From Mobula hypostoma (taxonomy: Eukaryota): a stretch of 64,000 nt of DNA. The DNA is taken from the NCBI RefSeq assembly GCF_963921235.1, contig NC_086097.1, positions 50,780,001-50,844,000 of the forward strand, read 5' to 3'. Each line of letters begins with the position of its first letter. The stretch's first letter is position 1. The position numbers and the translations under genes are program-made. Positions 1-64,000 of this stretch are shown in pieces. The notes under the pieces were generated by a model. It did no database searches and had not been told where the DNA came from. It saw nothing but the letters and a program-made list of their open reading frames with translations.

Positions 1-583
1 TTTGGCATGTCAACATGTACACTCAAAGACTTCTATAGTTGTACCGTGGACAGCATTCTGACAGGTTGCATCACTGTCTGGTATGGAGGGGCTACTGCAC
101 AGGACCGAAAGAAGCTGCAGGGGGTTGTAAATCTAGTCAGCTCCATCTTGGGCACTAGCCCACAAAGTACCCAGGACATCTTAAGGGAGTGGTGTCTCGG
201 AAAGACAGCGTCCATTATTAAGGACCTCCAGCACCCAGGGCATGTCCTTTTCTCACTGTCACCATCAGGTAGGAGGTACAGAAACCTGAAGGCACACACT
301 CAGTGATTCAGGAACAGCTTCTTCCCCTCTGCCATCGGATTCCTAAATGGACATTGAATCTTTGGACACTATCTCACTTTTAAAAAAAACTATACAGTAT
401 TTCTGTTTTTGCATGTTTTTTAAATCTATTCAATATACGTAATTGATTTACTTGTTTATTTATTATCATGTTTTTTTTAAATTCATTTTTTTTCTCTGCT
501 AGACTATGTATTGCATTGAACTTCTGCTGCTAAGATAACAAATTTCACGTCACATGCCGGTGAGAATAAACCTGATTCTGATT
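1..583 (+). mobile_element. Rex1/Babar-like LINE 3' fragment
   Basis: ORF 7-306 carries the FYSCTVDSILTGCITVWYG motif. The 3' end is AATAAA+(CTGATT)n. Near-identical copies lie at ~14695 and ~51630. Confidence 0.75.
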
Positions 584-584
584 C

Positions 585-2054
585 CCTTGTCTTCTCCCTG
601 TATTCTTTGCTGCCCTGGGCTAATCAAGAATCTATCTATCTCTGCCTTAAATGCACCCAATGACTTGGCCTCCACAGCCGCTCATGGCAACAAATTCCAC
701 AGATTTACCACCCTCTGACTAAAGTAATTTCTCCACATCTCTGCTGTAAATGGACGTCCTTCAATCCTGAAGTCGTGCCCTCTTGTCTGAGACTCCTTTA
801 CCATGGGAAATAACTTTGCCATATCTAATCTGTTCAGGCTTTTTAACATCTGGAATGTTTCTATGAGATACCCCCCACATTCTACTGAAATCCAGGGAAT
901 ATAGCCCAAGAGCTGCCAAACATTCCTCATAGTGTAACCCTTTCATTCCTGGAATCATTATTGTGAATCTTCTCTGAACCCCCTCCAATGTCAGTATACC
1001 CTTTCTAAGATATGGAGCCCAAATCTGCACACAATACTCCAAGTGTGGTCTCACAAATGCCTTATAGAGCCTCAAGGTCACATCCCTGCTCTTATAATCT
1101 ATACCTCAAGAAATAAATACCAACATTGCATTTGCCTTCTGCACCACTGACTCACCCTGGAGGTTAACCTTTAGGGTTTACATCTCTGCATTTTGAATTC
1201 TCTCTCCCATCTAAATAATAGTCTGCCTGTTTATTTCTTCCACCAAAGTGCATGACCATACACTTTCCAATATTGTATTTCACTTGCCACTTCTTTGCCC
1301 ATTCCCCTAAACTATCTAAGTCTCTCTGCAGGTTCTCTGTTTCCTCAACACCACCCACTCCTCCACCTATCTTTGTATCATCGGCAAATTTAGCCACAAA
1401 TCCATTAATCCCATAGTCCAAATCATTGACATACATCATAAGAAGCAGCGGTCCCACCACCGATCCCTGTGGAACTCTATTGGTAACTGGCAGCCAGCCA
1501 GAATAGGATCCCTTTATTCTCACTGTTTGTTTTCTGCAGACCAGCCAATGCTCCACCCATGCTAGTAACTTCCCTGTAATTCCATGGGATCTTATCTTGC
1601 GAAGCAGCCTCATGTACGGCAGCTGGAAAGACCTTCTGAAAATCCAAGTACACCACACCTACTGCATCTCCTTTGTCTACCCTGCTTGTAATTTCCTCAA
1701 AAAATTGCAGTAGGTCTGTCAGGCAGGTTTTTCTTTCAGGAGACCATGCTGGCTTTGGCCTATCTTCTCATGTGCCTCCAGGTACTCCGTAATCTCATCC
1801 CTAACAATCGATTCCAACAACTTCCCAACCACTGACGTCAGGCTAACAGGTCTATAGTTTTCTTTCTGCTGTCTCCCACCCTTCTTAAATAGCGGAGTAA
1901 CATTTGCAATTTTCCAGTCATCCGGTGCAATGCTAGAATCTATCGATTCTTGTTAGTGCCTCCGCCATCTCTCCAGCTACTTCCTTCAGAACCCGAAGGT
2001 GCATTCCATCAGGTCCAGGAGATTTATCCACCCTCAGACCATTAAGCTTCCTGA
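585..2054 (-). mobile_element. CR1 LINE, degenerate ORF2 (RT) fragment
   Basis: Minus-strand ORFs contain VPQGSVVGPLL, KFADDTKIGG, LYKAFVRPHLEYCVQIW and YFSQRVVNLWN, with frameshifts. Confidence 0.9.
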
Positions 2055-2646
2055 CAATCCTCTCAGCAGTCCTCGCAATCCTTTATAGGGACCTGAAATC
2101 AGTTGCCTTGCAATTCCTCTGCCAGATGGTGGTGCAGCTGGTCAGGACACTCTTGATGGTGCTCCTGTAAAAAGTTGGTTTGAATGGTGTGGGGGGGGGA
2201 GGGGGGGGAGGGGAGGAAGCCTCACTTGCCTCAGTCTCTTGACCAAAGATGTGGTGTTGGGGATCCTGGGGAGATCGTATGTTCTGTCCACTCCCAAAAA
2301 ACTTGGTACTCCTAATTCTTTCCACGGAGGAATCACTTGTGTGCAGTGAGTGGTCAGCCTGCACCTTCTTAGGGTCTATAATCATCCCTTTGGTCTTGTC
2401 TACATTGAGACTCAAGTTGTTGTGCTCGCACCATTCTATCAGCTGCTCTACCTCCTCTCTGTATGCTGTCTCATTGTCATGGTTGATGAGGCCATCCACT
2501 GTTGTGCCATCAGCGAACTTGATTCGTTTTGAACTAGATCTCTCAGTGCAGTCATGCATCAGCAGCGTGAACAGCAGTAGACTGAGCAAACAGCCCCAGA
2601 GGCACTGCTGCTCAGCATGACGGAGCTAGAGATGTTTTTGCCAACA
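2055..2646 (-). mobile_element. Rex1/Babar-like LINE RT fragment (older subfamily)
   Basis: ORF 2083-2589 contains KFADGTTVDGLI, YREEVEQLIEWC, LNVDKTK and FYRSTIKSVLTSC. Confidence 0.75.
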
Positions 2647-3604
2647 CATTTAATATTTCAACGTTTCTTAAAAAAACTCCCCATGTCATTTTTCCCCTGA
2701 CCTGGAGCTGCTTGTACCCCAAAATTCTTTTGTCGACCACTGCTGCTTCCCAAATTCCTTGATGTTTGATTTTTCCCCCACATTATTGAAGCATATTTGA
2801 CTCAGTGTACCGTATTTGTTCCAAGGGCTTACTTATCTGGTACAGTTGGAAGAGATCCACACTTTCTTTACTCCCCTGCAAGGGAACACTTTTACTGTCT
2901 ATAAGTGGCTTAATGACTACCTCCTGAAATGAGGCAGTCAGTACCATTGCTATCCTTTTAAAACATATTCAACAAAAAATAGGAACAACAAAGGTGCAGT
3001 TAGGAGGGTATAAGAGAAAAAGAACAATTTTTTTGATACAGAGCTTTAAGAACAAGAGAGATACAGCAGTGATGAGGCTAACAGGATTACAAACAAAACC
3101 AGCCTGAATGTTGGACAGAGCCACAAACAAGACTGTTGCAAGAAGATTGTGTTGAAAATAAAAGAAAACACAACTTGCAGGAAGAAATTTGACATTTAGA
3201 CGAGCAACACCTTGTGAATTGATACTCTTCTGACCATAAACTACTTCCTGCTGTCGCAATTCCATTTTAAATCTTAACAGCTTCCTCACTGTTAACCCAA
3301 TTGCTGATGAATTAATATCACCAATATTTTTGCAAATTTTTCTCAGAGAATTATATTAAGAGTAAAAAGTACACTCATTAAATATTCCTATAATATGTAT
3401 TTGCAACTTTTAACATCTTCAGTAAAGTTTTAACTTAGGACTGAAACTCTCCTCCCCCCCATAGGATGGATTATGTTAAGTTATTGCTTCAAGAATTGAC
3501 CCGAACTATCTATCACATTTTGCGTACATAAAATCCAATAAATTTCCTTGCATGAAAGATGTACATCAACAGGAAGGGAAGAGTGGAATGGAAAGTGCTC
3601 TATA

Positions 3605-3888
3605 TTTATTTATTGAGATACAACACAGGAGGCCCTTCGGCCCATTCAAGCTTCACCTTTCAGCATCCCCCGATTTAACCTTAGCTTAATCACGGGACGA
3701 TTTACAATGACCAAATAGCCTACCAATCGGTATGTGTTTGGACTGTGGGAGGAATCTGGAGCACCTGGAGGAAACCTATGTAGTCACAGGGAGAATGTAC
3801 AAACTCCTTACAGACAGTGGAGGGAATTGATCCTGGGTTGCTGGTACTGTAAAGCGCTGTGCTAACCACTGTGCTTCTGTGCTACCCA
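3605..3888 (-). mobile_element. V-SINE (HE1-like) tRNA-derived SINE
   Basis: Reverse complement of the V-domain (GGAGTTTGTACATTCTCCC...GGTTTCCTCCAGGTGCTCC...CCTCCCACAGTCCAAA) plus a (TAAA)n tail. Related copies at ~4330-4555(+), 8320-8480(+), 33715-33890(-), 37180-37480(+), 38490-38700(-) and 62904-63230(+). Confidence 0.75.
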
Positions 3889-4691
3889 AATCTCATGAAG
3901 AGAAAGTAATCCTGCATTTAAAAAAAACAATTTGAAAGAAATAGATTGAATTTTTGTAATTTATTTCAAAATAAATTTATATGCATTTTTGTTTTGGACA
4001 TGAATTCTTCCCTAAGGCAGCCGGAAGTAGAAAGAAATATTTTACTGTCAATGAAGAACTCTAACAGTAGGCATTATTTCTAGTGAATTGATAACATTAA
4101 TCAACTGTGTTGCTTGTGCATATTCTGATATCGAAAAAAGACATTTTCCTAAACCATGATGTTTAATTCATTAATTTAGCATGAGCGAAAGTTTTGAACA
4201 TTGTATGGGAGTGATTATGAAAATTCAGAACTGATAAAGTAAGACTACAATTTCACAAGTAGCATACTCCCATTATCAAAAAGACTTATGGTACTGGATA
4301 TGGAAATCTATCCCACTGTGTCAATACTGCTGCATAGCTAGTAGAATTGCTGCCTTGCAATGCCAGAGATCCAGGTTCACACCAGACCTCTCTGTTTGAA
4401 GACTGCACATTCGCCATGACTACATCCAGTAGGTTTCATTCCACATCCCATAGATGTATGGGTTGGTAGGTTAACTGATCACTGCACATGCCCTTAGCAT
4501 GTAGGTGAATGGTAGAAACTGAGGAGGTATGCTGAGATTGTGGGGAGAAAATTTCCATTGAGAACAATTCTCTGGAGAATCAAGGTCTAGCATTCTCCTT
4601 ATCAAGTATCTATCGTGAAACATTAATTTAGTTGCCCTGAGCAATAGAACAAAACAGGTGAGAGACATATATACAACCAAAAAATACTCAC

Positions 4692-4843
4692 CTTACCACA
4701 TCTTTTATAAGGGATACTTTTCTTCTCAAAATAAGCATAGCTTAGTTCAGCACCCCGCACACACAGTTGAGCCTTTAAAGATCCTGGTGTATAGTAAATT
4801 CCACTGTGAATAACCCCACTGTTATGTCCACTCTGATGGAAAG
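4692..4843 (-). CDS. L2HGDH: L2HGDH coding exon 3
   Basis: Acceptor tcttgttcag, donor AAG|gtgagt, 152 nt. Reads (A)[50 protein letters not shown], with the L2[16 protein letters not shown] signature. Later exons were not found in the window. Confidence 0.97.
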
Positions 4844-6855
4844 CTGAACAAGATTACAGTGATTAGTACAGAGAGCAAACAGATAAAATTAAAAACGAAT
4901 TGTTGTTACAAAATTATACAAAATAATACAAATGTAATAACATTGAAGTTGTTCTTTGTATCAATGCATGAAAACAAACAGGACACTAATTCTGTGACAA
5001 GATATACCTTCAAGTCAAAAGTTAACACTACAGAGCAAGAGAGATCAGCATCAAAGAACAAAAAAAATTAACTTGCTCTTTTCCCACTATAAACTGTGTC
5101 ATTTAGGTTTTCTTTCTTGCCTTCTACAAACCTGCACTTGATGTAAGAAACTGCCAAGTCACTGCAGATTCGTCCAGCTTTTTGTCCTTGACAGCTCACC
5201 ACTTAACCCAGTTTAAAAGATCAAGACTGAAATGCTTCTGCTCTTTCGCCACCCACTGACTTTCTTCCATGAGACTCCTCAGCTATATTTTTATATACTG
5301 CTATGACCATTAAAGTTAGGGATTCTCTTCATATATGCATACAAAGTCCAATATCAGATCTTCATTCATTCTTGGTTTAACAGCTTTTATTATAAGCTGC
5401 TGCTGTTCCAACTCAACACTGGCAAGAGCACAACAGTCTTTGACAACACCTGCCACAGACCCTACACCTCTACTGCCGAAAGCCAGGGCAGAGGACACGT
5501 GAAAGCACCGCCATTGTATTATATGATGTGAAATTTGTTATTTTGCACCAGCAATACTAAACAAAGACATAATACTACCATAAATTACAAAACCAATAGT
5601 GCAAGGAAAAGGAATAATATGCTGGTTTTCACAGATTCAAGGACCATTCATCAATCTGATGGCAGTGGGGAAGAATCAGCTCATCATGTCACACACCATT
5701 TGATTTGGAGACAACCCACCTTCCTTGATCACTGCAGAGTCTAATTCTGGGAATTCTCTTTGCAGCAGCACTGCAAAGAGAACCTTTGGCAGAAAGATTG
5801 CAGTGGAAGCTCACCACTACCTTCATAAGTGCAATGATTGCTGGTCTGGCCAGTTACAATTCATGCCCCAAAAAATGAACACATTTTTAAAAATTAATTT
5901 CAATAGGTACTTTATGTAATACCCTGGTTTAAGACCATGCTTTATTTTATTAATACAGTTATGCTTTTGGGTTTTTTTGCAGATTTTCTCAAAACTCAAT
6001 AAGTGTTCTTTTAATTACATTATATAATTGAGTATTTCATTTCGCTTAAAATAAAAATTCAGTTGATTCATAAGTTAGGTTTGTTGTAATTAGCCAAAAG
6101 GATTTATGGCCAGTCAGATGCCCAGGAAGAGAACAAGTAACCACTTTGGAGAGAGTTTAGGATGGAAGAAGGAGAATGTTGGAGGAAAGAAATGGACAAC
6201 AAATGTAGTGCAGGAACATGGTAAAACACACAAATTTGGAAGGATAGAAAAAGATGTCAGAAAATCCTGGTGCAGATTTTGGTTTCATTGAGAAAGTACA
6301 GATAACTTTTAGTTAGCTAATTAGTACATGATCCCGGAGAAAGTTCAACACCTTTTCCTTTGACATTGAGCGGATATTTATTCATGTTTCACTCAGACTG
6401 TTTTTCAGCGCAGAACTGTTTATCGTGAGTAAATGAAGTGAAGTGGACTAGACTGATTATGCAACAATGAGCTCCAATGACTATGTGCATGTAATAGACT
6501 AATATATACTGTAGGTAATGGGCCCTTTTTCTTTACTTTGTTTGGTATAGTTTAAAATATGTTCAATAAAGTTCAATAAAAATCCAATCTAAGTTTGTAC
6601 TGTTGAGAGTTAACTTGTTGCTTCTTGGCGAACAGTAAAGTTGCATGGGTGTGCCAGTATTCATAAAAATACAGTCTCACTTTCCCTTACAGGAACATTC
6701 AAACTTTTACGTTTTGTGTGTACCTGAATCATCTTTACCCTAGACCTGTTTATTGATTGGAAATGGCCTCCTCATTGTTATTCCCCATGCATTGTCCTAT
6801 GTTGCTCTCAGCTTGTATTTACAGTAATAGTTAACTCATTACAAGCCTACAGTTA

Positions 6856-7830
6856 GGGTACGTCCACACTACGCCGGATAATTTTGAAAACGAAGCTTTT
6901 TCTCTTCGTTTTGCCCTTCCGTCCACACTGAGCCGGCGTTTTCAGCCCCCGAAAACGGAGATTTTCGAAAACACTCTCTAGAGTGAATAGATCTGAAAAC
7001 GCTTAATATCCGGCGTAGTGTGTACGGGGTAACCGGAGAGATTTTAAAACGCTATCATGACAACACCACAACAATGCTTTTTTTCTGCTTCTGCTTGGTA
7101 CTGCGCAAGCTGTTATAACGCGCAGTCGGTGTGAACGGCGTGAGAGTTAAATTGTGTGAGTTTTTTTGACTATTTAAAAACGCTGTCATGACGTGCTGGA
7201 ACAGATGTTCGTTATTTTCTTGAACGCCACTACCAAACAATTTCAGAACAGACGGACGAGACTGAAGCCAGTTGACCCATAGCTTACTGAATAAATAAGT
7301 ATACTCACTTCGCCCTGTTTTCTGTTCTTGCTTGTATGAAGGTGGTTTACCTATTTATGCAAGTACTTCTCTGACAATAGATGTGTAACAGCCTAATGTA
7401 ACATTGTATGGAAATACAAGATAACACTGATGCAGACGTTTTATATATTTAACAAGGTGCTTTATTAATGTAACAGAGTTAGTTTTTCAATGTTCGTCGT
7501 CAGCTGGGTCATACTGTCCGTGAACTCCCTGTCGGTTGCCTCCATACGCTCCAGTATTTGTTTTTTTTTAAGTTTTAAGTCCTCCTGTGCAAGAGCCAAG
7601 AGCAATTCCTTTAAAGTTTTTCTACTCTGTAACTGGACAAACACGCATGAAGTATATCTTTCCCTCTTCGCTTGTTTTCTGTGTCCTGCGCATGCCCAGT
7701 AGGAGGAGATTCGCCCAAATATCCCCCTAATGTAGACGGAGATATTTTGAAAAACGCTTAGTGTGGACGCCTGTCGTTTTTACTCGAAACCGGCGTTTTC
7801 AAAATTATCTGGCGTAGTGAGGACGTAGCC
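6856..7830. mobile_element. Non-autonomous PIF/Harbinger DNA transposon
   Basis: 37-bp TIRs at 6856-6892 and 7794-7830 (34/37 match) starting GG(G/C)TACGTCC. 3-bp flanks TTA/TGA. Subterminal GAAAACG/GTCCACACT repeats. Confidence 0.85.
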
Positions 7831-7899
7831 TGAGAAAGCTACATTTACGGCAGCAAAAAAAGCCTAAAGCAAGCTACAATTAAAGAATACATTATTCAT

Positions 7900-8550
7900 G
7901 CTAGGCCCTCTGTTGGTTGGGGTTGACCATAGATGTGGCATCCTAGCTGTCTACAGGATATGCTAGCCAAGGCAGTATGATATGGGGAACAAGCTGTTGA
8001 CCATGTAACCGGCTTCCCCTCTCCATACATCTGATGAATCCAAAGGAACAGTAGAGTTGCCAGTCGGCATTGAACTCAATTAGGACTTCCCGAGGAACTA
8101 CAGCTCTGGATTTTTCCTCAGGGTTTACTCCCGTAACCTTCCCCATGAGGAGCTTTGAGATCAGTTTCCCTTCTCCTAGATGAGCTACCAACCACGGATG
8201 ATGGGTCCCAGCTGCCTGAAGCCACTGGTTTTAAGGCACCAGTAACCCACCGTTGACCCTTTTGTCAGGAGGAACAGTTCCACTGGGTTTAGCAGCTAAG
8301 CCACATGTGAGGGCCAAAGTCTGGGTTTCTCCCCACGTTCCAAAGACATACTAGTTGGTAGGTTAATTGGTCATTGTAAATAGTCCAGTGATTTGGCTCA
8401 GATTAAAACTGAGGGTTGCTGGGCGGCGTGGTTCAAAGGGTCGGAAGGGTCTATTTTGCGCTGTATCTCAATAAATAAATTTGAGACGCACACCACTGGG
8501 AGCATTTATTAGGTAGTAGGAGCTTATCCCCACTACCACCCCCACCTATA
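7900..8550 (-). mobile_element. Probable RTE-derived non-autonomous element interrupted by a V-SINE fragment
   Basis: Sequence resembles RTE 5' regions (TTCCCTTCTCCTAGATGAGCTACCAACCACGG), from recall only. V-SINE 3' part at ~8320-8480. Confidence 0.4.
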
Positions 8551-8602
8551 ACACATTTATAAATATTCAGTGGTTCTGAAGTGATCTTGTTTTTAAACAA
8601 TT

Positions 8603-11370
8603 TTTTTAAATTTCAAAATATACTTTATTCAAAAATAAATATATACAATAAACCATTCAATAACTTTTCATCCTTTACATACGTTTCCATTATAGTCAGT
8701 ACATATCCGTATTTATAGCCACCCACGTGGCACTCCAGTAGTTCAGCTTACCATATCATTGTTGAGGGGTATACTCCCTGCCCCCCTGACCCCTCCCACT
8801 CCCACGGGTGGAGAAACCTATACTGTGGTCCTTCCCCACCGGGCCCTTGCGGTGGCTGCACCAAGTTTCAGTGCGTCCCTCAGCACGTACTCCTGCAGTC
8901 GAGAATGTGCCAGTCGGCAGCATTCTCCCACGGACATCTCCATGTGCTGGTAGATCATCAAGTTTCAGGCCGACCAAAGAGCGTCTTTCACCGAGTTGAT
9001 GATCTGCCAGCAGCACCGGATGTTGGTCTCTGTGTGCATCCCCGGGAACAGCCCGTAGATCAGAGAGTCCTCTGTTACGCAGCTGCTGGGGATGAAACGT
9101 GACACTAGCCCGTCCATCCTCCTCCACACCCTCTTTGCGAACTGGCAGTGTGCAAAGAGGTGGGTCACAGACTCCTCCTCACTGCAGTCCTCCCGTGGGC
9201 AGCAGGGTGTGGAGACGACGTTCCAGGCGTACAGGAGGGCTCTGACTGGGAGGGCCCCTCTCACCGCCAGCCAGGCGAGGTCTTGGTGCCTGTTGGTGAG
9301 ATCTGGCGATGAGGCATTTTGCCAAATGAACTGGACAGTCTGCTTCATTCAGGGAACCACCCCACTGTGTCCATCACGTCCTTCTCCTGCAGTGCCTGCA
9401 GGATATTACGAGCCGACCACTGCCTGATGGCCCTGTGGTCAAAGGCGTTCTCCTGGAAGAACTTTGCTACGTAGGACAGGTATGCCGGCAACGACCAGCT
9501 GACTGGGGCGTTGCGCTGGAGTGGGGCCAGACCCACCCTTCATAGCCAGGGCGACAGGTAGAACCTGGGCACGTAGTGGTACTTGGTGCCCACATACCTG
9601 GGTTCTACACACAACCTGATGCAGCCACATACGAAGCTGGCCTTCAGGGTGAGGGCGACATTGGGGACGTTCTTGCCCCCGTTGTCCAGGGCCTTGTGCA
9701 TGACGGTCCGTCTCACCTGCTCCATCTTGGATCCCCAGACGAATCTAAAGACAGCCTGGGTGATTTCCGAGCTGTAGGAGCGGGGGACAGGCCAGACCTG
9801 CACCAAGTACAGCAGCCCTGAGAGCACCTCACACCTGATGACCAGGTTCTTGCCCGTTATCGACAGGGAGCGCCCTCCCCACAGTCCCAGTTTCTGTTTC
9901 ACCTTGGCAGTCCGCTCCTGCCAGTTCTTGTTGCACGCCTCAGCCCCTCCGAACCAGATCCCCAACACCTTCACGTGGTCAGACCTGATGGTGAAGGGGA
10001 CGCTGGATCGGTTGGGCCAGTTGCCGAACAGCATGGCTTCGCTCTTCATGCGGTTGACCCTGGCCCCCGACGCTAGCTCGAACTGTTCGCAGGTGCCAGT
10101 CAACCTGCGAACTGACCTCGGATCAGAGCAGAAGACGGTGACGTCGTCCATGTACAGGGAGGTTTTCACTTGGGTCCCTCCACTGCCTGGCAGCGTCACC
10201 CCTCTTATGCCCTCATCCCTCCTGATGGCTTCCGCAAAGGGTTCTATGCAGCAGACAAACAAGACAGGGGAGAGGGGACAGTCCTGCCTGACTCCAGACC
10301 TGATGGGGAAGCTGTCTGTTTCCCACCCGTTGACCTGGACTGCACTACGGATGTCTGTGTAGAGCAGTCTAATCCAATTCCGGATTCCCTCCCCAAATCC
10401 CATTTTGGAGAGCACGTCCGCCATGTACGTGTGCGATATCCTGTCGAAGGCTTTCTCCTGGTCCAAGCTGACCAGGCAGGTGTCCACCCCCGTCCTGCAC
10501 GTAGGCGATGGTGTCCCTCAGCAGCGCGAGGCTGTCTGAGATCTTCCTGCCCAGTACAGCCCAGGTTTGGTCTGGGTGAATCACCTGTCCTAGAGCAGAC
10601 TTGACCCTGTTGGCGATAGCCTTGGACAGGATCTTGTAATCCACATTCAGGAGAGAGATGGGTCTCCAATTTCTAATGTCCTCCCTTTCCCCCTTCTGCT
10701 TGTAGATGAGGGTGATGATACCCTTCCTCATGGACTCAGACATACTGCCGGCCAGAAGCATAGCGTTGTACACTTCCAGCAGGTCTGGGCCCATCCAGTT
10801 CCACAGAGCCAAGTACAACTCAGCCGGTAAGCCGTCGCTTCCGGGAGTCTTACCCGACCCAAAGGAACGGATGGAGCCTGTCAGCTCGTCCAGGGTCAGT
10901 GGCTGATCCAGACTCTCCCGCTTGCCGTCGTCTAAGACCTGCGTGATAGACGACAGGAAGTTGCGGGAGGCTGTGGATTCTGTGGCCTTTTCGTCGTACG
11001 GACCGGCATAGAAGGACTTGCAGATCCTCAGTACGTCGGTTTGTGAGGACGCGACTGAGCCGTCCTCTTCCTTAAGGTTGTGGATCACAGAACTCCCCCG
11101 TGCACCTTTTGGAAGAAGAAGCGTGAGCATGTCTCGTCCTGCTCCATGGTTTGGACCCTTGATCGGAAGATGATCTTGGAGGATTTGGCGGCGAGGTGCT
11201 GGGCTTGCCGGCCCTTCACCTCTTGCAATTCCTCCCTGACATCCAGCCCCTTCGACTGCAGAAGGAGGAGTTGCTGCAACTCTGTCTGGAGTTTACGCAG
11301 TTCCCTCTGCTCCTGCCTTGCTTTCTGGATACCCTTGCGGATGAAGAACCTTTTAATGTTCTGCTTGGTG
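8603..11370 (-). mobile_element. Tx1-clade (L1 group) non-LTR retrotransposon, 5'-truncated ORF2 with frameshifts
   Basis: Successive ORFs contain GKTPGSDGLPAELY, NWRPISLLNVDYKILSK, LDQEKAFDR, GVRQDCPLSP, YMDDVT and a C-terminal CCHC (CPREDCSEEESVTHLFAHC). AATAAA plus A-tail near 8603-8630. TSD GTTTTTAAA(C/T)AATT at 8589-8602 and 11371-11384. Confidence 0.92.
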
Positions 11371-11657
11371 GTTTTTAAATAATTGGCAATGTAATCATAT
11401 GGGTATGTCTTTGCTGGCTCACCCACCTGACCTAATTGCATTGAACAAGGCTCATCGCCACAGGCCTTTAAGTTATCTGAAGTAAACACTCCAACATTGT
11501 TTCTTGTTTTCACATGAAAACTTCAGAACTATGCCACTGTCATTTTATCCTCCAAAATTCCTATAGTGAGTATACGGGTCTTTTCCTGAATCTGACTTCT
11601 AAAATCTCTCATGCAAAAATAATTAGCAATGTAATCACATGGGTAGGTCTTTTTCTG

Positions 11658-12098
11658 GTGGTCAACATTGAATTCTATAACTTCTGGTAATTTCTTCACC
11701 CCCCCTTCCCCTTCTCTGTTTATCCATTCCCCATTCTGGTTACACTCTCACCTGTCCATGACCTCCCTCTGGTGTCCCATCTCCTTTCTTTTCATCCAAG
11801 GTCACTGTCCTCTCCTGTCAGATTCCTTTTTCAGCCCTTGATCTCTTCTACCTGTCACCTCCTGGCTTCTTAATTCAACAGCCCTTCCCCACCAACCAAC
11901 CAGCTTCCCCCTCACCTGGTTTCACCTATCACCTGCCAGCTTGTACTTCTTCCCCTGCCCCCATCTTCTTATTCTGGCTTCTGTTCCCTTCCTTTCCAAT
12001 CTCAGTGAAGGGTCTTGGCCCAACACGCTAACTGTTCATTACCCTTCGTAGATGCCGCCTGACTTGCTGAGTTCCTCCAGTATTTTGTTCATGTTGCC
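11658..12098 (+). mobile_element. Penelope-like element 3' fragment (degenerate)
   Basis: Pyrimidine-rich body followed by GAAGGGTCTTGGCCC...TGCTGAGTTCCTCCAG. Same family as 41111-42321. Other fragments at ~19820-20090 and 20821-20950. Confidence 0.7.
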
Positions 12099-12599
12099 CT
12101 TTTCAGCCTCACCGACTTGACCTGATTGCATTGCACAAAGTATTATATTGATACATTACATCTATTTACATTAGTCATTTTAGTACGGATAAACATGAAT
12201 TTGGTTGTGCATAATTGTGTCTTATAAACAGACTGAAGGATGGAAATGTTCAAGGAGAAAATTCTGAAACTTAGGGCTTGTGCAGCAGAAGGTCTTGCTG
12301 CTAATGGATGCAATGATTAAAAATGGAAAGATTACAATAACTTATTTTGCTTTATTCCACAAAGTTTGCAATATGTTTGAACTGTAATATGAATGAATAT
12401 TTATCATTAAAGTGTATTTATCAATATTATTAAAATTTGCTTATGTCTAGAGGCTTTACTGTAGCTAGACTCCTAACTAGTCGGCAAATTTACAACATCC
12501 TCTTCCCAAAATCTGCCATGAAGAATTCAAAGTAACAATTTCACAACAGTATTATACTCACCCACTATGTTAAAATGTTGGCTAAACTTTTTTAAAAAG

Positions 12600-13133
12600 T
12601 CATTTTGGAGCCTATATCTCAGAAAGCATGTGTTGTTTTTGGAGAGAGTCCAGAGGAGATTCACAAGGATGATTCTGTGAATGAAGGGGTTAACAAACGA
12701 GGAGCGTTTGGCACCTTTGGGCCTGTACTGACTGGAATTCAGAAGAGTGCAGAGGGATCTCATTGAAACTTACCAAATATTGAAAGGACTAGATAGGGTG
12801 GACGTGGAGGGATGTTTTCTATGCTGGCGGTATCCAGAACTAGAGGGCACAGCCTCAAAATTGAGGGGCAACCGTTTAGTACAGAGGCAGAGGACTTTTT
12901 TTTTGCCAGAGAGCTATTCCACAGCAATCTGTGGAATGCTCTGCCCCAGACTGTGGTGGAGGCCAAGTCCGTGCATATATTTAAAGTGGAAGTTGGATAG
13001 TTTCCTGATCAAAGCATCAAAGGAGAAGGTAGGTGTATGGGGTTGAGTGGGATCCAGGATCAGCCATGATGGAATGGCGGAATAGTCTCAATCGACTGAA
13101 TGGCCTAATTCTGCTCCTGTGTCTTATGGTCTT
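12600..13133 (+). mobile_element. CR1 LINE 3' fragment
   Basis: RDLIETYQILKGLDRVD and SRTRGHSLKI; 3' tail CCTAATTCTGCTCCTGTGTCTTATGGTCTT. Confidence 0.85.
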
Positions 13134-14074
13134 AGTTGTGAGAATGTTCTGTTAATACAAATATACAATCAGGTTGAAAAGTATCATACCATCATTTTTC
13201 TCAGGTTATTAAACTATAACCAATAGACCACATTTAGCCAGTTGAAAAAAAGTGCTTTTGAGAGGAAGGCTCCAATATCCTACAAGAAGTCCAAGGAGTG
13301 TGCACAGCAGACGAGGCCCTATTTTCACAGTCTATCACTCTACAGAGTGTTATCTGTAGAAGTGAACTGAGGAGAGTTTTACAAGGGAGAGGAGGACATG
13401 AAATGAGGAGCTGAGGAAATCAGCAGGAATTGGGGAAAAATGGAGGGGGAGTGGAAATGAGCAGTAACAATAGAACATTATGATGGAATTAACCAAAGGA
13501 TGGTGGATGCACCAGCAGTGTCTCGGGCTCATTAAAAAAAATTAAAATACCAAAGCCGGACTCAATTCTCCAGTACAAAGACGGTTCCAGTGTTCTTCTA
13601 CATATCATATGTACCGTCAATGATTATTTCAAATGTCCTGTACCGAATATTACTTGTCACTATCAACAAGTGATATTACTATTGGCATCCATACATCAGA
13701 GCACCACGTGTATGGAATTGTCAGTAAAGATTTTGTTTCATGGTCTACTGTAATGACTTGCAAATGCAAATGGTTAGGCAAATCTAGACGTTAGTAAAAT
13801 AAAATCAAAAATCTACAAGCATTGCAACTCTGAATTAAAAACAGAAAATTCAGCAGGCCAGGTATGAAAAGAGCACTTATTGTTTTTCATCTGAAACACT
13901 TCATCACAACATCAGCCAGAACTGTAAACATACAATTTCCTCCCTAAAATTCACCTTTATGAATTGAATGTGCTGTGTACTTTCAGGATTTTCTGATTTT
14001 ATTCCAAAGGTTTGTATTTTGCTTAAATCAATTCTTTTAAAAAAAACATAAGAAACCTTATCCTCCAGATATAC

Positions 14075-14187
14075 CAAGTTCCTTTTCCTTTTCCAGTACA
14101 ATGAATGTCAATTTAGGAAACCGCTGTATCAGTTCTCTAGCAGATGCCAGTCCAACGATTCCGCCTCCAACAATGGCCACATCATAA
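14075..14187 (-). CDS. L2HGDH: L2HGDH coding exon 2 (FAD-binding GxGxxG motif)
   Basis: Acceptor ttcccttttctag, donor G|gtatat, 113 nt. Reads (S)[37 protein letters not shown], matching the vertebrate L2HGDH N-terminal Rossmann motif. Confidence 0.96.
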
Positions 14188-14694
14188 CTAGAAAAGGGAA
14201 GTTCAATCATAAGCATAGATATCCAAATTTTCAGGCTATATTAGTTCAAAATAAAGGCTCAATAATAAGACAATTTTTTGTTACACTGATGTTATTTGAC
14301 TTAAATTTGCAATAATGACCCAGAATTTGCTGATGTGATGGTAATCACTATTACATCATGAAACAGACAGAAATTTCTGAAGTGGGATTAGATATGCAAA
14401 TCCATTGTTTATCTGACTTCTGTTGCTTTACGAGACATTATTTTGTATTGTTTTCCAGGATAATATTTAAGAATTAACAAGCTGACATGATCTTCTGGAT
14501 CTATCATGTTTCAGCCTGATGATTTTAATTAGAATTGTATTAGATACAAGTCAGAGAGGGAGGGACAGAGTGCCTGAAGGACAAATAGTATATGTTAAAT
14601 TCCCCTGCCTGGAGTGTTAGCTGCAGTTGCCATTAAGTTTTATTGGTGTACTAATCTATTATTAAAGATTAATCTCTCTCTGGTCCTAAAATAT

Positions 14695-16595
14695 TAGAAT
14701 CAGATTTATTATCGCCAGCATGTGACGTGAAATTTGTTAACTTAGCAGCAGCAGTTCAATGCAATACATAATCTAAGGGAGGGAGGGAGAGAGAGAGAGA
14801 AAATAAAACATAATAAATAAACAAGTAAATCAATAACATCAATTGAATAGATTATTTAAAAAATGTGCAAAAACAGAAATACTGTACTGTATATTAAAAA
14901 AAGTGAGGCAGTGTCCCAAGCTTCGAAGTCCATTCAGGAATCGGATGGCAGAGGGAAGAAGCTGTTCCTGAATCACTGAGTGTGTGCCTTCAGGCTTCTG
15001 TACCTCCTACCTGATGGAGACAGTGAGAAAAGGGCATGCCCTGGGTGCTGGAGGTCTTTAATAATGGATGCTGCCTTTCTGAGACACTGCTTCCTAAAGA
15101 TGTCCTGGGTACTTTGTAGACTAGTACCCAAGATAGAGCTGACTTCTGCAGCCTTCTGCAGCTTCTTTTGGTCCTGTGCAGTAGCCCCTCCATACCAGAC
15201 AGTGATGCAGCCTGTCAGAATGCTCTCCACTGTGCAACTATAGAAGTTTTTGAGCGTATTTGTTGACATGCCAAATCCCTTCAAACTCCTAATAAAGTAT
15301 AGCCGCTGTCTTGCCTTCTTTATGACAACATCAATATGCTGGGACCAGTTAGATCCTCAGAGATCTTGACACCCAGGAACTTGAAGCTGCTCACTCTCTC
15401 TACTCCTGATCCCTCTATGAGGATTGGTATGTGTTCCTTCGTCTTACCCTTCCTGAAGTCCACAATCAGCTCTTTTGTCTTACTATCATTGAGTGCCAGG
15501 TTGTTGCTACGGCACCATTCCACTAGTTGGCATATCTCACTCCTGTACGCCCATTAGATTGGATTTTTTTAGATTATGAGGACACTCAGTCCTCATTTAT
15601 TGTCATTTAGAGATGCATGCATTAAGAATTGATACAATGTTCCTCCAGAGTGATATCACAACAAAAACAGGACAAACTAAAGACTAACACTGACAAAACT
15701 GCATAATTATAACATATAGTTACAGCAGTGCAAAGCAATACCATAATTTGATAAACAGCAGACCATGGGCACAGTAAAAAAAACCCTCAAAGTTCCAATC
15801 GACTCCTGATAGCAGGTGGCAAAAGGGAGAAACTCTCCCTGCCATAAATCTCCAGGCGCTGACAACTGCAGATGCATTGGAAGCTCCTGACCACAGCCAA
15901 CTCTGAGTCCGTCCGAAAACTTCGAGCCTCCGACCAGCCCCTCCGATACAGCCTCCCGAGCACCATCCTCCGCTGAGCGCTTCGACCTCACCCTGGCTGT
16001 CGAGCAACAGGCAAAGCCAAGGACCTGGAGCCTTCTCCTCTGGAGATTCTGGATCACACAGTAGCAGCTGCAGCGAAGCAGGCCTTTCAGAAGTTTCTCC
16101 AGATGTTCCTCCGTGCTCTCATGTCTGTCTCCATCAAATCAGGATTGTGCACAGCACCCTACTTGACAGATAACAGATATCATTCACCGGAGTGGCCGCT
16201 GCGTTGCGCCGCCATCTTCTCCTCCTCACCACCTGAGATTCTACCAGCAAATTTGCCGATGGTGTTTGAGCTATGCCTAACCACACAGTCATGTGTATAC
16301 AGAGATTAGAGCAGTGGGCTAAGCACACACCTGAGGTGCGCCAGTGTTGATCGTCAACGAAGAGGATATGTTATCACAAATCCGCACAGACTGTGGTCTT
16401 CCGGTTAGGAAGTTGAGGATCCAATTACAGAGGGAGGTACAGAGGCTCAGGACTCAGGTTCTGCAACTTCTCAATTAGGATTGTGGGAATGATGGTATTA
16501 AATGCTGAGCTATGAACAGCATCCTGACGTAGGTGTTTGTGTTGTCTAGGTGGTCTAAAGCCATGTGAAGAGCCATGGAGATTGCGTGTGGACCA
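14695..16595 (-). mobile_element. Rex1/Babar-like LINE 3' portion with nested insertion
   Basis: ORFs 14973-15284 and 15320-15523 match the copy at 51630-52677. Interrupted at ~15553-16220. Confidence 0.8.
15553..16220 (-). mobile_element. Non-autonomous retroposon nested in the Rex1-like LINE
   Basis: Absent from the sister LINE copy at ~51790-51810. 5' end AAGATGGCGG; 3' end AATAAA, an 8-bp stem-loop and an (AATCT)-like tail. Confidence 0.7.
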
Positions 16596-18596
16596 TAACT
16601 GCCTCAAATGTGTATGCATTCTAAAACTAAATCCTTCATTTTGAACATTTATGAGGTCAACTAATACAATAGGTGTATATTCCAATCATTATGTTTCCTC
16701 TGAAAAACTGTAATTTACCTTTTGCCCTGTATATCTGTAAGAATTCTACGCTGTGATTACTGGATCAACCAATCTGACAATCTCACTGTCGCTAATTACC
16801 AAGATTCACTCAAAAGAAATGCCTGACAGCAATCAATGTCATAAAAAGTAAAGCCCAAATTACATGCCAACACTGGATCTTTCTTGGCTTCAAGTTATTG
16901 CATCACATTAATTTCAAAGTCAAGGCAAAAATTTGTCTCGAAACATACAAAAACATAGTGAAATCTTGACAACCAGTAAGATTGAGGAAACTATGATGCA
17001 AATGAGTTATGGCCATTATTTTCACCACACCAAAATTACCTCATTTTACTCCATATCTAAAGACCTCCGAGGAATGTGTCGTATTAAATTTGGTAAAATA
17101 TTGGATGAATATCTGACCAGTTCAAAATGACAATTTATATCTTTCTGAGCCCTTTGCATGTGGGGTCTGTATGTCTGTTAGTGAGGAACCTGTACAGATT
17201 AAACACTGTTTATGTCTGTAGAATGGATGAAGAGTTACAATGTCTAATTGATTTATAAGGGTATACTGAGCACTGTGCTAATTAACATATGTTGTTTGAA
17301 TGAAAGAAACCAGACTGAGGTAATAGCATGAGGAAAAAAAATTCAAAGAGTTTGTCTGTCTCTGTGTGTCTCTACCTTGTGAAGCTTGTAAATATATCGA
17401 ATCACCTTTCTTGGTTTCATTGAACTTCAACCAAGGGCTGGAAATCGCGATCCAGGGTTTCACAAGTGAGTCATAATTCAGAGTGATCAGCAATTCAGAC
17501 AAAAGTAATCATCAAGTGGTGACTAAGAATCGTGAACCTGAAACCTTTGTGACTTGTTATGTAGTATTTTGTATGGTTTATTTGTGCTTTCTATTTTATG
17601 ATAGTAAATTGGGCTTATTGTGCTTGTACGCTTATCACTACATCTCCTAGACACTCCAATTGTTTGGGTCTGATCAACTCAGCTCAGCCCACTACAAGGA
17701 ACCCAAACACAAATTAGGCAAAAACTTCAGGAGATCATTCTACAAACTCCTGCATCTTTCGAATAAATCTGTAGACTCAACAACTTCAAATGTTTCAAAC
17801 AATCAGCAATTTCTGCTTTTGAATTTCATATTTCCAGCAACCATTGCTTTTGGCCCTTTGGTTATTTTAGACTAGTATTCTATTGCATCACTTTAAATAC
17901 CCTAGATCTACCTGTCGTTATCCTCTAATCCACTTACCACCTTTAATCAGCATTTGCCATTTAATCTCTCGCGTTTTCTATCAAATAACATTGTATTTGT
18001 CTCACCGGCACTCTGTCCCTCCCTCTGTCATGGACCGCTAATCTCTACCATTCCGGTTAAAGTTCACCAGGCTGAAACATTAAATGGCTTTTCAATACAA
18101 ATCCTGCACATCCTGCCGAGTATTTCCAGCAGTATTTTACTTCTGTATTAATGTTTAGGAGATACTTAGGTGGCAGAAACGCCATTGAAACTAGTAGTAA
18201 AAGTTTTCATGTACCAATCAAACAAGTACTTTCCACCTGAAGCAAAAATGCTTCACAAATGCCGATCGCCTGACGTGCTGCTATAAATTAACTTCATCCA
18301 GGGGCAGCAACTTCCAAACTTTATAAAATTTGCGGTTCATATTAAATATAATCGTATCAATTACATTTGCACAGACGATCACGACACAGCTTGGCACGGA
18401 GCAGGTTCACTGGAAGCACCTTTTGACTTATCAGTTTAGCAACACCCACACCGACACGACAGGTCTCTGTCAGCCTCACACAGCAATACAGCCTGGCGAT
18501 GTGAGTTGCACCTCCGTATAACCTAGGTCACTCATCCCCAACATCGAACCCACATCACCCGAGACCGGCCAGCATTCTCCCAACTACATGACTTGC

Positions 18597-18691
18597 CTGA
18601 GCCTCTTTCGTGCGCCGTCACTCGTCCTGAACCCACTGAGTTGCCTGCAGAGTGGAAACCCAGCGCAAAGACCCCGAGCACCGCCAGCCAT
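18597..18691 (-). CDS. L2HGDH: L-2-hydroxyglutarate dehydrogenase, coding exon 1 (probable mitochondrial presequence)
   Basis: ATG at 18691 reads MAGGARGLCAGFPLCRQLSGFRTSDGARKRL+AG (95 nt, phase 2) and is Arg-rich. It ends at AG|GCAAGT, matches the phase of exon 2, and lies in the CpG-rich promoter region. Confidence 0.75.
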
Positions 18692-18830
18692 CGCCGAAAA
18701 CAACCGGCGCAGGCGCCGCCCCGTCACCTTTCACCCCGCGTCCGCCTGACCTGGAAATGCGCCTGCGCGGTAGCTGGAGCGGGTGGATGGCCCAGGTAGT
18801 CGGGGTTGTCCGCAAGGTCTCGCCATTACT
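18600..18830. promoter_or_regulatory. CpG-rich bidirectional promoter region of L2HGDH / DMAC2L
   Basis: GC/CpG-rich patch between divergent genes whose ATGs are at 18691(-) and 19105(+). NRF1-type motifs GCGCAGGCGC (18707-18716) and GCGCCTGCGC (18759-18768); GC box CCGCCC (18716-18721). Confidence 0.75.
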
Positions 18831-19104
18831 TTGCCAATCCCACAGAGACTGAACAGTTAAGGTTCCTATTGAACGTAACAGGACAAAATCTTGGCAATTT
18901 TCAAAACGTTGAGACAGACCAGCAGGGCAGACAGTTTCCGTGGGTAGAGAAACAGTTAAGGTGCCGGATCTGCGATCCTACGTTTAAAATGTGTTGTTGG
19001 AATGTTCTTGGCGTAACCCCCTAAATCTACTTCAAAATGTTATAATGAAAATCTGGTGGTACTGATGCACAATCATTTCTTTGTACACTAGAAAATCTAA
19101 CAAG

Positions 19105-19205
19105 ATGCTGTTTCCAAAGACGAAGCCTTTGAGCGTCGTACGGATCCTACATCCTCATATTACTAAGAGGAGTTTCTGGGAATGGCTGAATGCTGTTTTC
19201 AACAA
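19105..19205 (+). CDS. DMAC2L: DMAC2-like / ATP synthase subunit s (factor B), first coding exon
   Basis: Reads MLFPKTKPLSVVRILHPHITKRSFWEWLNAVFN+AA, donor gtaaga. The FWxWLNAVFNK motif is typical of ATP5S. Probable acceptor ctag ending at 19091. Confidence 0.9.
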
Positions 19206-19286
19206 GTAAGATGAAAATTGAATATAATTCCAGGTTGAAATGTTGTAAGTGATGTGTATAATAAGAGGACATTTCCTTTCAATTAG

Positions 19287-19495
19287 GGTGGATTATGATC
19301 GTATCAAGGCCGTTGGTCCAAACAGAGCAGCATCTGAGTGGTTACTTCGATGTGGTGCCAGTGTGCGATACAAAGGTTTTGACAAGTGGCAGAAAGATTA
19401 CAATCACTTACCCACTGGTCCATTAGAAAAATTCAAAATTGAAGCAATTGATGCCACCGAATCATGCATTATGTTCAAAGGATTTGATTACCTCG
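19287..19495 (+). CDS. DMAC2L: DMAC2L coding exon 2
   Basis: Follows an 81-nt GT-AG intron; 209 nt. Reads VDYDRIKAVGPNRAASEWLLRCGASVRYKGFDKWQKDYNHLPTGPLEKFKIEAIDATESCIMFKGFDYL, donor G|gtattg. Confidence 0.97.
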
Positions 19496-20952
19496 GTATT
19501 GTATTAGATTGTTTTCAATAATTGTTCTAAATGCTTAAGAACAGATTGTTGAAATATTGAATAAAAGAGTATTATTAACATCATTTTTATTATATGCAAA
19601 AAAAAACAAAGATCAACTACTCAGTTTGGCACATAACTTTTCTCCATTATAAATTGTTTCATCATATTTATATTGCATAGTATGTGTAAACCAGTCAGGC
19701 TATAATTAAGTCGACCCTGGGAGACAGTGTTAGACTAATTTAGGATAGTGCATATTAGCCCAATTAATAACTTGTTCACTAATCCTGTAGGGGAAGAGAA
19801 GGTTCACGATGTAACAGCCAGGATCTCCTGGTGACCACCAATTTCAATTCCACGTCTCATTCCCACACCGACATGACCCTCTGCCACTATGAGGCGAGGC
19901 GCAGATTGAAGGAGTAACAATTCATATTATGTTTTAGTAGTCTCCAACCTGATGGCATGAACAACTTCAATTTTCCCACTTCTGGTAACTGCTCCCTCTG
20001 TTTTCCTTGTTCTCCCCGCCCCGCCCCGCCCCGCCCTTGTTTTCCTTCACTCTGGTGGCCCTCTTACCCCTTCTCTTCCCCTCCTCTGCCCACATTTTTT
20101 ATACTGTAAAACTGGTCCACCTAATTAAGTTTTGCATTTTGCAAGTATACTGAGTGAACCTGAAATCTTTCAATATCTTTATAATATCAACGATTAGTAA
20201 AAAAAAATTAAATCACTTTTTTTTAAAAAGTGGCATTCATAAGCTACCAAATAATAGGCAGTATTGAACAAATTATTTTAATTTTTTATGGTTTATGGCA
20301 CCATATGAGGACATGAGTTACTTTGCAATATTTATTTAAACTTTCACTTGCTGGATTGAAGGTTATCACATTTATTTGTTTGCAAATGCATTTGTTTCAC
20401 CTGATATCTAGTTGATCACATTATGTTTGCCTTTTTCTGTTTTGGGTAAACTCAGGCCCTGCTGTGTTTCATATATTCCCATACCTGTTCCCCATATTCT
20501 GGTCTAAATTTGAATTTGTGCCCAGCTATTTCAGTTGTGTTGTTTGAATGCCATAGAGTGCAAGTTAGTTGCTAATTATTGTCAAAGGTTAAAAATCAGC
20601 AATGACAATGTTTTATTCCTGGTGGAGTACTTCACTGAGCAAAGTGATTATTCACTTCCTACCTCCTAGCGGTTCACCCCGTCAAATAAATTCTTCCTCA
20701 TTTACTAGCCTATGATAAACCTCAGCCTTTTGTTTTTCTCCCCAAATGATATCTGGATGAACCTGTGTTCTGAATTGGCCTCAACTGCTTTCCAGTTCAT
20801 CTGTGAAATCCAGCTAGTACCTGACGAAGGGTCTCGGCCCGAATCGTCGACTGTACCTCTTCCTAGAGATGCTGCCTGGCCTGCTGCGTTCACCAGCAAA
20901 TTTGACGTGTGTTGCTGGAATTTCCAGCATCTGCAGAACTCCTCGTGTTTAC

Positions 20953-21187
20953 TTTATTCATCTGTGTAGCCCAGCTAGTACTCTAATCATCTGTGTAGCC
21001 CAGCTAGTACTCTATTCATCTGCGTAGCCCAGCTAGTACTCTATTCATCTGCGTAGCCCAGCTAGTACTCTATTCAACTGCGTAGCCCAGCTAGTACTCT
21101 ATTCATCTGTGAAGCCCAGCGAGTACTCTATTCATCTGTGAAGCCCAGCTAGTACTCTATTCATCTGTGAAGTCTAGCTAGTACTCT
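20953..21187. repeat. 29-bp minisatellite, 8 copies
   Basis: Unit TCTATTCATCTG(T/C)G(T/A)AGCCCAGCTAGTAC repeated head-to-tail without spacers. A degenerate unit lies at ~20796-20820. Confidence 0.97.
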
Positions 21188-21667
21188 GTTGACTGTGTTG
21201 AGGCTGACCATTTGCTTTCTGCTTTTCGCCATTTTTTTCTGTTTTTCTGAGCTTTTTACTGATGTGATGTGACAGGCTAATGAAAAAGAGGGCACTGGTA
21301 CCCTAAGAAAGGAATAGTTTAAGAGTCCACAAAACGAGGGAGAACAATAGTGTGAACAAAGCAGGAGAATAAATGAGTAATCTGAGAGGTAAACAAGCAG
21401 GACAAGAAAGGCAAACATGGAAAAAATGCATAGAATGAGTGTTTAATGTTATTTGGCTGGAAATGGGAGAACTTGTTTGCAAAATAATTGGCCTTTAAAT
21501 TGTTCCTGCTAATACTTACGGATTTTTCTTTAATAATTTCCAAAAAAGCATTGTTTTTATTTCAATTATTTACTTCTCACTTTGCTCAAGAGACAGTGAT
21601 TATTACTTAGATCTATTAGCTTCGTAAACATTTATTTACTGATCTAAAAAAAATCATTATTTTTAGC

Positions 21668-22352
21668 TACACACACAAAATGCTGGAGGAACTCAGCAGG
21701 CCAGGCAGCATCTATGGAAAAAGTACAGTCACTTTCAGGCCAAAGAGTAGATTTAAAAGGTAGGGGGAGGGGAGAGAGAAAGATAGGTGGTAGGGGAAAC
21801 CTGGCGAGGGAGGGATAAAGTAGAGCTGGGAAGGTGATTGGTGAAAGACACAGAAGGCTATGGAAGAAAGAAATGGGGAGAGGAGCAGTAGAGGGAGGCA
21901 GTGGGCGGGCAAGGAGATAAAGTGAGAGATGGAAAGGGGGCTTGGAGTTGGTGAGGGGTGGCGGGGGGTGGTGTCATTACCGAAAGTTTGAGAAATAGAT
22001 GTTCATACCATCAGGTTGGAGGCTACCCAAACGGAATACAAGGTGTTGTTCCTCCAACTTAAGTGTGGCCTCATCACAACAGTGGGGGAGGCCATGGATA
22101 AACTTATCAGAATGGGAATGGGAAGTGGAATTAAAATAGGTGGCCACTAGGAGATCCTGCTTTTTCTAGTGGACCGAGTGTCGGTGCGAAGCAGTCTCCC
22201 AATCTGTGTTGGGTCTCACCGATATACAGGAGGCCACAACGGGAGGACTGAACACAGTAAATGACTCCAACAGACTCACAGGTGAAGTATTGCCTCACCT
22301 GGAAGGACTGTTTGAGGCCCTGAATGGTAACAAGGGAGGAGGTGTAGGGACA
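21668..22352 (-). mobile_element. Penelope-like element fragment (GIY-YIG tail plus 3' region)
   Basis: Homologous to 41111-41900 (CCATCAGGTTGGAGGCTACCC, CACAGGTGAAGTATTGCCTCACCTGGAAGGACTGTTTG). Confidence 0.85.
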
Positions 22353-23107
22353 GATATTCCGCTAACACTTATTCTGCTAGCTATGCCTTCTACGTTCTTA
22401 CACTTGCTTAATAGTTGCCAAAATTTTAGTGTCTCCAAATGTTGTTTAGAGCTTTGACTATGTCAAAACCAGTATTTGGAGTTTGGCCAGCTATCCTAAG
22501 CTACTTTGAAAATAATAGAGGGCCTTCCATTTACAATAAATCCTTGTCCAAACCCTAGCTGTCCTTTCAGAATACCATCACCCTAATCCTTGTGGAGTTT
22601 AAATCGCCAGTGTTTTCAGTCTAATCCATTTCATTTGATCTGCACTTCAGCTGTCCCAGGTATTCCCCCACTGTTTATCCATTCAATGTCACAATTCAAA
22701 TGGTTCCTGCACACTCTTTAACCCATTCTTGTCAACATAATTGTTTCCAGTCCCTCGCTTTCCCAAAATTGTTTAATTCCTCAAGTTTAACACTTAACGT
22801 CCCGATTTCTCCATCCAGCCCTTAAATTTCACCTCTCCTGCATTGCTTATTTCTGCTTCTGTGCCAATATCCCTTCTTCATTTTACATCATCTTCTGAGT
22901 TACAGCCCCTTTCCCGCCCTTATTGTCAGAGCCAGCATTCAGTTTTGATGTTTTTAAATGAGATAAAAAGTGATGTAAATCTGTTATTTTAAAATCTATC
23001 ATTGTGATTAAAATATATTGACTGTGAAGATAGATATAAATATATATATTTGTCAGGAAACAGGTTAATAATCTTCATATATTCTTCGTTGGTACATTTT
23101 GTTGCAG

Positions 23108-23279
23108 ATAATCTAGAACATATTGAAGAAATTAAGTTCCAGAGGTGTATATATATTCAGGATGAATGTCTTGAGCGACTATGCAGGATAGAAAATTTGC
23201 AAAGAAGCCTGCAACGGCTGGAAATAATTTCCTGTGGAAATGTCACAGACCGTGGAATCCTAAGTCTTTACCATCTTAA
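23108..23279 (+). CDS. DMAC2L: DMAC2L coding exon 3 (leucine-rich repeats)
   Basis: Acceptor ttttgttgcag, donor AA|gtaagt, 172 nt. Reads (D)NLEHIEEIKFQRCIYIQDECLERLCRIENLQRSLQRLEIISCGNVTDRGILSLYHL. Confidence 0.96.
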
Positions 23280-23329
23280 GTAAGTATTTTGTGAAATTGC
23301 AACACTGATATGGGGAATAGTGACACTCA

Positions 23330-24120
23330 CCACTCTTTGCTTTCCACGGAGATCTCTCCCTTTGTGACTCACTGGTCCATTCGTCCCTCCAATTACTCCC
23401 TCCTGGCACCTATCACAAGTGACAGAAATGCTACACCTTCCCATTCACCTCCTCCCTTACCTCCATTCAGGACTCCAAACAATCCTCACAGTTAAGAGCA
23501 CATTTCACCTGCAAATCTTTTGGGGTTGTCTATTATATTAGGTACTCCCAATGCAGCCTCCGTGAGACTTGACGTAAATTGAGGACTGCTTTGCCAACAC
23601 CTCCACTTCATCCTCCAAAATTGTTATTTCCTGGTGGCCAACAATTTTAATTCCTATTGCTGTTCCCGTTCCAGTATGTTGGTCCACTGCCACGATGAGC
23701 CCACTCAGGGTGGAGGGGAATTGGTAGCCTCCAACCTGATGGCATAAATGTCATTTTCTCCTTCTGGTAATTTTTTTTTCTTTTTTTCCCCTCTTCCTTC
23801 CCTTCTGTTCTTCACTCTGGTCTCTTACCTCTTTTCCTCACCTGCCTATCATCTCCCCATGATGTTCCTTCTTCTTCCCTTTTTCCATGGTCTACTATCC
23901 ACTCCTATTAGATTCCTTCTTCTCCAGCCCATACCTTTTTCACCCACCTGGCTTCACCTATCACTTTCTATCTAGTCCTGCTTCTACCCCTGCTCCACCT
24001 TTTTATTCTGTCATCTTCCCCCTTTCTTTCCAATCTGAAGAAGAGACTCTGCTCAAAATGTTGATTTCCATAGATGGTGCCCAACCTGATAAGTTCCTCC
24101 GGCATTTTGTGTGTGTTGCA
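23330..24120 (+). mobile_element. Penelope-like element fragment (degenerate)
   Basis: Same family in the opposite orientation (GGTAGCCTCCAACCTGATGGCAT, TTCACCTGCAAATC). Confidence 0.8.
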
Positions 24121-24723
24121 TAGTGACATTAAAATGTATTTGGCAAACTTTTGTCGTGTTTTAGTTACAAGACAAATTAGACCAGTTCTGTAACTACATG
24201 AGAAGACATGTCCCTTGATCATTACTATTTAGTGAGCAAATCAACCAAGTACCCTTGTGGCTGTTCCCCTCAATAGCAAGTATGCTGCTTTGGATGTACT
24301 GTTGGGGGGGGGGGGCGCAGTGGGGAGGATACAACTTAGCGGGGAAAGGTGCAGGGTCCGGGTCTCTGACACTGAGTCTGGCTCTGTAGCTCAGAGGGAA
24401 GGAGGGGGAAGAGGAGTGCAGTAGTGATCTGGGATTCCATTGTTAGAGGAGCAGAGAGGAGATTCTGTGGCTGTGAAAGAGACACCTGGATGGTATGTTG
24501 ACTCACAGGTGCCAGGATCAGGGACCTCTCAGATCAAGTCCACGGTATTCTAAAGGGCGGGGGGAGAAGGTGGTGATCAACCAGAAATTGTGGTACATAT
24601 TGGTACCAACGACATAGGTAACAAAAGATCCTGAAGAGAGAATATAGGTAGTTAGGTAGAAAGGTGAAAAGTAGTGCCTGAAGGGTAGTGATCTCTGGAT
24701 TGCTGCCTGTGCTATGCACGAGT

Positions 24724-25061
24724 TGAGGAATTATATGCAGAACTAAAAGGACTAGAACCTAACTGACTTATTGGCAGCTTGACAAGTCGTGATGTGAGAA
24801 TAACATATGAATAAAGAAGTGTTTGTTCCATAAGAAGCTTCTCGGTCTACCCTTATCTGTATGTGATAATAATGTATATCAGCAGCTCCAAACAGTATTC
24901 TGGGCTCACTTGGCTGCAGATTTTTTCAAGCTCGGTGAGCAGAGATTCTGTGTTGCCAACTGAGAACACAAGCTTGCTGATAAACAGTACGTACTTTTAA
25001 GTAAACTGTGTTTGACAGTTATTCCTTGGGTCTGAACCTAAAGTCGTCTGGTAGAGAGGCA
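24724..25061 (+). mobile_element. Putative solo LTR nested in CR1
   Basis: 338-bp non-CR1 block with TG...CA ends and 4-bp flanks GAGT/GATT. AGTAAA at 25000-25005. Confidence 0.5.
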
Positions 25062-26111
25062 GATTGGTAAGAATAGGATGGCTTGGCAGATGTATGCATG
25101 GCTAGGGAATTGGTGTGAGGGCAGGGTTTCAGATATGCCGATCATTGGGATCTTTTCTGGGGAAGGTATGACCTGTATGAAAAGGATGGGCTACACCTGA
25201 ACTTAGTGAGGTCAATATTTTGTATCGAAAATACACGTTGGTAGCAGAGTGGGTAGGATGGCTCAGTTGGTAAAAATGAGGTCAAATCCTTTGAAAGAGG
25301 TGACATGGGATCAGAAGATGTAGAATCCTTGTGTAGAGTTAAGGCACTGCAAGGGTAAAAGACTCTGATGTGAGTTGTATGCAGGCCTCCAGACAGTAGT
25401 CAGGATGTGGAGTACAAATTACAACAGGAGATAGGAAAGGCTTGTCCAAAGGACAATGTTACGACGATCATGGAGGATTCAATGTGCAGGTAGTTTGGGA
25501 AAATCCCAGGAGAAGGAGTTTGGAGAATACCTAGAAGATAACTTTTTAGAGCACCTTGTAGTTGAGCCCACTGGGGAAAAGGCAATTTTGGATTGGGTGT
25601 TTTGATTTGATTAGGAGTTTAAGGTAAAGGAAGCCTTAGGAGGCAGTGATCATAATCTGATAGCGTTCACCCTGTAGTTTAGAAGGGGAAGCTAAAATCA
25701 GATGTATCATTATTTTAGAGTAAAGGGAACTACAGAGGCATGAGAAAGGACTTGGCCAAAGTTAATTGGAAGGAGACAACAGCAGGGACGATGGCGAAAC
25801 AGTAATGGCTGGAGTTTTGGGAGCAATTCTGAAGGTGCATAGATACATCCCAAAGAAGTATTCTAAAGGGAGGACGAGGCAATCATAGCAGACAAGGGAA
25901 GTCGAAAACAGTATAAATGCAAAAGAGAGGATACACAATATAGCAAAAATTAGTGGGAAGCTAGAGGATTGGGAAACTTTTAAAAACTAACAGATGGCAA
26001 CTGAAAAAGCAATAGGAAGAGAAAAGATGAAATATGAAGGTAAGCTAGCCAATAATATAAAAGACAATACCAAAAGATTTCTCAGTTGTATAAAGGATAA
26101 AGGAGAGGCGA

Positions 26112-26439
26112 TAACTGTTTTTAATGGAGGTCGGGTTTGAGGACGTGGTTGTTTTAAGTTGTTTAAGTCTACTTGATACCTAGTTAGCCCATTGCTTTGC
26201 TTTGCTTTTTAGATTAGTTGCACGGTGGGTTTTTTTTTGGGGGGTTTTCTTCTCTTTATTGATATGTATGGAAAATTAGTATACTATTATATTACCTTGT
26301 TATTTTATATCTAAACTGCACTGTTTGTACTAATTTTTTTTGTGTATTAATATCTCTTGTAAATTTATATCGCAACAGTGTATTAGTTTCTACATGGTTT
26401 ACCTTTTGTGTACTAATACAATAAAAAGATTTAAAAAGA
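26112..26439 (+). mobile_element. LINE (L1-like) 3'UTR fragment nested in CR1
   Basis: Perfect 15-bp TSD ATAAAGGAGAGGCGA (26097-26111 / 26440-26454); AATAAA plus A-rich tail. Same family as 63370-63726. Confidence 0.8.
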
Positions 26440-28799
26440 ATAAAGGAGAGGCGAGAGTAGATATCAGATCACTGGAAAATGACACCTGAGAGGTGGAATG
26501 GAGAAGGTGTTTGGGAAGCTGAAAGGTCTGAAGGTAAATAGGTCACCTGGACCGGATGAATTATACCCCAAGGTTCTGAAAGAGGTAGGGTGAAGGGGAT
26601 GTTGAGGCATTAGTAGTGATCTTTCAAGAATCACTCCACTCTTTAAGAAGGGAGGGAGGCAAAAGGTAGGACATTATAGGCCAGTTAACCTGACTTCAGT
26701 GGTTGGGAAGATGTTAGAGTCCATTATTAAGGATGAGGTTTTGGGGTATTTGGACACACATGATAAGATAGGCCAAAGGCAGCCTGCTATCCTTAAGGGG
26801 CTATATTGCCTGACAAACCTGTTGGAATTCTATGCAGAAACAACAGGCAGGATGGACAGAGAGTCAGTGGATATTGTTTACTTGGATTTTCAGAAAGCCT
26901 TTTACAAGGTGCCATATATGAGGCTGCTAAACAAGATTAAAGTCCATGATATTACACGAGAGATATTAGCATGGATAGAAGATTGGCTAACTGGTAGGCG
27001 ACAAAGAGTGGGAATAAATGGGGTCTTTTCTGATTGGCTGGCGGTGACTAGTGGTATTCTGCAGGGGTCGGTATTGGGACTGTTTCTTTTTACATTATAT
27101 ATCAATGATTTGGATAACAGAATTGTTGGCTTTATGGCCAGGTTTGCGGAAGAAACGAAGATAGGTGGAGGAGAAGATAGTGTTGAGGCAGCATTAAATC
27201 TGCATAAAGACTTGGATTGATTAAGAGAATGGGCAAAGAAGTGACAAATGGAATATAGTGTAGGGAAGTGTTTGGTCATGGACTCTTATAGAAGGAATAA
27301 AGGTTCAGACCATTTTCTAAACAGGGAGAAAATTCAGAAATCAGAGGTGCAAAGCGACTTGGGGGTCCTTGTGCAGGATTCCCTGAAGATTAACTTGCAG
27401 GTTGAGTCAGTGGTAAGGAAGGCAAATGCAATATTAGCATTCTTTTCAAGAGGACTAGAATATAAAAGCAAGGATGTAATGCTGAGGCTTTATAAGGCAC
27501 TGGTCAGACCACACTTGGAATATTGTGTAGCAGTTTTGGGCTCCTTATCTAAGAAAAGATGTGCTGGCATTGGAGATGGTCCAGAGGAGGTTCATGAGGA
27601 TGATTCCAGGAACTAAAAGTTTATTGTATGAGGAGTGTTTGATTGCTCTGGCTCTGTATTTGCCTGAGATTAGAAGAATGACTGGGCGAATCTCATGGAA
27701 ACTTATTAAATATTGAAAGGCCTACAGAGAATGGACATGGAGAGGATGTTTCCTATATTGGGAGAGTCTAGGATGAGAGGTCATAGCTTCAGAATAGAAG
27801 GACGATCCTTTAGAACAAATGATGAGGAATTTCTTTAACCAGCTGGTGGTGGATTTGTGGAATTAACTGCTACAGACAGCTGTGGAGGCTAAGTCATTGG
27901 TACAGATTGATAGGTTCTTGATTAGTAAGGGTGTCAAAAGTTATGGGGTGAAGGTAGGAGAATGGAGTTGAGAGGGATAATAAATCAGCCATGATTGAAT
28001 AGCAGAGAAGACTCAATGGGCCACATAACCTATTTTTCTTCCCTATATCCTATGTCTTTAACTACCAAACCAGTTCTCCTGAACTGCAATACATTCAGGC
28101 ATTATAGCCATTAATTGACAGAATTGTAGTAATGCTGTACTTTAATGTAGTGTAGTTGCAGATATTGCTTTTTTTATAATGAGAGAGGAGCCAAATTGGT
28201 ACTTTGCTGCCATTACCTTTCATTTCCAGATCTCCTGTAAAATCATTGTTATTTGCTTACCATTCTTCTGTCCTCACCTTCCCCATTCTATCACGTGTTA
28301 GCAGTAGTGGTGTAGAAAGTAGTTCTCATTGAAGGAAGCAGTATGCAGTTGGTTGCATTCATTTTAACTTCAGAAAAATACAATGTCACTAAACTTCTTT
28401 ACTTTGAATGCACTTTTGATTATATTTTTGAACCCTTAGTCTTGCAATATTAAAAATTACCATAACGTGCAACAATAAGAACAGAACTGAAAGTAGCCTT
28501 ATTGGTCAAATGTTATAGCTGAATATTTTCAATATAAAATGTTGTACATATTTTCAGTGTTTAATTTTTGTCAGTGTATTTTGTTTTCTTTAACTGACTC
28601 ATCTGAAGTTTCTTAATGTTTGTTTCTGAAATAATAGGAAAAACACTCAAGGAAAATACTCTTATTGGATTGTATTCTGTGCTAAATTCATAATTATAGA
28701 AAACAATAGTAATCACAAGACTACATTTAAAATATTTCCTCCTGAATAAAATATGACTTGTGGATGCTGCAGAAATGATCTTTTTCTCCTATAAGTTTA

Positions 28800-30403
28800 C
28801 AAACCCCATTTCCAGAAAAGTTGGGATATTTTCCAAAATGCAATAAAAACAAAAATCTGTGATATGTTAATTCACGTGAACCTTTATTTAACTGACAAAA
28901 GTACAAAGAAAAGATTTTCAAAAGTTTTACTGACCAACTTAATTGTATTTTGTAAACATACACAAATTTAGAATCTGATGGCTGCAACACACTCAACAAA
29001 GGTTGGGACAGAGGCATGTTTACCATTGTGTTACATTACCTTTCCTTTTAATAACACTTTTTAATCATTTTGGAACTGAGGTTGCTAATTGTAGTAGATT
29101 TGCAATTGGAAATTTTGTCCATTCTTGCTTGATATAAGACTTCAGCTGCTCAACAGTCCATGGTCTCTGTTGTCTGATTCTCCTCTTCATGATGCGCCGT
29201 ACATTTTCAATAGGAGATAGATCTGGACTGGCAGCAGGCTAGTCAAGCACACGCACTCTGTGTCTACAAAGCCACGCTGTTGTAGCCCGTGCAGAATGTG
29301 GTCTGGCATTGTCCTGCTGAAATAAGCATGGACGTCCCGGGAAGAGACATCGCCTTGATGGCAACATATGTCTCTCTAAAATCCTAATATACGCCTCAGA
29401 GTCAATGGTACCTTCACATACATGCAACTCACCCATGCCGTGGGCACTGATGCACCCCCATACCATCACAGATGCTAGCTTTTGCACCGTTTGCTGATAA
29501 CAATCTGGATGGTCGTTTTCATCTTTGGCATGGAGAACTTGACGTCCATTTTTTCCGAAAACTAGCTGAAATGTGGACTCATCTGACCACAGCAGACGGT
29601 TCCACTGTCTTTCGGTCCATCTGAGATGAGCTCGGGCCCAGAGAACTCACCGGCATTTCTGCATGGGGTTGATGTATGGCTTCCTCCTTGTGTAATACAG
29701 TTTCAAGTTGCATTTCTGGATGCAACGACGGACTGTGTTGAGTGACAATGGTTTTCCGAAGTACTCCCGAGCCCAGGTGGCTATAATTGTCACAGTAGCA
29801 TGGCGGTTTCTTAGGCACTGCCGCCTGAGGGCTCGAAGATTACGCGCATTCAACAGTGGTTTCCGACCTTGCCCTTTACGCACTGAGATGTCTCTGAATT
29901 CTCTGAATCTTTTCACAATATTATGTACTGTAGATGTTGAAAGACCTAAATTCTTTGCAATCTTGCGTTCAGAAATGTTCCTTTTGAACTGACTAACAAT
30001 TCTCTAACGAACTTCGGCACAAAGGGGTGAGCCACGACCCATCCTCGCTTGCAAAGACTGAACCTTTGATGGACGCTACCTTTATACCCGGTCATGATAC
30101 CTCACCTGCTACCAATTAGCCTGCTTAATGTGGAGTCTTCCAAACCGGTGTTACTTGAATATTCTGTGCACTTTTCAATCTTATTTTAACTCTGTCCCAA
30201 CTTTTGTTGAGTGTGTTGCAGCCATCAAATTCTAAATTTGTGTATATTTACAAAATCCAATTAAGTTGGTCAGTAAAACTATTGAAAATCTTTTCTTTGT
30301 ACTTTTGTAAGTTAAATAAAGGTTCACGTGAATTAACATATCACAGCTTTTTGTTTTTATTGCACTTTGGAAAATTACCCAACTTTTCTGGAAATGGGGT
30401 TTG
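28800..30403 (-). mobile_element. Full-length Tc1/mariner (DD34E) DNA transposon
   Basis: ~213-bp TIRs starting CAAACCCCATTTCCAGAAAAGTTGGG, with an internal repeat of the AAAGTTGGGA motif. TA on both flanks; 1604 bp. Confidence 0.96.
29020..30042 (-). pseudogene. Tc1 transposase pseudogene (340 codons, 4 in-frame stops, no frameshift)
   Basis: MGRGSPLC...KGQGRKPLL...WSDES...FQQDNARPH...SPDLSPIEN, with D-34-E spacing. Stops at 30004-30006, 29647-29649, 29239-29241 and 29065-29067. Confidence 0.93.
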
Positions 30404-31164
30404 TATTTTAAAATGTATTCAGTGTATAGCAAGTTTATTGTTAAGTAGTTAAAAGCAGAATGAAGTTTTGAATCAGTGAGTGCAAAGAAGGACCTTAAGA
30501 CCTTAAAGGAATTCCTCAATGTGTAACATTTTGTCTGTACACTGATGACTTAATGTGGGATTTGAGGGCTCATACTCATTTGTACTTTTCTCATAGCCAA
30601 GTGTTGTGTGTTTGTTATGCATTCATTACAGAACTACATAATTACTACAAAACGTCATATTCTGTACTCAAAATACATACATACTGACTTGTATCTGGTA
30701 TAATTCTGCTAAGTATGCCAAAAGCAGCTCAGCATTAGGGATAGAACTTGGCCTTATACTGCATTTGAAGTTTCTGGAACCTCTTGTCTAACTTCAGCGT
30801 GGCCTACATATTGGATGGTCTGACTTGGAGTGGGAATTTTTAAGATACTTTGTCAGGCACTAGCCTGGACTACAGTGGGTGACGTGATGAAATGTGCTTG
30901 TTCTGGACTTCAAAGATCACATGCTACAGGTAGGTCAAGATGGCTTCTTTAAGCAACTTGAAATTTTGGGATCTTTGTAGTGCAACCAGACATTAGTAGG
31001 AAAGAGTTTAAGCCTATGAATTACTGTTCAAAGGTGGTATTTTCAAGGTATCTAATGTAGCGTTTCAGCTTTCAACTATTTTGATTTGAAATACAGTAAA
31101 ATACCAATTTGTCACCTTTTTAAAATGGATGTTATAAAGTATTGTTTTTCTTGTTTTACTGCAG

Positions 31165-31279
31165 AACTTTAAGTTACTTGTTTTTGAGTGACCTTCCTGG
31201 CATAGAAGAAAAAGAAAGAACACTTCAGACTTTACAAAAGGCTCTACCCGCCTGCCAGCTGAAAGTGGACCTTGCATAA
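31165..31279 (+). CDS. DMAC2L: DMAC2L last coding exon
   Basis: Acceptor ttgttttactgcag. Reads (K)TLSYLFLSDLPGIEEKERTLQTLQKALPACQLKVDLA*. Total CDS is 101+209+172+115=597 nt (198 aa). Confidence 0.94.
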
Positions 31280-31319
31280 AACTACTTTTGAAATACTTAT
31301 AAAGTCAGTAATGTATGCA

Positions 31320-31325
31320 AATAAA
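31320..31325 (+). terminator. Candidate DMAC2L polyadenylation signal AATAAA
   Basis: First AATAAA, 40 nt after the stop codon. Further AATAAA hexamers occur downstream (around 31467 and 31790-31805), so actual usage is unknown. Confidence 0.4.
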
Positions 31326-33185
31326 AAGCTTGCATATGGATACAACTTCAGAAAATATCTCAAAAATAGCTTTAGTATTATTTAAGAATGAAATTATGAC
31401 AGAACTAGTGTGTTCACAGAAGAAACAAAACCCACTAAGGTGCTTTAAATTCATCTATAAATTAAAATAAAAACTAAAATTTGGCTTAATCCACCCTATT
31501 GTCCTGAAATGAGGAAACTAAACATCCATGAATCAAATTATAATTATACTGAAAATGTTTAAGCATTAATAATTGACATATTATTAGAAATACTCCCCTT
31601 GGTAGTCTTCACATCAAAATACCTTGGAGGTGTGTACACACAGCTAGTAGGAAACTGCATTATTTTATTACTTTATTTGTAATTATGAAGTACAACATTA
31701 TGAAGTAGAATGGTGTACATTTTGTTGCATTATATATAGATAACTGGATGTCTAAATTATTTCATTAAATTTATGATTTAATATAAAATATAATAAAGAA
31801 ATAAAATCAGAGCAAATTGCCATTAAATATAAATGGTATAATTGTAGTAACAGTTCAGAACCATTTTTTTCAGTGATGGTATATGGATGTTGCTGACAAA
31901 TCAAATGAATAGCTTTTGTGGTAGGTCATTTTAGAGGCTGGTTAACAGTCAACTACAAATGTGTAAGTTGGTGTGACCTGGGGGCACATTCGTACCAGAC
32001 TGAACAATGATCACTGATTTCCTCTTATAACAGAATAATACAAAATTTAATATGACATGCAACATTCTTAAAGAGTGGAATTGTGCTACTTTGACCTAGA
32101 ATGGTGTATATCAACAACAATTTGGTTGTTTTTAAGGGACTTTTCTGATGTTGTAGCTTTAAGGTTTAAACCAGTACTTGTGTAAAAATCATAGTGATAA
32201 CAGCTACAGTTTTTGTTTTCAACTATCTGATTTAAATCTAACATTGTATCTGAGGGTTAAAAAAACTGCTGTTGCTGTAAGTCAAATAAAAACAGAAATC
32301 ACAACAGGTCAGGCAGCACTCTGTGGAGAGGGGAACAATTATTATTTTAGGCCTATGATCTCTCATAATTCTGATGAGTGATTCAGCACTTTGCCTTTTT
32401 ACTACTGATACAAATAATGTTAGGATATGAGTTCCTGTGTGATTTCAGACACATTATTAACTTCAAGCTCCATCAATCTTCATGTTAAGATTTGATTAGT
32501 AAGCTCAATAACATGCAAAAATACAAAGGAAGACCCTTCTGAATTTTACATGGCGAGTACTCGCATTATATATATTCGCAAGTATATCGGCACGGACTAG
32601 AAGGGCCGAGATGGCCTGTTTCTGTGCTGTAATTGTTATATGGTTTATATTAATTTGTTGATTAATTGCCAAAGCTACACTCAAATATTTGATGAACAAC
32701 TTAATGCCTTTGAATTGAGGTAATCTTCTATACTGAAACTTTTTTAATACAACAAAATCAAAACTAAGTAATTCAAAATGAAATTAATGTGGAAGTCAAA
32801 TTAAGACTGAAAACAAATTATTCTGTTTTTGTTAGGCAGACAGATTGTAAATTCAGCTGGCTTGACCTTAAAATTTTGCTCAGCAGAGAAAATTGGTCCT
32901 GTTTTTTTCCCATGAAAAAAGGTAATTATTGCTAAAAGTATGGAGGACTATCATTGGCAGTATCCTTGTTTTAACAGTCAACTTTTGTTAGGGATGAATG
33001 TAAAGAAGCACTTCATTTTCAGAGATCTTATGACTTACTAGGTTTCTCCAGGAAGTGGAACTCTAATTATCTTTTAAGCAACAAGCTGTGCATAGTATAT
33101 AGTGTTGTTTCTTTATACAAATATTGTACACATTAAAAAAAACCTTTTACAAAGTACAGTACTTCCTGCTCATAATTCATTTCTG

Positions 33186-33191
33186 TTTATT
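33186..33191 (-). terminator. Candidate CDKL1 polyadenylation signal AATAAA
   Basis: TTTATT on the plus strand, about 160 nt downstream of the CDKL1 stop. Confidence 0.45.
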
Positions 33192-33353
33192 ATAAATATC
33201 TGCCTTTCTAAAGCCTGAACATTGTAAAAGGAAAAGGAACAAGACTATAAACTAAAATGAAAGGACGTATCTCCTTCACTTTACAATAGTTTGTGCATTT
33301 CCCTCAGAGCATCTTTTCAGGTAGATTCTTGATTGGATATGTATCCCGTTTAG

Positions 33354-33455
33354 TCAAATGTTTGGTAGGTGGTAATTATATTTCTTCTTGAAGTAATCTT
33401 TGCTTTCCATGGATGGTGAGATATTGCTGCCAGTAAGATGAGGTAAATACTGCAT
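33354..33455 (-). CDS. CDKL1: Cyclin-dependent kinase-like 1, last coding exon
   Basis: Acceptor poly-T+ag. Reads MQYLPHLTGSNISPSMESKDYFKKKYNYHLPNI*, matching the CDKL1 C-terminus pattern QYLPxLTGS...PNI. Confidence 0.92.
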   Translation of the reverse strand: MQYLPHLTGSNISPSMESKDYFKKKYNYHLPNI

Positions 33456-34270
33456 CTAAAAAAAAACATTAAATACAGTAACTGGATTTAAACATGTAAA
33501 ATGATCCTGTAACATTGTGATTAGGTTCTTGGGTTTATAACTGGAGGTTTGGAATAGATGATAGAGATCATAAAGTAATAGAAGAAATAGACCCTTTGTC
33601 CCAATGAGTCTGTTCCAACTCTCAAACACTGTTGAAACAAATCTCTCAAAAGTCCCATTTTATTCTGCTCACATTTCATCATCTCACCATAGATTCTATG
33701 CTTTCCACCACCCACATGCACAATTTATAGTGATCAGTGCATATCTTTGGAAGCTGGAGCACCAGGAACATAGTCCATGCAGTGACAAGGAGAATTTGCA
33801 AACTCCACACAGTTAGCATCAGAGGTCAGAGCTGAACCCAAGTTGATGGAGGTTTGAGGCAGCCACTACCCTAGCTATGCTATCCTACAGTATGATCCAA
33901 GCAATGAATTCAAATTCCTGCAGATGGGGACTGAAAGTTTGAATAGTTAAATAAATATGGAATAAAAAAAATAAAATTAGTCATGGTGACCATTACAGCA
34001 ATAGGAACATAGAAAACTTACAGCACAATACAGGCCCCTCGGCCCACAAAGCTGTGCCAAACATGTCCTTAAAAACATTAAAACTGGCATCATGGCAGTC
34101 CTCCAGGTTAGAGAATTCCAAAGATTTACTATCCTCTGAGTGAAGATGTTTGTTCTCATCTCAGCCCTGAAATGTTGGGCCCTTAATCATAAGATTGTGC
34201 TCCCTTCTGCACACTCCAGCCATAGAAACCATTATCCCTTCACCTATTCTGCCAAGGCCATAACAATTAT

Positions 34271-34921
34271 ACACATAAAAGTTGCTGGTGAACGCAGCAG
34301 GCCAGGCAGTATCTCTAGGAAGAGGTACAGTCAGTGTTTCGGGCCAAGACCCTTCGTCAGGACTAACTGAAAGAAGAGCTAGTAAGAGATTTGAAAGTGG
34401 GAGGGGGGAGGGGGAGATCCAAAATGATAGAAGACAGGAGGGGGAGGGATGGAGCCAAGAGCTGGAAAGTTGATTGGCAAAAGGGATATGAGAGGATCAT
34501 GGGACAGGAGGCCTAGGGAGAAAGAAAAGGGTGGGGTGGGGGAGCCAAGAGGATGGGCAAGAGGTATAGTGAGAGGGACAGAGAAAGAAAAAGAATGTAT
34601 GTATATCCTCTGGGCTTTCCCCCCTCCCCCTTTTCTTTCTCCCTAGGCCTCCTGTCCCATGATCCTCTCATATCCCTTTTGCCAATCACCTGTCCAGCTC
34701 TTGGCTCCATCCCTCCCCCTCCTGTCTTCTATCATTTCGGATCTCCCCCTCCCACTTTCAAATCTCCTACTAGCTCTTCCTTCAGTTAGTCCTGACAAAG
34801 GGTCTTGGCCCAAAACATTGACTGTACCTTTTCCTAGAGATGCTGCCTGGCCTGCTGCATTCTCCAGCAACTTTTATGTGTGTTGCTTGAAATTCCAGCA
34901 TCTGCAGATTTCCTCGTGTTT
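34271..34921. mobile_element. Penelope-derived fold-back insertion (inverted pair)
   Basis: Arms ~34271-34555 and ~34603-34881 are reverse complements. Perfect 13-bp TSD CCATAACAATTAT (34258-34270 / 34922-34934). Confidence 0.9.
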
Positions 34922-35289
34922 CCATAACAATTATGTATGTCTACTCTTGTTCCTCTAAACACGGTATTGGCTCAGTTTGCTTAAACTCTCTTCATATGAC
35001 AAATCCCCAGCTTCCAAGAATCAGTCTAGTGAATACTTGTTGTGTTCCTTTCAACACCTTAAGATCAGACTTGTGTACAATAGCATGGAACCTTACAGTG
35101 GCCTTATATAATTGGAACAAGTTGTCACTTCTCATTCTCTAATCTTCATGTAGTAAGGGTCAACACACAACTCTCCTTCCTACTTGCCTGTGTAGCTGCA
35201 ACTAGTGATTCATATGCAGACGTACCCAGGTCTCTGAATTCCACTACCTTTCATGCCATTTAAAAAATACCACTTTAAATCCTTTATAT

Positions 35290-36080
35290 GCGAACATACA
35301 AATTAAGAGCAGGAGGAGGACTCTTGGCCACACAAATCTACTTCATTCAGATCTTGGCCAATCTGACTGTCATCTCAATTCTCCATAATCTTTTATCTCC
35401 ATGTTTATCAAGTATCCATCTTAGTCGTATAAGTATTCAAAGACTCTGATTGCATTGCCCTTTAAGGAAGAGAATTCCAAAGAACTATGGCCTTTTGAGT
35501 TAATTTTTTAAAAAAATCACCTCCTCTCCAGCTTAAATTGACAAAATCCTTATTTTTAAACAGTGAGACCAAGCTGCAGGTTCTACTACAAGAGGACAAC
35601 ATCCTCTCCATGTCCACCCTATTAAGACTTATCCACCCTATCAATTGTGTATGTTTCAGTCAAGTCACCTATCACTCTTTGAAACTCCAGTGAATACAAG
35701 TTGACTCTGCAACTTTCTTGGCCAGACAACTGCCCATTCCAGGTATTAGCCTGGCTGGCCTGATCTGAACTGCTTCCAAAGTATTTATCTTTTTTAAATA
35801 AGCAGACCAATACTAGACATATTATTTCAGACATTATCTCATCAATGCCCTATATGATACTGATGCAAGTACGTTTTTCATTTTATATGTGCATACATGT
35901 ACTCGTGCATATGACAATAAACTTGACTTTGATTGTGACTGAGGCATAACCTCCCTACTTTTGTATTTAATCCCCCTAATAACAAATATTCATATCCTGT
36001 CACTTTTCCTAATTATTTGCTAAACTTGCATTCTAGAATTTTGTGTATCATCCATATTCCTCTGCAATACAGAGCTCTGC
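35290..36080 (-). mobile_element. Degenerate CR1 3' fragment
   Basis: LYSLEFQRVIGDLTETY and FFKKLTQKAIVLWNSLP. Similar decayed pieces at ~36640-37180 and ~53600-54070. Confidence 0.65.
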
Positions 36081-36084
36081 ACTC

Positions 36085-36424
36085 TCAGTGAGGAAATCTG
36101 TCTATTATTAAGGACCCCCATCACCCAAGACATGCCCTCTTCTCGTTGTTACTGCCAGGAAGGAGGTACAGAAGCCTGAAGGCACTCACTGAACAATTCA
36201 GGAACAGCTTCTTCTCCTCTGCCATCTGATGACTAAATGGACATTGAACCCACGAACACTACCTCACTTATTTCTGTGTTTGCATTATTTTTTATTTAAC
36301 TATATATATATTTACTGTAGTTCATTTACTTCTCTTTTCTATATTATCATGTATTGCAGTGTACTCCTGCAGCTAAGTTAACAAATTTCACAACATATGC
36401 CAGTGATATTAAAGGATTCTGATT
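36085..36424 (+). mobile_element. Rex1/Babar-like 3' fragment
   Basis: ATTATTAAGGACCCCCATCACCC...AGGAACAGCTTCTT...TTAACAAATTTCAC is shared with 1-583. Confidence 0.75.
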
Positions 36425-38701
36425 AAATGCAACCCTCGGCAGTAGCAATGGCTCATAACAACTCTCATTAATGGTGCAGTGATCCACTCTGTTCATGGGT
36501 CATTAGACAGGGACAATAAATAGTAGCAATGGCCTGTGAAAGTATATAAAAAAGGTAACAAAATATTCCCAGCAAACTTGTCAAATAAATTTACCTCCTT
36601 TCATTTAGTAGTATGAACAGTCTAGAATATGAAAACAACTGTTGATAAATAGAGAAGCAGAAGTCCAGTGAAGCCTATCCTATCATTCAATATGATCCTG
36701 GCCGATCGTTTACAATGACTCCATATTCCTTCTCTCTCCCTGAACACTTTGATGCTTTTAATTCTGGAAACCATTTATTTCCACCTCAAATATATTCAGC
36801 AACTATGCCTCCACAGCTTTCTGTGGTAAAGAATTCTGCCACCTCATTTAAATCTTAATTCTCTTAACCCGTACCTAAGACGGTGACTCAAGTTCTCTTT
36901 TCCCCAAATCCCCCCCCCCTCACAACCAGCCACTGAAAATATCCTCCCTGTGGGTCAGACCTGTCAGAAATTTGTATATTTTAATGAGATCCTCTAAGCC
37001 CTAGAGAGTGCAGGCATGATATTTCTGCCATTCCCTAAAAGATCAGGTGATTTCTTCATCGTAGGTTATCCGTGGTAAATATATCCTTTCTTAGTCAGGA
37101 GACCGAAACTGCACACAGAACTCCAAGTGAGGTCTCATCAAAGCTGTGCTTAATTGTAGGCAGACATCTTTGTCTCTGTATGGCATGTTAGCACAGTGAT
37201 TAGCATGACACTATTACAGCTTGGGGCTTTGGAGTTCGGATTTCAATTCCAACACCGCATGTAAGAAGTTTGTATGTGCATGGGTTTCTTCCCACAGTCC
37301 AAGGATTACCGGTTAATTACCGGTTATTACTTGGTCATTGTAGTTGTCTTGTGATTAGGCTCGGTTTGAGTAGGTGGGTTGCTGGCCAGTGTGGCTCATT
37401 TGGCCAGCAAGGCCTGTTCCACGCTGTATCTCTAAATAAATAAATAAATAAATAGATAGATAGATAAATAGATAAATGGGATGAAAACCTCTTGTACCAA
37501 AGGCTGATTATACCATTCGCCTTTTGGTTTGCTTTCAATGAGCGGCTACCCAGGTCCCTTTGTAATCCTGTATTTCCCAGTCTATTAACCGGTTACATAA
37601 TGCAATGCATTTCTGTTCCCCCCCCCCCCAAAGTGAATAATTTCATGTTATACTACATCTGCCACATCTTTTGCCTACGCACTCATCTTGCCTAAATTGC
37701 CTTACAGTCTCTTTGTTGGGTCCTCACAACTCAGTTCCCCTTAGCTTGGTATCACAGCAAATTTGGGCATATTACATTCAGTCCCTTCACCCAAGTATAT
37801 TGTGAATGGCTGCAGCCCAAGCACTGATACCTAGGCCACCCTGAAAAAGACCAATTTATTCCTCTTGTTTCCTGCCTGTCATCTATTCACATCCCTATTA
37901 CTAATATTAGGCTAACCTCCCGATCATTCCTGTTTTCTCTCGCCTTCCCTTTTTAAATAGCATGATTATATTTGCCACCCATAGTTATAATCTATAGAAG
38001 ACAACTACCAATACCTGCATTATTTCCATGGCTAACTCTTTTAATTCTGTGGGATGCAGATTATCAGGCCCTGAGCATTTATGTGCTGTTAGTCCTTTTA
38101 CTTAGTTAAACCTGATCCCTGAATATTCAGTTCAATTGAAAAATTTTTCTGACTGCTTATCACATTTTACGCTTAATGGTTTACAAGAAAGAGTTACAAC
38201 TGATGTCTTGCTTTCTCCTCCCAAGCCTCAAAAAGAACTGCAGATACTTCAGGAGGTTCCAGAAAGAAACAAGGATAGAGGCATGTAATTCCATGAAATC
38301 TTGGTATAAATGAGATTTGCTTCATGTTAAAAATCAAAAACATGATCAGTAAACACCATACACACGGGGTGCGCATTATTTCTTAATTGGCAGGCAAAAT
38401 TTCTTAGCATTTATAATATTTATGCAAGCAACAAGTCTTAATTTATTTTACATAACAGTCTTCTGTATCAATTTCTTAAAAATTGAGTCAAAATCATGGA
38501 ATCACACAACACAGATAACAGGCCCTTCAGCCCACTGGTCCTGTACTGACCTTCATGCACCCATTTATATGCATTTTAAACTAATTCCTTTTATTTCTCC
38601 CCATATTCCCATTAGCATCCCTCAAAGCCTACCACCCAATTACATACTAGCAGCCAAGTAACCTACCAACCTACAAATCCGTGGGATGTGGGAGGAAGTC
38701 A

Positions 38702-39830
38702 CAAGGTTCACACGGTAGGCTTATTCAGAAAGTCAGAAGGCATGGGATCGAGGGAAGTTTGGCCAGGTAGATTCAGAATTGGCTTGCCTGCAGAAGGCAG
38801 AGGGTTGTGGTGGAGGGAGTAGATTCAGATTAGAGGGTTGTGACTAGTGGTGTCTCACAAGGATCTGTTCTGGGACCTCTACTTTTCGTGATTTTTATTA
38901 ACGACCTGGATGTGGGGGTAGAAGGGTGGGTTGGCAAGTTTGCAGATGACACAAAGGTTGGTGGTGTTGTAGATAGTGTAGAGGATTATCAAAGATTGCC
39001 GAGAGACATTGATAGGATGCAGAAGTGGGCTGAGAAGTGGCAGATGGAGTTCAACCCGGAGAAGTGTGAGGTGGTACACTTTGGAAGGACAAACTCCAAG
39101 GCAGAGTACAAAGTAAATGGCAGGACACTTGGTAGCATGGAGGAGCAGAGGGATCTGGGGGGTACATCTCCACAGGTCACTGAAAGTTGCCTGACAGGTA
39201 GATAGGGTAGTTAAGAAAGCTTATGGGGTGTTAGCCTTCATAAGTCAAGGGATAGAGTATAAGAGTCGCGAGGTAATGATGCAGCTCTATAAAACTCTGG
39301 TTGGGCCACACTTGGAGTACTGTGTCCAGCTCAGGTCACCTCACTATAGGAAGGATGTGGAAGCATTGGAAAGGGTACAGAGGAGATTTACCAGGATGCT
39401 GCCTGGTTTACGGAGTATGGATTATAATCAGAGTTTAAGGGAGCTAGGTCTTTACTCTTTGGAGAGAAGGAGGGTGAGAGGAGACATGATAGAGGTATAC
39501 AAGATATTAAGAGGAATAGATAGAGTGGGCAGCCAGCGCCTCTTCCCCAGGGCACCACTGCTCAATATAAGAGGACATGGGTTTAAGGTAAGGGGTGGGA
39601 AGTTCAAGAGGGATATTAGAGGAAGGTTTTTCACTCAGAGAGTGGTTGGTGCGTGGAATGCACTGCCTGAGTCAGTGGTGGAGGCAGATACACTAGTGAA
39701 ATTTAAGAGACTACTAGACAGGTATATGGAGGAATTTAAGGTGGGGGGTTATATGAGAGGCAGGGTTTAAGGGTCGGCACAACATTGTGGGCCGAAGGGC
39801 CCTGTACTGTGCTGTACTATTCCATGTTCT
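38702..39830 (+). mobile_element. Relatively young CR1 3' fragment nested in a V-SINE
   Basis: ORFs 38840-39205 and 39228-39770 (GVSQGSVLGPLLF, KFADDTK, FFTQRVVGAWN). 6-bp flanking repeat AAGTCA (38696-38701 / 39831-39836). The SINE resumes after 39831. Confidence 0.9.
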
Positions 39831-40530
39831 AAGTCAGGGCACTTGGAGGATACCTAGATGGTCACAATGAGAATGTGCAAACTCGACACAGACAACACCT
39901 GAAATCGGGATTGATTGTGGATCATTGGAACTGTTAGTCTATTGCTCTCTAAAAATAAACTGCAACATTTTAATATAACTCTCTCCTCAAATCCTTTCCA
40001 TGGAGAAGCTAACGTTAAAAAATCCCAAAATGTAACCATATTATAGAAACAAATTACACAGATTGGAAATAATTAGTAAATTTTGCTTCTGAATCAGCTT
40101 TAAAACCACTAGCAGACCCCTGCCAAATTGTTTCTAAGAAATGGGGCCTGTTATTAAATCACATATTGGCTAGAAGCACGTCAAGTTTCCTCAATTTCTA
40201 AATTCCTTTCTCCCTTCCTTTCCCCATGATTTTGTCTCTCTTCCAAACCTTGCTATGGTTTTATATCTCTACCAATTTTATTCCTTCTTTGATTCTGAAC
40301 AGCCTGTCCTATACAATACCCTCAGCTTCACCTCAATTAATTCAAAGCTTGGCAATGACGATGAAATCATTCTCTACCACCTTGCCTCGAGGCCCATTTC
40401 CAAGGCCAGGAGTATTCATCCCAGGCTGTGGACCTTTCCTTCTGTCTTTAGAATTCCTAATTGACCTATTGATAGTTCTTTATTTTTAAATCTGTAAATC
40501 TTATTAGTTAAGATCCTCAATGTAAAATCC

Positions 40531-40683
40531 CAGTTGTCTTGTTCTAGCTGCATCATCATCAGTAATCAATCTAACCCACAGAGGACAGCTACTGCTCCAG
40601 CACAGTATCCAGGTTGCAGTTCTGAGGAAGGTCTGTGGGTTAGACAGATGACTGATGATGATGCAGCTAGAACAAGACAACTG
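40531..40683. repeat. Near-perfect inverted repeat (52-bp arms, 49-nt spacer)
   Basis: 40531-40582 matches the reverse complement of 40632-40683 at 49/52 positions; the outer 33 bp are perfect. Confidence 0.97.
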
Positions 40684-40901
40684 AGTAAACCTGTCCTTTG
40701 CACAAATACTAAAGTTATATTCAGATATCATTACTTGAAGATGTTGGTAGAATATTGCTATGCATAAAATGGCTACCAGATTGGCCTATATAAGGTACAT
40801 CACTTAAAAGCAATTGAGTGAATAGTTGATTAGAATCTGAATGACAGTGTGTTGCCTACAAGCAGGATTTAATTGGTTCTGATTCCAACAATTTCACTTA
40901 C

Positions 40902-41051
40902 TACTGGTATATTTCTGTTTGGTTGTCTCACGCGTCTTTTGAGAGGTTTTTGTTTGATCATTTCCTTTTCCTTTCTAGGGTTGTTGAAGTAAGGGAGATC
41001 CAGCAACTGCTCACAGTTTAGACGATCGTCAGGGTCCATTTGCAAACAGCC
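40902..41051 (-). CDS. CDKL1: CDKL1 penultimate coding exon (kinase subdomain XI)
   Basis: Acceptor ttttaacacag, donor gtaagt, 150 nt. Reads GCLQMDPDDRLNCEQLLDLPYFNNPRKEKEMIKQKPLKRRVRQPNRNIPV. Confidence 0.93.
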
Positions 41052-41110
41052 CTGTGTTAAAAGTAATACTGTTTCAAATCTTCTTTGTAAACAGATAATT
41101 TTATAGACAC

Positions 41111-42321
41111 AAACAACAGGAATTCTGCAGATGCTGGAAATTCAAGCAACATACATCAAAGTTGCTGGTGAACGCAGCAGGCCAAGCAGCATCTATAGGA
41201 AGAGGCGCAGTCGACGTTTCAGGCCGAGACCCTTCGTCAGGACTAACTGAAGGAAGAGTGAGTAAGGGATTTGAAAGCTGGAGGGGGAGGGGGAGATCCA
41301 AAATGATAGGAGAAGACGGGAGGGGGAGGGATAGAGCCGAGAGCTGGACAGGTGATAGGCAAAAGGGGATACGAGAGGATCATGGGACAGGAGGTCCGGG
41401 AAGAAAGACGGGGGGGGGGGACCCAGAGGATGGGCAAGAGGTATATTCAGAGGGACAGAGGGAGAAAAAGGAGAGTGAGAGAAAGAATGTGTGCATAAAA
41501 ATGAGTAACAGATGGGGTACGAGGGGGAGGTGGGGCCTAGCGGAAGTTAGAGAAGTCAATGTTCATGCCATCAGGTTGGAGGCTACCCAGACGGAATATA
41601 AGGTGTTGTTCCTCCAACCTGAGTGTGGCTTCATCTTTACAGTAGAGGAGGCCGTGGATAGACATGTCAGAATGGGAATGGGATGTGGAATTAAAATGTG
41701 TGGCCACTGGGAGATCCTGCTTTCTCTGGCGGACAGAGCGTAGATGTTCAGCAAAGCGGTCTCCCAGCCTGCGTCGGGTCTCACCAATATATAAAAGGCC
41801 ACATCGGGAGCACCGGACGCAGTATATCACCCCAGTCGACTCACAGGTGAAGTGATGCCTCACCTGGAAGGACTGTTTGGGGCCCTGAATGGTGGTAAGG
41901 GAGGAAGTGTAAGGGCATGTGTAGCACTTGTTCCGCTTACACGGATAAGTGCCAGGAGGGAGATCAGTGGGGAGGGATGGGGGGGACGAATGGACAAGGG
42001 AGTTGTGTAGGGAGCGATCCCTGCGGAATGCAGAGAGGGGGGGGGGAGGGAAAGATGTGCTTAGTGGTGGGATCCCGTTGGAGGTGGCGGAAGTTACGGA
42101 GAATAATATGTTGGACCCGGAGGCTGGTGGGGTGGTAGGTGAGGACCAGGGGAACCCTATTCCTAGTGGGGTGGTGGGAGGATGGAGTGAGAGCAGATGT
42201 ACGTGAAATGGGGGAGATGCGTTTAAGAGCAGAGTTGATAGTGGAGGAAGGGAAGCCCCTTTCTTTAAAAAAATTTTAAAAGAATTTTAAATAAAATTTA
42301 AATTTTAAATAAAATTTTAAA
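41111..42321 (-). mobile_element. Penelope-like retroelement (Neptune-type), 5'-truncated, with GIY-YIG endonuclease
   Basis: ORF 41537-41863 reads VIYCVRCSRCGLLYIGETRRRLGDRFAEH...QPDGMN. Upstream Cys linker PCKRNKCYTC. Perfect 14-bp TSD AATTTTATAGACAC (41097-41110 / 42322-42335). Confidence 0.93.
41209..41244 (-). ncRNA. Minimal type I hammerhead ribozyme motif in the Penelope-like element
   Basis: Minus strand reads AGUC-CUGACGA-AGG(gucucgg)CCU-GAAA-CGUC-GACU: conserved core, stem I AGUC/GACU, stem II, loopless palindromic stem III (ACGU) and a GUC cleavage triplet. Confidence 0.7.
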
Positions 42322-44419
42322 AATTTTATAGACACTTTTATTTTTCCCTCCTCTAATGTTTGCCTTCCTTTATTTACCATCTCGTTTCCATCAGGAAGGA
42401 ATGGCCTCTCCCTTTAGACACCTCCATTGCATGTAGTTTTAACTGATACAGAGACAAAGGATAAAAACTCCTTACCCAGTGCCATAAGACTGATAAACTT
42501 ACTGATGAGATCAGGTTGAAAATACATGGTATACTTAAGGCAGGTGTTCAGAACTTAATAAATAAAAGTAAGAAACCAACAATTTAAAATTTAACAGTGG
42601 CAACAATGTTGTTTTCAGCCAATGGGAGACTGGAATTACCTGGGCTAAAATATGGCCTTTATTAGGTCAGTTTTGAACATTGTGCTATCTCCCCCTCACC
42701 CCCACCACCACCACTACCACCACTCCTGTTATATCTGGAGGAAAATATGTATATTTAACATTCCAAAAATATGTACATCTGTCAGTTAGATCCAATTAGG
42801 AAATAAAGAAATTTGGTCCACGAAGTATTAGCATATTGAAGGATTTCTTTATAGCCATAAATATTTAATGAAATTACTCCCAAAATTGGTATCTGAAATG
42901 TCTTGTTAGTTTGTACATGTTTTTGTAATACTAAAAAGATGACTCATCTTAAACATAAATTTTAGTAGTCAATCACATGCCCTCACTGCTGAAGTGACCT
43001 TTAATAATTGTCCAGTGAAAGGGGATTTTACATCCATTCTGTATACCCTTTACTAATAAATCTACAAACTAAATGATAATAGCGTGCCTCCTTAACACAC
43101 TATGTGTAAAAAGTTTATCCCAAACTCTACTGGATTTATTGTAGTATGTTACATTTATAGTCTACAGTTGTGAATTTCTTGTCTTATTTTTTGCCCTCCA
43201 AACTTTCATCAGATAATTCCTCATCTCTTTTCTACAAAAAAGAGTCCCAGGTTAATTAGTCTTTCCTAATAAAGTTTATCTTCTCAGTTCTCATATCATA
43301 CAAATGAATCTTTTTTGTACTTTCTCCAACATTTAAAAAGAATATATGCAGAGCAGAAATGTGCTCAGCTTTCCGGATGTGGCATAATCAAGTTTCAGCA
43401 TGTTTACATAATTTCAAAGTTCAAAGTAAATTTATTATCAAAGCACGTATATGTCACCATATCCTACATTAATATTCATTTTCTTGCAGGCATTCACAGA
43501 GGAACAAAGAAATACAATAGCTTCAATGAAAAACTACATACAAAGTGACTTTTCAGTACTGTCTCTCTATGAATAAAAAAAAGGACATTTTTTTTAAACA
43601 GGTCCTATAAACTGCCATCACTTTACACAAATAACTCATTGTTCCTGAATCACATTCAGATTCCCATTATTCTTAATACTTAATATAAAGAATTGTGTAC
43701 AGGTTTGTCTTCTGTATCTAACCACTTTATAATAAAATCAGAGACACCTTTTTTTAGGGTATATACTGAGACAAAGTAATTTTTCAATTTTCTGACATTT
43801 AATTGACATTATTCAAGTTTATCTTGTGTCTCTTTTAGCAACACTATCTCTATTCTGTCTTTAATTTAAAGCTCTGTAGAATAGTTTTCTACTTACTTTG
43901 TACTTTCTAATGGGTCTTATTGATTTCTGTATTATTTTCTAATAATTTCTGGTTCTTTTTTGTTGTTAACTGCTTTATCATCCACTGTATACCTTTTTCT
44001 ACAGTTCATTTGTTCCTTATCTCTTTATGTTCCAGTGTTTTATTTTCTTTCTCTGATCGCTGCTTAAATATTTTGCACTTTTCTCCTTATCAAAAATTTG
44101 CCATTCCTAATTCCTTTTACATCCACTTAATTTGAACTTTGACCCTATTATTTTGGTCTTGCTTTACTTCAATCTTTCTGAATCTTTACTTTAATCCAGC
44201 TGGCTGCGAGTGAGTAGACTTGGCTCAATGAAGGAGGAGTGTTGGTTGGCGCACTGGCTGTGAATGGTGTGGGGATGTCGGGAAATAGTGTAGGTTCAGG
44301 TAGGGGGAGGATCTGAAAAAGGAACCGGGAATGGAGGGTTGGGGTGAGTGCAGGTTGGCAGGAGGAGGTTGGAATGAAGTTGAGTCTAGATCTGGAAAAC
44401 AGAAAGAGAAACAATATGA

Positions 44420-46940
44420 CTGTTACCAAAATAGAGAAGGTTGAGTTATTGACATGATCATTTGCTGCAGTTCATGATCAAGATAATGTAAGTGAAGAGG
44501 CTAAACAATGCAGGGACAAGGCTCTAAGTGAACAGTCCGATGTGTTGGAAGCCAGCTGCAGCAATGATAGTATTAGTGATGTAGAGTTTTCTTTGTGTGA
44601 ATTTAAGAAAGCTAATAATATTACAGGTCAGACGGATATAGGAAAGGATGATCTATGTTATTGTATGTTTAAACATATGGCTGACAACTCTCTTCAGGTA
44701 ATATTAAAACTTTAGAATCATATTTAGAGTTTAGGCCATCTTCTCTCCTCATGGAAAGTGGCAGTTGCAGTAGCAGTGCCTATTCTAAGACCTGGGAAAT
44801 CCCCGTTGGATCCTTCTAGTTATAGACCAATATCAATAACGTCCCATTTGTGTAAACTTATGGAACCTATGGTAATAGAGTAGTTGAATTATATTTTGGG
44901 AAAAAAAGAGGTGATATAGCATTTTATCAGAGCAGAATTTAGGAAGGGTAGAATGACAATAGAATCAGTTTTATGTTTGAAAATGACATGAGGAAAGCAC
45001 AGGCAAATAAAGAAGTTGTAATAGCAGTATTTTTTGATATTGAAAAAGGATATAATATGTTATGCAAGGAAGATCATTGGATTAAATTTTGGAAATTTGG
45101 AGTGAGAGGAAGGCTATATAATTTTTCTGAGTTTTTTTTACTTGGACAGTCTATACAGATAAGATGGTGCTTCATGGATCAGAGGTAGAAATTTCAATTT
45201 AACTGTATATAGGATGCAATTAGTGATTAATAGGGTTGAACAGTGAGCAAATAGATGGAGTTTTAAGATTTCAATAGACCTGTGCTTGATAGAAGTGTCA
45301 GTGGTAAAATTTCTTGGCATGTGGCTAGATAATAAGCTGACATGGAAGCACCATATCATTCAAATAATTGATATATGTAAATGAGCATTAAGTATCTTTG
45401 GGTGTCTATGTGTGAATCCTTGGGGTGCTACACGAAAATCTCTGTTGACCATTTATATTTATTTAGTTAGGTCGGTACTTGATTATGGCTCTGGGGCTTA
45501 TGGATCAGCTTCATCTTCAAAATTAAAATGTTTGGATGTGATACAAGGACAGGCTTTAAGGCTGTGTTGTGGTGCAGTAAGGCTGTCTCCTGTTTCAGCT
45601 TTACTGGTTGAAAAAGGACAATTACCCTTACAATTGCGGAGGTTGAAGTTCATGTTAACATACTAGATTAATTTGGGGGGGGGTCACCCTGTTTAAAGTG
45701 TGTTGGAAGACTGTTGGGAACATCACATGAAGAGTGTTTTTAGTTTTGGGTGGCTGGGCTCTTATCACATTAGGAACATGGGTTTGCTGGATTATGCAGT
45801 GTGTCCCACTGTAGCTTTTTCAGTAAACTCACTGTGGTTTTTACCAATAACTTTAGATGATTTTAGGTTGCATCATTTAATGAAGTCCAAGGATCTTGAT
45901 ACGCCTGGGAGTCTGTCGGTTCATCAACATGTTAAGGGAAATTATTGTAATATGTTAACCATTTTTATTGATGGATCAAAAGATAATTTAACTGGGAATG
46001 TTGGTGTGGCTGTTTTAGTGCCTGAATTACAGGTAACAATAAAGAAGCATCCAACTAACCATTTATCAGTATTTACAGCAAAATTGGTTGCCATCATTTT
46101 GGGCTTACAGTGGGTGGAGGAAATTTGTCCTTGCAAAGTTGTATTTTGTTCAGATTCTTTTTCGGATTTGACTAGTCTTAAAGCAGGTCATTCTAGCAGT
46201 AGGTCAGATTTACTGCTGGAAGCTTTTCAAAAGTTATTTCATATTCAAAGGATTGGTTTATATGTCTTCCTCTTACAGGTCCCTGCACATAAAGGTTGTT
46301 GTGGGGAATGAGTGGGTTGATTGTTTGGCCAAAAAAAAGCCGTTAAAAGTTTATCTGTGGATATAGACCTTCACCTTAGCAAATCAGAAGCTAAGGGGTT
46401 GATGGGGCTAAGAATTTGGGGATTACGGCAAGACCTGTGGGATAATGGGCATTAGGGAAGACACCTTTACAGAATACATAAAACTTCTGGATTGATGGGA
46501 GAAGGGGGTAAAATAATAAGGGAAGGAATTATATTGACTCGACTTAGAATTGGACACACTATGCCTTATATCTTGTTGGAACACACTCGGGGTGTATAGG
46601 TTTTGTCATCATTATGAAACAGTTCAACACATTCTTTTACAATGTAAAGCATACAAGTTGTAATAAAGCAAATGCAGGCTGCACTTCTATCTCCAGGGAT
46701 TGATAGCTTTCTTTTAAAAACCTTACTAATTTATGGAAGTGACTTTAATTTAATTCACAATATTATCTTTCATTATTTACAATCTATAGGGCTTTTTGGG
46801 GTAATTTAGTTTTCATTTGATAAAGAACTAGTAGGGGTTTTATTTCCCAACATTCTACACCACTCTCCAATCCAGTTGGTGGCAGTAATGCACCATTAAG
46901 TTGGACTGCCAACCGCCATTAAAAGCCAGAGGAAGAAGAT
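44420..46940 (+). mobile_element. I-group (Nimb-like) LINE with RT and RNase H remnants
   Basis: AVFFDIEKGY (RT), LVRSVLDYGS, IFIDGSK...VVFCSDS...VPAHKG (RNase H). 3' end GTTGGTGGCAGTAATGCACC...GAAGAAGA. Many stops; the RT core appears internally deleted near 45170-45190. Confidence 0.82.
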
Positions 46941-47171
46941 TAGTTTAATTTAATGTTATTAAAACTGCTATAACAGAACAGACTAGTTTCAGCTGAACAC
47001 CATCTACACCTAAAGTCATAAAGTCATAAACCTGTCTTACGAGATTCAGCAGTTAAATACCTGTTCAAGAAAAATACTAAAAATATAGCTTTTTCAATGA
47101 TTTACTGTAGTCATATTCTATCATTCTTTGTATGACAACACTGATGTATTTACATGCCAAAGAGTATTCAC

Positions 47172-47228
47172 CTTCATTAATCCAAGGGCATTTTGAGAAA
47201 TATTTGCAAACTTCATTTCCAAAGTTTC
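47172..47228 (-). CDS. CDKL1: CDKL1 57-nt exon
   Basis: Acceptor tttttgtacag, donor AAG|gtgaat, phase 0/0. Reads ETLEMKFANISQNALGLMK. Confidence 0.92.
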
Positions 47229-48404
47229 CTGTACAAAAAAAAATCAATTTACAAGAACAATCTGTGGAAACATGCAAAAAGTAAAATGTTCTTGAATGCT
47301 TAAAGGTAATTAATTATAATTAATTGATTAAGTAAAGTTAAGTAAATGCTTAAATTATTCATCCAATCCATTAATGTCTAATTGTGGAATTTAATTCAGC
47401 ATATAAAAAAAGGGATTAATTGAACAATAGTTTGTCTAAACTAAAAAAAAAGTTGTAGAATGTACTTTGTAGCTGACAATTTTATTGTGGTACAAATTCT
47501 GACAATACAATCATGTCAAACCATAGAAGTTCCTTTTTGGCACCTTGTACCTTGTACAGGTTTTGTCATCATAGGCTCATAATTATAATGGAATTGGCTG
47601 ACTTTTTTCCTTTACCTGCATAAATCATTGATGATTGTGTTTGCCAATGTTGTTTGTGATTAACATAGAGAGGAATTTAAAGAACAGGCTTAGATGAAGG
47701 AAGAGGGACATCTCTGGGAGGAGCTGTATAATTAACGCCAAAGCAGGCCTCTACTCATTAATTAAGTCTAACAAAAGTATTCTAATAAGTTTTCCAATGC
47801 ACTGTAGAATATTGCCAAAGTGACCACAAATTAACACTGTGAGCTATTTTAAGTATTCATTCTTGATGCCCTTGGCAAGGCCAGAATTCCCAATAATTGT
47901 CTCAGCTTTGTGTCTCAATTTAGGCAATTTCAAAGAGCAGTTTAGAGCCAAACGTATGGCAGGTCTGTAATCAGATACAAACCTGACCATGTAAAGGTAG
48001 CTGACTTCTTTCCCTGAAGTAAAAAAGTGAACCAGATAGGTGTTTAATGACATTCCAGTAATTTCATACTTATCATTATAGATGAGATTTTAAATTCCAG
48101 AATGAATTAGTTTAGAATCACTGCACATACCCGGCAGGAATTGACTCTGCAATATGTGTAATGTACACTAATTTGCCAGCAACAATTTATCCCCAGATCC
48201 TTTGGTCAGACCTGAAAATGGGCCTTCAAATCCAAAAGTATGGGTACCCATGCTTTGGATATTTACCTAGTATTGCCTCAGTAAATTGGGAAGGAGAGGA
48301 TGTAAATTGCAGGACACACTCTGACATATACCAAAAACCTTGTAACCCCACCCCATTTTTACTCTCTGTGCTGAATGGCATGACAAATGCATGTAAAAAC
48401 AATG

Positions 48405-51400
48405 AAAATGCAAATTAGGCCATTTGGCCCATCGAGTCTGCTCTGCCATTTCATCATGGCTGAACCAATTTTCCTCTCAGCCACAATCTCGTCTTTACCC
48501 TGTATCCCTTTATGCCCTGACCAATCAAGAATCTGTCAGCCTCTGCCTTAAATATGAACAACCCGGTCTACATGCCTGCCTGTGGCAAAGAATTCCATAG
48601 ATTCACCACTCTCTGGCTAGAGAACTTAGTCCTCATCTCCATTCTAAAAGGACATCCCTCTATTCTGAGGCTGTGTCCTTGTCTTAAGCTCTCCCACCAG
48701 AGGAAACATCCTCTCTCCATCCATTCTATCAAGGCCCTTCACCATTTGAAAGCTTTCAGTGAGGACACTTCTCATTCCTCTGAGCCATCAACCGCTCTTC
48801 ATATGGCAAGCCATTCAATCCTGGAATCACCTTCATGAACCTCCTCTGAACCCTCTCCAGTTTCAGCACATCCTTCTAAGTTAAGAGGCCCAAACCTGCT
48901 CACAATGGCGGCGCCAGTGTTTTATAAAGTTATTATATCCTGGCTTTTATATTCTAGTCCTCTTGAAATGAATGCTAACATTGCATTTGGCTTCCTCACC
49001 ACAGACTAAACCTGCAAATTAACCTTCAGGGAATCCTGAACAAGGACTCTCAAGTCCCTTTGCACCTCAATTTTTTGTATTTTCTCTCCATTTAGAAAAC
49101 AGTCAACTGTTTCATTTCTTCGACCAAAGTGCATGGCCACACACTTCCTGACACTGTATTCCATCTGCCATTTCTTTGTCCATTCTCCTAATCTGTCCAA
49201 ATCCTTCTGTAGCCTCTCTATTTCCTCAAAACTACCTGCCCCTCCATCTACCTTCATATCATTTGCAAACTTTGCAACAAAGCCATCAATTCCATCATCC
49301 AAATTATTGGCATACAATGCAAAAAGAATCTATCCCAACCCAGACCCCTGTAGAACCCCACTAGTCACCAGCAGCCAACCAGAAAAAAGTTCCCTTTATT
49401 CTGACACTTTGCCAATCAGCCACTGCTTAATCCATGCTAGAATCTTTCCTGTAATACCATGAGCTTGTAGTTTGTTAAGCACCCTTATGTGTGGTACCTT
49501 GTCAAACGTCATCTGAAAATTGAAGTTCACAACATCAACTGATTCTCATTTGTCTATCCAGCTTGTTATTTCTTCAAAGAATTCCAATAGATTTGTCAGG
49601 CAAGATTTTCCGTTGAGGAAACCATGCTAACTATGGCCTATTTCATCATGTGCCTCCAAGTACCCTGAGAATTCATCCTTAATAATCAACTCCAACATCT
49701 TCCCAACCACTGAGGTCAGACTAACTGGCCTATAGTTTCCTTCCTTCTGCCTTTCTCACTTCTTGAAGAGTAGTGTGACATTTGCAATGTTCTAGTCTTT
49801 CTGAATCATTCCAGAATCTAGTGATTCTTGAAAGATAACTTACTAATGCCTCCACAATCTCTTCGCCCACCTCTTTCAGAACCCTGGGGTGTACACCATT
49901 TGGTCCAGGTGACTTACCTACCTTCAGACCATTCAGTTTCCCAAGAACCTTCTTCCTAGTAGTGGCAACTTCACACACTTCTGACCCCTGACATTCTGTT
50001 ACTTCCACCATACTGCGAGTGTCTTCCACAGTGAATACTGAAGCAAAATACTTATTCAGTTCATCCACTATTTCCTTGTTTACCTCCCCCCCCCCATACT
50101 ACCTCTCCAGCATCGTTTCCAATATCCACTCTTGCTTCTCTTTTACATTTCACTAATCTGAAGTAACGTTTGGTATCCCCTTTAATATTATTGGCTAGCT
50201 TACTTTTGTATTCCTTCTTTGCCTTCTTGGTGACTTTTTTAGTTGCCTTCTGTTGGTTTTTAAGGGCTTCCAAATCCTCCCCATTAATTTTTGCTCCATT
50301 ATATGCCCTCTCTTTGGATTTTATGTTGGCTTTGACTTCTCTTATTAGCCATGGTTGTGTCATCTTTCCTTTAGAAAACTTTTTTTTTGAGATGTATATA
50401 TCCTGTGGCTTCTGAGTTGCTTCCAGAAATTCCAGCCACTGTTGCTCTGCTGTCATCCCTGCCAGTGTTCTTTTCCAATCAATTCTGGCCAACTCCTCCC
50501 TCATGCCTCTGTAATTCCTTTTACTCCACTGTAATACTGATACATCTGACTTCTGCTTCTCCTCAAATTTCAGGGTGAATTTATGACATTATGATCACTT
50601 GGGTTGTGTAAGAGTTCTTTTACCTTAAGCTTTCTAATCAATTGTGGTTCTTTGCGCAGCACCCAATCCAGAATAACTACTCCTCTAGTGGGCTCAACCA
50701 CTAGCGGCTCTAAAAAGCCATCTCGTAGGCACTGTAGAAATTCCCCCTCCTGTAATCCAGCACCATCCTGATTTTCCCCAATCTACCTGCATACTGACAT
50801 CCCCCACAACTATTGTAACATTGCCCCTTAGGCATGCACTTTCTATCTCCCATTGTAATTTGTAGGCAATATCCTTAATACCTTTTGGGGTTTTGTATGC
50901 AACTCCAATCAGGGTCGTTTTACCCTTACAGTTCCTTAGCTCAACCCACAACAATTCAACACCTTCTGACCCAATGTCACCTCTTTCTAATGATTTGATT
51001 TCACTTTTTAACCAACAGAGTGACTCCGCCCCCCTCTGCCTTCCTGCCCTTCCTTTTGATACAACATGTATCCTTCAACACTACCTCCCAGAAATAATTT
51101 TCTTTCAGCCGTGATTCGCTGATGCTACAGTATCATACCTGCCAATCTGCAAATGTGCTGCAAGTTCATCTACCTTATTCAGTATACTGCACGCATACAA
51201 CACGGTCAGTCCTGTCTTCACCCTTTTCGATTTTGTTCACCTTATACATTGCAACTCATCCTGTTGACTGTAATTTTGTCCCTATCAACAGCCTCTTGAC
51301 TCTGTCTGTACAGTACCCCATCTTCTGCACTATTATCCTTCTGTCCTACGATACTTATCGCATTGAAATGTACGCTGCTCAAGATACTAGTCACATCATG

Positions 51401-51500
51401 CTCAACTTTTTGTCTGAGTTCTTACCAGCATCTGCCTCCACTAACTGTTCTGGCACTCTGGTTCTTATCCCCCTGCAACCTGCAACTCCAAGTTAAACCC
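48405..51500 (-). mobile_element. Long degenerate CR1 LINE
   Basis: Minus-strand ORFs contain LWVELRNCKG (endonuclease), LNKYFASVFT, KSPGPNGVHPRVLKE and KFANDMKV. 3' tail near 48410. Confidence 0.9.
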
Positions 51501-51629
51501 TATTTACCCCATTCAATTGAATTTCTGGTCAATTGTGAATAATCATACATCGTGTACAAACTGCTGCCTTACAGAGCTTCCAGGAAGAAGAAAACAATAA
51601 AATGCAATTTAAACTCTATGCTGGATCCC

Positions 51630-52677
51630 TGTGTCCATCCCCCTCGCTGATGATCAACACTGGTGCACCTCAGGGGTGCGTGCTTAGCCCACTCTCTACT
51701 CTCTGTATACACATGACTGTGTAGCTAGGCATAGCTCAAATACCATCTATAAATTTGCAGATGATACAACCATTGTTGGTAGAATCTCAGGTGGTGATGA
51801 GAGGGCGTACAGGAGTGAGATATGCCAACTAGTGGAATGGTGCTGCAGCAACAACCTGGCACTCAACGTCAGTAAGACGAAAGAGCTGATTTTGGACTTC
51901 AGGAAGGGTAAGACGAAGGAACACATACCAATCATGATAGAGGGATCAGAAGTGGAGAGAGTGAGCAGTTTCAAGTTCCTAGGTGTCAAGATCTCTGAGG
52001 ATCTAACCTGGTCCCAACATATCGATGTAGTTATAAAGAAGGCAAGACAGCGGTTATACTTTATTAGGAGTTTGAAGAGATTTGGCATGTCAACAAATAC
52101 ACTCAAAAACTTCTATAGTTGTACCGTGGAAAGCATTCTGACAGGCTGCATCACTGTCTGGTGTGGGGGGGGAGGCTACTGCACAGGACTGAAAGAAGCT
52201 GCAGAGGGTTGTAAATCTAGTCAGCTCCATCTTGGGCACGAGCCAACAAAGTGCCCAAGACACCTTTAGGGAGCGGTGTCTCAGAAAGGCAGTGTCCATT
52301 ATTAGGGACCTCCAGCACCCAGGGCCTGCCCTTTTTTTCATTGTTACCACCAGGTAGGAGGTACAGAAGCCCGAAGGCACACACTCAGCGATTCAGGAAC
52401 AGCTTCTTCCCCTCTGCCATCCGATTCCTAAATGGACATTGATCCCTTGAACACTACCTCACTTTTTTAAAATTTCCAGTATTTCTGTTTTTTTGCATGT
52501 TTTTTAAATCTATTCAATATATGTACACTGTAATTGATTGATTGATTGATTTTTTTTATTTCATTTATTATTATTTTTTATTATTATTACTTTTTTTCTA
52601 CATTATGTATTGCATTGATCTGTTGCTGCTAAGTTAACAAATTTCACGTCACATGCGGGTGATAATAAACCTGATTA
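51630..52677 (+). mobile_element. Rex1/Babar-like LINE 3' fragment
   Basis: NTGAPQGCVLSPLLYSLYTHDC, KFADDTTIVG, KKARQRLYFIRSLK; ends AATAAACCTGATT. Confidence 0.82.
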
Positions 52678-52849
52678 CCACTTAAATGATTCCTGAGATT
52701 AGGCAGGCAGAAAATACCTTAATTAGTGAGGGCTTGAGTTCTACGGTAATGAATCAAGAACTCAGACTCCATCAATCAAACTATGACAAACCAATTCCTA
52801 TTAAATGTTACATTTCTCCAGTGTACTTTATCAAATTTATACAATGCTA

Positions 52850-52975
<126 letters not shown>

Positions 52976-54480
52976 TTAAGTATATTCAACACCCTATTTC
53001 AGTGGATGCCTGAAGTCACACGGAATAGTGCAAATAATCACAGTAGTCAATGCTTAACTGTAAGGTGAAACTGGTTAAGAAGTCCAATTTCCAGTCATGT
53101 GTTGATATATTAATTGAACTCTAGATGCACTCAGTCCATGTATTCTTAATAATCAGAATTAGGGTAAAATGCAACCAATATGACTTGCGTTCAATCCAAG
53201 CATGCAATTCAAGAATGTAGTACAATTACACCTTGAGCCTTAAACTGGCAGGTACTGTACATACACTAACAACAGGATAATGTATTTATCTTGTATAGTA
53301 TAATGCATCTGTGATATCAGATTGAAGTTCTACGGCCTACCATGACAGATCAACTAGTCAATTATCTATGATTAAAGAATGAAAATTGAACAGGTGACAT
53401 GGAACCCAAAGTTTCATTTGGAAAGTACCATATTCTAACTTTAGTTTCATATCCTTTTGTAAATTCTTATACAAATAATTACAAAGAAAAAAAATTAATT
53501 ATGCACTTTTACTGTAAATTCAAACAGAATTGAAGTTGGTCAGGAATACATATATTTTATAGAATTATAGAAAGGGGAGGTATAACATAACATATGAACA
53601 CTATACAGATGTAGGAAATAGAAGCAAGGGTTGCCTTTCAGAATCTTGTGTCTGTGTTAACATTCAATTCGATCTTACTTCTGTACAATTTCCTGTGTTA
53701 GCTCCATATCCCTTGGTTCCCTCCATGTCTAATGCTCCCTATGCATTGAACCTGAGCTCCAGTCCTTTTAGGTCAGGAATTTCAAACAATCACTGTGGTC
53801 TGTGTTTAGGTATTTATTTGATTCTCATCCTCGAATTGCCCACCCCTTAACTTTCTATTTTTATCCCTTGTTCTTGACACCATAGCTGAGAGGAACATTA
53901 TCTTTACATTTAACCTGCAAAGCCCCTTGAGAATTTTATAGGATTCAATTAAATTGCCTCTAATTCGTCTAAATTCAAGAACACATTGATCAAGTCTACT
54001 TAATGGCTCCTCAAATTACAAACCCTCTGTTCCAGGAATCATTCTGGGGAACTTTCACTGCATTGCTTCTCCCGTGACTTAGTCTTCTGGGAGATGAAGC
54101 TGGAATTTGGTTAATTGGTTTTCTGTTATTTGTGTGTAAATTTCAAGCCAGCTTTTGCAATATTCTTCTTAAATTTCTAGCAGAATACGGAGATCTATTG
54201 TGAAGCATATTCTAGGAAATAAAACCATCTTGGCTGATCTGTCAGTCTCCTTGGTTACTGCCAGCAGAAAAAAATTTCTGTATTTTACATATAATTTTAA
54301 CGTGATTGTTTCGCACTTTCTTTGCTCTGACCGGAATGATATTCAGATGAAGACTTGCCATTTGTTTTGTGATGACATTTCAAATTGTTTGTTTTCTAAT
54401 GAATGAGGAATAATGCTTCATAGCTAAGGCACGGCAATTTATCATAATTAGAAGTGAATATTCATTCTTACTTTTAAACT

Positions 54481-55640
54481 ATAAACACAAATTTTGCAGA
54501 TGCTGGAAATCCAGAGAAACACATACATAATGCTGGAGGTCAGGCAGCATCTATGGGAAAAAAATAAACATTCGACGTTTCGGGCCAAGACCCTTCACTT
54601 CAATTGGAAAGGAGGGGGGAAGAAGCCAGAATAAGAAGGTAGGGGGAGGGGAAGAAGTTCAGGCTAGAAAGTGATCAGTGAAGCCAGGTGGGTGGGTAAA
54701 GCAAGAAGTATGAAGTTAGAGAAATCAATGAATATGAGGTGCAGCTCCTCATTCCTGAGAGTAGCTTCACCATGGCGGTAGAGGAGGGCAGTGACTGACA
54801 TGCCGGAATAGGAATGGGATAGAAATTAAAATGGTAGACCACCAGGAAATCATGCTTTTTGCAGATGGAGCAAATGTGTTTGACAAAGCGGTCCCTAATC
54901 TACATTGGGTCTTACTAATGTTGCAAAGCAATTCCCAAACAGTCCTTCCAGTTAATGCAAGAATCCACTTCCAAATTTCTTGGGATCATTTACTGTATCT
55001 GGTGCTCCCGATGTGCATAGACGAGATGCAATGTAGATTGGGTTCATGTTGTCAGGCAGCATCTGCAAAAAGCAGGACTTCCTGGTGGCCAAACATTGTA
55101 ATTCCAACCCTAATTTCCATTCTGACATGTCAGTCCATGGCTTCCTCTATCACCATGACAAGGCTACTCTCAGATTGCAGGAGCAACACATATTCCATCT
55201 GGGTGGTCTCCAACCTGATGGAATGAACATTGATTTCTCCAACTTCTGGTAATATTTTCTCTTCCCCTATCTCTCTTCTTCTATTCTCCATTCTGGCTCA
55301 TCTCTTATCCCTTCTCTTTTCCTCACCTGCCTATTGCCTCTCCCTGGTTTCCCTCCTCCTTCCCTTTCTCCCATGGTCCACTCTCTCCTATGAGATTTCT
55401 TCTTTTCCAGTCCTTTACCTTTTCCACCTATCACCACCAGGCTTCTTACTTCACCCCCCTATCCCCCACCCACCCGGCTTCACCAATCACCTTCTAGCTT
55501 GTCCCTCTTTCCCTCCCCTGACCTTCTTATCCTGGCTTTCCAGTCCAGGTGAAAGTCCTCAGCCTGAAACACTGACTGTTTATTCATTTCAGTGGCTACT
55601 GCCTGACTTGCTCGTTCCTCCCGCATCTTGTATGTGTTGC
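54481..55640. mobile_element. Penelope-derived inverted pair (older)
   Basis: Minus copy ~54484-54905 joined to plus copy ~54920-55640 (ORF 55046-55252 ends QPDGMNIDFSNF). Flanks TCTTACTTT(TA/CC)AACT match at 13/15. Confidence 0.8.
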
Positions 55641-55899
55641 TCTTACTTTCCAACTCCCATTTTCCCACTCCTTACCTGCACATTTTATGATTTAAAAGCT
55701 ATTTAATTTTAAAGTCCATTGAAATTTAAATTTAAAGGAAGTCTTAAGACAATTGATTTTTTAAATTATTGAAATTACGTTTTAAATTTTAAATACAAAA
55801 TCTATTGAAATGTGAAATTCATTGAGATTTTAAGATTATTGAAATTTTAAATTAAAGCTTACGGTTACTGCTGAATTGATGGTGTTATTCACAGAGAAA

Positions 55900-56168
55900 T
55901 GGATGTTACATTGTGGTTTCACCAGGGAAGAATTTCTTTAGCCAGTGGTGGTGAATCTGTGAAATTTATTGCCACAAACAATTGTGAAGGCCAACTCATT
56001 TCAGTATATTTAAAGCGGAGGTTGATCGATTCTTGATTAGTAAGGGTGTCAAAGGTTACAAAGAGAAGGCAGGATAATGTGGTTGAGAGGGATAATAAAT
56101 CAGCCATGATTGAATAGTAGAGCAGAATCGAATGGCTGAGTGGCCTAATTCTGTTTGTATGTCTTATT
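55900..56168 (+). mobile_element. CR1 3' end
   Basis: TTCTTTAGCCAGTGGTGGTGAATCTGTG...GGATAATAAATCAGCCATGATTGAAT...CCTAATTCTG, as at 27830-28060. Confidence 0.8.
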
Positions 56169-56750
56169 ATTTATTTCAATGAGATGATTGTCAGGTACAA
56201 AATTAATGTAGGCCTATTAACCCTCAAATCATATGACAAGAATGCAGGTTGTACTTATGGACGCTGCATTCTGCAGAAATATTTTGCATTCTGGCTGGAT
56301 TCTGAGCCATACTCCTTTGAAACTGTGAGTAGTGCTTTATATTGTCTGCAGAAGCCAGAAGGCAATGTGTAGCAGAATGTACAGCCCCCTCATCCCTCTG
56401 CCCATTATGATCTGGTGAGTTAAGAAGGCATCATACACTGCTGTCATAGGCTTCTCAATACATGTTCGACAAAGTTGGGAAAAGTCCATGCAAGAATAAG
56501 TTTACCACAAGTGTAAACTGCACTTGAAGTGTAAAAAGAAGCTGAATGAGGCTCAGGAGTTGTAGGTTAGCCATATGTGTAATAGCTCGAGGACAAAATA
56601 ACAAATCAAAATAAAGACCACTGCATTTCTTTTCCTGGAAAAGTAGTTAGCAGAAGAAGTTACTTTAACCAAATGAAATTTTCAAAAAGAATTATTTCAC
56701 AGATTTATTCATGCTGTGAGAAAAAGGCTTTGATAATTTTACTGATATCA

Positions 56751-57062
<312 letters not shown>

Positions 57063-58596
57063 TCAGACTACAAAATCCTCAATGGCCTTTAGCAGGATGT
57101 GATAGGTTATTTTTAAGAACAACTTAGTGGCTTAGAATCATTAATATCTCCCCAAAATGCATTATAATGATTTTTTTTAACTTTTAAAGTGCAGTTAACT
57201 CAGCAAAATAAGTAAACACAATTACAATTTTTGAACAGTTAATTTGCAGAAATGACTTTGAAAAGTGCCACTTGTTAAGCTCACACCTGACAATCAGTAA
57301 GAAACTCAGATTTATTTTTAAAGAATAACTCCAAGGTCAGTTTTCCAATCACACCTCAGCCTAGATTACAGAATTAAATTTCTGAATGTACTTTAATCCT
57401 TAATCTGTTGCCTTAGAGACAAACAAAGATTTATCAATTATCATGAGAGTTTTCCAAATTCTAAAGAGCTAGGGAGTACACTACTCTTCTGAAGTATGAT
57501 TCATTTTGTTAAAAAACACTGTAGCATTATTTAAAATACTCAATGCAAAATTTACAAGGATCTTTGTGTGATATTAATTATTACCACTATATAACTAAAT
57601 AGTGTAGCTTTGAAAGTAGACAGTGAGTTTCTTTAAAGAAGTTTTGATTTTGTTTTTCTTTCTTCCACCTAGACTTTTCAAACACTAAATCCAGCATGTA
57701 AGATATTAGATTTGTTTCCAGTATTGATTTTCCTCTGACAGTAAACTTCTCACCAACTCATTTGAAAATATTTATGCAATATTTTGACTAGTGAATTTGG
57801 CATATTATTGGTAAAACAGCCAACAGTCCACCTTAGCACCTACATATAAATAAAAATGAATTTCAAAAATAATCTAGACATCTAAGAGATTGAAATTTTT
57901 GTTAATTTACATCAACAATAACAGCTGGTTATTTCACAAGGATAAAATTAAAGCATTTCATAAGAGTAACAGAGTGTCTGGACCACTTTAGTTAAGCTCA
58001 AAGACCAGAGAAACTAAATCATTAGATATTTTCTCTTTAATAATATCACACATTCACATATTTCAGCAAAGTGACCATTATATTTTCATCTAGGCAAATG
58101 GAGAGTATACCATCACCTGTTTTGCAAATGTTAAAAAAGCAATGGGTAACAAGAGTCAAATCATTTGCCATCTCGTTGACAGTGACAATTTCCTTCCCTC
58201 CCCCAACACCCCCTCTATGATTATGCTTTTATTTGTCCAAGCCCTAAGTTATGGCATTCCCATCCAAAACCTCTCCATAATGATTTGACCAAACATTTGA
58301 CCAAATTGTTTCTCAAGTGATTTGACAGTAAGTTTCATTAGATAATATTCCTGGAGGCCCTTAGGATATTTTTAATGCTTCAAGAACACTAGAAAAACAA
58401 AGCTACTGTTGTCACTGTAATCAACTTGCAACTGGATGTGAAATATACCAAATAAATTGTTATCCTCGATTTTAGACACAAAGTACAACTAGTTACCATG
58501 GTTCATGATTTTTCTTCACATAAACTTAATTTTCATTACAAGTATAAATTGGCATTTGGCCTAGTAATAAATACTTTTTTCTTTAAAAAACTTTTA

Positions 58597-58725
<129 letters not shown>

Positions 58726-60240
58726 CTATGCAAATACATTAATCTCAATAATACATCAAGATATTAAACTGTAATTCCTTGATACCATTTTATGACTTTA
58801 ATTGGTGTTCTTATGGCAATACCATTATTGTGACCAATCATTAATTATACCCTGATAGCATTGTTAAAATCCAAATGATGATAAAGGATTTCACCAAATG
58901 AAAAATTTGAGTTAAACTAACAGAATACAACACTGATAGGTTTCATTAATAAGTTTTTATTATTATTGCTTTAATAAATTTTCCTAAAAGACTAAATTTT
59001 CTCATTTTATTGTACATTATTACATTTTGAGTGATATTTCTCTCTTTTAATAAAAGACATTAAATTCTTTAGTAAAATATAGCTAGATATATAAACTTAT
59101 GAATTATTTTTATATATCCAAACTTCGCACCACCATAAATAATTAGAATTTATGCAAAACCAAAAATGTTGCAAAATGACCAAACATGCTTCACTGGACT
59201 ATTGTTATTCATAAGTTAAATCCCACAATGGTGGGAAAGACCTTGGGAGGATTGTTAAAAAAAATGACAATTTATAATCAAATTGTTGTCTGATCAGATA
59301 CCAGTTTTGGTCAGCACTTCTAGAGGTGATAGACAAGCAAGAATTGGTACAAGCTTGTAGTTTGAGCTGAGATTTCAATGGCCCCAGTTCTACTGAGAGT
59401 AAAATTATGAGAGGGAGCCAGGAGCTGCAAGTTTGCAAGTCACAAAGGGATGAATGGAGAATTCAGCAGAGGCTAAGTTGGGTCGCTGGTGAAAGATAGA
59501 AATGACAGTCTTAGGGAAAAGCAGGTGGAATTTTCTGCTCATCCTATTCTGGATATCAGACAGTCTGGTAAGTTGGAAACACAGGGGATCATGAAAGGTA
59601 GTTATCAGCAGACATATGGATTAGATACACAGTAAAATTTTGCATGCTTGGGACTGTGGTTGCTATATTATTCTCATTAATACTTCCACCCAATTTTAAC
59701 TCATTTTTAAAAAGATATTACTTGGAATAATACATCTCCCAGCAAAACCGGTAAATTTCAAGGGAGCTTGGAAAATGTGGGAAACAGGACCCCAGTGAGC
59801 CAGTGTCAAACCTTCGGGATTTCAGAGTTGTCGAATAGCAGGTTGTTTTAATTTTACTTTGGTAGTTCATGGATGTTCTAGAAAGCAGCACATTGATGAA
59901 AGGAACGAGGGTGGGAGAAAGAACATGTATTTGGAACACCAGAGAAATGACCATTATAGTCATGAAACAGCACTTAGAATAGAACACCTGTGTAATGTGG
60001 CTATTATTGTTGTACATTGATTCCACGTGCTATCAGTTTAATCAAAATAAAATCAACGTATTTTAACTTATTTTAATATTTTGATTTGGTCTAATTGAAT
60101 ACAGTAGGATCTTTTCAAACATTTATTCAGTTGAAGAACTTGAATCCATTTAAAAGCTTTTGACAATGTTAAAGTGAATGAGTACTGCAAAAGTACCTCA
60201 GAATACCACTACAGGAGGGAAAATAGAAGATTTAACATTA

Positions 60241-60480
<240 letters not shown>

Positions 60481-60634
60481 TCAATAAATACAACAAAATC
60501 ATTGATCAGGGAGAGATGAACAATAGAAAGTGTACAGTGTTTTTCTTTGATCTCTGACATTCAGAAATTCCTTTAATACACCTATTATAAAATTGACCAA
60601 AATTCCTAACAGCATACTATGAGAAATGACGAGG

Positions 60635-60910
60635 TGGGCCAGCTGGTGGGGCAATGACATCAGCTCTGGACTCCGGAACGAAGATTCCCGGGTTCAAATC
60701 CAGTCAGGGCTGCTCCCGAGTACGCCTTCCATCCGTGCCAGGTTAAGTGTCGAGATCGCAACTCAACCTCGTAAAATAAAGGGAAAAATACTGCAAGATG
60801 CCTTTGTGAGGAGTGGCGCACCACACAGTCTCTCTCTCGCTCCGCGCCTTGTAAAGGCATGAAAAAGGATATCGTCCCGCCAACATTGCACACGCACGCA
60901 CAAAAAAAAA
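60635..60910 (+). mobile_element. tRNA-derived SINE, full length
   Basis: A-box-like TGGGGCAATGA, B box GGTTCAAATCC (60691-60701), A9 tail. 14-bp TSD GAGAAATGAC(G/A)AGG (60621-60634 / 60911-60924). Confidence 0.88.
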
Positions 60911-61754
60911 GAGAAATGACAAGGCCCTATAATGCCCTTTTCAAACAGGCTGCAAACTGAAAGGAAGTGCTCAAGAAATGTTCACACAGTGTTCATCTAA
61001 AAACCCTATGGCATAGTGTCAACAAAGTTTACAAATCAACACATATGTAATCACATGGGTTCCAGCAAATCTAGTTTGGTCCCTAAGCAGTCTTTGAAAG
61101 TGGTAAACATCAGAACTGCCACAAGAATAAACCCTTCCACCAACTTTACTGAACGATGATAAAGCTTCTCTCATTTTTTATGACTCTAATAGTAGAGCAT
61201 CAAACAGAATAATATTTCTATATCCACCAGTTCATGGAACCACAACAATCAGGAGTTCAAATCATCAAGGGGATGATTTTGTATTATAAAATAAGAAAGA
61301 TTCAGGCAAATATTGACAGTTGTAGTGAGGCTGATGATCTCATCTGCATGGGAACACAAGCCTTCCAGTGATCATTGGTTAAAAGCAATGAGATTAAGTA
61401 ATATGTAAAATAATAGTGCAGCTTACAAGAGAACTTGCATTCAGTAGAGATGGAAAGCAAAGGTGAAGATGAATCCCTTTGAATTAGGAGGAAACGTTGT
61501 GAGCTTAAGTTACAGTTAAGCATTAAAGTTACCTTAAGGACATTTAAGTAGAGAGGTTATCATAATGAGAGAATACATCATATAATCTTTAGTAACGTCT
61601 TGTACTGGCCAATGTTCAGTGATTTGTAGTGCTTGTATTCATATTTTATTTGCAATATTTCTTCAGTCTTAATAAACTTTTGGGTTGTATTGCTCTGCAA
61701 ATCTTAAGCAAGTTTACCCATCACGATCAGGTTTAGGCTGAGGATAGAGAATTG

Positions 61755-62590
61755 TTTGGTTATAGGGTTGTTCGCCGAAAGTGGAGGTTAGGTTGCAAAT
61801 GTTAAGTCACCAGATGAGGTGACATCATTCATGTGTGATGGAATGTTGCTTCTGCCGAGTATTTGCATTTATATTGTTCCAACTTGTTGTTTTGATTGGT
61901 CGCGCTGGACGCTAGTTTCTGCTACATCCCAGCCAAATGGATAACTGAGTGATCTCCGCTGGCCTGTATCCCCGGTTATCAGTCATTCTGAGCATTGCTT
62001 CCTCTGCAAACTGCTCCAAGCACAGGGAATAATGGTTGCACACAAACCCAGCACAACCATCACAACACTCGTCTGGAGACCCAAAGATCCAACAGCCCAC
62101 ATGGCTCCAAACACTATGTAGGGCAGATGAGGAGAAAACTATCCACGAGACTACATGAATATCAGCTAGACATAAGAAGACAAAATCCTCTGTCACTCAT
62201 CTCAGTAATGAGGACCAAGGAGGTCACAAGTTTGTCTGGGGAATTACAAAAATCCTGGCTGACAAATCAAGAGAATTCGTAGAAGCTTGATCCTCAGTAG
62301 AAGACTCTAGTAACAAGCATTTTGAAAAGGATGGAATTTATGAACCTATGCAACTGTGGGAGTGGACCCAAAAGGTGAGCCACGAGCACATGAGGAACCA
62401 ACACTCATAATGACTGATAACTAGGGATATGGGCCATTGGAGACTAGCGGGCCAGCGTGGCAGCCAACCAATCAGAACAACTAGTTGGACCAATATAAAC
62501 GCAAGCACTTGGCGGAAACAACAATCAATTGTGCACAGACGATGTTACAATGACTGATGATGAAATGTTTGCGACCTAACTTCCAGGCTC
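61755..62590. mobile_element. Second Penelope-like family, inverted arrangement with GIY-YIG remnant
   Basis: ORF 61995-62282 contains HYVGQMRRKLSTRLHEYQLDIRR. ~61755-62005 is a diverged reverse complement of ~62390-62590. Confidence 0.75.
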
Positions 62591-63369
62591 GGTGAACAAC
62601 CTTACAAACCACCTACCAAATTTTCTTTCATTTCAAATAGACAATTGTATACAATGAGATGTTCACAAGTCATAGCTCCAAACCAGTTATGCTAAGTGCA
62701 ATCTGAAAGCCAATAGGTCAGTGACTTACGTTCAAATATTTTTTAAGTCAGCAGCAAAAATCAGAGATTTAATTGCTTGGACTTCTCTTGGACTTGGAAT
62801 TCTAATCCCATACAGCATTTGTGTCCTTATATATTTAGTAAATACAGTACATGATCTTGTCATGAATGAGATCTCTACAATTTAAAAAAATTTGTAAAGC
62901 TTTGGTAGCAGAGTAGTCAGCGTAATGCTTTGTAACGCCAGCAATCAGAAGATCAGGGTTCCAATCCCACCGCTGTCTGTAAGGAGTTTGTACATTCTCC
63001 CCATGACCTCGTGGGTTTCTTTGTGTGCTCCAGTTTCCTTTGAGGTTCCGAAGACGTACGGATTAGGTTTTGTAAGTTGTGCGCATGCTATGCTGCCGCT
63101 GGAAACATGGTGACACTTGCGAGCTGCCCACAGCACACCCTCAGACTGTTGCTCTTTGACACAAATGACACACTTCACTGTGAGTTTTGATGTACTGAGG
63201 TATGTGTGACAAACAAAGCTAATCTAATCTTTCAATCTTTGTCTAATACTCATTTGAAAAAGGATCTAGTACTTTCCCAGCATGTATGACAAATAAACTT
63301 GTTTGGGCTTCCAACTGGGTACAGGTATCAAATAGAACCAATGTTTCGATGACAAACTCTGCCATCTTC

Positions 63370-63726
63370 TTTTCTTTCTTTCTTTTTAAATCTTTTTATT
63401 GAATAAGTATACAAAAAGGTAAGCCATATAGGCACTAATACACTGTTAGAATATAATAAAATTACAGGAAATATTAATACAAAAAAAAGATACAAACAAT
63501 GTAATTTAAACATAACATACCAAGGTAACATAATAGTATACTAATTTTTATATATATATCAATAGAGAAAAGGAAAAAAAAAACCCCAAAAAAAACCCAC
63601 CGTGCAACTAACTAAAAGCAAAGCAAAGCAATGGGCTAACTTGAAACCAAACAGAGTTAAAAAACTTAAAATCACGTCCTCAATCCCAACCTCCATTAAA
63701 AACAGAAAAAAAAAACAAGAAGGGTA
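63370..63726 (-). mobile_element. LINE (L1-like) 3'UTR fragment inserted in a palindrome
   Basis: 9-bp TSD GCCATCTTC (63361-63369 / 63727-63735); T-rich tail plus TTTATT at the left end. Homologous to 26112-26439. Confidence 0.8.
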
Positions 63727-64000
63727 GCCATCTTCAATTGAAACATTGGTTATAATTGATACCTGTACCCAACTGGAAGCCTGAGAAGAGTTTATCCGTA
63801 ATACTTATTTGTTCAGAGAGACCAGCATGTGGCAAAATACATTAATACATTTGATGTTTAATAACTATAGTGTAATCATATCCCATATTCATCAGGTAGA
63901 TATTGATACAGCAGAAACCTGCTGCAAACCCAAACAGTGTGCTTCTCAGCAAATCGTCAGCATTTAACTGCTGAGAACTTCAAGCCCCCCCCCCCCCCCC

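Follow-up and report, generated by a model that had tools for sequence, protein, structure and literature searches.

A minimal hammerhead motif of a young Penelope-like element in an intron of CDKL1 in Mobula hypostoma, probably carried there as an inert passenger

Penelope-like elements (PLEs) of metazoans carry minimal hammerhead ribozyme motifs that were described in 2014 (Cervera and De la Pena 2014, PMC4209133). In the parts of that paper drawn on here, these motifs are of type I, lie in the pseudo-LTR and have a helix I of 4-5 bp, an extra base between positions 9 and 10.1 and a loopless stem III that is palindromic at positions 15.1-16.1; they are mostly solo copies from truncated elements, fish included. 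The same parts give a double hammerhead geometry in which strands are swapped, so that the core of one unit cuts the GUC of the other, and report that solo minimal hammerheads were uncleaved and dimers were cleaved weakly. For the anole element Poseidon PAc (Anolis carolinensis; Frangieh et al. 2024), the cited sections of PMC11167929 report a hammerhead that cleaved only with the element's protein, no RNA-seq ends at its site, and an element that uses unprocessed RNA in vitro. According to a passage of PMC8557442, PLE hammerheads may merely parasitize the elements. Motifs of self-cleaving type lying in sense orientation in a host intron, as the one described below does, include the CPEB3 HDV-like ribozyme (PMC10274809) and amniote intronic hammerheads (PMC6765202), as presented in the portions of those papers used here.

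A literature search, mostly of subscription-free papers, found none on PLE hammerheads in sharks or rays. The motif analysed here lies in a 64,000-nt stretch of the Mobula hypostoma genome (the window) and is of the known kind, the PLE minimal hammerhead of 2014, with which it shares the features listed above; what is new is that the typical G10.1-C11.1 pair has been lost in the dominant subfamily to which it belongs.

The hammerhead motif and the element that carries it

The minimal type I hammerhead motif occupies 41209..41244 on the minus strand, which reads AGUC CUGACGA AGGGUCUCGGCCU GAAA CGUC GACU from 41244 to 41209. Its stem I arms (41244-41241 and 41212-41209) form a helix I, AGUC/GACU, of 4 bp with a possible fifth U-G pair, which closes the type I topology; between them lie the core CUGACGA (41240-41234), the stem II region (41233-41221), GAAA (41220-41217), a palindromic ACGU (41217-41214) and, by hammerhead numbering, C17 (41213). 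The conserved core positions C3-A9, G12-A14, A15.1, U16.1 and H17 are all present, and the predicted cut, 41213/41212, falls 161 nt 5' of the start of a CDKL1 exon at 41051. Because stem III is the ACGU palindrome at 15.1-16.1 and has no loop, it is unable to close in a monomer; in a dimer of two such copies every pair of the symmetric double hammerhead is canonical. A preliminary description, made from the letters of the window, had given the same minus-strand motif with all core nucleotides, the same cut position, a distance of about 160 nt to the acceptor and the same class, a PLE hammerhead with a stem III formable only as a dimer, and on each of these points our analysis agrees.

One correction concerns stem II, the unpaired core being intact. 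In the window motif a U at 11.1 replaces the G10.1-C11.1 pair, which is highly conserved in the PLE motifs covered by the cited parts of PMC4209133, and helix II is short; depending on the register, position 10.1-11.1 is a G-U pair with a bulge or an A-U pair without one. Together with the extra base after A9, G10.1-C11.1 counts in that source as a typical feature and lies outside the paper's descriptor. A literature search found no kinetic data for A-U or G-U at 10.1-11.1.

A covariance-model search of the window with Rfam, a check that the preliminary description had proposed, returned no hammerhead family among 22 matches with E up to 10; the Rfam hammerhead models likely expect a stem III hairpin. 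The top Rfam matches were rejected as hairpin artefacts from an inverted PLE pair at 34.3-34.9 kb. Nor was the 36-mer motif more stable than its shuffles (z -0.37). A structure descriptor gave 23 real matches, nearly all from one family, against 0 in a shuffled control. With this control and the reversed-pattern controls, which gave 0 genome-wide, the motif is not a chance fold.

The motif is carried by a young 5'-truncated PLE (41111..42321, minus strand), a 1,211-bp insert with the 3' part of the ORF, a pseudo-LTR with the hammerhead and a tail of ~100 nt. Its 3' end lies 59 nt before the CDKL1 exon at 41051, and it is bounded by an AT-rich target-site duplication (41097..41110 at the 3' end, 42322..42335 at the 5' end) of 14 bp, which bears out an earlier reading of the element's limits. 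By translation and Pfam, the ORF end (41537..42019, minus strand) encodes a CX4CxxC linker and an intact GIY-YIG endonuclease domain (E 1.4e-4; its 22.5 bits lie just under the cut-off of 22.6). The last 160 ORF residues were 100% identical in 150/150 scored genomic matches, the window copy included, these matches being a subset of 203,314 genomic candidates.

Two full-length loci, L031 and L032, contain a motif, an open frame of 1,043 codons and a second motif ~3.5 kb on, so that in full copies the motif has its pseudo-LTR location and is repeated at both ends. The frame encodes RT, the CX4CxxC linker and GIY-YIG (Pfam RVT_1 E 3.4e-5 and 2.2e-4, GIY-YIG E 1e-3, both below curated cut-offs), the arrangement of one ORF with RT and C-terminal GIY-YIG by which endonuclease-positive PLEs are recognized. 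A linker of the form CX2-5CxxC between RT and endonuclease belongs to the Neptune/Nematis definition in the cited part of PMC8557442; judged by the linker alone, the family would fit these clades. The window copy is ~98.5% identical to the full-length elements and, among 24 protein-selected loci, matches 22 at 98.0-98.8% identity, the other two standing at 96.6 and 97.2%. Since it extends ~100 nt beyond the cut site, the RNA from which it was reverse-transcribed had likely either escaped cutting there or been re-joined.

Several structures at the edges of these elements were seen in passing. AT-only, self-complementary short repeats of target-site-like character occupy the 5' junction of the window element (42263-42325), possibly through local template switching during insertion. 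At another locus (L142, 1762, plus strand) the end of the endonuclease region is fused directly to the hammerhead core via a 3-base microhomology, and a full-length PLE (L031) is adjoined by an open frame of at least 396 codons of 10-residue tandem repeats (6813-8000, plus strand).

Abundance, subfamilies and age

The exact 31-nt core in its CCU form was found in 43,114 copies in 3.48 Gb, and its CCC form in 7,580, with 0 matches for the reversed control in both cases. The former number gives an expectation of 0.93 copies per 64 kb, so the one copy in the window is what chance would provide. Among 20 loci chosen by protein identity alone, a motif scan found a motif in 16 and none in 4, and the identical 36-mer was present in 15 of the 20; an intact motif is the default state for this PLE subfamily. 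The CCT at 41223-41221 was considered as CpG decay of the window copy and this was excluded by the predominance of CCT over CCC copies.

At position 11.1, U was found in 14/14 copies with a tail at least 88% identical to that of the window copy, in 7/20 at 75-88% tail identity and in 43/81 below 75%. The dominant young subfamily has fixed U at 11.1 (41221 in the window) and lost G10.1-C11.1, and a formerly bulged A could pair instead. The ribozyme of the dominant subfamily is predicted to be weakened.

The age of the insertion was approached through contigs from three organisms, aligned to 39800-42250. That of organism A continues out of unique flank across the junction and covers 21 nt of the element at the depth seen in the flank. 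Alignments of the contigs from organism B (~0.8% diverged, with 10 other letters over about 1,300) and organism C (~3.8% diverged, with 48) both end at 41110; the letters beyond this point, which number 1,115 for B and at least 24 for C as read from record coordinates, are unlike the element. The PLE insertion is apparently absent at the CDKL1 site in B and C, as judged from one low-depth contig per relative covering one side, the 3' junction; on the same single contigs, the site does not show the conservation at an orthologous position that marks domesticated ribozymes. The insertion is therefore likely recent and species-specific, and the motif would be intact because the copy is young, not because it has been selected.

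The window also holds relatives of the motif. All six sister motifs that had been reported as mutated (near 12000, 20821, 34335, 34790, 54575 and 55545) are present and mutated, and there is a seventh at 24035. Two of them belong to related PLE ends placed head-to-head in the last CDKL1 intron (34271..34921), where the sense motif (34360-34330) retains its core and has lost its cut site and the antisense motif lies at 34792-34822; these ends make up a near-perfect fold-back of ~300 bp. A further sense sister (54571..54601, minus strand) lies in an upstream CDKL1 intron and has a broken catalytic core. Elsewhere, at 20796-21190, a 130-bp PLE stub starts at the hammerhead core, and behind it come about eight tandem units of 29 bp that resemble the 25 bp directly before the stub. 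Several long frames at 8719-11522 (minus strand) belong to a broken non-LTR retrotransposon with RT, which we take to be Tx1-like.

The motif in the CDKL1 intron

The host gene is encoded by the minus strand, so the motif is sense to it, as had been claimed. Among the 60 structure matches listed for its exon at 57010, the best solved-structure match was CDKL1 (E 1.8e-37, versus 1.7e-24 for CDKL2); CDKL4 was absent among these matches. Minus-strand kinase exons were placed at ~60337-60265, 58692-58602, 57010-56810, 52935-52853, 47228-47172 and 41051-40902, followed by one from 33455 to the stop, and one more exon of the gene lies outside the window. The PLE sits in an intron of 6,120 nt (41052..47171, minus strand), directly before the penultimate coding exon of 150 nt (40902..41051, minus strand). 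A 970-nt contig of a putative RNA run aligns to 41031-40902 and departs exactly at the donor, so a spliced transcript that includes this exon likely exists. In putative RNA run X11 no contig covered 41080, a position between element and exon at which an extended exon or a stable 3' cleavage product would be expected, contigs dropping rare forms; summed contig depth was higher 3' than 5' of the cut site, a depth that is unable to rank the parts, and contigs as such are unable to show RNA ends. PLE-like contigs were abundant in the one putative RNA run aligned.

Our reading is that a very active, hugely amplified young PLE brought its usual pseudo-LTR minimal hammerhead into the CDKL1 intron, where the motif is likely a recent passenger and probably inert. 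In the element's own tandem transcript both motifs would pair into a double hammerhead, probably aided by the element's protein. The solo intronic copy would have no competent partner in cis, would be masked by a predicted hairpin and would be removed with the spliced intron. Two partners in cis were considered and rejected: the sister at 34360 has two mismatches in stem III and no cut site, and that at 54601 combines a mismatch in stem I with a broken core.

A partner in trans is what the preliminary description had invoked. When the element is active, PLE RNA, with protein, would pair with the CDKL1 pre-mRNA, and the partner's core would cut at 41213/41212 often enough to lower CDKL1 output, a course of events that we regard as very unlikely, although low-level cutting may occur. 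There are tens of thousands of identical PLE copies and, given the abundant PLE-like RNA contigs, partners in trans may exist; all pairs between two copies are canonical, cleavage in the presence of its protein is documented for a PLE hammerhead of a vertebrate (reported in the cited part of PMC11167929), and a cut so close to the acceptor might leave a short 5' end degradable before splicing. As the strands are swapped, a cut site with its stem arms would be all that the CDKL1 RNA has to supply, the deciding core being the partner's; the intact core of the window copy, on this analysis of the geometry, is not the deciding feature in a dimer. Yet such a partner would be held by just 4 + 4 + 4 bp. 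The active dimer is predicted at -8.9 or -6.7 kcal/mol against -28.3 for the best duplex (-11.9 against -32.1 for CCC copies), some 20 kcal/mol above it, in folding energies that exclude tertiary contacts and protein help. In its context stems I and II have a predicted pairing probability near 0, pairing is predicted between the hammerhead core and the pyrimidine tract upstream of it, and the motif in the CDKL1 intron has to do without G10.1-C11.1. Cleavage of hammerhead dimers has reportedly been studied by Lunse et al.

Splicing tolerates slow intronic cleavage, introns cut by a slower hammerhead being still spliced and a fast HDV cut not being survived (as reported in the cited section of PMC2995048). 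The CPEB3 ribozyme has 9,931 nt to the next exon and a half-life of 2-3 min (from the part of PMC10274809 used here), whereas at the CDKL1 site the polymerase would arrive at the exon within seconds. The published cleavage tests, set beside this locus by analogy, agree in direction with the motif being inert.

To see whether sense copies are purged, we counted all motifs in 160 10-kb stretches of known gene orientation (L038-L197). This is a non-random sample: 100 stretches come from within 14 ion-channel genes with several exons each, and the other 60 have a kinase exon at their centre. There were 10 exact copies in sense and 4 in antisense; by a rule of intact core, cut site and both stems there were 13 sense and 8 antisense, with an intact sense copy in 12/160 stretches. 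There is no sign that intact sense motifs have been purged from genes. Tandem retrozymes, unlike the solo PLE copies here, are excluded from Xenopus introns (according to the cited part of bioRxiv 10.64898/2026.07.22.740005). In both orientations together, 14 exact copies were observed against 23.3 expected from the genome-wide rate (P 0.027), and insertions into genes may be under some negative selection, though not a sense-specific one. A site of this kind would by extrapolation occur in thousands of introns without sense depletion, so any effect would not be specific to CDKL1.

The orientation of the elements themselves was uneven in this sample. Hammerhead-bearing PLE ends were in sense excess in introns, unlike LINE controls and independent of motif intactness: all motifs with up to 8 mismatches numbered 108 sense versus 72 antisense (p 0.009; reversed control 0), and insertion events were 70 sense-only, 39 antisense-only and 29 both (p 0.004). 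Fragments of three control LINEs, which we take to be CR1, L2-like and Tx1-like, gave sense/antisense counts of 120/131, 40/61 and 2/3, and the PLE endonuclease part 21/21. The excess is a post-hoc observation from a non-random sample, and a search of mostly subscription-free literature found nothing on PLE sense bias in introns.

Closeness of a PLE hammerhead to an acceptor is likewise not rare, as a sense motif with up to 2 mismatches was found within 330 nt upstream of 2/60 kinase exons. These near-intact motifs (L105 4596 and L139 4763) lie 325 and 211 nt upstream of a kinase-domain match, and at L139 an antisense near-intact copy lies another 555 nt upstream. The proposal that the window copy is a special one, a TE-dependent switch on CDKL1, is thus unsupported by its abundance, by the intact motif of most protein-selected loci, by the apparently empty site in two relatives and by the undepleted sense copies; the accompanying caveat that the motif may be inert has gained support.

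The insertion might act on CDKL1 without any catalysis, through splicing signals. A PLE-borne pyrimidine tract with CAG (41247..41270, minus strand; CAG 41249-41247) is predicted to be acceptor-like and lies 195 nt upstream of the host acceptor, with which it would compete. Use of this site would either extend the exon, with a stop after 17 codons, or join a donor-like GTATGT in the element tail (41149..41154, minus strand; site at 41154) to define a putative 92-nt pseudo-exon; decay would be likely in both cases. The host acceptor is weak, with pyrimidines at 10/17 of positions -20 to -4 against 15/17 for the PLE CAG, and has an AG at -19; the exon extension is in frame and contains stops, and use of either PLE site would introduce stops or a frameshift. 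In 77/114 related motifs the core is preceded, 3-4 nt away, by an AG, with a median upstream pyrimidine share of 0.8, and the 5' end of helix I marks the 3' limit of an intron in Drosophila virilis Penelope (in the cited part of PMC4209133). Judged from the sequence, this acceptor-like site is a likelier route to an effect on CDKL1 than catalysis, and still an improbable one. Folding predictions place the site in the paired part of a hairpin, and sense copies are not depleted from introns. A search for spliced retrocopies in which either of two donor candidates is joined to the PLE acceptor found none (0 matches, and 1 match that retains GT), and 143 motif copies in fetched loci included no spliced retrocopy, the one same-strand jump being a microhomology deletion. 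For full elements, a short intron behind the motif was also considered and then dropped, as L032 is without a good acceptor there. A search of mostly subscription-free papers found none on PLE hammerheads affecting host splicing.

Least probable of all, and very unlikely, is an effect through a long RNA duplex across the 150-nt exon, in which 41111-41289 would pair with the antisense copy at 34743-34921, burying the motif and perhaps favouring skipping or back-splicing. The arms are 179 nt long and 86% complementary, with a predicted -285.8 kcal/mol. The antisense arm has, however, a nearer partner 50-340 nt off that is 91-93% complementary and is made first, and which should therefore win; and the RNA contig described above includes the exon.

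Comparison with known systems

In copy number, the family of the probable passenger in the CDKL1 intron is far ahead: 43,114 exact copies compare with totals of ~4,000 for coelacanth and ~9,000 for Xenopus, as counted with the PMC4209133 descriptor in the part of that paper used here, whose supplementary motif families may include this subfamily. Set against the Neptune/Nematis endonuclease-positive PLEs in the cited section of Craig et al. 2021 (PMC8557442), the window copy has a 14-bp duplication and an AT-rich site that is not a microsatellite. From what the cited sections of PMC11167929 report on PAc, the two elements share a hammerhead at the pseudo-LTR/ORF junction, an AT-rich target and copies that end ~100 nt beyond the hammerhead. 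Unlike the window PLE, PAc is by clade definition without the Zn-finger linker and is therefore of another clade; its open frame starts inside the motif, whereas that of the window family starts downstream of it, and it is for PAc only that protein-assisted cleavage has been demonstrated. Domesticated ribozymes are conserved across species and that of CPEB3 cleaves alone, in the accounts cited above, whereas the window motif is multi-copy, apparently species-specific and dependent on a partner. As a finding about CDKL1 it carries little weight, being another solo intronic PLE hammerhead, and the family is more useful than the locus: the ~50,000 exact copies in this genome, its two forms of stem II and its full-length elements, which are intact, make the role of PLE hammerheads testable here.
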